From contig OX597815.1 of the NCBI GenBank assembly GCA_951406725.2, positions 137,826,001 through 137,890,000 of the forward strand: 64,000 bases of DNA, written 5' to 3'. The notes under the pieces were generated by a model. That model had not been told where the DNA came from. It saw only the letters and a program-made list of their open reading frames with translations, and did no database searches. A program made the translations under genes and the position numbers. Positions 1-64,000 of this stretch are shown piece by piece; the stretch's first letter is position 1; the number at the start of each line of letters is the position of its first letter. The DNA is from Octopus vulgaris. Lineage: Eukaryota.

Positions 1-17
1 ATGTTCTGATTGGCTTA

Positions 18-236
18 TTCCTATGGCATTCAAACTGGCCATATTCAGCCAAAATATCTAACCTGTTATATGTTTAAACTGGCTAGATCTGGCCTCTCAC
101 CTCAACCCTACAATGTCATTCTAAAATTAAACAATCACATCACTGAAATCTGTAAACTACGAGATAATGCATGATTAATTCAAAACAATATAAATAAATA
201 AATATATTTGACAGTGTAATCTGAATACTAAAGTGT
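18..236 (+). mobile_element. piggyBac-like MITE copy
   Basis: shares ggcctctcac..ctacaatgtcattctaaaa..aatgcatgatta core with 30305-30500 and 59627-59801. Confidence 0.65.
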
Positions 237-786
237 ACACCTGATATCCCACACTCCATATGCATGCACACATGTATATCATGACTCATACACTGTTCAC
301 TTTCCTGACTTTTGTACATAATTCTATGTACTGTACATGCACCTTTAATGAGTTGTAGTGCACCTGAGCACTATACACAATAATTTCATCATTATTACCG
401 GGTTTGATTTCAACTAGAGAACTTCATTTCTAAACTAATGTTAACAATATCCTTACCTATAAAACCAGTGACGCAAATAAATGCATCACGAAATAAGAAA
501 CATGATCAGTATAGATGTAAAGAGTGTAAAAAGTGTTCATTTCTAATAATGAGGTTAGGAAAATTATAATCTCGTTGTCAACTGATCTTATTAATTTAGA
601 CATTTAATCTCAATCATTGGACTGTGGCTTTGAACATTTAACATTACTCATTCCAGTTTTCTTAACTGATGTCAGCTCAGTCACACAGGTCATGTTGGAG
701 CATATGTATATCTTCATTTCTCTTGATTTCAAGCATCACCTTTTGTCATTAATGCCAAACCAGCTCTAACAAGTGGACACATATAT

Positions 787-1016
787 TTCTTTATTGCCCA
801 CAAGGGGCTAAACACAGAGAGGACAAACGAGGACAAACAAACGGATTAAGTCGATTACATCGACTCCAGTGCATAACTGGTACTTAATTTATCGACCCCG
901 AAAGGATGAAAGGCAAAGTCGACCTCGGCGGAATTTGAACTCAGAACATAACGGCAGACGAAATACGGCTACGCATTTCGCCTGGCATGCTAACGTTTCT
1001 GCCAGCTCGCCGCCTT
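787..1016 (-). mobile_element. tRNA-derived SINE (family A) with TSD
   Basis: minus strand ggcggcgagctggcagaaacgttag..gagttcaaattcc..gcctttcatcctttcggggtcgataaa; TSD aacaagtggaca at 768-779 and 1018-1029; older copies at ~3955-4155, 14285-14470, 27270-27450, 35425-35530, 49975-50110. Confidence 0.9.
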
Positions 1017-1230
1017 AAACAAGTGGACATATAATCAATGATGTTCCAATGACGTTCTGTACATTTTGGTACTCTAATATCACTCTTCTGTACTGTTACC
1101 CATCACTCTCTTTCCATCAAGATATTCATTATTGACATTCTCACTCTCTTTTACTATCTCCCATCCTTATTAGTCATTTGCTCTGTCTTGATGTCCATCA
1201 CATTGCTCTTACCATTTCCCATCTCTATTA

Positions 1231-1697
1231 CTTGGGGCAAGTGAAATCGGAATCGAAATTGAACCAATCCTATGACTGGCACCCGGCAGATGCCAGGACC
1301 CCTGGACTGGAGATACGTAAAAAGCACTATCCGAATCGTGGCCGATGCCAGCGCCGCCTCGACTGGCTTCCGTGTCGGTAGCATGTAAAAAGCACCATCC
1401 GAATCGTGGCCGAAGCCAGTGCCGCCTCAACTGGCTTCCGTGCAGGTGGCACGTAAAATGCACCTATCCGACCATGGCCGATGCCAGCCTCGCCTGGCAC
1501 CAGTGCAGGTGGCACGTAAAAAGCACCCACTACACTCACGGAGCGGTTGGCGTTAGGAAGGGCATCCAGCTGTAGAAACATTGCCAGGTAAGACCGGAGC
1601 CTAGTGCAGCCTTCTGGCTTCCCAGATCCCCGGTCGAACCGTCCAACCCATGCTAGCATGGAGAACAGACGTTAAACGATGATGATGATGATGATGA
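1231..1697 (+). mobile_element. RTE 3'-UTR copy with 4 tandem units and (GAT)n tail
   Basis: matches UTR 10520-11008; young (CpG retained). Confidence 0.88.
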
Positions 1698-1859
1698 TTA
1701 CCATCCACCTTTCTCTTACTGTCTCTTATCAGCAGATATCTAGTCACTATCACTCCTTTCCATTACTCCCTCCTCTACCATCCTCTTACCCCAATCACTC
1801 AGTTTCTCTCATCATACTCCTTTTTCTTTCATGCTCTCATCCTGATTCTTCTATTAATG

Positions 1860-1914
1860 CTCTGTCTGTCTATTTCTTTCTCTGTTGGCCTGTCTGTCTG
1901 TCTGTCTGTCTCTC

Positions 1915-1959
<45 letters not shown>

Positions 1960-1968
1960 GTCTGTCTG

Positions 1969-2007
<39 letters not shown>

Positions 2008-2042
2008 GGCTCACTCTCTGTCTGTCTGTCTGTCTCTCTCTC
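1860..2042. repeat. (TCTG)n/(TC)n microsatellite
   Basis: direct inspection. Confidence 0.95.
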
Positions 2043-3468
2043 AATTGGCCCTTTTGGTGTACCCTCAAGAAGACCTGTACCCTGCAGCAGAAGTGTTAAG
2101 ACCAATCCTTGTGATGGTGCTATATAAAAGCACCCATGTGGTGCCACATAAAAGCGCCCATATGGTGTTATATATAAGTGCCTGTGCAGCGCTGCATAAA
2201 AGCACCCAACACACACTGTAAATTGTTTGGAGTTCGGAAGGGTATCCAACCTTAGAAACCATGCCAAATCAGACTGGAGTATGGTTCAGTTCCCCCACTT
2301 CCAGCCCGCCATCTTGCTAGCTCTGATCACACTGTCCAACCCTTGTCAGCATGGACAACAGATGTTAAATGATGATGATGATGGATAATGAACAGAGATA
2401 ACATAAAGTAGTGTGGACTCTTTTGTCTTGCTTTGTGCAGAGTAACGTTGCTAGTGTTGGCGTCACAATGAAATATCATCATCATCATCATCATCATCGT
2501 TTAACGTCTCTCAGTATATTCTGAATGGCGACAATGGAGCATCAAGAGGACCCTTCATCATGACAACTTTGCTAGTGTTGTTGCCATGATGAAATGCATC
2601 TAGTACACTCTGTGAAGTGGTTGGTGCCAGGAAGGGCATCCAGCCATAGAAACCATACCAAAATTGCATGTATGTGACGTGATGCTTCACCTCTCTAAGA
2701 AGGCAGTAATTTTTAATTTGAACACAGCTGTGTGAATCTGTTTACCGTGTACACATTTGGAGGATGACTATAAAATAATGATGATGATGAATGAAATGCC
2801 ACAACCATGAATATTGACCTTCTCATAAGTCGCATATAAAAGTTTGGCTCACTCATTCTTCACAAATGGCTGGTAGAATTCCTCCTTCACTCTTGTGTAT
2901 TTGATTACCTTACCATGTGTTCCGTTTTCTGTACCCGTCTATAAGATAAGGGGAAATAACAAAATTATTGCTGTAATAGATAGAGAGGAGTGAGGGAGAT
3001 ATGTGAGTATGAGGAAAGAAAGAAATGTGTTTTTACTCTGTAAATGAACTTTATTCACTGTCTATTTACAGCTATTGATATTTGAATGACTAATAGAATT
3101 GGTGCTGGTGGAGTGTAGGGAGATAAGTTAGGAACCAGATATAATAGAATGTTTAGTTTACAAGTGTAAATGTCTTTCTGCTTGGTTTTGGCTAGTAAAA
3201 TTTAGTAACAGAAAGATTTTATAAATTTGATGAAGTTTTGTTCTGTGGGACACAAAAAGCTTTTTAGTTGCTATTTACTTAAAATATATTTCCTTTTTCA
3301 GTAGTTCTTGCTTATATTAAGTTTTATATCAGTATTAGTTTCAAATTTTAGCACATGATCATCAGTTTTTTTAGGGGAAAATCAGGCAAAGAGCTGGAAG
3401 ACATTCCACTAACCTTTTTGTCCAGCATGCTAACAATTCCACCTGCTCACTGCTTGAGTTTATATTAA

Positions 3469-3948
3469 TCATCATCATCATCATCGTTTAACGTCCGTTT
3501 TCCATGCTAGCATGGGTTGGACCGGGATCTGGGAAGCCAGAAGGCTGCACCAGGCTCCAGTCTGATCTGGCAGTGTTTCTACAGCTGGATGCGCTTCTTA
3601 ACGCCATCCACTCCGTGAGTGTAGTGGGTGCTTTTTACGTGCCACCGGCACAGGTGCAAGGCGAGTCTGGCAACAGCCATGATCGGTTGGTGCTTTTTAC
3701 GTGCCACCGGCACGGAAGCCACTCAAGGCAGCGATCACAACTGCAATTTCCAATTATTTGATGTTGATGTACTTGACTCAATAAGTCTCCTGAAGCACAG
3801 GATCAAAACGGTTGTTTCTTTACTTGCCACCTATACAGGAGTCAGTCCAGCGGCACTGGCAACTGCTGGGTGCCAGTCATAGGATTGGTTCGATTCCGAT
3901 TTCACTCGCCCCAACAGGTCTTCACAAGCAGAGTTTAGTGTCCAATGA
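3469..3948 (-). mobile_element. RTE 3'-UTR copy
   Basis: (ATC)n + cgtttaacgtccgttttccatgctagc..; inverted relative to 1231-1697. Confidence 0.88.
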
Positions 3949-5057
3949 ATAATATTGGTTTCAAATTTTGGCACAAAATCAAAAGTTTTGGGGGAAGGAA
4001 TAAGTTGATTACATCAACCCTGGTGCTCAACTGGCTGTTATTTTATCAACCCTGAAAGGATGAAAGACAAAATCGATCTTAGCAGTATTCAAACACAGAA
4101 TGTAAAGACTGACGAAATGCCGCTAAGCATTTTTCCTGGCATGCTAACAATTCTACTTAATTTATATTAATATCGACAATACAATATGATTTAGATGAAG
4201 TTTTGCATAGATAAAATATAAATAAATAAATAAACAGCTAAAGGAAGTAGCTGAGCTATTTCCCTTAGCAATGTTATGATTTTAGAAAAGTTAAGGGTGA
4301 TATAGTGAATGACAAATATACAAAATTCTTTGATTGAATTTTTTTTTTTATCTCAGTTGGAAAATGGAAATAAAAAACCTCGTAACAGTAAGGAACTCTC
4401 AATGAGAAGGGGAGATAATTTCGAAAAATCAATGTTTCAAAATTTATTTATATGCTTAACCCTTAGGAGATAACAGGGCTGATCTGTCAGCCAAAAAGTC
4501 AAATGATAAAGAAGATTGTATTAGTTCGTTTAATTTCCTACAAGAATATATATAGTTTTATATATGTAAAGTAATTACTTTTTTTTTTTTATGATTTATT
4601 TTTAAAAATAAGTGCATGCCCTCTGTAGGGCATGTGAAAGGGGCTCTATCTTCTTGGCACTGAAACTCCAAATGAGGCTCTGTCTCCAAAAGGTTTAGGA
4701 AAAGTTTGCAAACAAGGAACAACTATATTTAGAACTTGTTATTGGGTGCTATCAGCATGATATAGATTGATCAGGTCAGTTTTGGTCAATTGACAATAGT
4801 ATAGAAAAAGAAAACATTAATAATTTTTGACAAGTATAATTCACATAATATTGAAAAAAAAAATATTAAATGCATATAATAAAGTCAAGAGATAAGAGAG
4901 ATGAAGATAGATTTATTTTTCCATATGGTTACAGCCATTGTGTAGTAACCTTCTTCAGTTAATATTAATTTCAGTGTGCAAAAGTTATACATACATGTTT
5001 GCATCAATATATATTAATAGAAGTAATAGCAGAATGTTAACAGTGTCTAGTTTGCAT

Positions 5058-5605
5058 CATCCGAATGTGGTCGATGCCAGTGTCCTCTGACTGGCTCTCA
5101 CGCTGATGGTATCTAAAAAGCACCATCCAAACATGGTTGATGCCAACCCATGCCGGTGGCACGTAAAAAGCACCATCCAGATGTGGCTGATGCCAGTTCC
5201 CCCTGGCTGGCTTCCGTGCTGGTGGCATGTAAAAAATGCCATCGGAATGTGGCCGATGCCAGTATCCCCTGACTGGCTGCCATGTCGGTGCACATAAAAA
5301 GCACTATCAAAACATGGTCGATGCCAGAACCACCTGACTGACCCCTGTGCTGGTGGCACTTAAAAAGCACCATCTGAATGTGGCCAATGTCAGTACCTTC
5401 TGACTGGCTCCCATGCCGGTGGCATGTAAAAAGCACCCACTACACTCTCAGAGTGGTTGGTGTTAGGAAAGGCATCCAGCTGTAGAAACATTGCCAGATC
5501 AAATTGGAGCCTAGTGCAGCCGCTGACTCTCCGGACCTCAGTCATACTGTCCAACCCATGCCAGCATGGAAAACGGACATTAAACGGACGTGATGATAGG
5601 GATGA
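5058..5605 (+). mobile_element. RTE 3'-UTR copy with 6 tandem units
   Basis: six ggtggca.gtaaaaagcacc cores spaced ~47-67 bp apart, then the common tail. Confidence 0.88.
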
Positions 5606-6489
5606 TTTTAAGATTGAAATTTAGGAGATATGGCTTTTTTTGTGTTAAAAATGATATCGGCTTTTTTTTTTATTTCTCTTTTCTGTTGTATTAGAATTTA
5701 TTTCATGCTTATGTAAAAGTAAACTCATCAGTTTGGTCAAGTGTGATTGTGCATGCTACAGGTAGTGTGTAATACTTTACAACATGCCTCCTGGTTGAAT
5801 GGTTGGGGAGTAAACTGGCTAACACCACCCAACAAAGTTGTTAAAGAGCAGAAGGACCTCTTACAGAGAATCCAGTGACTAACTACACTTGGAGAGGAGG
5901 TACAACATAATGACACTGTAAGACTTGAGTACTATTCTGGATTGGTAAAAGATTATTGGTTGATGACTGGTAACAATGGAAGAGATTATGTGTGTCTTTC
6001 TGTAAACTTACAGCTTCCCTAGGCTATTGGTTTGGATTGAAACCTGTAAATAGCAATATGTGCAGACAGTGTTAAACACAAGAGTTTGGAAAGACTTGTG
6101 ATAGTCTGCTTCAACAAAAATCAGTGTATTAGTCTATATTGAAGAAGGTTTACATAAAGCCATTTGTTTTTGTTTGTTTATGTTTTGAATGAGCAAATGC
6201 AGTGAATAAAAATTAGAATCTAAAGTTGGAGAAAATTGGAGGTGATCTGAAATGGCAAAAAACATTTTTTCTCAGCAATATGGAATTTTGCTTAAGATGA
6301 AGCATTTTCATCTTCTCTTGACTTTTGACTATTGATTAAATTTTATCAGTTGAAAATAACTGTTTTTGAATTAGTTTATTTTGTATCTGTTTAATAACAT
6401 TAAGGTTATAACTGGGGTTTATAAAATAGTGGCAACTAATTTGAGATTTCAAGAGAGAGAGAGAGAGAGAGAGAGGAGGAGGAGGAGGA

Positions 6490-8110
6490 TAATAGCTAGA
6501 ACTTATCCAGTATTTTGATTATTGCACAAAAACTGAGGAATTGGAAAACAATGAAAGCATTGGACCACCAAAGTAAGCATTCTCAAAATATTTAACAAGT
6601 TCATTTCACATCTAGAAATGCTGGCAAACAAATTCAATGACATATTTTGGATTTCAAACTTTAGAAGACAAAAGATGAAGAGCTAGAATTAACAATGAAA
6701 ACAAACTCAAAAATTCCAAAGCAGAAAATCCAGACAGTTTAATTATATCATGTGAAGAATATTAGCAAGCTTGGTATCATGTACTTTCACTAAAAAACTG
6801 CAAAATCCCAGCAATTTTGAAGATTTTGTCTATCATCTTTCTTGTGAAGTCTAACAAAGTTGTTACTGACTCAACATTATACAGACCAGTATCTCTTTAC
6901 AAATTGTAAAAGTTTTTGAAAGTGCCTTTCACTAACAATCAGTGTCCATCTAACTCTCCAAGACCACTAGTACAAGTTCAAATGTCAACACTTTACAACT
7001 TGAGCATTTCTGCAGCTCTTAATATATATTGCAGTTGGATTTGTCCAAAACAAACAGTCTACAATGCATTTATCTGTAGCACAATACTTAACAATGTGAT
7101 GAATTATAAGAACCATCAGAGTATGGGACAAAATTCCTTGATTTGTTTTGGCTCTCTGTTCAGATCCACCAAGCTCAACTTTGCCTTTCATATTTTTGGG
7201 GTTGATTAAATAAGTTCCAATCCAGGGCAATAGATTAATGGAATTGTTAGAATACCGGGTGAGATGCCTTGCACTTATTCTGGCTCTATGTTCTTAGTTC
7301 ATGAGTGGTAGGCTTAAACTGTTGACAGTTTAACACCACCACCTTTCTTGGGTATCATTAGTGAAGTTCACTTTGTTGCAAGTATTTGAGCCAGCTGAAA
7401 ACCAAGTTCCAAGGACAAAATATCTAAGAATGGAACCATGAAACTTCAGGGTTTCACAGAGGAGCTGGACGTTTCCTTTATTCTTTGACTTCTTTTTTGT
7501 TAGTTGACTTTTTGTCTCCAAAGCATTCAGTCTCATTAGCTGTGCTAATGATTTTGTAGTTTCAGTTTCAAAATCTGATCCAAACATGATCACTACTATA
7601 TTGAGCTACTACTTGCCAAACATTATTGACTTTTATGTGATAGAGGATTGTGACCTTCAACACTTGAATCAAGAAACTTTGTTCACACCTCACAATACCC
7701 ATTTCCATTATGTTCAAGTTCACCACATATTAAGTCACCACATTATAGAAGAATGACGGCCTGTGTTCAACAAAGAAATAATACTTTTAAATCATTGACT
7801 ATCAGTACTTGGCAACAAGATAAATTCACAATTTCAGTAATCTATAAAGCAATTGGCTGGCTAATTCTTGATTATGCAAGCCCAGTGTGGACCCATTAGC
7901 ATCAGGTATGCCTGTTTTCTATGCTGGCATAGTTTGGTCTGGTCTTCACAGTTTGAGTCGTATCCAAAGTTACAAGGCATGCACTGGCACAGCTGTGCTC
8001 TTGTTTTTGGCACAATGCTCAAGGATCATCACTGTCATATAGATTCAGGAATCACCAACATGTCTTGATTGCAAAGCATGTTCCATGATATCACTCTTTT
8101 CTTCTACTTC
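6490..8110 (+). mobile_element. highly decayed CR1/L2-like LINE fragments
   Basis: YRPVSL-like motif (~6878) and YKAIG..ILDYASPVW (~7845); many stops; boundaries approximate. Confidence 0.55.
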
Positions 8111-8580
8111 ACAGTTGATGCTATTAATTTATAGAACAACCCCATGAAAATTGTAGAGTGGTTTGGGCTTGAATTGCAATATTAAACTTATATTGGGGCA
8201 ACCAGAATAAGAACTACAACAACTGTAAAGTTGGTATGACTGTTCTTCCCTGAGTAATTCACTCACATACGTGCATGTTAATAAAACTTCTCTCCATAAA
8301 CACTCACATGCTATCCTGTTTTCATTTATGCTCCCATTAGTTCATTGTTTCACTGCCAGAGTGCTTCTATTTAATGTTCAAGCAGTTCTATGAACTTGGG
8401 AGGCATTTTTCTTTTTGTTTTAAAAAACATCTGCAACTTTCAAAATTGGAAGTCCATGAAAGTGAAAACAGAAAGATTTGATAAAAGAAATTTGTTGTTG
8501 AGGCATCTTTTGTAACCGAAGACAGTCTTTGTAAAATTAAATTATTTCTGTTATTTTTCTTTCTTTTGCATTTCTTTCAG

Positions 8581-8729
8581 ACTGCTTGAATCAAAAGTCA
8601 GATGGTTGTTCTGTTATTACGAATGATAACACTGCCTCTGCATCAGATACACCAACAGTCACTGTGCAAAGTCTTGAATATCTTAGACAAGAAACTTTAA
8701 ACATTTTGGAAGCCTTAGAAGAATATAAG
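8581..8729 (+). CDS. SMCR8: SMCR8 exon a
   Basis: tttctttcag|AC...GAATATAAG|gtaaat; encodes CLNQKSDG...[22 protein letters not shown]; ends phase 0, matching the next exon. Confidence 0.8.
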
Positions 8730-11683
8730 GTAAATTGAAAACTTTGTTTTATATTCCTATATAAAGAAGAGCAATGCTATAATTTCTAGTTATTGTATTT
8801 GTTAGTCACCAGTGCATAGCTATTGTTATTGGTTCTTTTCAAATAAATCACATATAGTGACAATTAGAATGTACTATTGTGAAGGAAAAAACAAATGTAT
8901 ATCCATGACTACAATCATCATTATCGTTGTCATGATCATGATGATGATCATCATGTGTTGTTTTTTTTCTATGCTGACATGAGTTTGATGGGTTGTCATG
9001 GGTTGAATCAATTCTTGTTTGAAGTTACTGTGCTCTTAGATGCGTGTTGTATAAGTGAGAGAATAGAGGATGAGTGAAGCTAGGACATCCTTCACTAACC
9101 CTGTTTTAGCTTTTTGTTTGCCATGCATGTACAGATTTCATCACATGCCGGGGGAAAAATTAGAAGTGGTTGATAGCTTCCGCTACCTAGGCAACCAAGT
9201 CTGTAGTGGGGGTGGTTGTTCTGAAAGTGTAGCAGCTAGAATAAGAATAGCCTGGGGAAAGTTCAGGGAGATCCTACCTCTGCTGGCAACTAAGGGCCTT
9301 TCCCTCAGGATGACAGGTAGATGTATGTTAGTTAGTTAATTTGGCTCAAAAGCAAATAGCAAGGCCATGTAGGGGGACATGGAGTTAAGTACAGGGTGGT
9401 GTTCATGTAAAGAGTTCAGGCCACTTGAAGTCCAGGGAGGCTTTGAACAAAGCGGTCGTCGGCATCTTCACCATCTCGTCTGGCAGCTTGTTCCACGGAT
9501 CCGCAACCCGGACGGAGAAAGCTCCTCTCCTTCGATTGAGATGAAATCGTCGCAGGTAGAGCTTTTCGGAATGACCCCGCAGCCGACGCTCCGGAGCAGG
9601 AGTGAAGAACAGCTCTTTCGAGAGGTTACACTTCCCGCTTATGATGTTGTGGGCGAGAATGAGATCACCACGGCGGCAGCGTTTTTCAAGAGAATAAAGG
9701 TCGAGCGTCCTCAGCCTTTCTTCGTAGGACAAATTTTTGAGACCATGAACCATGCGGGTAGCCAGCCTCTGGACTCTTTCGAGATGTTGTATGTTTTTGA
9801 GGAGATAAGGAGAAGAGGCTTGAATCCCATACTCCAATATGGGTCTCACCAGCGTGACATAGAGTGGTAGGAATATGGCTGCTGTGAGCATTCCGAATGA
9901 CCGTCGAATCAAAAACAGAATTCCGTGCGCTTTGTTGGCAGCATGGACGCACTGGGCCGAAGGCGAAAAGGAGGAATCCACCAAGATACCCAGGTCCTTT
10001 ACCTGATTGGTCCTCTCCAGCAGCAGACGACCCGGCTCGAAATCAAGTTGAGTTGCAGGAGTAGAGCCGACAGGCAGATGACAGCACTTTGACACGTTCA
10101 GACACAGGTCCCAATCGTTAGACGATGCATGTGTGTGAACTGCCACGCTACACGGCACTGAAACATGGGCCGTGACTGCTGAGGACATGCATAGGCTTGA
10201 AAGAAACGGAGCTAGTAAGACCTGCTAGATGTGTAATGTCAGTGTGAGCGCCTTGAGAGAAAAGTTGGACATAAGAAGCATCAAATGTGGTGTGCAAGAG
10301 AGATAACTATGTTGGTATGGTTATGTGTTACATATAGATGAGGACAGATATGTGAGGAAGTGCCACACCCTAACTATGGAAGGAACCTGTGGAAGAGGTA
10401 GTCCCAGGAAGACATGGGATGAGGTGGTGAAGAATGACCTTCGAACATTGGCTCTCATGGAGGCAATGACAGGAGACTGAGATCTCTGGAAATATGTTGT
10501 GACTGAGGAGACCCGGCAACTAAAAGTACCCTTGATGCGTCAGGTGATAGATATGCTTGAGAAGACCCTTTGAATCAAGTAAAACTAAAATTGTAGCTGT
10601 GGTCACTTCCTCTTGACTGGCTTCCATGCCGGTGGCACATAAAAATGCACCATTCAAGTGTGGTTGATCCAGGTTTGTCTGACTGGCTCCCGTGCTGTGT
10701 GGCACATAAAAAGCACCATCTGAACGTGGCTGATGCCAGGCCTCCTGACTGGCTCCTGTGCCAGTGGTATGTAAAAAAACACTATCCGAATGCAATCAAT
10801 GCCAGGCCCACTTGACTGGCTCCTGTGCTCGTGGCACATAAAAAGCACCCACTACACTCTCAGAGTGGTTGGCATTAAGAAGGGCATCCAGCTGTAGAAA
10901 CATTGCCAGATCAGATTGGAGCCTGGTGCAGCCACTGGTTTTCGAGACCTCAGTCAAACTGTCCAACCCTTGCCAGCATGGAAAACGGACATTAAACGAT
11001 GATGATGAGGTACAATTTGCCAGTTGTTGCAGCCCTTTATGCTGTTTTCAGGAATCTGAACTTCATGAGATCCTTCTTCACCACTTTGTCCGATGCCTTT
11101 CTAGGTTTCCCTCTTCCACAAGTTCCATCCACTTTGAGTATCTGGCACTTTTTTATACTGCTGTTTCCATCTATATGCATAACACACCTATACCAGCACA
11201 GACATCTCTCTTGCTCACTCATGTAATTCTTCTTATAGTCAGCTTTTCTTTCAGCTCAATTGCTCTCTATCATTCATGCACACTGATATTACATAGCCAG
11301 TGAAGCATCATTTGGTACAGGCATGGCTGTGAGGTTAAGAAGCTTATTTCTCAATCAAGTAGTCTTGGGTTTACTTGCATTGTGCTGCCCCTTAACAAAG
11401 TGTCTTGCTACTATGGCCTGGGCCCACAAAACACTTGTGAGTGGATCTGGTAGAAACTGAAAGAAGCCTCTCATATGTGTGTGTTGCCCTTGTCTTGATA
11501 TCATGTGATAATTGTAAATGAGCAAAGCCATCAGTCAAGTGTTGTTGTTCGTTTTATGTCTAAGAAGAAAAACGGGTCTTGTTTGGAAATAGAAGAAAGT
11601 TGGTGACAGAAAGCATGAAAATTTGCTTTGACATTCTGTCTGACCCATTGCAGGCATGAAAAAGTAGACATTAAATGGTGATG

Positions 11684-11727
<44 letters not shown>

Positions 11728-14700
11728 CCACAATAAATTAAATTACAATAACAGCACATGGTAAAACATACAATACACTAATAGCATGACTACATTAACA
11801 ATATCTATGGAAACAGAAGCTCACCTTGTACATTGTTGTCTTTTTCTGTACTTCTGATCACTGCCTGAAATTTAGAAATTTGAGCATCCAAACTCTAATC
11901 ATAGACCAAAATCTGATTAATCAGAGCTGACATAAAGACTACACTAAAATAAGGCAACTCTTACATATTAAAAGCTTTGGTAGCTTTTATATTATTCATT
12001 AATTTTATTTAACTTTTGTTCTTAACATTCACCACTCCAAACATGACCTTTTCGAGTCTTTCTTTGCAAGGAACATAACCAAAGTGTCTATTATAACTAT
12101 TTCCTATAGAATAACTATTTCTTGTAGAAGCATAATTTGTCCTTTTTTAATGAAAATATCTTGCCTTTCTAATGGTTGAGGAGCTCCTAATATAAGGACC
12201 ACATACTGAAAAGATCAGTTTTCCTTTTACAGATAAACATAGGGTAGTTTCATAAGCAGTACAGTAGAGCTGACTGTTATGAAATAGTCGTCTGAAGAAG
12301 CCATAAGATTAGCTACAAAATTAGTTGGTTTATGTTTTTAGAGATGACACTTTCACTTTGAAAATGATATGCTGGCAATTCTAGATCTGTAAAATGTAAC
12401 ATTGTGGAGTTTGGAATTAAGGATTTAACAATAAGTAGTCATCCAGTCATTTTCCCTCGATAAAAATATAATTCTCTGTTGCTGTTCTCTCTTAACTTTC
12501 TTGTGTCCTTTCTATCAATATTTAGTTTAAATATACAAATGCATTCTTTGAATTGTTCTAGTTTAATCATTAATTAACTGATTTTATTTTTAATAGTTCA
12601 ATGTCTGAGTAATTATTATAATGAGGTCTCTAATGAAACTCTTATTTTAATTTCAGCCTGAATTATTTAATGATTACGCAGCATACAGAACTAAAGCTAA
12701 TGTGAAATATAATCCAACATGTAAAGATAGCAGCCATACAGATGATAGTCGAGAAGATGGACCAGTAGCTTTAACAGTTCAGTCAACTATTGACAGTGAT
12801 CAGTTAGCAAATCATCATAATGTTAATCATGATGGTGTTGGTGATGATAAAAGCTGTAATGACTCAAATATCAACAAAAATAATAAAATATCTAAAGATG
12901 TTTCAACTAATGTTGAACATGACAAACATATCCCCAATAACTTAACATCAAGTCATCAATTTCATCGGGGTCGTATGAAATCAAAACATAAAGACCCTCC
13001 TATTGATGAACAGTATGTTGTAGTAAACAATGTTGACAGGTCATTTTCCTGTTCTGATATTTCCTCATGTGAACATTTATCAAAGGAAGCTAGCAACAGA
13101 TCAGAGAGCTCAAGCCAATCATCGGAATCCGTCGTACCATGTTCCAGTGAATCGGAATTTTCATTTGCGTCTTCAAGTTCTTTCCAGCAGGATAATTCTT
13201 CTCATGAAGACTCTTCTTCAGTTATATTGGGTCAGTTTGTTTATTTATAAATTTAATCCAAATGTACATGAATTAAGATTATTCAAGAAACACTGTCAAA
13301 GTAGTTGAAGAGGTGACTTATTAGTGATAAGCTTAAATTAATGTAAAAGGAGGCTTACTTGATTTACAATATGAAAAAATAGTATTTCCTCCTTATTCAT
13401 GTTGAAGGGATCTTGCCATAAAACATGAGCTCCTAAGACATGCTGATTTCTGAACTTTGTATATGTATCAACTTGTGTCAGCTTATAAAATTATGGGGAT
13501 TTTTTCCCTTCATTTTAATATTTATTGTCTTTTCACGGTGGCACGTAAAAAGCACCATCCGATCGTGGCCGTTGCCAGCCTTGCCTGGCCTCCGTGCCGG
13601 TGGCACGTAAAAAGCACCCACTACACTCATGGAGTGGTTGGCATTAGGAAGGGCATTCAGCCGTAGAAACATTGCCAGATCAGACTGGGCCTGGTGCAGC
13701 CTTCTGGCTTCTCAGACCCCATTTGAACCGTCCAACCCATGCCAGCAGGGAAAGCGGATGCTAAACGATGATGATGATAATCAATTACTAACATTTTTGC
13801 AAAAATCTCCATTATCAAATTATTAACTATAGAATCACACTTCCCCCACCTCCCAACACTTGAACTTATCCAATCCATAACTGAATGAGTATATCTAATT
13901 TTTTATAAGAACTTGAGGGAAATCAAGTCTTAATCTTTATCAAAGTATCTGCATCTTCTGCTGGGAAATTGGTAAAAAATGTTTTGTCCCTCTTAGCTAA
14001 TACTGCTACAGCAAGTAACCTTAACACTCAACAATGTAATGGGTTTCATTAATGCTTGTTCTTATTTGCCATTTAACAGACCGCAAATCTGACAAAACCA
14101 GTCACCTATTTTTGATTGATTACCCTTCAAACTACAAGGTAAATAATTTGTCTTACTCTAGAAATCAACTTTATTTTTATACTTACTGTAAGACTATGTA
14201 TTTTAAGAATTATGCATATTATCTTTATATAGATGTGTCTCTTTGTTATTTAACATTAATTACATGAAAGATAATAGTTAATGTGTTGGATAAAATGCTT
14301 AACAGCATTTCTTTTGGCTCTTTCTGTTCTGTCTTCAAATTTTGTCAAAGTCAACTTTGCTTTTCATCACTTTGAAGTCAATGAAATAAGTACTAGTTGA
14401 GCATTGGGGTCAATTAATTGACGAGCCTCTTCCCCCAAAATTTCTGGCTTTGTGCTGTAGTAGAAAGGATTATTTTATAATTATCCTTGTCTGTCAAGTA
14501 CAACTCCATCTGAAACTGTGAGTTGAAACTAAAATACCTACAAAATGGAAGAGTCATTAGCACTTAAACTTAAATTCATTTATTTCTTAATGTGTCCAGA
14601 TTTTCACTGCCTTACTGCAACCTTGACACTAATATATTAAACAAGAAGCTCAACTTATCATGAATCATTTGTTAACATCTTTACCAGTGTGAGATGGTTT

Positions 14701-17700
14701 AGAGGATAAGACATTTGAATTGGTAAAATGATTTACTATTAGATGTCATTTTGTTTTGTTTTGCTAATAGCTTATATAAGATCAGTATTACCTTTCTTTT
14801 ATTCAGCCTAAATTATATAAGCCCCCCAGTCGAAAACGGTTTGAATTCATGCTGCGTAAATTAGAATTGATGTGCCTCAATAGATATGATCATTGGAAGC
14901 AGTTAGAATCAATACACCAGGTAGGTTGATGCTTAATTTATTTCTGTTTCTTGCAGTATTATTTTTATTTAACTGTAACACTTCTACATATTATCGTTGA
15001 TCATTTCTATAATTCATTTAGCATTATAGCTTACTAATCTTTAATCAGTAAACTTTTGTTAACAACAGATATGACTGTTATTTTTCCAAGTTTGTATGAG
15101 TTACAAAGGACTACATATTATAGGCTTTTGTCTTCTCCTTTGTGAGGTTCAGCTTCTTGAGGCCATTTTTCACCATATCTTCCCAGGTTTCCTTTGGTCT
15201 TCATCTTCTACAAGTTCCTGTCACTTGACTTATTCGGCACTTACCCATCAATCAGCCTCCACATGCTCATATAACATAAGCCTTTTCTCTTACAAACCAA
15301 ATGTAATTCTTTTTATACCCATTTATTTTCTCAGCTCATTTGTGCTTTATCATCCTTATGCACTAACATATCACATCCAGCAAAGCCTGCTTGCTTCATT
15401 TCTCTCCAGTCTTCATACATCCATATTCAATCCCCATGTTTCACAATTATGCAATATTGCACTTTGCAACATTTATCTTCAGATACCTAAATCATCTTGG
15501 TAATCGAAGCTATCAACTACTTCTCTGAAACTTACAAGCTTGTAAAAATTTATTTCACAATTTTTCTTGCTGCTAACTTCTCCTGTACCTCTGCTACATA
15601 TGAAATATTCCCTCTTCGTCAGCCTGTCTGTAATCCCACTACACCTCTTGTGTCATCATGCCTTACATTTAGTACTTACAGAATTCTTGTCTAGTCTTTT
15701 TCTGCATATTGAGCACAGCCATTTTATAGATGGCACTAGAGGTCTCTCTTCTATCCTCCTAAAACTTGTCTTTGTTAGGTTTACTTTAGGGCCTCTCAGT
15801 TTTAGGTTTTACTTACACATTTAGAATTTCTTTTAAATTTTTGCTGAATTTAGCTGACAATTAGCTTATTTGTAAACAGTTCTCGTTAATAACCAGTTTT
15901 AAACTCTTCTGATATGACCTTTAGATCTATAATGAACTGTAGAGGGCTGAGAACCAATCCCTGATACACATCTACTCTCACTAAACTTGTTGCTAACTCT
16001 CACATTGTTGATGGTATCCTTGTGCATGACTTGCATGGCTCTCATGAGCCATTTATTTTCACATAGCTTTCTTAGTAATCATAACCCTATAGAGTGTGGT
16101 ACTCTGTCAAAGGTCTTCTCCAGGTCAACAAATGCTAGGTGTAGGGGATTACTTTTAACTAAGACTTTCCCTGTTGTTGCCTCACTAGGAAGAGAACATC
16201 AGTGGCACCTTATTCTGGCACAAACCCAAATTGCATCTCATCTAAATTGATTCTCTTCCTAATTAGTTGTGCTAAAACTCATTACTCTCATAATTTGATC
16301 AATCATTTTTATACTTATGAAGGTGATTGTTTCTAGCTTATCTACTGTTATACTATTCATTGGGTATGACATTTCCCTGTACTATCTGATTGACTTTATG
16401 AATGACTAGTATATGTCCTACTTCACCATATATTTTCAGAATCTCAGCACCTATACTTTGCTTTCAATTGTATAGCTGTGAACCTTAATAGCTAATCCCT
16501 TTGTTGAGTGGTGTTGGGGTAATTCCTCTCCCTCATGTTCTTCACATTCAGCAATCTCTAATAGTAACTTTCCATTTCCATGCCACTTTCTTCTCAGAAT
16601 CAGTTATGGCAAATGCACCACTATTGTTCCATATGATTTTTTTCCCTCAAAAACACTTCATTTACACTAACACACTGATTTGCTCTGGAAAACTACATGC
16701 CTTTGATGATATTTGTCAAGATAAAGGGTGATGACCCCGACAGCACTACTGGCTAGGTATGTTTTCTCAATGGAATAGACTATCTAGTTCATTTTCCATG
16801 CTGAACGAGTTGGTTGACCACGTCTCACTTATACACTCCATTTTTCGCATGGTTTCTTCAACTGGATGCCTTTCCTAATTCTAGCCACTTTATGGAGTTT
16901 ATCCATAAATGTGTGATATTGCTAATTATCATAATCGAACATTGTAGACGCAGAAATGAGGCAATAATCAGATAGAACCAACAGCTCATGTATATTCAGT
17001 ATTCTTTACTCTTATTAAGGAGAGAGAGAGCAAGGTAGAAGGAGAAAGAGAAAGCTGAGAGAAGAGAATGAGAAAGTTTAATATGATAAATAATAGTATC
17101 TTAAATTTGATATAGTGTCTCTGTACTGTTATCCATAAATATCTGTATCTCCAGTTATCAGAATTCACCATAAATACAGAAACAGTGAAATAGGCCAGAG
17201 AAAACAGAATAGGTAGCTTGTATGCCTTCATAGCTTAAGACTCTTATGAAATAGAGAGAGAGAGAGATCTGCAGACTAATATATTTTGATGTTTTTAGTT
17301 ATTAATAAAAAGAATTCATATTGTTTTCCAAAGTTCACCTGTATGTCATTCCATAATGTTTGCTGATTTTCACTAATTATTTCAGAGTGCGATCTTATTC
17401 TTACTAATTGATTTCATCTATTTCTTCCCATTTTAAAATTATTTTCATCCTTTTGTTTTTTCTCACTTCAAACCCTTTCTTTTTGAGTAGGATATTTAAT
17501 TTGTTAGATTAAATACACTACAAATTTCAATTCTGTCCCTCTACATTCTTGTTCTGATGTGAGAGATGATTGTTGTTGTTGCTGCTGCATCGGTAATAGT
17601 AGTAGTACCATCTAGCATTCTCTAATACATTAAATGATAATCACAATATTCTAGTAAAATCTCGAAAATTCTCTTCTTCATTTTACTTGACTATTTATAG

Positions 17701-20700
17701 ACCTTCTCTCTTTTATTCCAGTATTATAGCCAAGACTTAGCCATCTTGAAAATGCATCAATGGGAAAAAAATCTAACTGGTAAATTTCCTTATAACTTTA
17801 TTTAACGCATGTTTTTGAAATTGGTTAGCTTTTTAAATCCCTCATACTAAATTTGGTGCTCAGTACTTTTCCTGTAGAACTACACTCATCTAGAACTCTC
17901 TTGTTGGTTAGACAATACATACTGCATCAGCCTCACTAAGTTGTCCCCTACCCTTATTCCAGAGACTAACAAATACAAAGATGAAAATGGGAGTTGTAAC
18001 ATATTTTTCCTTTGAGCTTTTGATTTCATTCATGATTGAAAACTGTGGTTCAAATTCAGTATGTCTAGACATGCTATGACACTCACTATAAATATATTAT
18101 TTATTATTATTATTTTATATAGTGCGTTGTGTAAGGTATAGCAGAGATTATTAAACTAAAAGCAGTATAGTTCTACTTACTTCGAGGATATAGTTAATGT
18201 TAGTGGTACACCTACTAAAAGTGTATTTTTGTGTCTGGGGAGAGTCATGTGCATATGTATACACATACTTATGCATGCATGCATGCATGTATGTATGCAT
18301 ATATATATATGTATGTCTATATGTATTCTGCATATTTATGTAAGTGTGTGTATTTGTGTGTGTACCTCTGTCTCCTTGTGTGTGTGTTTGAGCATGTCTA
18401 TGTGTATATGTTTGTCTGACTATATACATACGTCTGTTATGTACAGATGTGTGTCTCCATATGTGTTCTTGTGTGTGTGTGTGTGGATGTGTTTATATGG
18501 TCATGTGTTTCCCCCTCCTTTTGTGTGCGTGTATGTGTGCTCGTCTGCCCATATTACCTCTGTACCTATCTATCTTCTACTTACCTATCTGTTTACCAAC
18601 ATATCCATTTACTTACCCATATATATATATATATATATTTGCTTATATAACAGCCAGCTAACAAATCTACCTGTATACATATAAACTGTGGGTATTGGAG
18701 TATCACTGCCTTCTATGTGTATCTCCTATTTAGTATGGGGGATGTTTTATTTATGAGGATATACTCCTGTACTTGTCGGAGTGTTGGCTCCTTTGGGTGC
18801 TTGGATAAAATACGTATGTGAAGTTGACCCAGTGTGCCTCCATGTTAGTCTTTGGCATTTTGGTAGAGTATGGAGGACTGATTTTTGTTGTCAGATTGTC
18901 TCAAAAGTTTATTCAATCTCTCTGCAATGCTTCTAGATGTCTCACCAATGTATGTCACGTTCTTGTCTTAACAAGCACCCTCTATGCACCTTACGCAGTA
19001 GACTACATTTCTAGTTCTATAGTTAATACCAGGATTAATCTTACATATCATGCAGTTCTCAAAGGGGTTTGTCCTACATAACTGTAATCTGATGGAGCTC
19101 CCTGGCTTTTCAATGATCTTAATGTTGAGTTTGGTCTCCTTCATAGCTTTCCTAAATCATTAGGCTAGTACTCCATGGGCTGTGGCTTCTACAAACATCA
19201 CTCTTTGATATTTTTCAGCCTTGTACCATATGTTCACCATGTTTACTTTGTCACAAACTCTCTGTATCCTATTCCAGTCTTTACCTCTGTGTCTAGGGCA
19301 GGCACCACTGGCCTCTTCATGACCTGGTGGGACAGAAAACTTAAACAATCCTTAGCTGAACAAACCACAAGTGTTTTGCTTTACTGTAGGTACGTAGATG
19401 ATATTAATATTCTAGTTAGGACAAACTCTAGTAATTGTAATATAGAAACCGAGAGGAGCATAAGGGATAGCATCCACTAACTCCATCCAGCCAAGTATCA
19501 AGGTAACTATAGATTACTCCACTAGGCACCCTAACAATAGACTCCCTGTTCTTGTTCCTGAACTTTGATTAGAAACTGTGAATAAGAGAGTGCAGTTCCT
19601 TCACTCCTATTACATGAAACCCATAGCTTCTAAATATGTTGTTCACAAAAACTCAGCTTTGTCACACAACATGAAAATCAACATACTGATAGCAGACTTA
19701 GTTAGGATAATGAATAATGTGCCCCACCCCACACCTATGCAAACCCTATGAAACGAGGAAACTTGTGCAGAACTTCATGCACTGCATGCAATTCTCTGAA
19801 TAGGATTCAGGTATACAGGGGAGCTAGAAAGAAGTTAGATAGCATTATATGTAAAGAAACCAGTGGTGCAACGGTAAAGACTTGAATAGGATAGAGTTTG
19901 TGACAAAGCAAACACAGTGAACACATGGTACAAGGCTGAAAAATATCAAGGAGTGATGTTTGTAGAAGCCCACAGCCTGTGCAGAACTAGCCCAACAATT
20001 TAGGAAAGCTCTGAAGGAGACCAAACTCAACATTAAGATCATTGAAAAGCCATGGAGCTCTATTGGTTCACAGTTATGTAGGATGTACCCCTTTGAGAAT
20101 ACCACATGCACCAATGTGAACCGCATGGTATGTAAGATTAACCCTGTCATTAACTGTAGAACTAGAAATGTAGTCTACAGCATAAGGTGCATGGAGGGTG
20201 CTTGTTAAGACAAGAACATGACATACATTGGCGAGACATCTAGAAGCATTGCAGAGAGATTAAATAAACATTTGAGATGATATGACAACAAAAAGCAGTC
20301 CTCCATGCTCTACCAAAATGCCAAAGACTAACATGGAGGCACACTGGGTCAACTTCACATACACATTTTATCCAAACACCCAAACGGCCCAACACTCAGA
20401 CAAATATGACAAATACAGGAGTACATCCTCATAAATGAAACATCCCCCAAACTAAGTAGGAGATACACATAGAAGGCAGTGATACTCCAATACCCACTTG
20501 TTAGCAGGCTGTCATGTAAGTGAATATATATATATATTTAGGTAAATGGATATGTAGGTAAACAGGTAGATAAGTAGATAGATAGGTACATAGTTAATAA
20601 GGACAGACAAACACACACACACACGCACACACATGCATACACACACAAAAGGAGATGGAAACACATAACCATACACACACACACACACACACACATGAAT

Positions 20701-23700
20701 ATGCAGAATACATACAAACGTACACACATGCATACAATATACACACACACATATTCATACACACATGCATACAATATACACACACACATATTCATACACA
20801 CATACATACATACGTGTATACACATGCACACATGTGCACAAACAAACAAAAAGAACACAGCTCTGATAATGGGCAGTCAACAACTGTTGAAGTGGTTGCA
20901 AGAAGCAACAAAAATTTTATAAAAGAAAAAATAACTAAGTAAATGAGTGGAAATTGAACTGGTGAGTGTGTTAATTAATAAGGCATTAAAACAGAATGAC
21001 TCTCCCCAGACAACAAAATATGCTTCAACACACAAATTTACATACAGAATCTTACAAACAAAATACTAAGACGAACTGAAAGTATAGTTGTGTAAGAATG
21101 AGATAGAAAATGTTTTAAAGCACTTCTGTTGATAACAGAAACTCTCCATTTGGAAAACCAACAGAGGTTTGTTATGTAACAAAATAAACACTAGTACACT
21201 TAATGTCACCTGCATGATAACTTTAATTAATTGCAACTATATCTGTGTCAAAAGGAAATAGTGTTGAGTAATATTTAAGTTAACCAAAGCAAAGGGAGAC
21301 TACTCAAAAAAAAATTTGAAATTTGAAAAATTAACTCATCAGAATCCTTAATAAATAAAATTGGAAATAGGAAGACAGGAGACACAGCTCTTGACATTTT
21401 CAGCTTATTAGAACTCTTCAGTTAAGCATTCATATATCTTCCAGTTTGATATTGAGAAAAGAGTATATATCTCTACAGTACGTAATGTATGCTATTGAAA
21501 CAACACAATATAAAGCTTAATGGAGATAATCCAGGATATATAATTTGTTTTAGGTAGAAACATAACTGATAACTCTAACATATAATAAAAACAGAAGATA
21601 ATTTTTGTAATGTTTTATGCAAAACGTTTGTGGAGACTAAAATATTTTACTTTGTGAAGTTAAGTCTCAATGAATGAAGATGTCATCAAAAGAAACAATT
21701 TGTTTCTAATCTAATGATAACATTGTTCTTATACTTAGTGATGAGGGAGAGAACATAATCTGGAATTTTAATAAAAATGGCTTACTTGTAGCTACAAAAC
21801 TTTTTAAATGTGTAATAAAATAATTCAATTAAAGCAATTTTCTTCAAGAATTGTTGTTGAGAACAGAAAGTTTCAAAATAGATATAAATTTGGTTTTAAT
21901 CAATACTAATTGATGACCTAAATCAAAATCCATGTCAAAAAGTCTAATGAACAAGTATTAAACTCATAATTATGGTTTTGATTATAAATCAAATCTTAAT
22001 GGGAATATCATTAAGTCTTAAAAACACAATGTGGATGGTTACTATCAACTAATAATTTGATGATTGCATGTCACTGCATTGTTGGGTTTCTTTCTTGTAT
22101 TGATATCCTGTTTATGTTTCTTAGAACCAACTTCATCTTTACTAACATTTGGTGGATGTGTTACAAGCAACTTCCTTCATGGAATGCACCGGTAAGAAGT
22201 TTCAACTTGCACTTTCTTCTGTTTTATTCATTAATGCTGTGTTTCTAGATTTCAGATTGAATCCATTAAAACACAAAATTTATTTCTACCAGTTTCAGTG
22301 AATCGCTATTAAAAAGAGAAAACAGCTGATCATGCAAGATTTCATCGTCCTTTTCAGATATTTTACTCTGTTCTCAACTCTTTCAATTCTCTTGATTTTC
22401 ATCAGTCCTTTCCCCACCCCCAGTCACACATACGCAATGACATTTTTACTGATTGTGTACAATCAGTACACAAACCTCTCCAATCAAAATTCTCCAAGCG
22501 ATTATAGTAGTACCAATGAACAAAAAATATTGGATTCATTTACTGTTTTCTTTTTTGTCATTATATTAATTTCTTCTTTTTGCAAATAAAAGTTAGTCCT
22601 AGTAAGAATATTGTGTTCTGGGGCTGTGCCACAACTTTAGACCTAAACTCAATCACTAAGAAAGTTATAGTATTAAAAATAAACACTGTATGTGAGTGAT
22701 GATTTAGCCACATAATTTAAAATATATTCTTTTATTCTTTTACTTGTTTCATTCAGTTGACTACAGCCATGCTGGAGCACTGCTTTTAGTCAAACAAATC
22801 AACCCCAGGACTTAATCTTTGTAAGCCTAATACTTATTCTATCGGTCTCTTTTGCCAAACTGCTAAGTCACAGGGACATAAGTACACAAGCATCAGTTGT
22901 CAAGTGATGGTGGGAGGACAAACATAAACACACAAATACATATATTTATGTATATACATACACAACAGGCTTCTTTCAGTTTCCATCTACCAAATCCACC
23001 CACAAGGCTTTGGTCAATCTGAGGCTATAGGAGAAGACGCTTGCCCAAGGTGCCACACAGTGGGATTGAACCTGGAACCATGGTGCTGGGAAGCAAGCTT
23101 CTTACCACATACTCCTGCGCCTATAAATTCTTGTATTTATAGTTCTTTTATGGTGAAATATTGTGAGGAAAACCTTAGCAGCAAGATAAAAAATATGATT
23201 TATGTGGTTTGGTTGAGTGATCAATTAATAGAGTAATCTAGGTTGGCAATATAACAATTATTGTAGTTTCTATATTGTATCATCATCATCATTTAGCGTC
23301 CGTTTTCCATGCTAGCATGGGTTGGACGGTTCAATTGGGGTCTGTGAAGCCGGAAGGCTTCATCAGGCCCAGTCAGATCTGGCAGTGTTTCTACGGCTGG
23401 ATGCCCTTCCTAACGCCAACCACTCCGTGAGTGTAGTGGGTGCTTTTTACGTGCCACCCGCACAGGTGCCAGACAGAGTTGGCAAACGGCCACGAATGGA
23501 TGGTGCTTTTACGTGCCACCGGCACGGGGGCCAGGCGGGGCTGGCAACGGACACGAACGGATGGTGATTTTACGTCCCACCGGCACGGGGGCCAGGCGAA
23601 TATTGTATATTGTATATATTACATATGACATATGAACAATTTTGTAACTCTGTAATGAAAGTGGTTTTCATTACAAGAAAGATGATACTGATAATTTGTC

Positions 23701-26700
23701 TTCAGCAGCCATACCTAAGAGCATCAGAATGGTCATACATCTAGGATTTGTATCACAGAAATCCAATATTTTAAACTGTTATTTATTTATTAATCCAAAG
23801 AGAAAGTGTTCTGTTGATTACTTTATGCTCTCCTTTTGTTGAGAACTGTGCAAGTTCAGTGCGAAATCTTGGGATGAATCAGAAATAGGAGTTACTAAGA
23901 TGAGAAGAGATAAAATTATTGCAGAATCATTAAAAGATACAGTGAGAGGACACAACTGACTTGTGGGCCAAGGATTGTTGAGTATTGTTGAATGTAGCAT
24001 GGCTTTTAAGTTGGATGGAATTTCCCTTGGATGAGGTTGAAGATATAAACAAAGTTTCAGAAAATCTATCAGCTACATTAAATCAAATGGAGTTTGTATT
24101 TAATTTTTAAAAATTTACTTGTTAATTCTTACAGTTCTGTATTTAAGAGATGAGGAATTATGTACATTATTTACATTTGATGAATATTTGTCCTCATCTT
24201 GTTTGCTGTTAACACAACATTTCGGCTGGTATACCCTCCAGCCTTCATCAGGTGTCTTGGGGAAATTCCGAACCTGGGTTCTCATTCCTAAGTTATTTTT
24301 CGATGTTGTTATTATTATTATTCAGATCACTGCCTGGAATCGAACTTGGAATCTTGGGGTTAGTAGCCTGCGCTCTTAACCACTACGCCATATGCCCGTG
24401 GGCATATTCTTATTTAAATTACTGTATTTCCACTGTATTTTGTTGACTAACCACATAGGTTGACTTAGTGATTACTTTCTTATTTTATAGGTGTTACTGT
24501 GAGAAAGAACGTGGAATGCCCAAACATCAACTAATATCAAATCAAATGAAAAAATTATCATTTTCTGAAGATCAACCTGCCCAAGTAGGTAAAATCTCTA
24601 ATGACAGTTTTTTTTTATTGAGATAATGGGACATATTGGGTAGAGTATTGAGGGTTTATTCCAATGTAGTTTGAGAAGCATCTGAATTATTCCCCTAATA
24701 TTCATAGTTTCAGTTGTCTGTAAAAGTATTTTAAAAAACATGTATACTTCTTGTTTGTCTTAAAAACCATTTGGATTTTGTAAGGATAACAGGAAGTTTT
24801 TCTGTGTCTCTGTGATTTGTTGTTGGCTAATAACAGCAAGTAGCTATGAGGTTTTCACATCATGTATAATCAATGGCTTTGCTGCAATACTTTTTGCAAA
24901 ACTACCAAAGTTAGTAGTTGCTTATCTTGAAAATGGGACATTGACATCCATCATGTGTTTGTGTAGATTAGGGTAGATTCCTGCAGATAGAGAAGGAGTC
25001 AAAAGTTTGATGAGTATAGGAGCTAACTCTGATTGTTTGCAGGTAGTGGAATATACATCAGAGGTTGAGTTAGTGTGATGAGGAAATTTTTTGAATTTGA
25101 TAACTATACATTGTAGCAAAACTGGGATCTGGAGAAGAGTTTGGGAAAGAATTTGTTATTAACATATGCAGTTTAGAGTTAGAGGCAAATACGATGGTTT
25201 TTATCTCAGTACCTTCCTCTTGGAAGACCAGAAGTTTGTGATAATGTAGTCATTCAGTACAAATGCATTCTTTATTTTTCAGATGGTCTTTTGTAGGTGC
25301 TACTGATAGGTTGGCACTTTGCTGTGGTAATGTTCATTGACTTCCTCCAGATGTTATAAGTAGTGTTCTTCACTTGTACATCTGCAACTGAACTGTTTGT
25401 ATGTCTTGCAGTTGTGATCTTTGTGTTAGGATAGTGGAGGAACATAAAAAGGATGGTATCAATCATCTTCTTAGCTATCTCAGAATTTTGGCATTGAGCT
25501 GTCATGGCCTGGACATATTGCACTCATTCCACTGTTCTCTCTGTTTCTATATATCAGCAGATTCTGCTCCTCTATACTTCTCATTGCATCTGTGCATCCC
25601 AAGTTTGAGACTGGTAGGGCTATTTGTGTGGCTGCTATTTCTCTTCATGTTTTCCATATGCTTGTTGTGCATGTATTTGGGGGTGGTTTTTTATTATAGT
25701 GGCAGTGATTGTGAGAGTTAAAGCTTGCTGCAAATTGTACCCTCATGTGTCTAGATGATCTGTTGTATTGTTATTTCATTTTGTATGTGGTCTCTGTGCA
25801 ACCTCTGTACAACATTTCAGTGTTCCTTGTAGCTTATGAGTTGTTGTGAAATGCTTATGCCAGCCAGGACTGACATAATCTAATATGGATCTAATGTAGT
25901 GTTTGTACACCATTGTTGTTCCCACTTTCTATTGCCAAATATGGGGCCTATAATTTCTCTAATTATATCTGCATTGTACTACTTTCTTCACTGTTTTCTC
26001 CTTAGTAAAGAATGAATTGTGAACGTCTGAGTTTAATATTGCCTTATTACTTTCTGGGTAGAAGTGTATTTTTCAGTTTTTGATCCTGCCTTCTTTGTAG
26101 CATCTTTTTAAAAAACATCTTATAAGCACATTTGCTTAGTGGCTGCAGTACATGTATGTTATTTGAGGTTGTTAATGTGATAATGGATCATCATCAGCAT
26201 CATCATTTAATGTCTATTTTCCATGCTGGCATGGGTTGGATAGTTAGACAGGAGCTGACTAAGTCAGGAACTGTACCAGGTTCCATTGTCTGTTTGGAAA
26301 TGTTTTCTACAGCAGGATACCCTTCCTAACACCAACCTCTTTACTGAGTGTACTGGGTGCTTTTTATGTGGCACCAGCCCCAGTACTTTCTACTTTACAC
26401 CAGAACCAGTGCTTTCTACTTGGCACTATCACCAGTGCTTTTTACATGGCACCATCACCAGTCCTTTGTATGTGGTACTTATTGTTGGTGATATTTCTGT
26501 TTGTTTTTTGTTTTATGTTGATACAAATGTTGGTCATTTTTCTGTTGTTCTGTGATTTATTTTTCACTGTTTCTTTGTTTAGTTTGATACTGTGTTTTAT
26601 TTCTGTTATATATGGTGTTGGTATATTGTATTTGAGATTGTCTTTGGCTATTAATGAGTTCAATCATTTCATATATGTAATTTGGGGCATATTTATTAGG

Positions 26701-27590
26701 TTGCTGTGTGGGATGTATTTTTTGGATTCATTTGTAATTACTTAGTTGAATCTGTGTACTGCAGTGGTGTTTATGTTGGTAATTGTGGTGTTGTCAGTTT
26801 TGGTTTCACTGGGCTTTTTTGAAACCTGTTAAAGCGTATATGTATATTGTAATGATAGCAAGTAGTTGATAGGAGACATGGCTGATTCTTTGTCATGTGC
26901 TTGTAGTTGCTAGGTGTGTGAAGTAGAAGGTGGTATCTGTGGAAGAATGATTGTAGTTCATTTGTTGAATTATGTGTTGGTGTGTATTGTTTAAGAAGTA
27001 AATGGAGTTTAGTTGCAATGCTATTTATTGTCATGAGGTATATGTTGGTTTATTGGCAGATTAGGTTGAGATATATGTTATTCTGTATATGTAAACATTT
27101 CTAGTGTTACTGTAAAGTTTAGTTTTGGCTTGAAATCTAAAGTAATAAGGTTGTGTACTAAAGAAGTAGATTATTCTGATTTTCATTTTCTTTGGAGGTT
27201 TTTTTCAAACATACTGTACTTGTCATATTGCACTTTGAATTAACACTAAGTACGTTTACATACTCATAACAGATTTAAATACTTAGTTATGACCCTTACA
27301 TTCTGAGTTCAAATTTATCCAAAGTCAACATCGCCTGCTCTCATTCTGGGGGTAGATAAAAGTACCAGCCAAGTCCTGGGATTGGTATAATTGTCTCTTT
27401 CTTTCAACAAAAAATTTGGTCTTTCTACTTTCTTAAGAAATCATTATTATTGATGAATATGTCCATGTGAGTGGGTCTGTGTACACACATGTGTGTGAGC
27501 ATTTATCTACATTTGTGCAGGTACTGTTAAGCAGGACCTTCCAACAACAGGGCTTCAGTATTCAGATTACTTAGCTGAGTATTCTAAATG

Positions 27591-27628
<38 letters not shown>

Positions 27629-28335
27629 CACATGCACACACACACACACACATGCACGTGCGATCTTCTATTCTGTTTCTCAGCTATTAGTAGCTTGCTA
27701 AAATACTAATTCCATGATTAACTCATGAAATTAAGAACCATATTACTACTGTCCCTATCCTTCAGATTTGATCATAAAGTTAAATTTTTCCATTACTAAA
27801 CTTTATTTTTCAGTTCAGTTATGGTCAAGATATTCTTACCAGCTTCATGCAGTACACTCTTGAAAACTTTGTGTTTTTTATCAAACAGTTAATTATAACC
27901 ATTCCGGTTTGTAATTCCATTTTATGTCCTGAGGCTTGGTTTTTTTTTTTTTGACAAGTTTTAATGATTTTTAATTCATCTTTTAACTTTGTCATTTTTT
28001 GGGTATTTATTTATTTATATGTGAGGGTTTCAAATTTTATATGTAATGTTTTTCTCTGGTTTTCTGTTTTTGTTTTCTTCTTTTTTCATCTGGGTTTCCT
28101 TTCTTTATCTTGGCCTTTGGTTTCTCTGTTGGTATTTATTAAGAAAATGTTTTTTTTTGCTAATACTCTATATAGGTGCAGGCATTGTTGTGTGGTAAGA
28201 AGCTTGCTTCTCAACCACATAGTTCTGGGTTCAATCTCACTGCGTGGAATCTTGGGCAAGTGTCTTCTACTATATCCTCAGGCTGACTCAAGCCTTATGA
28301 GTAGATTTGGTTGATGGAAACTGAAAGAAGCCAGT

Positions 28336-28388
<53 letters not shown>

Positions 28389-28759
28389 TTTTATTTGTTT
28401 CAGTCATTTGACTGTGGCCATGCTGGATCACCACCTTTAGTCGAACAAGTCGACCCCAGGACTTGTTCTTTGTAAGTCTAGTACTTATTCTATTGGTCTC
28501 TTTTGCCGACCTGCTAAGTTGCGGGGACATAAACACACTAACATCGGTTGTCAAGTGATGATGGGAGACACACACACACACACACACACATACTCGCATA
28601 TATATATGATGAGCTTCTTTCAGTTTCCATCAACCAACCAAGGATTTGGTTGGCCTGAGGCTATAGTAGAAGATACTTGTCTAAGGTGCTATGCAGTGGG
28701 ATTGAACCTGGAACCATGTGGCTGGTTAGCAAGCTACTTACCACACACCCAGTCCTACA

Positions 28760-28804
<45 letters not shown>

Positions 28805-29934
28805 TTATATGTATACGTATATTTATATATATATGTGTATGTGTATGTGTATACATACATACATATTTTATATATATATATAAATTTAAAATGAGGGTAA
28901 GAAATTTTAATCTTAATTTAATTAACATCAATTTCACACCAGTGGTCTAAGTAAATCCAAAAAGAACGAACAACAAAAACAAGAAAAAACAACAACACAA
29001 GGACACAGTACATGCAAGGTATTAGCAGACGCTCAGTGAAAGAAAGAAAAGTAGTTTTACGTTTTGGGCAAAGCTCTTCATCAGAAACAGGAAACAGAGG
29101 AAAGTCCAAGAGAAAAGGAAAAAATCGCCAATGATCCACATGTTACATTTTCTCATTATTTTGTGAATTCATACAGCAGAGAACCAGCACAAATACTGCA
29201 AAGCATTCTATCTGATACTCTAAGAATTACCTTAAACTCTGCCTGTTTGGCACCTTAAACAAAGCCAAAACTATCACTGGCCTTGTAGGGCTCGAAAATA
29301 CTTTAATTCTCTACAGCTGCTTACTGAACAAAACTGAAGTGAGACCCACATTAGAGCATTGGTCCCACAAGTGGAACAGTACTGATACAAACTAGAACAT
29401 CATAGACACTGTTTCAAAACAGGCCATCTGACTGATTAGCATGGAGTTGCTTGTTAATACACTCCAACCTCCACTACACAGCTATGCTATCTCCTCACTC
29501 CACCTTTTCAATCACTACTGTAATGGCTCTTACTCCTTTCAGCTGGCTGGTGTCATGCATGTCTCTTTCACTTCTTCCTATTATCTATATTGTCTACCCT
29601 CCTCTTCCAGGTTCATCCCTAACCACGAAAACATTGATCCTCCCCTCTATATCTATGTTTTTCCTGCAGTATTTTCTATTATGTGACTCCCTTTTCATAC
29701 ATTGCTGATGTAAATTATACTATCTGGGCTGAATCAGGCATTTAAATTTACCACAGATTGGTGTATATATATTATGTTATAAACAATCTATCTGAAATAC
29801 ATTTCTCTACTTAGCCCTTTTGATACCAACCTGTATCATATCTAAATCTGTATTGTGTTCTTAAATTTTGATTTGAAACAAATTAGAGTTTGGAATTTAT
29901 TTCACTGCACTGAAGTTTATGTCTGTTTTCAGTG

Positions 29935-29969
<35 letters not shown>

Positions 29970-32900
29970 ATTTGGGAATTCCCAAATAGTACATTGTTTA
30001 GATGTAAATTGTTTCTTAAGTGGCTCATTAGAAAATGGAAAAAATATGATGTCGCCAAATAGGTTATATTTCATCTGTATTTTATGTTTTGATTTATCTT
30101 TATTTAGAAGGAAGTTGTGAGCAGAGTTTCCAGTTTGCCAGACCGATATCACTTTCCCCAAGGATGCACAAATGTAGCACATCCTACATCATTACCAATT
30201 TCATCACAACCAAGTGAGGAATGGGACATCATTACATCTACCTCCGAAGGAGACCATGATATTTCTATAGAAACTAGGTAATTATGATGAGAAGCAAAAG
30301 ATAATTAACCCTTTGACATTCAGATTGTTTTGAACTAATCATGCATTATCTTAGAATTTCAAGATTTCAGTGATGTGATTGTTTATTTTTTAGAATGACA
30401 TTGTAGGATAGGTGTAAGAGGCAGGATCTAGCCAGTTTGAGCATAAAGCAAGAAGAATATTCTGACCTGATGTGGCCAGTTTAATATGTTAAAGGGTTAG
30501 ATTATGAAATTGCTGTATCTAGACTGTTGCTATAGTAACAGAGCTAAAGTAGATAAAATGAAATCGCATGGCACAGATTAACCTTGAACTCTGTCATGCA
30601 TGCACGCTAAGTTATGACATTCTTGCTCACTTCCTTTGTTTATAGCAGTACTTGGAAGTAAAGTATGTAGAGTGTGGTCACTTCCCCACTCTTTAGACGT
30701 TCCATCAGTGACCACAGCAGAGAATCTGCATCAACGAGATTTCAAGATGTTGAAGAAATCCAAGAGAATGCGACTAGGCAGCTGCTCACTATCTCAAAAA
30801 AAGGAATGCTTCCATCAGTGGAAACAATGATGGATAGAATGTTTGGCTTCAGAAGATAACTACTTCAAAAGAGATCAGATGCCAAATTGATATGGGTTGC
30901 AGTTTTCTTTTTATAGCACCAGTCCCGATAATTTTGATCAGTCCTCATATTTATATTCATCATTATCATCATTTAATGTCTGCTTTCCATGTTGGCATGA
31001 GTTGAATGGTTTGCTCAAAAACTGGTAAGCCAGGGAGCTGCACCAGGTTCCAATCTGATTTGACATGGTTTCTATGGCTGAATGCTCTTCCTAATGCCAA
31101 CCACTCCAAGAGTGTAGTGGGTGCATTTTACATGCCACTAGCACTGATGCCATTGCACTGCTGTCACTGGCACTGATGCCATTGATGTGATTCTGGCATC
31201 GCCCATGACTACAATCTCTTTTGGCTTGACAGCTCTTCTCAATTAACTTGTATACAGTGCTCAGGTGCATTGTGGCTGTGCATTTAATGAAATTCATTCA
31301 TGTCTACTAAATCTACTCACAAGGTTTTGATCAGCCTAAGGGTACAGCAGAAGATACCTGCCAAAGATGCCATGCAGTGAGATTGAACCTAAAACTACAT
31401 GGTTGGGAAGCAAGCTTCTTAATCACACAGTCATACTTTGGTGGAAATCAAAGTTCCTATTATTGTTTGTATTGTCATATTTCACATCATGCACCCACCT
31501 CAAGTTTTTTTAAATTGTTTAAAAATTTGGTTAGTTAAGAAGTCTTGTTTACATAATTATATCCCTATTTTGCATAAATATATCCCTTTTTTTTTTTGTA
31601 GAAACTTATCTCTCTTTTGTGTATCTTTTCACTTTGTAGTTACGAAAGTACTTCGCTTTATTCAACATGCAGTGAACATTCTGATGATATGTTATGTGCC
31701 CTTTGTCAGCAACCTAATAAAGATGCTTCAACTTATGATGGTAGAAAACTGTTTTTTTGTTATAATTTTAATTTATTAAATTGAATTAAAAATATCTTTC
31801 TGAATAGCCCATACACTAAATCAGGCTTGCACAATTCAGAATGAAATGGTAGTTATATTGGAGGAGGTGAAATGGTAGTCTAAATAATTGGAGGAGGTGA
31901 TCTTGTGTCAGATGATGAAAAGTTATAGTGAGGCAGAGAGACAAACAGGTGTCTTGCTGTAGAGGAGGTATAAGGTTACCTGGCCAGAGAGAGAGAGGGA
32001 GGGAGAGAGAGAGAGAGAGAAAGAGATCAGGAATGAAGACAGAAACCGGTGTGCTACTACAAAGGAAATACATGGTTACCCAACCTGAGAGAAGAGCAGG
32101 AGAAGGAGAGAGAGAGAGAGACAACAGGATAGAGATAGTGGCAAAGTGTCAGGAATACGCAATGATACAGTGAGACAGGGCATGGGTGGAACTTGTAGAG
32201 AGCAATGATACAGTGGTACAGGGCCAAGAGGACAGGATTGGGGAGTGGGAGGTAAGCCTAGTGGATGAAGTGGAAATGTGAGGAAGAGAAGAGATGTAGA
32301 GATGTAATTTGGTTTGTTGTGGTAGAGTGTGTGAGAAATTTTTGTGTTAAGTGTGGGTGGGACACACAAGTGCAGGAGTGGCTGTGTTGTAAGAAGCTTG
32401 CTTTCCAACCACATGGTTCCGGGTTCAGTCCCACTGTGTAGCACTTTGGGCAAGTATCTTCTACTATAGCCTTAGGCCAACCAAAGCCTTGTGAGTGAAT
32501 TTGGTAGATGGAAACTGAAAGAAGCCCATCGTATATATATATATGTGTGTGTACTTGTTATTTGTGTCTGTGTTTGTCCCTCCATCATCACTTGACAACC
32601 AAGGATGTGTTTATGTCCCCATCAATTAGCAGTTCAGCAAAAAGAGATCGATAGAATGAGTACTAGGCATACAAAGAATAAGTCCTGGGGTTGATTTGTT
32701 CAACTAAAGGCAGTACTCCAGCATGGCCACAGTCAAATGACTGAAACAAGTAAAATAATAAAAGAATTACTGACATGTGCACACAAACACACACACAGAT
32801 CATCATCATCATTTAATGTCCGTTGTCCATGCTAGCATGGATTGGATAGTTTGACTGGAGTGGCATGCTGCACCAGACTCCAGTCTGATTTGGCATGGTT

Positions 32901-35900
32901 TTCTACTGCTTGATGCCCTTCCTAACATCAACCACTCTGAGAGTGTAATGGGTGCTTTTACGTACCACCAGCACAGGTGCCATTTGTATGACACCAGTAT
33001 CTGCTATGACTGCAGTTTTGCTCAGCTTCATGGGTCTTCTTCTCAAGCATGACATAATGCCAAGGTCTCAATCGTTGCCACCATGAGGCCCAACACTCAA
33101 AAGGAACTCAGCCACTTTGCCTCCATGAGGCCCAATGCTTGAAAGGAACTCAGCCACTTTGTCACTGTGAGTCCCAATGCTCAAAAGGTGTTCTTTACAT
33201 ACCACCAGCATGGGTGCCAGTTACCACAGCTATGATTTCACTTGACTTGACAGGTCCTCTCAAGCACAGCACATCACTAAAGGTCTCGGTCACTAGTCAT
33301 TGCCTCTGTGAGGCTCAAAGTTTGAAGATCATGCTTCACCACCTTGTCCCATGTCTTCCTGGGTCTACCCTTACCACAGGTTCGTTCCACAGTTAGAGAC
33401 TGGCACTTCTTTACACAGCTGTCCTCGTCCATATGCATCACATGACCATACCAGTTCAGTCATCTCTCTTGCACACACAGATACAGAATGGAATCATGAA
33501 TATGTTTTCCTCTGGAACTTAAAGTCAAGAAATATTATTTTAAACTTTAAACATGCACATATACAGACGTTTGTCAGCATGTACACACACACACACACTC
33601 ACATATATACACACATATATATATATATGGTGATGATTGCTTCATCTTGAGAGATGATAGCCGTCCCATTAACACACACACACCATACTCGATCACACAG
33701 TACAATCACTCCGTTGATGAGCCCTCAGATGACTTTTGAGACCAGTTGCTGACTGACAGGGTTTAAAACACAAGGGATAGATATTATTCAAGTTTCTTTT
33801 ATATCTTTGCCCTTTGGAATCTGATTCTGAAAGAATGTTTTTGTGAACTAGCATATGTCTTTTAAGTTCAGATATTGCAAGTTTTTGACATATGACACAA
33901 GTCATAAGAAGTGGTTGGTGTCCAAGATCATTTCTTAGCTGGGCATTACGATTTGCACATATATATATATTTACATATATACACACTCACATAGTTCTAT
34001 GTCATTTATACATGCATACATATACACTTCTACATATGCTAACATTTGTATGTGTGTATCTGTCATCATTACCATCATCATTTAGCATCCACTTGCCATG
34101 CTAGCATGGGTTTGACAGTTTGACTTGAACTGGTAGGCTGGAGAGCTGTACCAGGTGCCAGTCTAATTTTGGCTTGGTTTCTATGGCTGGATGCCCTTCC
34201 TAATGTCAACCACTCCAAGAGTGTAGCGGGTGCCTTTAACATGTCACTGAGACCAACCATGATTTCACTCGACAAGTCTTCTCAAGCACAGCAAATTACC
34301 AAAGGTCTTGATCACTTGTCATCGCCTCCATGAGATCCAACTTTCAAAGGAATCTACACTTTAAAATACATAGCACATATGTAGACAATGTTGCACATAT
34401 AATTAATATGCACCCACTGACACATGTACATTTGTTATGTAACTAGGCTAACGCATTTCTGTCTAAAAAGTACATACATAGATGTATGTGCTTGTATAGG
34501 TGATTACAATATCTAAAAATGACATAAGATTGTACATGGGTGTATAAACTTCCATATATGTACCAGTATGTGTGGACACTCTTACACTATTTTGAAACCA
34601 AATGCCAGATGAGATGATGTAATATGGGTGAAAAATGTGGTGAACTTGTTGATGGTGGGGGGAGGGTTATTTTGAGGAGAACAGAGATGATGGATGAGAG
34701 CAGAAATATGGGTTAAAGAATAGAACCATGAAAGGATAGGATGGGCTTCTTTCAGTTTCTGTCTACCAGATCTACTAACCAGCTTTGTTGGCCTGGGACT
34801 ATAGTAGAAGACACTTGCTCAAGGTGAACCTGGAACCATGTGTTTGGGAAGCAAACTTCTTGCCATGCAGCCATGCCTACATCTGTAGGTGATGGCAATA
34901 ATTAAGATGATGATAAAAAAAATTGTGCCTTCTGCTACATGTGTGTGTGTATGTGTGTAAGTAACTCTGTATATACATATACACATATACTCATTCTTTA
35001 TTTTGTTTTCTCCACAGGTTCTCTAGGATCACTTGATGGCAGTGATGAAAGCTTTCATTCAACTTCTAGTGTCCAGTCATTTCCTTGGTAGGTAGTTTTA
35101 TTGAATCTGAAGTATAGATGTAATGAAGTATTGTCAGAGGACAATGCAAATGATTTGTTGATGGCAATTTTGATTTATTAGAATATTATTGAAAACTATT
35201 TTTTGATCCTCATTTCTATTTTAGTGGTAATACAAGGTTAAATTCCAGTAAAAAGTCATTCATGTTACTGGCTGATGTTATAAATTCGAAAAAGCATCTT
35301 TTACAAGGTAAGTTCTTCATCTTTGATTTTGTCTATTTGAATGTTTGAACTGCTACCCAAAAGCCTAAATAAAAATTGTTGGTGAGAGAGAAAAATAGTT
35401 TAATATTTTAATTAATCAGGTTGTGAATTGGCTGAATTGTTAGAGTATAGGACAAAATACTTTGCATTGTTTGTTCTGGTCCTTTGTACTCTGAGTTCAA
35501 ATCCTGCCATAGTTGGCCTTGCCTTTCATCCAGTCCAGGGCAATGGGTTGGAGGAATGTAGAGCAGTCTTGAGTAGTAGGCTTAATCTGTTGCTGGTTTA
35601 ACACAACTACCTAGCCCCTGAGAGTTTGTTGTAAACAATTGGCCCAAGTCTCCAGTTTGAAGATGCCTTCCTCTTATCTTCCACTAGTCTCAAATGAAAT
35701 AAAAAGCCATGGGTGTTGTCTTTACCCCCTGAGACAAAGATAAAAATTCACATAGTTCTAATATATTACTAGTTTTGTGTAAATAATTTTACTAGTCATA
35801 GTTAAAATGTTTTTTTTTACTTCCCATTTTTAATTAGATTATGAAATTAAGATCTTGACTACTTACTGCATCAAATTTTATTGCAGCTATTATGTTGTCT

Positions 35901-38900
35901 CTCTGAACAACTCTACTTGCACTTATTTGCAGGACTAAACAAAAATTAAATTCCACTCTTAATTTATAGTAGAATGGGTAATGACAGGAAAGTCGTTCAG
36001 CTATGGAAATAAATCACAACTTAACTGCTGGCAGGGTAAAAAGCTTTGTGTTTGGAACTTGCAGCATGTTCATGGGACGTCAAGGAAATCTGGATTAAGT
36101 TTGCTAAGTTTGGCAAATAAAATTCTGGTAGGAATTTCTCAAACTAGTGGAACTACTGAATGAATCTCACCTGAACACCTTCCGTAGAAATAGAAATGGG
36201 CCAGACTTCAATATTCCATTAATGATAGAACAATGGAGTACCATAAGGCACTCATCACCAACTGAACTAGCATTCAGTTTTACATTCTATCAAAAGGGGA
36301 CAGTTGTTAGGTGGAATCCACTTAAAAATGTGAACAATACTCCTTTTTGGGATGGATGTTGGTGAAAAGGTATGGGTGTTGAGAACCTTTTTTGAAAGGT
36401 AGAACAAGCCCACCATTCTTACCAATTGATTTAATGTCAGAATCCCATCTCAATTTAAAATTTAAGAGTATATCTGAACAAGGAGACTTTTCAAAGCAGT
36501 TTTATCCATTGAAGTAGGGGGAAGGCAAGGAATTTCATGTTAGTATTGGAAAAGTTAGTCTTAGAAGCTTTAACCACAAGAAGCTATTTGTTTTCCCATT
36601 GCATGGTTCCAGTTAGGCCACGATAAAGTCGATGAAATCAGATCTGGTTCATTCCAGATGTTTTATGGAATGGAAGAACTGAAACTAGAATGTAAAGGGA
36701 TAAAAATGTAAGGCATTTAATCTTGTATTATACTGCTTCTACTTTCAAACAACTTTTCATATTTATTGATCTGATGTTGATTAACTTCTTTTTATGCTTT
36801 ACTTTTATTTTCAAACTACTTTTTTTTCTTTTTTTAGCTAAGAATTTAATGTATTTTCTTAGTCAGTATGACAATATCAATAATGTGGTGGCAAGTCTTC
36901 TGTCAGGTCGTACAGTTGCTGTGGTGGGATCATGTAATAGTGAGGAGAAGGTTAAAGATATTGTCGAAGCACTCTCTCTCTTTGTTCCTGGGAACTTTAT
37001 GTAAGTATTAAAAACTTTGAGAAAGCACTTTTCCTCATATTTCAAGACCCCTAAATTAATATATATTTAGTTGAATGATTTGTTTTACCTTATCTTCATA
37101 ATTTCTGTCATTATCTTGTCTTCTTTTCTTTTGAGTACAAAAACATATGGCTTAAAGAAAGTATCTTTATACTATTGTCCAGTTCTTCTGAAATGATTCA
37201 GAATTGAATTTTCTGTGATCATTTTGTTTTCTATTGTTTTACTTTTTTTTCTTCCTGTGTTGGAGTTTGTAAAACTTTAGTCAGAATAAGAAAACAATAT
37301 GTATAACCTTCATAGGATTCCGAGTGATGACATTGATGTTCTGCTTGGACTTCTGTAGGTTGGTGCCTGCAAGAAAATTGTGGGCAGAGGTGCTCCAGAG
37401 GGCTGCAATTGCGGAAAGAATTATTAAGCAGAGTATTTAGTGTGGCTTTTGGAGTGAGTGAAAGTAGTGAGAAGTGGATTCTGAATCATGTTTTGGCTGT
37501 AGCTGTACATGGCTACTAGTTCAGAGAGTCGAGGATGTATAATAGAAGAGACAGAAAAATGACAGTATATCTGTGACATTGCAGTTGTACATTGGTGTTT
37601 GAGTTGTATGAAGTAGCTTTATCAATCTGTTGGATGGGCTCTTGTAGAATCTAATCTAGGACATTTGTGTGTGGCTATAGGCAAAACCATCTTCCTAGGT
37701 GTGTAAGTTCTAATGTGAACAACATTTGAGCTGCAGAGTATATGAGTAACTAATGAAAGTTAAAAAATTTGTGGGCTTGGAAGAAGACTAATACAGATTT
37801 GATAATGTTATATATGTTTAAGGTAATGACGAAAGTTATCAGAAACTGTGAAGACTAGCATTTATAGTAACTTTAAGGGTTTTAGTGTTGAGGAGGGGAG
37901 ACATAAAGCACTACTTTTTTGATAGGTATAGTGAATGTGTCTTTCTGCTGTTTAAGAAAGTCCAGATTGTTATGTTTATTAGAAGATATTTCTGAACTAG
38001 CCAGATCTTCATAGAAGATCTTGGCTAAAGTGTTTTCAATAATGTGGATGACACCTGTGTACTAAAAGATAAGGAAAATGGAGGGTGGTAGCAACTATGG
38101 AAAACATTACCAAATCTTGAGATGCAAGACTTTGAAGAAAAGTGAATGGCAGAGGAAATGGAAATCTTGTCTCATAGTTTGCCACTAACTACTATGTCAA
38201 TTCTTGTGATCCACTCAATTAACTCAATAATTTTTACTAGACCTCTCAAAATTCTGTGCTTACTGGATAAGAGGAAGAGAATATAAGATTATTGAACAGC
38301 CTCTCAAAGTGTTAGTTATGGCTGTAAACCTTTGTACTATCTTGTAGTGGGTATCTACTGGGAAAATATTTCATTAATGCTCTCTCACAATTAGTAGTGG
38401 TATGTAATAAAAAGTATTTTCAGTAAATTGAAACACTTTTACCCTCAAACTAGCTTTTCAACATAGTGAACTCCATGAAAAGGTATTCAAGAACCATCTG
38501 GGGATGTTATAACACATTATACTTCTTACCACCCAATGTTTTGAGTACATTCAAGAAGGAATTCACAATGTGTGTTTCACTGATGGATGACATAATTATG
38601 TTAATAAAGCAAATATAAAGTGAGAGTGGCACTTCTTTACCACTAAATATACTGTGGCAATTAGCAAATACATCGTTATCTTTACATTGTCCTAAATGAG
38701 GTTTAAATTTGGGATATTAACATATTGGACAGTTGTTCAGTTTATTAATATCACAGAAATTCTTGTTATGCTCACTTTCATATTGCTAATATAAACCAAT
38801 ATAATCAAGCAATGATTTGAGTCATTACATTGTTTAAAAGCATAGAAAGTACTTGTTATAATAAGAATACTTAATGCATTTTCTAGTAATTTTAATAAAA

Positions 38901-41900
38901 ACATTTTTGATAAGAATACAAAAAAAGCACTTATTTCTCACATATTTTATATTAAAGCAGAAATCACAAGAAAGTGGTCATACCATGGTTGAAAAGACAG
39001 CTACAGTTGAAAGATTTAACTAGTTTTCGGCTAGTTGGTCTTTCAAAACGAAAAAATAACACGATACCCCGTTCTATCATGGTGAGTCATTAATTCATCT
39101 TATTTTGAAAACTGTATTTCTTTAATTTGCATTTTCTCAGAACTTTACTCATGGTTTCTTAAACAAGGAATGATAAATGGTTAAGTGAGGTGAAATATCA
39201 TCTTCATTTTGCCTCCATTTTTCAGTGCTGACATGGGTTTGACAACAGCATCTTGCCACCTGTCTTGGACCCTCATTTCCTAATACACACAACAATAGAC
39301 AAAAACCTTCAATCTCTGTAGTGTATATCATGGGTTTGTACTTCCTATTGTCAACCACTTTATACCATCGCTTGAGTATATTTTATCATGCCATCAGCAC
39401 TGGAGAGATTGTCTGCCACAATTAAAGATAACCTTCTACCTAGTATCAAAGCTACTGCTCTCCTTGTCAGGCTCCCTTCAGTGTAGCTGGTAGTGTTTGT
39501 GCTTATCATTTATTTATTTTTATAGATTTTACAGTTGGATGCCTTTCTTATTACCAACTACTTTACAGAATTTGACTAAATGCATTTTGATGTTTGTATG
39601 ACACCTAACTTTTGCATCTGTCCAACATTAATACAATTGTAGTGTACGCTTAGGGAAATTCCTCTCTCCCTCTTATATATACATAAATACGAGCGTAGTA
39701 GATAACAACTAGCCTTCAGCCACCCTTTTCGACTCTGTTGTGTCCACTACTCTGATTGGTTGGTATAGGTGCAATTTGTCTCTTGCTCTATTGTGGGCCA
39801 AGATGCAACCCAACCAATCACAGCCTTCTGATAAGGTCACATGAGACAGTCTCTTCCAAACTTCCAGTGAGCCAATAGCACACTATGAAACTCTAGCGAC
39901 ACACCATCTTGATGTCTTTTGGTTCCAGGCCTTTTGAGGTCTAACCACTGACCACAGAGCACACAGCCAGTTCCAGCGACGACATAACAGCAGCCATATG
40001 GAGACTTATCAACACACTTCTAATAGCATATGACAATCTCTTTTTTCATCGCCTCCATTTTCTTAATGTCGTCAACAACATCGCTGTACATACACAGCAA
40101 CCAGCAACCCTCGCACAGGTTCTATCTCAACACTGTTTGTGAATTACTTCACCTTGGTTAGCAGCAAATACAACCTGCGAGAACTTCCTGTATCAAGTGA
40201 CTGGCAACAGCATAGTAGCCACAACTTCTTATGCAACATGTGCCTCAACCGGCTCTGCATTACTGCCACAACTTCTTGTTACAGCACTTCAACTACCGTG
40301 TACCGATACTACAAACTGGTATTTATCATCCTTGTATCTGAACATTCTTCTAACGTCATATTATAGACTCTTTCAATGCTCTGTACTTAATGCACACACA
40401 TACACTTTGTATACATGATGGCCTGTCTATTATTATGTATATATGACGCATACACACACATGTTAACATATAAAAACAATCTTCTCTTAAACATTCTACC
40501 CGGTTGTGTCTTTCTTGTCCTTCTGGCACTTATACTCATTTATCCTTTTCACATTTATTGTATCAACCGTGTGGTGTAGTAAAGGAGCCATTCGCGTCAC
40601 CTCTCCTCACACAGTCGTTTACACAATTACTGTCCAGTTAGTTAAAAAAGAACTGATTTAACTACGCAATGTATTATATATGATAAAGTCTTAAAATGAT
40701 CTTTGTAATAATTATTGCATATTTTCTGGGGTTTTTTTCTGTAGGTATATGATTCCATGTTATTTTATTCTGCATAATTTAACTCTGTTTACATCTTGAT
40801 TCAACCCCATGCACTATTTCATTCATTTGTTCAGGAGAGCCCCTCTCTATCTCTACCTTTTACATTTATTCATTACATTGTACACATAACTCAGTTTTAG
40901 ATTTGATAATCCTAGTAATATAACTACCACCTGAATTATACGGGCTGGTATAATTATTTTACTTGTGTCTCTGCATATAGTGTATTATCTACAAGGTGGT
41001 ATGGAAAGGTTCCTAAACTAGTTATGTTTAATAAAAAATAACTTTTATTACCTAATTTTCAACATCATCACCTTCAAAATAGTTGCCTTGCATAGCAATA
41101 CACCAGTCCCATTGTTCCTGTCACTTTTGGAATTTGACCTGGAAGTTATTTTCTATAAGTGAGTCGAGGAATTTCTGCAATTTGCTCTGGATCTCGACAA
41201 AGGGGTTAAAACAGCAATCTTTGAGCTGAATTTTCGTCTTGGAGAAGAGATGGAGGTTTACAGATATATCTTAAAATTGGATTCAAGTTTAGTTACCACA
41301 GAAAATCATAAGAAGAGCAAAACAGAACAAGGTGAAGTCTTTGTTAATAATATTATTTATTTAGAATATTTTGTGAGTGATCAGAATGAAAATAATACCC
41401 ACTGGAAATACAATTTTGGACCATATGAAGATTTGATGCTAATATAGGCGTAAAACTCAGTTTATACTACAATTACAGTGTGGAAGACACATATTAGACA
41501 TTCAGATCACACAAATAAACCCAGTACACTCTGAAAAGTGGTTGATGGTAAGAAGAGCAACCACCCATATCAAAATATGTCAAAAGTGGAAGATATGGAT
41601 GAAATTTAATGAGGGCAGTAACTTTATAAAAAAAGCAACTTGATCTGTAACAGTGCCAGCATGAAAAAGTGGGCATGAAATGATAATTAGGTCACAACCA
41701 AATTTACCTGCTATCTGGCTTGTTAATTTTGAGAATGCAATTAGTCACCAACAAAAAAAGCATGAGCAGGAAAAGGGTTTGGGATAACCCATAGATTTCC
41801 TACAGTTTACTAATACACTAATGTATCAATGCAAAAATGGATACCTTCAATTGTATGTTGCATATATATATATTATATATATATGCCCTTCCTAACGCCA

Positions 41901-42163
41901 ACGTTAGGAGTGGTTGGCGTTAGGAAGGGCATCCAGCTGTAGAAACTCTACCAGATCAAGACTGGAGCCTGGGGCAGCCATCTGGTTCGCCAGCCCACAG
42001 TCAAACCATCCAACCCATGCTAGCATGGAAAGTGGACATTAAACGACAATGATGATGATGATGATATATGACTTGGGTTCATGCAACTTAAAGTTTTTTT
42101 GAGTCAAATTCTTTAGAGTGTGATTCTTTCTGATATATGTTTTTTTAATTTAACTGACTCTCT

Positions 42164-42253
<90 letters not shown>

Positions 42254-42321
42254 GAAGAAAAATAAGATGGAGATTGTGAAGTTAATAAGAGTTTATTATG
42301 AAAAACAAATTGATTATTATC

Positions 42322-42379
<58 letters not shown>

Positions 42380-43129
42380 GATGTTTGTAATTTTCCCTTG
42401 TTAACAATTAACACAGAAAAAATAGATAAATATTTACCAGGGTAGCAAAATATAACACAAGTAAAAAGGTTGTGACTCCTTGTTTTTAAAGGTAGAAACT
42501 CCGGGTTTACATGAAATATTTTGTATAATATATATAAATAATTGAATGGAGTTAAATGCAGGTTGTATTCAAATTCTTCTACTTCCGACACATTTTGAAG
42601 ATATCACTGGTATTATTCCCTGAAGAGAAGATTACATTGTTTTACACCATTTTATTCATTTGGAATAATACCAGTGATATCTTCGAAACATGTTGGAAAT
42701 AAAAGAATTTGAATAACACCTGAGTTTAACACCATTCATTTATTTTTTTATATATAGGCGCAGGAGTGGCTGTGTGGTAAGTAGCTTGCTTACCAACCAC
42801 TGCATGGCACCTAGGGCAAGTGTCTTCTACTATAGCCTTGGGCCAAAGAAAGCCTTGCGAGTGGATTTGGTAGACGGAGGCTGAAAGAGGCCCGTCATAT
42901 ATATGTATACATATATGTATGTGTGTGTATATGTTTGTGTATCTGTGTTTGTCCCCCCAACATCGCTTGACAACCGATGGTGATGTATTTACGTCCCTGT
43001 AACTTAGCGGTTTGGCAAAAGACACCGATAGAATAAGTACTATTTTAACGAATAAGTCCTGGGGTTGATTTCCTCAACTAAATGTGGTGCTCCAGCATGG
43101 CCACAGTCAAATGACTGAAACAAGTAAAA

Positions 43130-43183
<54 letters not shown>

Positions 43184-46100
43184 ATGTATGTATATATATA
43201 TATATATATATATTGTGTTCAATTCCTTGAACCTACTTTGCAATAAACATTTATCATTATAAATAATATTTAGAAGAAAATGTGTTCTTTAATTCTTTCT
43301 AATTTGATATTTGCCATGATGAAAAACCCAATAGACTAGAGAAAGTAACAAGAAATTTATCAATTGATGGCATTTTAGTTTTTGAAAGAGATTTCTTATA
43401 TTCAGTTTGAATTTATGGTTATTCTTGAGTACTAGCATGGTTTTGCTGTTAAGAAGTTTGCTTCACAAGTATATGGTTTTAGGTTCAATCCTTCTGTGCA
43501 CTACATTGGACAAATGTCTTCTACTATAACATCTGGTTCAATAAAATCTTGTGAGTGAAATATAGTAGATAGAAACTGTATGGAAACCTGCCTCAGGAAA
43601 GATTCTTGTTCTTGGGTGGAAGACTTAATCTGTTGCCCAGTTTATTACTCCTTCTGTTTCCAGATGCCTTTGGCAGAATTCACTCAGTTGCTACCAGTTA
43701 CAGAGGCCTTGAAAAGAGTTTATGACCTCTGCCCTTCCTTAACTAACTAAAGAAAATAATGAGAGCAGAATTATTTTATGATTATTTTTGCTATGTATTT
43801 GTAACTACATTGTCAAAATATATGTTTTACTTATTTTCAGAACTATGTTAGTATTTTGGACTTAGAAAAACGTGTAGTATGTGCACCTATTTATGAGGTA
43901 ATGTCTCATTTTATTTACAATTTTATTTAATAATAATGAATTAATATTCACTAATTAACTTACATATATTTTGTTAATGTTTCATACTGGTATAATTAAT
44001 ATAAAACTGCAAATTGTTTCATTTGCATATCCTCTAAATTCAGATATTTTAAGACTGAATAGCTTCTTCATAAATCAAAGTAGAATTGAAACTGCAATAT
44101 ACTTTTTTATGGATGAAGAATTCAAATTATTTATTTCTTAATTGGACAGAGTGTCAGTTGTTCGGGGGGAAAAGAATAGTTGATTATATACACCCCAGTT
44201 CATCAAGTTTATTGATCCTAAAAGGATGAAAGGTAGAGTTGGCATTAACAGGTCTTGATGATGATGACACTTAAAGAAATTAAAACATTACTTACATCAT
44301 TAAGATGTCTTTGAAATGGTTATTGATGTAAACTTTGGTGAACTCAGTTGCATAATAAAAACAATTTTGCCCGATAGCTATTAACTTGGTATTGTAACTT
44401 AATCACTTTGAAAAATCAGTCAACTGTTCACCTCTTTATGTAGAAGATACTGTAACACAAAGCAATCAGAAGAGGTCTACTGTAAGTACCTGGGGATTAC
44501 ATTAACATGATATTCACTTTTAACAATCTATATATAATAGTTTCATAGTGTTTGCTTTGTAGATGTGTATTTCTGTATGTAATGTATATTTTAATATATT
44601 ATATTTTGATGACTGTTGTACAACTACCCTCTTTGTGTTTTATTAATTCTTTCATAAAAATCTTCTGCTTAACAAAGTCTGATTTTCCTAACATTATTTT
44701 CAAGGTAAAAATTGTATTATTGATTATTATCAGTGTTTCTCTTAAAAAATTTGATATTGAAAATATAAAAGTCTAGTTGATGTTCTATAAAATAATGTGT
44801 ATTTTATTTATACATTAAAATACAAAACCTTGATTTCACTTCCCACTAAACTTATCCCTTCCAGGATAGGCAGTTTCAGTTGGTTTGGTAAGAAAAGGGT
44901 TAAATAATGCAATACATTTTGTTGTTAACTCCAAGTGATCCCTAATCCAGCAGACCTATGATAAAATGTTCCAGTCTTGATCAACCAGTTTTTCTTTCAC
45001 ACCCTCAAAAAGTGGGTTGAATATTAAGATTTTTCAGTCTCATTGTGTGTTTCAGTTTACAATAAATTTCACAACCATTTGGTTTATTTACATCCTACAC
45101 AAAGCCACCTCTCTTAGTACCACCTTCTCTTCCAGCCTAGGGGTCTTTGTCTTACAAGTTACTTGGCAACTCTATTAGTGCTGATGCCACATAAAAAGCA
45201 CCCAGTACACTTTATAAAGTGGTTGGCATCAGGAAGGGCATCCTGCCATAAAAACCATGCCAAAGTAAACATTAGAGCTCAATGCAGTTCTCTGGCTTGC
45301 CAACTCCTGTCAAACTGTCCAACCCATGCCAGTATGGAAGATGAATGTTAAATGATGAAGATAGTATTTAGTTCTGAAGATGTGTTTGTGTTGCTCAACT
45401 CTTGATATCAACCAGCTGTCTTTACAGAGACAGGTTCTATGACATTATCAAAGTTTTATAATAGCCTGAAATCTTTTTCACAATCTTTAATTGATCAAGT
45501 GTAGATAAAGATATGAAAGTGCTTGGCTCAATGGTTAGTGTTGGGCTCACAATCATGAGGTAGTGAGTTTGATTCGCAGACCAGGCTGTGTGTTGTGTTT
45601 TTGAGCAAGACACTTTATTTCACATTGATCCAGTTCACTCAGCTGTAGAAATGAGTTGTGATATCATTGCTGCCAAACTGTATTCGCCTTTGCCTTTTTC
45701 TTGGACAACATCGGTGGTATGAAGAGGAGAGGCTGGTCTTACATAAATAACTGCTGGTCTTCCATAAATAACCTTTCCTGGACTTGTGCCTCAGAGGGGA
45801 ACTTTCTAGGTGCAACCCCATAGTCATTCATGATTGAAGCAAGTTTTTACCCTTTTACTTCAGAATGAGAGCTAAATGGCTACCTGGAAAACTACCATTG
45901 TGGCAGAGTAGGATATAGTCTAGTCTCCAGTATAGTTAATCAGGTTGTCCACGAAGGAGTCATAATCAATGATTGGTGTAGCAGCATTACGGTTAACTTC
46001 TACAAAGGCAAAAGTGATGCTTTAAACCCAAATAATTACAGAAGTATCAAATTGCTGGACCAGGTAATAAAAGTCACAGAAAGGGTCATAGCTCAATTAA

Positions 46101-48703
46101 TTAGGAACAGAGTTAGTGTAGATGAGATACATTTTGGATTTGTGCCAGGCAGGAGCACAACTGATGCTGTATTCCTGGTTATGTAACTTCAGGAGAAATA
46201 TTTAGCCAAAAATAAACCTCTGTACTTGGTTTTTGTCAACATGGAGAAAGCCTTTTACAGAGGACATGCGTAGGCTTGAAAGAAATGAAGCTAGTATGCT
46301 TCACTGGATGTGCGATGTCAGTGTGCATGTACCACAGAGTGTAAGCGTCTTGAGAGAAAAGTTGGACATAAGAGGCATCAGACGTGGTGTGCAAGTAGAC
46401 GACTGTGTTAGAACGGTCATGTAAGACATATAGATAACAGCTGTGTAAAGAAGTGCTGATCTCTAACTGTGGAGGGAACCTGTGTAAGGGGTAGACCTTG
46501 AAGTCATACGATGAGGTGGTGAAGAATGATCTTCAAACCTTGGGCCTCACAGAGGCAATGACAAATAACCAAGACCTTTGGCGATATGCCGTACTTGAGA
46601 AGACCTATCAAACCAAGGGAAATCATAGTCATGGCCAATACCAGTGTCACGTAACTGGTGGCACATAAAAAGCACTCATTATGCTCTTCGAGTGATTGGC
46701 ATTAGGAAGGACATCCTGCTGTAGAAGCTATGTTAAATCAGATTCAATTTCAGTCACACTGTCTAACCCATGCCAGCATGGAAAGCAGATGCTAAATGAT
46801 GATGATGATGATGATTCAAATATTTCCAGTAACATGACTGAGAGATAAAATGCTACATTTTTCTTATATTCTCTAGGGTAAAATAGTGAATTCTTTGCTA
46901 CGACAATTACAACTTTTCCAGAACAATCCTGCAGCTTATCTTGCCTACATACACAGGTACTGAATATTTTTCTGATTCTTTCTTTTTTCTAATTTTAATT
47001 TCCCTATCTACTCTGTGGAAACTAATGAGTTTAACATTAATGTGGAGAGGCAATAGTTTATACTCCACTCAACTAGTTTCTTTTTATTAGTTTTTATTCA
47101 TTTGTCTGGGTAGAAAGATAATATCTATGACCATACTAGCCTCACTGACAAAGTAGACTGATGTGGTTAATATTTTGTGTGAACATCTGTCAATCAATGT
47201 CTAAAAAAATTCTAAGCAGTGTTGGAATTCAGAGAGTTGCAAATTTGGGGAGGAATGATTGAGAAAAAGTTTTAATATTGGGTTTAAATGTATTTGACAT
47301 AGTAGGTGTGAGAAAAGAGCAAGGATGGGCTTCAATGGAGTGATATATATATATGTCCGACACTCGCATCCCAAAACAGCTCTTCTACGGTGAACTCGGC
47401 CAGGGCAGGCGCAAAGTTGGAGGGCAGAAAAAGCGCTACAAGGATAGTCTCAAGGTCTCTCTCAAAGACTTCTCCATCGGAACAGAGACCTGGGAGACAC
47501 TTGCTGCCAACCGCTCATCCTGGCGCAGCGCAATCACCGTGGGAGCAGGGACAGCCGAGGAGGGATGGATTCGGTCAGCGGAGCAGAAACGTCAGATGCG
47601 TAAAGTCAGAGCCGCCTGCACCAGTAGCATGGCCCCTACCCACTTCTGCCCCACCTGTGGGAGGGGCTTCCTTGCCCGGATTGGCCTCACCAGTCACCTC
47701 CGGTCTCATGGCGCCAGTTCCATCAGATGATGTCAGTTGGTCATCTTCGAACCGAAGGACGAACATTATATATATATATATAAATTGCTATTTAATTGGA
47801 ATAGAAACTGTTGTTGTAACCGATAGAAAAGTGAAACAGCCCATTTGAGCTGTAGTGCAGCACTACTTAAAGTGGTGGTCCATGGACCAATGCTGGTCTG
47901 TGAGCCATCAGCTGCTGGTATGCAGCGAGTTTCCAGAAAAGAAAGAAAGAAATATTATAAAATGCTTATGTGATATTGTATTATGTGTTTACAAAATAAA
48001 TATACGATGAAAAAATTGTCAACTTTTATTATATTCATTATATATATTGTTTCTGGTATAAATTAATATTACTAAGAAATATTACCAGTACCTAGTACAC
48101 TGGAAAAAAAATGCCAGTATGCCACATCAGATAGTTTGGGAAGCACCGCTCTAGTATGTTGGTAAATGTACCTTCCTCAGTTAACCAAGTGACCTTCTTT
48201 TAGGTGTTTTTCATAGATGTTTGTGTATGTAGCAGCAACACCATCCTAGATTTGTTACTTGAGTATCTCGTGTATTAAGAGTATTACCATTCAAGATGTG
48301 AGCAGTACTTCAAAATATATGTAACAGAAATACCAGCCAAGATCTATACTTTGGCTTTTGTGATTGTCAGTAGTTGATCAGGGCCAAAGTATTCTCTCAC
48401 CCTGAAATTATATCCCAGATTTAGCAATGATGTCCACCAAAAGATATCAACGGTTGGGAAGTTAAACATTTGCAATGACTTTGAGAATTTTAGTTGTGTG
48501 TTGCTTAATTAGAATATGTGAGGTGTCAGGCTATTTCCTTCATATATGTAATGAGTGTATCTTCCTCTTTGACAGAATCATTGTCTATTGTTCAAATAGA
48601 TTATTTTTGCCTTGATCCTGTTGGAAGACTTTGTGGTGGTGGGTGGGGATCTCTCTTGATGCAGCCTTGTGAATGGATTTTATAGATGGAAACTGAAAGA
48701 AAC

Positions 48704-48755
<52 letters not shown>

Positions 48756-48762
48756 ATGTATG

Positions 48763-48794
<32 letters not shown>

Positions 48795-49048
48795 TATATA
48801 TATACATACACCTATACATCTATATATGTGTGTGTGTCTGTGTTTGTTCCCTCACCATCACTTGACAACCAATGTTGGTGTGTTTACATCCCTGTAACTT
48901 ATTGGTTCAGCAAAAAGCGACCAATGGAATAAGTACTAGACTTACAAAGAATAAGTCCTGGTGACAATTTGTTTGACTAACAGTGGTGCTACAGCTGGCC
49001 ACAGTCACATGACTGAAACAAGTAAAACAATAAAAGAATACGTATATA

Positions 49049-49128
<80 letters not shown>

Positions 49129-52110
49129 GGGCGGAAACCCATGCCACCATCTCTTCAGTTATCTGGCGATCGGAAAAAATGCTATATCATCATCATCATA
49201 AGCGGACGTTAAACGATGATGATGATGATGATATAGCATTTTCCCAATGGCCAGATAACTGAAGAGATGCTGGCATGGGTTTCCGCCCCAACATCAGAGT
49301 TTTATCATTGTCACATATTACATTTACAGATAAATTCCTCTATTTACATAATATCGAGGTCTCTTTTATTCTTTTATTGTTTTACCATTTCTATCTATAA
49401 TATATATATATACATATATATAATATATATACTCTTACGTGGTGGTGCAATAATACACGGTAGACAAAGCCATCAGAGCAAAGAAACAGACCTGGAAAGC
49501 CTAGAAGGGTGGGGGTAGCAGGGAACTGTACTAGATAGCCAAAAGGGAGGCTGGGCAACAGGTATACATAGCCAAGAGTGAAGCAGAAAAGAAGAAGTTT
49601 GCCAATGTCCAGCAACATGAGGACCAAAGAACTGAAGTATTTCAGATCGCAAGGCAGTGTGTGAGAGAAAATTGTGATGTCACAGGAGAGAAATGTGTCC
49701 ACAAAATATCTGCGACCTCAAGGGGTACAATAAGGCACCTATTCACCTTCAATTAACATAAACTTTTTAATTTTAAAATAAAACTATATTTTTCTTAGGC
49801 TTAAATGATAGAAAATTGTATGAGGAATTCAGAGTCGTTAGTCGCATTGAACGAAAATTAGGAGAAGAAAAGTTATGGGTTGAAATGCTCCGAAATTCCG
49901 TGTCAGTAAGTAAGGAAGTAACACTTAGCAATAAGAATATTAAAGAATATATTGCTAAAATGAATGTTTACGTCCTAAGGTGGCAAGCTAGCAGAAACGT
50001 TAATGCACCAGGTGAAATGCTTAGTGGTATTTTGCCTGTGTTTACATTTCGAGTTCAAATTCCGCCACTGTTGACTTTGCTTTTTATCCATTTTGGATCT
50101 ATTCAATTTGACATACAGATTATTTAATCAATTTTTTTTAACTAAACACTTTGAAACTTCCGATACTGGTACAATGTGTCATATACAACAGGATTTACTC
50201 TTAACATTTTTGACAAAATTTTGTATTTTAGAAGTTATTTTGTCACAAGTTACAGAGGCACAGGAGTGGCTGTGTGGTATGTAACTTGCTTACGAATCAC
50301 ATGGTTCCGGGTTCAGTCCCACTGCGTGGCACCTTGAGCAAGTGTCTTCTACTATAGCCTCGGGCCAACCAAAGCCTTGTGATTGGATTTGGTAGAAAGA
50401 AGCCCATCATGTATGTGTGTGTTTGTGTGTCTGCATTTATCCTCCCACATCACTTGACAACCGATGGTGGTGTGTGTACATCACCGTAACTTAGCAGCTC
50501 GTCAAAAAGAGACCGATAGAATAAGTGCTAGGCTTCCAAAGAATAAGTCCTGGCGTCGATTTGCTCAACTAAAGGTGGTGCTCCAGCATGGCTGCAGTCA
50601 AATGACTGAAACAAGTAAAAGAGTGAGTGACAATGGACAAATTCATGTTTGATAAGTGTCAATACGCGAAACTCTCAGCTTTTGACTTACTCTCTAACTT
50701 CTGCCGATGATATATATGCATATTATGCATATATGTGTAAAAAAATCTTATCATGCAATCAAACCAATGAAAGAGCCTCTACCTGGTCGCTCGAAACGCT
50801 AAAAATAGCAGCCAATGTATCCCCCTACCCAATATTTTATAAGGTAAAATCCTAAATTATTAATTGACACATTATTAATTAAATTATAGCAGCAATGCTT
50901 GGAAAAATCATGGATTACATGGAAAAATGCAAGCAGGAAAAGTAATATTCTTAAGATTATAAACCTGGAAAAATTCAGGACAAGTTATTACACCTGTAAA
51001 AGTATAGGACAAACTATTACTTAAAGCAAAGAATAAGAAACTTTTTACTTAAAATATTGCAGCTAAAATTAAAATTTGAATATTAAAAAATATTTTATTA
51101 TAGTTAACAAATAACACTATACTTATTTAAGTAGAATTTGGCTGACTTACTACCTTAAAAAAGTGACAAATTAGACAAAATTACAAATTAGCTGAACAGT
51201 TTTGTACAATAAATTTAAAAGATGAGAACTGTAAAGAGTGATAAATTAGAAGAACTGGCATTCTTTGCTGCAATATTTTAAGTAAAAAGTTTCTTATTCT
51301 TTACCTTTCTTGAAGTAATAGTTTGTCCTATACTTTTGCAAGTGTAATAACTTGTCCTGTACTTTTTCCAGATTTATAATCTTAGAAATATTACTGTTCA
51401 TGCTCTTATTTTTCCATATAATACACACACACACATATGTATACATATATATAGGGAGAATTCACAAAAAGACAAATACAGGTGGTGTAGACAACAAACA
51501 AATGTATAAGTATAGCGCTCAGGAAGTGAAAAAGTCTTTAACATTTCGAGCCTACGCTCTTCCACAGAAAGAAACAGGGAGAGAAAATAAAGAATGTGTA
51601 GTAGCTAGTGATCTATCATGGCGAATGCCAGACAGAGGGATCACACAGGAGAGCTAGGAAGAAGGGGAGATAATAAAGTAGTGGTGATCCCAAAACAAAG
51701 GTGTGCGTGCATGTGGAAGAGGGTTGGTGACCTTGATGTGTGTGTATGTGTAGGTTTGTGGATGTGGGGCTGGGAAGTGGTCAGTGCTGGTGTGAAGTGA
51801 TGTGATGTGATGTAGTATGGTGGTGTGATGGTGTTGAGATGTGGGGGAGGTGAGAGTGGGAGTAGAGGTGGGGTATGTGGGAGTGGGTGTAAGGGATGTG
51901 GTGGTGTTGTGATGGGATGGATAGGGAAGGTGGGGGTTGGGTTACAAGGGAGGGGTGACGATGAAGGGAGAGGGGGAAGGGAGAAGGTGGGTAGGAGTGA
52001 AGAAAAGAAGTAGGAGTTGAAGCCAGAGAGGAGAGGTGGGTGGTTGGTTGGGAGGAAGTAGGTGTGAGAGGAATAGGGGAGGAGAGTTGAGTCCATGTGG
52101 TGCAAAGGAG

Positions 52111-52148
<38 letters not shown>

Positions 52149-55100
52149 CATGGAGAACGGACGTTAAACGATGATGATGATGATGATGATATACATATAT
52201 ATATATATATACATACATATATATATATACATACATATATATATATATATATGTATATATGTGGAGGTGCAATGGCCCAGTGGTCAGGGCAGTGGACTCA
52301 CGGTCGGAGGATCGCGGTTTCGATTCCCAGACCAGGGCATTGTGTGTGTTTATTGAGCGAAAGCACCTAAAGCTCCATGCGGCTCCGGCAGGGGGTGGTG
52401 ACGATCCCTGCTGTACTCTTTCACCACAACTTTCTCTCACTTTTTCTTCTGTTGGCCTGCTCGCTTAGCCAGCGGGGTGGCATCATTTGACGGCTAAAAT
52501 AATGCGAAGCGCATTGTGACCAGCTATGTGTAGCAACATCTGATAGTCTGGTCGGTCACGTGATATATATGTGTGTGTATATACATATATATTTATATGT
52601 ATACATATATATATATTTATATGTATACATATATATATATTTATATGTATACATATATATATATATATATATATTTATATGTATACATATATATATATAT
52701 ATTTATATGTATACATATATATATATATATATATATATTTATATGTATACATATATATATATATATTTATATATATACACGCACACATATATGCATTACA
52801 TATTCATGCATATATATATATATATATATGCATACATACACACACACACACACACACATTTATGTATACTTAATGCCACCTACCTCAATCACAGTCACGA
52901 CACTGTAATTTTTTAATATAATAAACATTCATACAGGTTTCAATGTACACATGACAAAAAAGAGAAAAAATTGACAATTCCTGCATATAATCATTACTTC
53001 TTTCTTTATTTTTCTCTTCAGTCATTTCCAAGAAATCTCTTCAACTGCCTTTCTCTATTATCATTCCTTCTGCATGACTTCTGCAAATCCAAAGGCTTCT
53101 GCCAGGTATGTTATTTTCCGTGTATACATTTTCCTCAAACATATTTCTTTTAATGTAGGTGCAGGCATGACTGTGTGGTAAGAAGTTTTCTTTTGAACCA
53201 CATGGTTCCAGGTTCAGTCCCACTGTGTGGCACCTTGTGTCTTCTGCTATAGCCTTGGGCCAACCAAAGCCTTGTGAGTAGATTTTGTTGATGGAAACTG
53301 GGAGAAACCTATCATACATATGTGTGTGTATTTGTCCCACTACCACTTGACATCCAGTATTAGTGTGTTTATGTCCCTGTAACTTAGCAGTTTGAGAAAA
53401 GGGTTTGATGGAATACGTACCAGACTTCACAAAAAATAAGTACTGGAGTCGATTCATTCAACTAAAGCTTCTTCAAGACAGTGCCCCAGCATGGCCACAG
53501 TCTAAGGTAAAAGAGAAAAAAAAAGTTATGTGTATTTTTCTCTCCCTATGGCAGACTAGAATTGCTTGCTCTGATATTGATTATAATGAAATAGAATTGA
53601 TATATCACAGTTTGAAGATTACCTCCACTACTGAGGAAGGGATAAATGTATTCTTAATAGCAATAGTATTAAAAAGGACATCCTCTGTTAAGCATTAACC
53701 ACATACAGACGCAGCACTTTTTTGTACATGAGAAGGAAGGACATTTACTGGCAGGCATGAGAGCTTTGTGTTCTTTATTAATTTAGCATTTTAGCTTTAT
53801 CATGTTGATGCTTCTGCACACTAGGTCATTCTGCTTCTTATGTATATTTTGAAATTTTAAGTATGTCAGCAAATATGTTCCAAGAATATTTGGCTCTAAA
53901 TCTTTGCATTATTACCTCAATAACTATGACGAATGGGAAGTACTTAGAACAGATCTTTGAATACAAGGCCATAACTTTAATGCACAGTCAATTTGAAGTT
54001 TTTTTTTTATTTCTTGGAGAGCCTGATTTATGAATTGAAATATTTTCATCATCATTGTTTATGTCTGCTCCCATACTTGCATGGGTTAGACTGGTTGTTA
54101 TGGTTCTTCTAGATGGGTCAGATGTCCACATCTTATTCATATGACTTTTATTTGTTCAAATTATGTCCCCAGCTTTATACATTTTGTAATATATATGTGA
54201 AAATATAAATTTTTAAACATAATTTTTTTTAATGATAAATGTTTGTTTGTGGTTTTATAAAATTACTTAGGAATGATGGGATCTTGTCCAACATATGCCA
54301 GCAGGAAAAACTGAGATCAAAGGACAATGACAACAATGACAGTCCATTATCTTTTTATTGGCTTTACAGTGGGTCTTACTAAAGCTTTGGATAGTGTTAG
54401 CTAGTGAGAAAGACTAAAGTATTTCTAGAACTTAGTCTTTATGATGTGGTTTTGACAGCATCAGATGTCATTGCGAAGACTAGCATCACAAGATGTCATT
54501 AGAGAGCATGAAGATTAGTATTTCTAATGACTTTGAAGTTTATTGTGCTATCCTGGATGTATAAATAATACTTTTATGTGAAAGTCTTCAATACCAAATC
54601 TTTAGGTTTATGACTTACTTTTGTTTTTTACATTCTCAGTAGTGATGGTTGCATATGTACTGTTAGATTTATATTTTCTGTAATGTAAAATAACATTACA
54701 TTTTGAGTTGAATGGCATCAGGTACTATGTTTACCATGTTTATATATTCAGCATGGGGTGGTCTAAGGAGTGTCAAGGAGGTGTAGCACCTTCGACAGGG
54801 GATAATGTGGCACTCTTAAGAGTAGTTCATTTGCTTTGATCTCTCCCTAGTACCCAACTCTCATTTGTGGGTCCAAGTCACCTTTTGTATGCAATGATAG
54901 CCAGACCTTGGTAAACCACATCAACTAGTGGACTAAACCAGGTGAGGGCAGCTGACAGATATGTAACTCTTAGTCAGTTAGGGGTTGCCTGTCTATGCAT
55001 TTGAAGACTGGATCTTGCAGACATTGCTGTAAAAATAGCCTTCATGGTTCAGCATCTGTCTTCAACTTCTGTCATCTTGACCTGGTCTTGCCACTGGATT

Positions 55101-58100
55101 GAAGATGATCAAGGACAAGAGAGTGAAGTCACTGCATAAATCATCAGTCATCTCTCAGGATGACTTGATGGTCCTCACCGCCCCAAAGGATGAACATAAT
55201 AACTCTGTCTGGAAATGAACTTAGGAACCTTTCTTTTATTCAGAGTAAAACTCCTGTTGAGAAAGTTAAGTTCCATAAAATTTCTTACTGTTTTTAATGT
55301 CTGTAACCTTTTGTTTCTTGTTTGTTTTAACAGCTACATTGGCCTTGACAGATTAGCAAGAGAGTTTCGAGACACATCGCAACAGTTTCTAAAAACTTGG
55401 AATATTGTTCAAGACGATCGAAAAATTATTGAGGTTTGTTTGATTTTTCTATTTAACTTTCCTGTTAGCTTCAATTTTCAATGATAATAATTACAGGCTT
55501 TGAGATGTATTTACATTTCTCTATATGTAGAAAAATAAAGCTTTAGCAGTATAATTAGTTTGAAGCAGTAACTAATGAGAGAGGGAGAGATCATCATCAA
55601 TTTTTAATTTCTCTATTTTATGCTGGTTTGGGCTGGGTGGTTTGACAGGACCTAATAGGTTCAAGGTCTACATCATGTTCCAATGTCTACTTTGACATAG
55701 TTTCTATATCTGGATGCCCTTCCTAACACCATTCACTTTATAGTGTACACCAGCAGCTTTTCTTTCATGGTAGCAATAGTGAGGTCACCATGCAGTTTGC
55801 AAGACTAAGACCTCTTTGACTGTGTTGGGCTACAGTAGAAGGTGGCTATATGTTAAGTGATGAGAGGTTAAAGTTTAAAAGAAGGGGCAAGAACAGAACA
55901 AGATTTTTGCTGTAGAAGAGCTACATGACTACTCACATTATATCAGGTCATCCCATAAGTTCTGTCCGAATTTTGAATAAAGAAAACAAGTGATCAAATG
56001 TTATATTTAATTGAAATTTAATCATCAATATACTTTCTCTGATTATCTATGACTTCCTTCCATCTATTTACAAGTTTTTTAATCCCATCAATGTAAAACT
56101 CTTTTGGTTTCAAAGCGAAGAACTCTGAAATGTCAGTTTTGACCTCCTCCTGGCTTGTGAAAGTTATGTCCCCAAAATGTTAGAGTTTCTTGTAGGATCT
56201 CTTTTACTTTATTCATGGTACAATTTACTGGGTATTTTTTTATAGATAATAGAAGTTTTGTGTTACTTCTAGAGATCCTTCTGTGTATTTAAGAAAATAT
56301 GTTTGCTGTGCTCTCTTAATGCTTTGTAGTCCTATAATAATGAGGACATCAGCATAAAGGAGTTCCCTCGGTCAACTGGTCTTAAACCCTTTTGTTTTGA
56401 TCTGGAGGACTATGATGAATAGAAGGGAACTAAGAACTGAGCCTTGATGGATCCTACTTGTACACTAAACTCATAGCTGTATTCATTATTAATTCTCACC
56501 TTACAGAAAGCATCCCTGTACATGACGTGCATTATTCTTATAAGCCATTAAAAACATAAATAATAATGATAGATGTTGTGATTGATTTGATTGAAACAAG
56601 CTTGAATCTACCAATTTAATTAGTCAGCCAGAAATACACAAAAGTGACATTTCAATATCTTTGGGCATAGAAAGTGAAAACTCAGTTACCATACCTGCAA
56701 TTGAAAATCTTGAACCCACACACTTCTGATCATGTCTCAGAAAATGTGTAAACCACATAGTTTCTGCTTCTCTATTGGTTAAGTATTCCTGATGATGCTT
56801 AGCTTCTCTTCTAGCAACATTATATTGCTCTCTGCTGCCTCCTTTCTTCCAGTTTTTACAAGCCTGTCACTTTGCTTTTATGCCTCTGTCTACTTCACTG
56901 TTCCAACACAACACTGCCTTCAGTCTGAGCTCTTGCAGCAACCACAGAATGGATGAATAGCTCTCAGTAGATTAAGTCTCCATTTTTTTCTTTTGTCATA
57001 AGCATAATTAGAACTTCTCTGAATCAGTGACCAACTGAGGGCACTTTTAGCTTCCATTTCCAAATTGTTTTTTGCTTCTGAGTCTACCTTGCTCTTATTC
57101 TGATATCACAAATCTAATTTGACATGTGCATTCTTCATCAGAGAAAGGCTTGATATATATACACAACAATTTACCTATCCTGCTTTCTGGTGAGAATAGA
57201 GTGTATTGACTATAGTGCTAACCTGATTGATAAGGGAACAAGTGGCTGGCCAGTCTCTTGAAATTTGTATCACACATGGTTAGGTCATATGTATCACAGA
57301 ATTACAGGAGTCTTTATTCCTTCTCATTCCTTATACTATATCCATAATTTCCATACACACCAGAGAAGCCATCTTGGTGTTGCTCAATATGTTCTTAAAA
57401 TTTCCAGCAGTGATAATAAAGTCACTTTCATTTGTAGTTGAGGCTAGTCAACAGGAGGGCCTCATAAAAGCAGTTCTTTCATTTATGTACCTCTCCTGAC
57501 TGTGTTGTATATGTTGAGATGATTGTCACTGTTGTTTTTGACTAGCTTAAGCATAATTATTCTATTTTAATTATCTCTTAGTATTACCTTTATTAACAGA
57601 ATATTGCTTATCAGTATTTTAAAAATGAATTTTTAGTTAATCAGCTTTCATATAGAGACTGTTGACATTCTGTCTATTAAATGTAAAATTATGTTCATTC
57701 TGGAAATGCCTTACCCTAAAATAATCCATATGGTGTTGATTATTTGGTGCTGGTGTTGTTGGTATGGACCACACTTGCACCATCAGAAAGTTACAGCTAT
57801 ACAGGAAATCACTTTCAGTTATTTGTTGTCAAGAAAGTAGCAGTTTGTTTCTACTACTGTAGTTTTTACTACAGATTATTAAACACAAGATGAAAACAAA
57901 TTCTAGATTTTTATGCTTTTGTGCTTTTTTTTTCCAGTTTCTTGCCAGTTTAATTTTGAAACAGGTTCTAGAGGAAGCACAGGAAAAGGGAGCTTGGATA
58001 GGAAATAGAGGTAAATAATTTTATATATACACATACACACATCTCCACTTAGTTTATTGTCAGTCTTTTGATTCACTCATTCATACAGAATATGATTGAT

Positions 58101-60248
58101 GCTTAAAATTTTTAATGGTGATAATAAAGAGTTTTTAAAATATATTAGTTCTTATAGTTTTCAAACTAAGTTATAAATTCATCACAGTGTTTATTTTTTG
58201 ACTCCTGCTGGAACATAGTCCTTATCAAATTATAAGAGTTGTTGACTGTAACAAGATTTTGAAGATGAAATGATAATTAAAGAAATCCTTAGAGACTCAT
58301 TATAAGTTGAAAATGCTATATTACTTAACATTATCATAAATTATGATAACAGACATCTGAAATTTTGTTATTGTGAATAAGAAAGTAGGTCAAGATATGA
58401 CTAGAGTGAAAAGTAGACAGTGTTGTTAGCATAATACTAGTGTATGTAATGAAATGGCATGGAGAAGTCAGCACAGAACTAGAAGCTTTTTATCGGTTTG
58501 TTGTCTTTAACCACTGAGCTATGTGCCTTCACATGTTTGAGTGTCAGGATTACAGTCATGAAGCTGTGAGTTCAATTCCTGGACTGGGCTGTGTGTTGTG
58601 TTCTTGAGCAAGACACTTTATTTCATGTTGCTCCATTCATTCAGCTGGGGAAATGAGTTGCAACATCACTAGTTCCAAGCTTTATTAACCTTTGCCTTTC
58701 TTTAGGATAACATTGCTGACGTGGAGAGGGGAGATTGGTATGCATGTGCTCTTCCACAAACAACCTTGCCCAGACTTGTGCCTACTTTCTAGATGCTATC
58801 CCATGGTTATTCGTGACCAAAAGGGGTCTTTACTCTTTATTTTGTCTTAACCTGAAAGTCATCAAAATACTTGCCAGGCAACAAAAGAAGAGGAGAGTAT
58901 AAGACAAGCAAAGAGAGTAACATGACACCTTCTTTGGGTACAGATCAAGTGAAGAGAGTACAGGTCAAGTGTTGAAATTACATATCGGTTGATTGTAACA
59001 GTTTATTTCCATACTATGGAATATTATGTTTAGGTCTCTATTGTATTCTATATTTGTGTTTTTACTACAATTTTGCGTCTTTTCATATTTCCAGACTTCT
59101 ATCATTTGTTGCAGTGGTCTGAACACAGAATAGGCAGCAAGTCTTATTTAATTCTGCTTTTGATTATTTAAATCAATATATTGTCTTTGCATAGACTAAG
59201 ATACCTGACTAAACATACATCAGAAATGCAAGAAGCAGGAAGACAAATATTCTGTTAGCTTGCAGTATTATCCATACTTATGAGTTTGAAAAAAGCAGCA
59301 GAAAGTCGTTCTAAGTGTATTTGTGCTAAGAAATTGAGGATAACTTTAACAATTTAGTTTCTTAACCACTTAGCATTCTTAATTAGCCTGACAAAGAAAT
59401 GCTTATTTATTCACAGTCTTTTGAATTAATCATTCATTATCCTATGGCTTTGATATTATGGTTGTTTATTTTTGAATAACATTGTAGAGTAAGTGTGAGA
59501 AACTGGATATGGCCAGTTTCAAATGGGTAGAATATTTTGACAGGTTTATATGCTAATGGGTTAAGTGTTTTAAATTTAATCTAAAATAATTGGATAAAAG
59601 AAATATGGTTTTGCTAACCCAGCAGATTAACCTTTTAGCATTTAAACCAACTGTATTAGGCCAGAATATTCTGCCTGTTTTATGTTAAAACCAACCAGAT
59701 CTGACCTCTCAAAGCTATGAGATAGTGTATGATTAAATTCAAAACAATGTGAATGAATAAGCATTACATTTGATAGGAAAATCTGAATGCTAAAGTGTTA
59801 AATTCTGTGAATTATGAAATCAAGTGTATTTAAGCAGAGAAATAGTTTAACCAGAATGAAACCAAGGTTTCATCTAATATTGTTTGACTGTTGACAGCAA
59901 TAGTTCAGGAAAGGTGAGGGCTGGGAATCAATATTCCAGCAGTGCACTGACACACAAAGCTTTACCACAAAGTATTGCTACAACAGTTCATTGCCACAGC
60001 TGTGAAGTAGAGGTCATTTTATTTGTCTTTATAACTATCTTTGCCTCAATAACATTGGATAAGAAAGTTAAATGTAAAACTGCTCAGTTAAAATTCTTAA
60101 ATCTATTAGACTATATGCTTAATTTATAAAAGAATATATAAGTTTTCATTTCAATATATGTATATATATCTTTATTTATTATCTTCCAGAAGGTTCCAAT
60201 TGCTCATTCCATGTCTCCTACAAACCAAGCTGTACACGGAAATGTTGA
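8581..60248 (+). CDS. SMCR8: SMCR8 orthologue (DENN-domain subunit of C9orf72-SMCR8-WDR41), 5'-partial, 18 exons: 8581-8729,12657-13230,14781-14920,17722-17779,22125-22191,24491-24584,30108-30277,31640-31740,35018-35087,35225-35307,36838-37000,38961-39081,43841-43897,46877-46956,53022-53105,55334-55433,57938-58010,60190-60248
   Basis: All introns are GT-AG with consistent phases and one open frame to TGA at 60246-60248. Colinear peptide blocks match human SMCR8 as recalled: [22 protein letters not shown] vs SLLSGRTLVVLG..LVTALAIFVP; [19 protein letters not shown] vs YTSILDLDNKTLRCPLYRG; ISSTAFLY vs LCSKAFLY; FLASLIL vs YLAELLK. Confidence 0.93.
9080..11008 (+). mobile_element. RTE-clade LINE 3' part (ORF2 end + 3' UTR + (GAT)n tail), interrupted by a CR1/L2-type insertion
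   Basis: [24 protein letters not shown], resuming after the insert with [26 protein letters not shown]; the UTR has tandem ggtggcacataaaaagcacc units and ends in gatgatgat. Confidence 0.9.
9328..10123 (-). mobile_element. 5'-truncated CR1/L2-group LINE nested in the RTE
   Basis: intact ORF end [54 protein letters not shown]; (TAAC)n tail; RTE text rejoins across it (tgtatg|atgcatgtg). Confidence 0.93.
12657..13230 (+). CDS. SMCR8: SMCR8 exon b (large Ser/Asn/Asp-rich, probably disordered)
   Basis: tttcag|CCTGAA...TTGG|gtcagt; 574 nt open frame that contains supplied ORF 12702..13250. Confidence 0.85.
13537..13778 (+). mobile_element. RTE 3'-UTR copy
   Basis: 2 tandem units + tail. Confidence 0.88.
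14781..14920 (+). CDS. SMCR8: SMCR8 exon c
   Basis: tataag|ATCAG...CACCAG|gtaggt; [24 protein letters not shown] resembles human PKLIKAKS..FDKKLKTLEELC; second acceptor at 14806. Confidence 0.82.
15130..16740 (-). mobile_element. decayed RTE LINE
   Basis: minus strand motifs [11 protein letters not shown] and QGLVLSPL; heavily mutated. Confidence 0.75.
17722..17779 (+). CDS. SMCR8: SMCR8 exon d
   Basis: ttattccag|TATTAT...ACTG|gtaaat; [19 protein letters not shown]; phase 0 to 1. Confidence 0.8.
18215..19285 (-). mobile_element. inverted copy of the PLE 3' portion (GIY-YIG + tail)
   Basis: reverse complement of ~19873-21020, e.g. tgtctggggagagtcat vs atgactctccccagaca; the GIY-YIG segment is repeated. 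Confidence 0.9.
19290..21020 (+). mobile_element. Penelope-like element (decayed RT + GIY-YIG endonuclease)
   Basis: [14 protein letters not shown] (RT), [35 protein letters not shown] (PLE thumb), [24 protein letters not shown] (GIY-YIG); stops and frameshifts present. Confidence 0.9.
22125..22191 (+). CDS. SMCR8: SMCR8 exon e
   Basis: tttcttag|AACC...CACCG|gtaaga; [22 protein letters not shown] (cf. human ITNFL); phase 1 to 2. Confidence 0.82.
22735..23122 (-). mobile_element. composite tRNA SINE (family B)
   Basis: head ggcgcaggag..ttgggcaag..gaaagaagcc + (TA/CA)n spacer + second module ..gaataagtact..cagcatggc..aaacaagtaaaaga. Confidence 0.88.
23279..23598 (-). mobile_element. RTE 3'-UTR copy with TSD
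   Basis: 3 units; atattgtat duplicated on both sides. Confidence 0.88.
24095..24397 (-). mobile_element. tRNA-headed SINE-like element carrying a hammerhead
   Basis: minus strand head GGGCATATGGCGTAGTGGTTAAG...GTTCGATTCC (A and B boxes), (AAT)n linker, then hammerhead 24211-24256 and an AT-rich tail; distal boundary approximate. Confidence 0.7.
24211..24256 (-). ncRNA. minimal type I hammerhead ribozyme motif (Penelope-type)
   Basis: minus strand: GACAC CUGAUGA A GGCUGG agggtata CCAGCC GAAA UG UU GUGUU; stems I and II pair; core intact; stem III UG probably a CpG-decayed CG. Confidence 0.8.
24491..24584 (+). CDS. SMCR8: SMCR8 exon f
   Basis: ttttatag|GTGT...GCCCAA|gtaggt; [31 protein letters not shown]; phase 2 to 0. 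Confidence 0.75.
28173..28765. mobile_element. tail-to-tail pair of family B SINEs
   Basis: + copy head 28173-28340; - complete copy ~28388-28765. Confidence 0.85.
29054..29088 (-). ncRNA. degenerate minimal hammerhead motif
   Basis: minus strand: GUUU CUGAUGA A GAGC uuu GCCC AAAA CG UA AAAC; GAAA changed to AAAA and one stem II mismatch. Confidence 0.55.
30108..30277 (+). CDS. SMCR8: SMCR8 exon g (contains LIR-like EEWDII)
   Basis: tatttag|AAGGAA...ACTAG|gtaatt; [14 protein letters not shown]...[23 protein letters not shown]; phase 0 to 2. Confidence 0.78.
30305..30500 (-). mobile_element. piggyBac-like MITE (TTAA-CCCTTT termini)
   Basis: ttaaccctttg...aaagggttag; same family at ~18-236, 59362-59564 and 59627-59801. 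Confidence 0.7.
30530..30930 (+). mobile_element. mariner-type transposon remnant
   Basis: [41 protein letters not shown] is a mariner transposase C-terminus. Confidence 0.7.
31640..31740 (+). CDS. SMCR8: SMCR8 exon h
   Basis: ctttgtag|TTAC...TATGATG|gtagaa; [33 protein letters not shown]; supplies the needed phase 2 to 1 bridge. Confidence 0.75.
32368..32768 (+). mobile_element. composite tRNA SINE (family B)
   Basis: same two modules with an internal TA/TG microsatellite. Confidence 0.88.
32800..33480 (-). mobile_element. RTE 3' end (ORF end + UTR with ~42 bp tandem repeat)
   Basis: minus strand [19 protein letters not shown]; three gaggcccaa..aaaggaactcagccactttg units at 33085-33190; other UTR copies at 2060-2382, 26189-26370, 30957-31240, 34064-34350, 41883-42064, 45140-45362. 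Confidence 0.82.
33630..33935 (-). mobile_element. older BovB-like RTE 3' end
   Basis: minus strand [18 protein letters not shown] zinc-finger remnant next to (TA)n. Confidence 0.65.
35018..35087 (+). CDS. SMCR8: SMCR8 exon i
   Basis: ctccacag|GTTCT...CCTTG|gtaggt; [22 protein letters not shown] (cf. human SLDNYSDTTSYVSSVAS). Confidence 0.82.
35225..35307 (+). CDS. SMCR8: SMCR8 exon j
   Basis: ctattttag|TGGT...TACAAG|gtaagt; [27 protein letters not shown]; follows a 137 nt intron. Confidence 0.82.
36838..37000 (+). CDS. SMCR8: SMCR8 exon k (cDENN core)
   Basis: tttttag|CTAAG...TTTAT|gtaagt; [52 protein letters not shown]. Confidence 0.93.
38961..39081 (+). CDS. SMCR8: SMCR8 exon l
   Basis: aagcag|AAATC...ATCATG|gtgagt; [26 protein letters not shown] (cf. 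human PVKHWASSPLHIMDFQKWKLIGLQR). Confidence 0.9.
39638..40623. mobile_element. solo LTR (Gypsy-like)
   Basis: TGTA...TACA termini flanked by 4 bp CAAT duplication (39634-39637, 40624-40627); several CCAAT boxes; CpG-richer than flanks. Confidence 0.75.
40990..41255 (-). mobile_element. mariner-type transposon remnant
   Basis: minus strand [21 protein letters not shown]. Confidence 0.7.
42158..42376. repeat. (TC)n(TA)n and (TA)n microsatellites
   Basis: direct inspection; other long (TA)n tracts at 28762-28880, 43133-43212, 48706-48830, 49043-49125. Confidence 0.95.
42616..42698 (+). ncRNA. minimal type I hammerhead ribozyme motif with long loop 2
   Basis: UUCC CUGAAGA GAAGAU ...46 nt... 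AUCUUC GAAA CAUG UU GGAA; palindromic ACAUGU stem III typical of dimer-active PLE hammerheads. Confidence 0.72.
42756..43132 (+). mobile_element. composite tRNA SINE (family B)
   Basis: same two-module structure; small deletion in the head. Confidence 0.88.
43841..43897 (+). CDS. SMCR8: SMCR8 exon m
   Basis: ttttcag|AACTAT...TATGAG|gtaatg; [19 protein letters not shown]. Confidence 0.92.
45520..45856 (+). mobile_element. tRNA SINE (family C)
   Basis: ggctcaatggttag..gagtttgattc..ttgagcaagacacttta; second copy ~58550-58838. Confidence 0.8.
45860..46813 (+). mobile_element. internally deleted RTE LINE with 3' UTR and (GAT)n tail
   Basis: [34 protein letters not shown] joined directly to [18 protein letters not shown]; same UTR as 10520-11008. 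Confidence 0.9.
46877..46956 (+). CDS. SMCR8: SMCR8 exon n
   Basis: ctctag|GGTAAA...CACAG|gtactg; [26 protein letters not shown]. Confidence 0.88.
47353..47768 (+). mobile_element. BovB-type RTE 3' end inserted in (TA)n
   Basis: uninterrupted [44 protein letters not shown] (C2H2); GC-rich; (TA)n on both sides. Confidence 0.92.
47858..48148. mobile_element. hAT (Charlie/MER5-like) MITE
   Basis: termini cagcactacttaaa / tttgggaagcaccg; imperfect 8 bp TSD ctgtagtg / ctctagta resembling NTCTAGAN. Confidence 0.7.
49435..49702 (+). mobile_element. RTE internal fragment
   Basis: [20 protein letters not shown], an RTE EN-RT linker motif. Confidence 0.7.
50255..50622 (+). mobile_element. composite tRNA SINE (family B)
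   Basis: same structure; further copies at 48664-49040, 53157-53515, 60808-61186; partial copies at 11315-11480, 34745-34885, 43433-43590. Confidence 0.88.
50918..51418. repeat. long inverted repeat / fold-back MITE
   Basis: ~150 bp arms 50918-51063 and 51267-51418 (ggacaagttattacac vs gtgtaataacttgtcc). Confidence 0.85.
51535..51572 (-). ncRNA. variant or degenerate minimal hammerhead motif
   Basis: minus strand: UCUUU CUGUGGA A GAGC guag GCUC GAAA UG UU AAAGA; stems perfect, core deviates from CUGANGA. Confidence 0.55.
52262..52563 (+). mobile_element. tRNA SINE (family D) in a TA microsatellite
   Basis: tggcccagtgg (A box) ... gtttcgattcc (B box); GC/CpG-rich, so relatively young. Confidence 0.8.
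52564..52860. repeat. TA-rich minisatellite (atttatatgtatacat(at)n units)
   Basis: ~7 higher-order units visible. Confidence 0.9.
53022..53105 (+). CDS. SMCR8: SMCR8 exon o
   Basis: ctcttcag|TCATT...GCCAG|gtatgt; [28 protein letters not shown]. Confidence 0.9.
55334..55433 (+). CDS. SMCR8: SMCR8 exon p
   Basis: ttaacag|CTAC...ATTGAG|gtttgt; [33 protein letters not shown] (cf. human QMSFLKLTLGLVNEDVRVVQ). Confidence 0.9.
55942..56180 (-). mobile_element. mariner (Mos1-like) 3' end with TIR
   Basis: minus strand [48 protein letters not shown], then a TIR-like end at TA. Confidence 0.85.
56325..57560 (-). mobile_element. decayed RTE LINE (endonuclease + RT fragments)
   Basis: minus strand [21 protein letters not shown] and [19 protein letters not shown]. 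Confidence 0.8.
57938..58010 (+). CDS. SMCR8: SMCR8 exon q
   Basis: tttccag|TTTCTT...AGAG|gtaaat; [24 protein letters not shown]. Confidence 0.9.
59362..59801. mobile_element. two piggyBac-like MITE copies in inverted orientation
   Basis: 59362-59564 (-) and 59627-59801 (+), each bounded by TTAA. Confidence 0.7.
60190..60248 (+). CDS. SMCR8: SMCR8 terminal coding exon r
   Basis: cttccag|AAGGT...TGA; [19 protein letters not shown] aligns with the human C-terminus LRFDYVPSFLYKI*. Confidence 0.82.
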
Positions 60249-60359
60249 CAACACATATGGACTTAAGCTTTTATAATACAATGTATAGAAGACTTTTCTC
60301 CCTAGCTGCTTTGATTGGATTAATGCAGTTATTTAACACATGTAAAAAGCAAAACAAAA

Positions 60360-60365
60360 AATAAA
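60360..60365 (+). promoter_or_regulatory. candidate polyadenylation signal AATAAA
   Basis: first AATAAA ~110 nt after the SMCR8 stop; the AT-rich context makes a chance occurrence possible. Confidence 0.35.
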
Positions 60366-61259
60366 TATTAAAAAGAATTATCGTCTTTTTTAAATTTGTC
60401 AAAGAAATGATTTACTCAAACATTTAATTTCAGTAAAGCAGATTATTTAAATGCCTTTTCTGTTGCTTCTATGTAAACATTAACTTGTCAACAACTGTAA
60501 CACATATTGTTACCATAAACTCTAGGGAGATATTGGTAATTTTCAAAATGCATTTTATCCTTCCCAGCATTTATTTCATTTTTATCATAGCAATGAATAT
60601 GCTGGTATTAAAGACAAAATGAAAAGAGTTCATCATCATCATTATTCAGCATCCATTTTTCCATGCTTGCATGGGTCAGACAGAATTTATTGAGGCAGAT
60701 TTTCTATGGCCAGATGCCTTTCCTGTTGCTAACCTTCACCTGGTGATGTTTTGGTTAATGAAATAGATATTACTGCACTTACTGAATGGAGAAAAAATAA
60801 AATTTTACAGGAGTTGCTATGTCGTAAGAAGTTTGCTTCCCAGCCACATGGTTCTGGATTCAGTCCCACTGCATGTGATACCTTAAGCAAGTGTCTCCTA
60901 CTATTGCCTTGGGCCGACCAAAGCCCTGTGAGTGGATTTGGTACATGGAAGCTAAAAGAAGCCCATCATATATATATATATGTATTTGTGTGTCTGTGTT
61001 TGTCTTTCCACCATTGCTTGACAACCAATGTTGGTGTGTTTATGTCCTCATAACTTACCAGTTTGACAAAAGAGACCGATAGAATAAGTACTAGGTTTAC
61101 AAAGAATAAGTCCTGGGGTTGATTTCTTTGACTAAAGGTGATGCTCCAGGATGGCTGCAATCAAATGACTGAAACAAGTAAAAGAAAATTGACAAACTTA
61201 TAGAACAAGTGAATCCAAACTGTCAATAGAGATTTGCTGTTTCTAAACAATTGTTAGGC

Positions 61260-61680
61260 GACAATGACTTCACTTGACTCAACAGGTCTTCGCAATAAAC
61301 TGCGCTTACGAAGACCTGTTGAGTCAAGTGATGTCATTGTCATGGCCGATGACAGAATTGCCTGATTGGTATCCATTCGAGTGGTTGATGCCAGTGCCAC
61401 CTGACTGGCTTCCATGCTAGTGGCACATAAAAAGCACCCTGCCTGACTAGCTCCCATACCAGTGGCACGCAAAAAGCACCATTCAAGCATGGTCAGTGCT
61501 GGTGGCATGTAAAAAGCACCCACTACACTCTGAGTGGTTGGTGTTAGGGAGGGCATCAAGCTGTAGAAACTTTGCCAGATCAGATTGGAGCAGCCTTCTG
61601 GCTTGCCAGCCCTCAGTCAACCGTCCAACTCATGCCATCATGGAAAGCAGACGTTAAACAACGACTACAATGATGATGAT
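61260..61680 (+). mobile_element. RTE 3'-UTR copy with 5' fold-back
   Basis: 3 units + tail; starts with an inverted repeat at 61260-61341. Confidence 0.85.
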
Positions 61681-62087
61681 AATATATAATACATTTTTAA
61701 TATTGCTTTGTTTTACAAAAGAAATTACTACCTGCTGTTGTACCTCTTTCTCTCATACTTTGACTCTTCACCTCATAGCATAAAGCTGCCTCCCTTGGGC
61801 AAGTTGCATAATGACCTCACTAGTGCTGGTGACACAGTAAAAGTATCCTGTATATACTGTAAAGGGCATCCAGCTATAGCAACCATACCAAAACAGGTAC
61901 TGGGACATGACACAATTCTTGGACCCACTGGATCTTGTCAAACTGTCCAACCCACACCAACTTGGATTATGGGGCATTTAAATGATGATGTTTCTATTGA
62001 AAGTTTTCTTCCTTCACATTTGTTTTGTTCTTTTACAACCAGTAAAGTATTGTTTGGAAGTATTCCAAGCCCTGTGTTCTTATATTA

Positions 62088-62631
62088 ATCGTCTGGAAGC
62101 CGTTCAGTGATGTGCAACCAAAAGAATACCCTCCATCAGGCATTTGCTATATTCTGAACGCCTTACTTCCCTGGGCATGGACACATTGGAACTCCGACAT
62201 CTGGCAGCTGACTTGGCAGACACCCATAAAATTATTAACCATCTTATAAACAATAACTCTGAGCACCTTTTCAAACTCCACCCGTCTAACACCCGTGGAC
62301 ATATTTACAAAGTCAGAAAACAGCACAGCTCCCATGACTTTAGGAAACATTTTTTCACGCTGAGAGTTGCTGAAGCATGGAACAAACTGCCGGCATCAGT
62401 TGTTAGTTGTTGGAGCACTGCATCCTTCAAAACTTCCATGCTTTCTGAGATTCGCCAACACTACACCTGATTTTCTCCCCTCCATACACACACAAGCATG
62501 TATCTGACTCATATATTGTTTGCTTTCCAGACATTTGTACATTACTGCATATACTTTATACGCACTTTCTGACAAGTTGTGGTGCACCTGAGCACTGTAT
62601 ACAATAATTTCATTATTATATTATTATTATT
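62088..62631 (+). mobile_element. CR1/L2-group LINE 3' end
   Basis: YSERLTSLGMDTLELRHL..HFFTLRVAEAWNKLP; (TTA)n tail; the same 3' tail appears decayed at ~235-398. Confidence 0.9.
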
Positions 62632-64000
62632 GAAAGAGTAATTGATCCTTGAAAGTCACATTAATTGCATTGATAGAGTTAAAGAACTAATGGATAGATT
62701 GAGAGTTTATGTCCCAATACTGTGCTATGTTTACAACCAAAATAGTCAATTCTCTCAAATGATTCAAACTACCTAGACTGAAAGTGTATATCATGGGTAG
62801 TGTCTCTCACTGCTGGTACTATAAACAATAGGAGAATTGGCTAATCAAGATTTCATTAGCATGTAGTGTAGAATATAGTATAGCTTGGAGAAGGTATCTC
62901 CAAGCTGACTCATACTTCTCAAAGTTAATTGCAGGTGCCACTATGGCCTTGTGGATAATGCAACTGCTGCAGTAAATCCCAAAGTTACTTAGGGTTTAGT
63001 GAATCACCAGAAACATTCACTAGTTGAATGGTTACATTTAATTCAAAAAAGCATGTTTCTATGAAATGTCTTTATTTAAGCCAAAGATGGGGTGTCAAAA
63101 GTTCTTGATTTATACTGCTTTCCTTAGAAAACTGATGCAATGTTGTGGCAGAACAATAAAAAACCAAACTGAGGACCTTAGTTGAAGGAAGAAATAAGAA
63201 ACCTGATAGACTGTTAGTTTTGAGGTTAGACTGAAGTTCTGCAAGGAAAGAATTCTTAAGAGCTGCAATTCTTAAGGAATCAGATTGTTTAGTATGGCTT
63301 AGAGAAATGTCACAAGAGACCAGTAGGTTTGCTCACAGGTTGCTAGTTCAGAGAAGTAAAACTGTTGTAACTTAGAGAAAATGTTAAACTTCTGAGTAAG
63401 CATTAAAAAAGGTAAATGATTCAGAAACAATGTTAAATAATTTGAAATGATAATTTAGTCTCACTTGAAGCACAACCATTTCTAACACTAAGAAGAAAAT
63501 GTGTATTTGTGTATTGCATCTTCTGTCAACATAATATTGTTTTGATAGAAGATATTGATGGGTAAGTAATTGACGTGTTGGTGAATATGGGCTAGTATGT
63601 GAAGTAGTAGCAGCAGCAATGTTTCGTGAACAGTACTTGAATATGAATCTTACTTGAGCTTTGTTGCAACTGGATCAGGAGAAAAGTGTTTTTCGATTCT
63701 GTAAATGAAGTCTATTACAATGTAGTTTAATATATATATATATACTAATCATTCTATCATTATTTGATACCTCTCTTCTATGGGTTAGGTGATTTGATAC
63801 GATTTGAGGAGTTAGAGTATTGTACTTCGGTATCTGTTATGGCAAAGTTTCTATAGTTGGATGCCACGTTACAGAGTGTACTGGGCACTATTTCTTTTCT
63901 TTCTGTGCCACCAGCACTAATAAGGTCGCCTTGTAGCTTGTAAAAGTAAGATTCCCCTCGACTGAACAGGATTATAGTAGAGAGGGGTGGCTTTATGTTA

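What the first reader, a model, noticed from the sequence alone, without database searches (positions are those of the whole stretch)
42537..42745. Sense-strand hammerhead hidden in a fold-back inside an SMCR8 intron
Seen: ~83 bp inverted arms (42537-42619 and 42662-42745). Overlapping them is a + strand hammerhead, UUCC-CUGAAGA-GAAGAU..AUCUUC-GAAA-CAUG-UU-GGAA (42616-42698). Its 3' half lies in the right arm, so the long hairpin and the ribozyme fold are mutually exclusive. It is the only hammerhead found here in the pre-mRNA orientation. Inference: the inverted arm (typical PLE 5' inversion) could sequester the ribozyme and let it persist in a transcribed intron, or act as a conformational switch that ADAR editing could shift.
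Basis: partly seen in the sequence, partly recalled or inferred. Interest (0 to 1): 0.75.

Follow-up and report, generated by a model that had tools for sequence, protein, structure and literature searches.

The report
Decayed fold-back stub of Penelope retrotransposon
This hairpin in an octopus gene intron is two head-to-head leftover ends of a common jumping gene; the self-cutting RNA motif inside it is real but worn and predicted to be locked shut, so it is likely ordinary genomic debris, not a switch.

Summary
Arms at 42528-42619 and 42662-42753 (85% complementary) enclose a sense-strand type I hammerhead in SMCR8 intron 39082-43840. The locus is a head-to-head pair of 5'-truncated terminal-repeat copies of a Penelope-like retrotransposon with Hydra-clade features: a minus copy 42380-42619 and a plus copy 42616-42753, joined on a 4-nt overlap. 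The family ribozyme is real, with compensatory changes across subfamilies, a self-complementary helix III (dimer type) and an unusually long helix II. The fold-back is routine: 22 of 53 family loci are head-to-head, and 9 of 29 other core-intact copies have an antisense arm over the ribozyme. Both arms have drifted about 7% from the family majority with no compensatory change. The hairpin beats the ribozyme fold by a predicted 41 kcal/mol, and still by 22 after modelled editing of all 57 free paired adenosines, so an ADAR switch is not supported. This copy also lost most of stem I, cannot form helix III alone, and has no second full hammerhead of its family in the window. RNA data gave no test. 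The scan noted this architecture before on other DNA of this genome.

The parts
39082..43840 (+). SMCR8 intron holding the insertion (between exon blocks 38962-39081 and 43841-43897, GT..AG)
   Evidence: tblastn and exact peptide mapping of P0001; exon 36846-37001 matches human SMCR8, E 0.0015
42326..42377 (.). (TA)n run at the left boundary, likely insertion target
   Evidence: sequence; (TA)n preference listed for Hydra PLEs in PMC8557442 File S1
42380..42619 (-). Long-ended 5'-truncated element copy (family positions 47-286). Lacks CUGAAGA; supplies the antisense arm; its far part is the 5' UTR that precedes the ORF in a long copy
42616..42619 (.). 4-nt overlap (microhomology) joining the two copies; junction 18-mer occurs once in 2.8 Gb
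42616..42753 (+). Short-ended 5'-truncated element copy (family positions 1-138) carrying the hammerhead
42616..42698 (+). Type I hammerhead: 4-bp remnant stem I, core 42620-42626, long helix II 42627-42684, GAAA 42685-42688, 6-nt palindromic helix III 42688-42693, predicted site after U42694
42528..42753 (+). Predicted 92-column hairpin in the pre-mRNA (78 WC, 3 GU, 11 mismatches, 4 of them A-C)
42754..43128 (+). Unrelated very high-copy repeat abutting the plus copy (SINE label recalled, not tested)
   Evidence: depth; 11 HSPs of 60 nt or more in the window including itself

Best explanation
The hairpin is a head-to-head pair of 5'-truncated terminal-repeat copies of a Penelope-like retrotransposon, likely made in one insertion into a (TA)n tract, and its hammerhead is predicted to be permanently inactive in the SMCR8 pre-mRNA, a likely neutral fossil. 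Shown: the two copies, their polarity, the 4-nt overlap, the family, and its ORF and ribozyme anatomy. Inferred insertion route: two cDNAs were primed from the two target strands, one from the long end in the 5' UTR of the next tandem unit and one from the TA-rich short end. They stopped at family positions 47 and 1, annealed through their complementary 4-nt 3' ends and were filled in. A simple snap-back of one cDNA does not fit, because the 42-nt loop belongs to the short copy, which lacks positions 139-286. Inferred RNA behaviour: the left arm is transcribed first and captures the ribozyme's 3' half as it emerges. The duplex may be edited by ADAR, but editing would not release an active ribozyme.
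For: Family: 2134 candidates; 296 exact core matches, reversed control 0. Long copy L114 has two terminal-repeat hammerheads about 3.2 kb apart around a broken ORF. That ORF is 73% identical over 422 aa to an intact 778-aa sister ORF, whose model (pLDDT 82.9) has telomerase RT as its top five PDB matches. Inversion is routine: 22 of 53 loci are head-to-head, 9 of 29 position-ordered other copies have an antisense arm over the ribozyme, and L125 and L134 are similar tight fold-backs. PMC8557442 describes inverted 5'-truncated copies as frequent. One source for both copies: both arms carry the shortened helix III and a C at position 122 seen in 1 of 68 other copies. Drift: 17 of 240 and 9 of 138 substitutions from the majority; 5 of 14 non-WC arm columns are transitions at family CpG sites; none is compensatory. 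Energetics: 41.4 kcal/mol, P about 4e-29; 22.0 with all 57 free paired A as inosine. Four of 6 intact family copies have stems I and II in their minimum-energy fold; this copy does not.
Against: No RNA or cleavage data: only contigs were available and none listed bridges the junction. The core words, stem II and a perfect 6-nt palindrome survive in this copy. U at the cleavage site is allowed (PMC3138052 passage; several Hydra rows in PMC8557442 File S2). Without the arm, stems I and II have P 0.14, so latent dimer activity is not excluded. The inosine energy model is approximate. The comparison loci were picked by likeness to the window, which favours young copies.
Confidence: 0.87

Rival explanations
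1. Passive filter: the ribozyme was active enough at insertion to harm the sense pre-mRNA, and this insertion was tolerated because its own inverted arm masked it. No regulation is involved.
For: Masking is predicted to be complete and co-transcriptional. Intact family copies can fold as hammerheads (4 of 6). Active intronic hammerheads lower expression (PMC11856399, passages). A preprint reports retrozymes depleted from Xenopus introns (10.64898/2026.07.22.740005, passages).
Against: Stem I was cut to 4 bp by the truncation itself, helix III needs a partner copy, and a single PLE minimal hammerhead showed no detectable cleavage (PMC4209133). Masked copies are not more intact than unmasked ones: 3 of 10 against 13 of 20, with 3 unparsed rows counted as not intact and genic context unknown. 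Only two convincing hammerheads lie in the window part of this gene, one per strand.
Confidence: 0.09
2. Regulated switch: ADAR editing or a helicase opens the hairpin so that the hammerhead folds and cuts the SMCR8 pre-mRNA.
For: The two folds are mutually exclusive and the duplex holds 63 paired A residues.
Against: The gap is 41.4 kcal/mol, with a minimum of 19.6 over all inosine trials. Core A 42686-42688 are themselves in the duplex. Four A-C mismatches would be closed by editing (inference). The arms are the least alike of 15 pairs compared, 72 of 84 against a median of 93% (biased sample). No second full hammerhead of this family was found in the window.
Confidence: 0.02
3. A MITE or other DNA transposon with terminal inverted repeats, with a chance hammerhead.
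For: 92-nt inverted arms flanked by TA.
Against: The arms are unequal pieces of one longer linear element. All other top matches begin at the junction (query position 16-18) or later, and most continue upstream in a different shared sequence. The junction is unique. Upstream lies an RT-endonuclease ORF.
Confidence: 0.01

Closest known systems
Hydra-clade Penelope-like elements, including Hydra-1_Obim of Octopus bimaculoides (Craig et al. 2021, PMC8557442; passages, section 11, supplement part 2 and searches in it)
   Same: Single RT plus C-terminal endonuclease ORF; DKT; no CCHH pair inside GIY-YIG; CxxC and CxH around the E and N; (TA)n targets; type I hammerhead near the 3' end with self-complementary helix III; inverted 5'-truncated copies (noted for Penelope-13_HM).
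   Different: Hydra-clade rows of File S2 have loop II of 3-10 nt, whereas this family has 46 nt folding as a further helix tier and an inner hairpin. The ORF has RW but not RWK, and no CxCx5C linker. It is not the Hydra-1_Obim family itself (different hammerhead; protein likeness judged by eye only).
Dimer-type hammerheads of metazoan PLE terminal repeats (Cervera and De la Pena 2014, PMC4209133; parts 1-2 of 4 read)
   Same: Short palindromic helix III, enlarged helix II, G10.1-C11.1, mostly dispersed single truncated copies, and pairs on opposite strands 100-700 bp apart already noted.
   Different: [quoted passage not shown]
PAc Poseidon element of Anolis (Frangieh et al. 2024, PMC11167929; passages)
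   Same: A 'tail' that is the start of the next tandem unit, ending at an AC-rich stretch; AT-rich targets; hammerhead in the terminal repeat.
   Different: In PAc the ORF starts inside the ribozyme; here it starts about 240 nt after the cleavage site. Protein-assisted cleavage is untested here.
L1 twin priming (recalled; only search listings seen)
   Same: 5' inversion joined on microhomology, priming from both target strands.
   Different: L1 arms cover non-overlapping template parts (recalled); here both copies cover positions 47-138, which makes the fold-back.

Membership tests
Type I hammerhead ribozyme | CUGANGA, GAAA and NUH core | tested here: met
   H17 is U here, C in 23 of 30 family copies
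Type I hammerhead ribozyme | Stems I and II supported by covariation | tested here: met
   16 distinct copies: 88.3% cells paired, 7 pairs with two-sided change, slid controls 29-48%. 0 of 500 shuffles reach three measures; 77 and 337 of 500 reach the other two. RNAalifold recovers only two tiers of helix II.
Type I hammerhead ribozyme | Helix III formable within one molecule (this copy) | tested here: not met
   2 bp around a 2-nt loop; the strand self-dimerises at -7.0 kcal/mol
Dimer-type PLE hammerhead | Self-complementary helix III | tested here: met
   the two free central bases self-pair in 62 of 62 distinct strings (8 clusters). By eye, 3 of the first 100 rows do not and 1 is unreadable.
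Type I hammerhead ribozyme | Self-cleavage at the predicted site | not testable with these tools
   no raw RNA reads
EN+ Penelope-like element | Telomerase-like RT | tested here: met
   top five Foldseek hits of the sister ORF model are TERT, E 8e-9 to 2e-8; YRDD. Pfam found no domain in the ORF itself.
EN+ Penelope-like element | C-terminal GIY-YIG endonuclease | tested here: inconclusive
   motif words present; Pfam GIY-YIG in 5 of 29 homologues, best E 0.0012; domain not fold-searched alone
EN+ Penelope-like element | Pseudo-LTRs with hammerhead, 5' truncation, inverted copies, one-sided tail | tested here: met
Hydra clade | DKT; no CCHH; CxxC and CxH flanking E and N; (TA)n targets | tested here: met
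   sister ORF L112 against section 11 of PMC8557442; the window family's own ORF in L114 is decayed
Hydra clade | RWK motif and CxCx5C linker | tested here: not met
   RIRWL and a cysteine-free linker in L112, so filed as Hydra-like, not as a proven member
Hydra clade | RT phylogeny with reference Hydra elements | not tested
ADAR-controlled RNA switch | Two folds close in energy, shifted by editing | tested here: not met

The most novel reading that the evidence does not exclude
Head-to-head Penelope insertions carry their own antisense silencer. Across the genome, sense-strand intronic copies of this long-helix-II hammerhead survive mainly when the inverted arm masks the ribozyme, so the inversion works as a built-in safety catch that lets ribozyme-bearing retroelements colonise genes. 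This locus would be one instance.
Probability: 0.1. Interest if true: 0.6.

Novelty: new member of a known kind. Interest (0 to 1): 0.18.

Why it matters
The locus itself matters little: it is one of hundreds of similar stubs. Two by-products have some value. First, the family defines an octopus PLE hammerhead with a conserved, covarying, much-extended helix II in at least 6474 related copies. It is absent from the one published Hydra hammerhead table I saw, and it is a good substrate for asking whether PLE hammerheads need the element's protein. Second, the same copies give a ready genome-wide test of whether sense-strand ribozymes are selected against in introns.

Tried and rejected
Rfam scan: no match. 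Pfam on 11 window ORFs, on a family endonuclease fragment and on the 778-aa ORF: nothing above cut-off. PDB sequence search of the ORF alone: noise; with the profile, one retron RT at E 0.004. The protein atlas gave no answer. Sequencing runs: no RNA holder listed. Two layings of contig runs were swamped by other family copies and by the neighbouring repeat; no listed contig bridges the junction, and editing, RNA ends, age and polymorphism could not be read. This is no evidence either way. My first head-to-head count was spoiled by (TA)n in the reference and was redone. There I dropped 8 of 61 loci: 3 window self-copies, 2 duplicates and 3 near-identical duplicates of L007. Pairs further apart than 320 nt were not counted, so 22 is a lower bound. 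Snap-back of one cDNA was rejected on geometry. C17-to-U as proof of a dead ribozyme was rejected, since U is allowed. The search 'hammerhead'+'octopus' returned nothing on octopus ribozymes except the preprint of the Hydra paper among 15 listed of 51. Searches showed, by listing, no paper on inverted PLE arms masking intronic hammerheads; this covers only the open library. Supplements of the bioRxiv preprint and of PMC4209133 were not seen and may show long-helix-II motifs.

Full report
Observation. The arms lie at 42528-42619 and 42662-42753, 85% complementary around a 42-nt spacer. The stretch folds at -96 kcal/mol, better than all 200 shuffles. A homologue named SMCR8 by its source (P0001, 98% identical to a window exon) maps as 20 exon blocks on the plus strand, and the element lies in intron 39082-43840. 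The only other convincing hammerhead my descriptor found in the window is on the minus strand at 24206-24259. One per strand says nothing about orientation bias.

What it is. A search of the own genome with 42600-42745 gave 2134 candidates, 40 scored. Every other top match starts at query position 16-18, the junction. In most of those copies the sequence runs on upstream into a shared stretch that encodes an endonuclease-like C-terminus, and downstream into about 150 nt that match the window's minus strand back to 42380. The locus is therefore two copies of one linear element joined 5' to 5': family positions 47-286 on minus and 1-138 on plus, overlapping by 4 nt. The junction 18-mer occurs once in 2.8 Gb. 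A long copy, L114, has two family hammerheads about 3.2 kb apart around a broken ORF, and positions 140-286 are the 5' UTR leading into that ORF. An intact 778-aa sister ORF (73% identical over 422 aa) models at pLDDT 82.9, with telomerase RT as its five best PDB matches. It has DKT, no CCHH pair, and CxxC and CxH at the C-terminus, as in the Hydra clade (PMC8557442 section 11), but lacks RWK and the CxCx5C linker. I call it Hydra-like. GIY-YIG support is weak, 5 of 29 homologues in Pfam.

The family ribozyme is real. The exact core of this subfamily occurs 296 times (control 0). A looser pattern that excludes it finds 6474 relatives (control 5). Across 16 distinct copies the named structure pairs in 88.3% of 409 cells, with two-sided changes at 7 of 26 pairs, against 29-48% for slid controls. 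Three of five measures beat all 500 shuffles and two did not. RNAalifold on its own recovers two tiers of helix II only. The two free central bases of helix III self-pair in 62 of 62 distinct strings from 8 clusters, the mark of a dimer-type hammerhead (PMC4209133, parts 1-2 of 4). Loop II is 46 nt, against 3-10 nt in the Hydra rows of PMC8557442 File S2.

The fold-back is routine. After dropping 8 self or duplicate loci, 22 of 53 loci hold a head-to-head pair. By eye, 17 of the 22 have one long and one short end like this one (half of the loci were fetched by the long end). In the first 30 of the 296 exact cores, taken in genome order, 10 have an inverted arm over the ribozyme within 1.5 kb. 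That is 9 of 29 without the window, or 7 of 27 after merging two pairs that are halves of one insertion. L125 and L134 are tight fold-backs like this one. PMC8557442 (passages) describes an inverted 5'-truncated copy and a one-sided tail as usual for PLEs.

This copy is drifting. The minus and plus copies differ from the family majority at 17 of 240 and 9 of 138 sites; the median of 71 other copies is 4.8%. Both arms carry the 2-nt-shorter helix III and a C found in 1 of 68 other copies, which points to one source element (inference). All other changes are private to one arm. Five of the 14 non-Watson-Crick columns are transitions at family CpG sites, and none is compensatory. The arms are the least alike of 15 pairs (72 of 84, against a median of 93%), though the comparison set favours young copies. 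The truncation removed the 5' part of the 6-plus-5-bp stem I seen in intact copies. The cleavage base is U rather than the usual C, which is still permitted (PMC3138052 passage).

How it behaves as RNA (predicted). The hairpin beats a fold with stems I and II by 41.4 kcal/mol. During transcription the left arm pairs with 42662 onward before the ribozyme's 3' half is out. With ViennaRNA's inosine model the gap falls to a mean of 37, 30, 24 and 22 kcal/mol at 25, 50, 75 and 100% of 57 free paired adenosines, and never below 19.6. The core adenosines lie in the duplex, so editing is at least as likely to damage the core (inference). Without the arm, stems I and II have P 0.14, but helix III needs a second copy. 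The left copy lacks CUGAAGA and no other family copy lies in the window. A single PLE minimal hammerhead gave no detectable cleavage (PMC4209133), and PAc's needed protein and left no read ends in RNA-seq (PMC11167929, passages).

Insertion route (inferred). Both 3' ends face outward into TA-rich DNA. The long end stops at an AC-rich stretch just before the ORF, as the internal start described for PAc. The two truncated 5' ends share 4 complementary bases. Two cDNAs primed from the two target strands and annealed at their ends explain this; one cDNA snapping back does not.

Verdict. The feature is real and the PLE-inversion reading is right. The switch is not supported, and protective masking is possible but unneeded. 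I had this reading before opening earlier notes. Two later-read notes describe the same architecture elsewhere in this genome; they are unchecked AI notes and not support. New member of a known kind; interest 0.18.

Noticed in passing
L112:3170-5503 and L113:1287-3620 (G000 C5 and C1): A young sister element with a nearly identical intact 778-residue frame in both loci (three such frames and dozens of equal-scoring pieces). Its terminal-repeat hammerhead has a variant core, CCGAAGA, with U at 11.1 and A at the cleavage site.
   Followed up: partly
G000:C1:40931795-40938492: 13 tandem 534-bp units plus one inverted unit, each with a long-helix-II hammerhead; shorter arrays of the same kind at C1:5.01 Mb and 13.78 Mb; retrozyme-like.
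   Followed up: no
window 24206-24259, minus strand: A second, unrelated short-loop hammerhead in another SMCR8 intron, antisense to the gene.
   Followed up: partly
L007-L058, head-to-head pairs: 17 of 22 pairs have one end near family position 286 and the other at 121-152 (by eye); the long end lies in the 5' UTR of the next tandem unit.
   Followed up: partly
L125 and L134: Tight fold-backs of the same family; in L125 the arm covers nearly the whole ribozyme at 95% identity.
   Followed up: partly
window 9403-10224 minus, 45869-46186 plus, 47344-47730 plus, 62111-62470 plus: ORF pieces that look like non-LTR retroelement remnants inside SMCR8 introns; only a weak RVT_1 hit, E 0.009, for 45869.
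   Followed up: no
window 42754-43128: Very high-copy repeat directly after the plus copy (depth); SINE label recalled.
   Followed up: no
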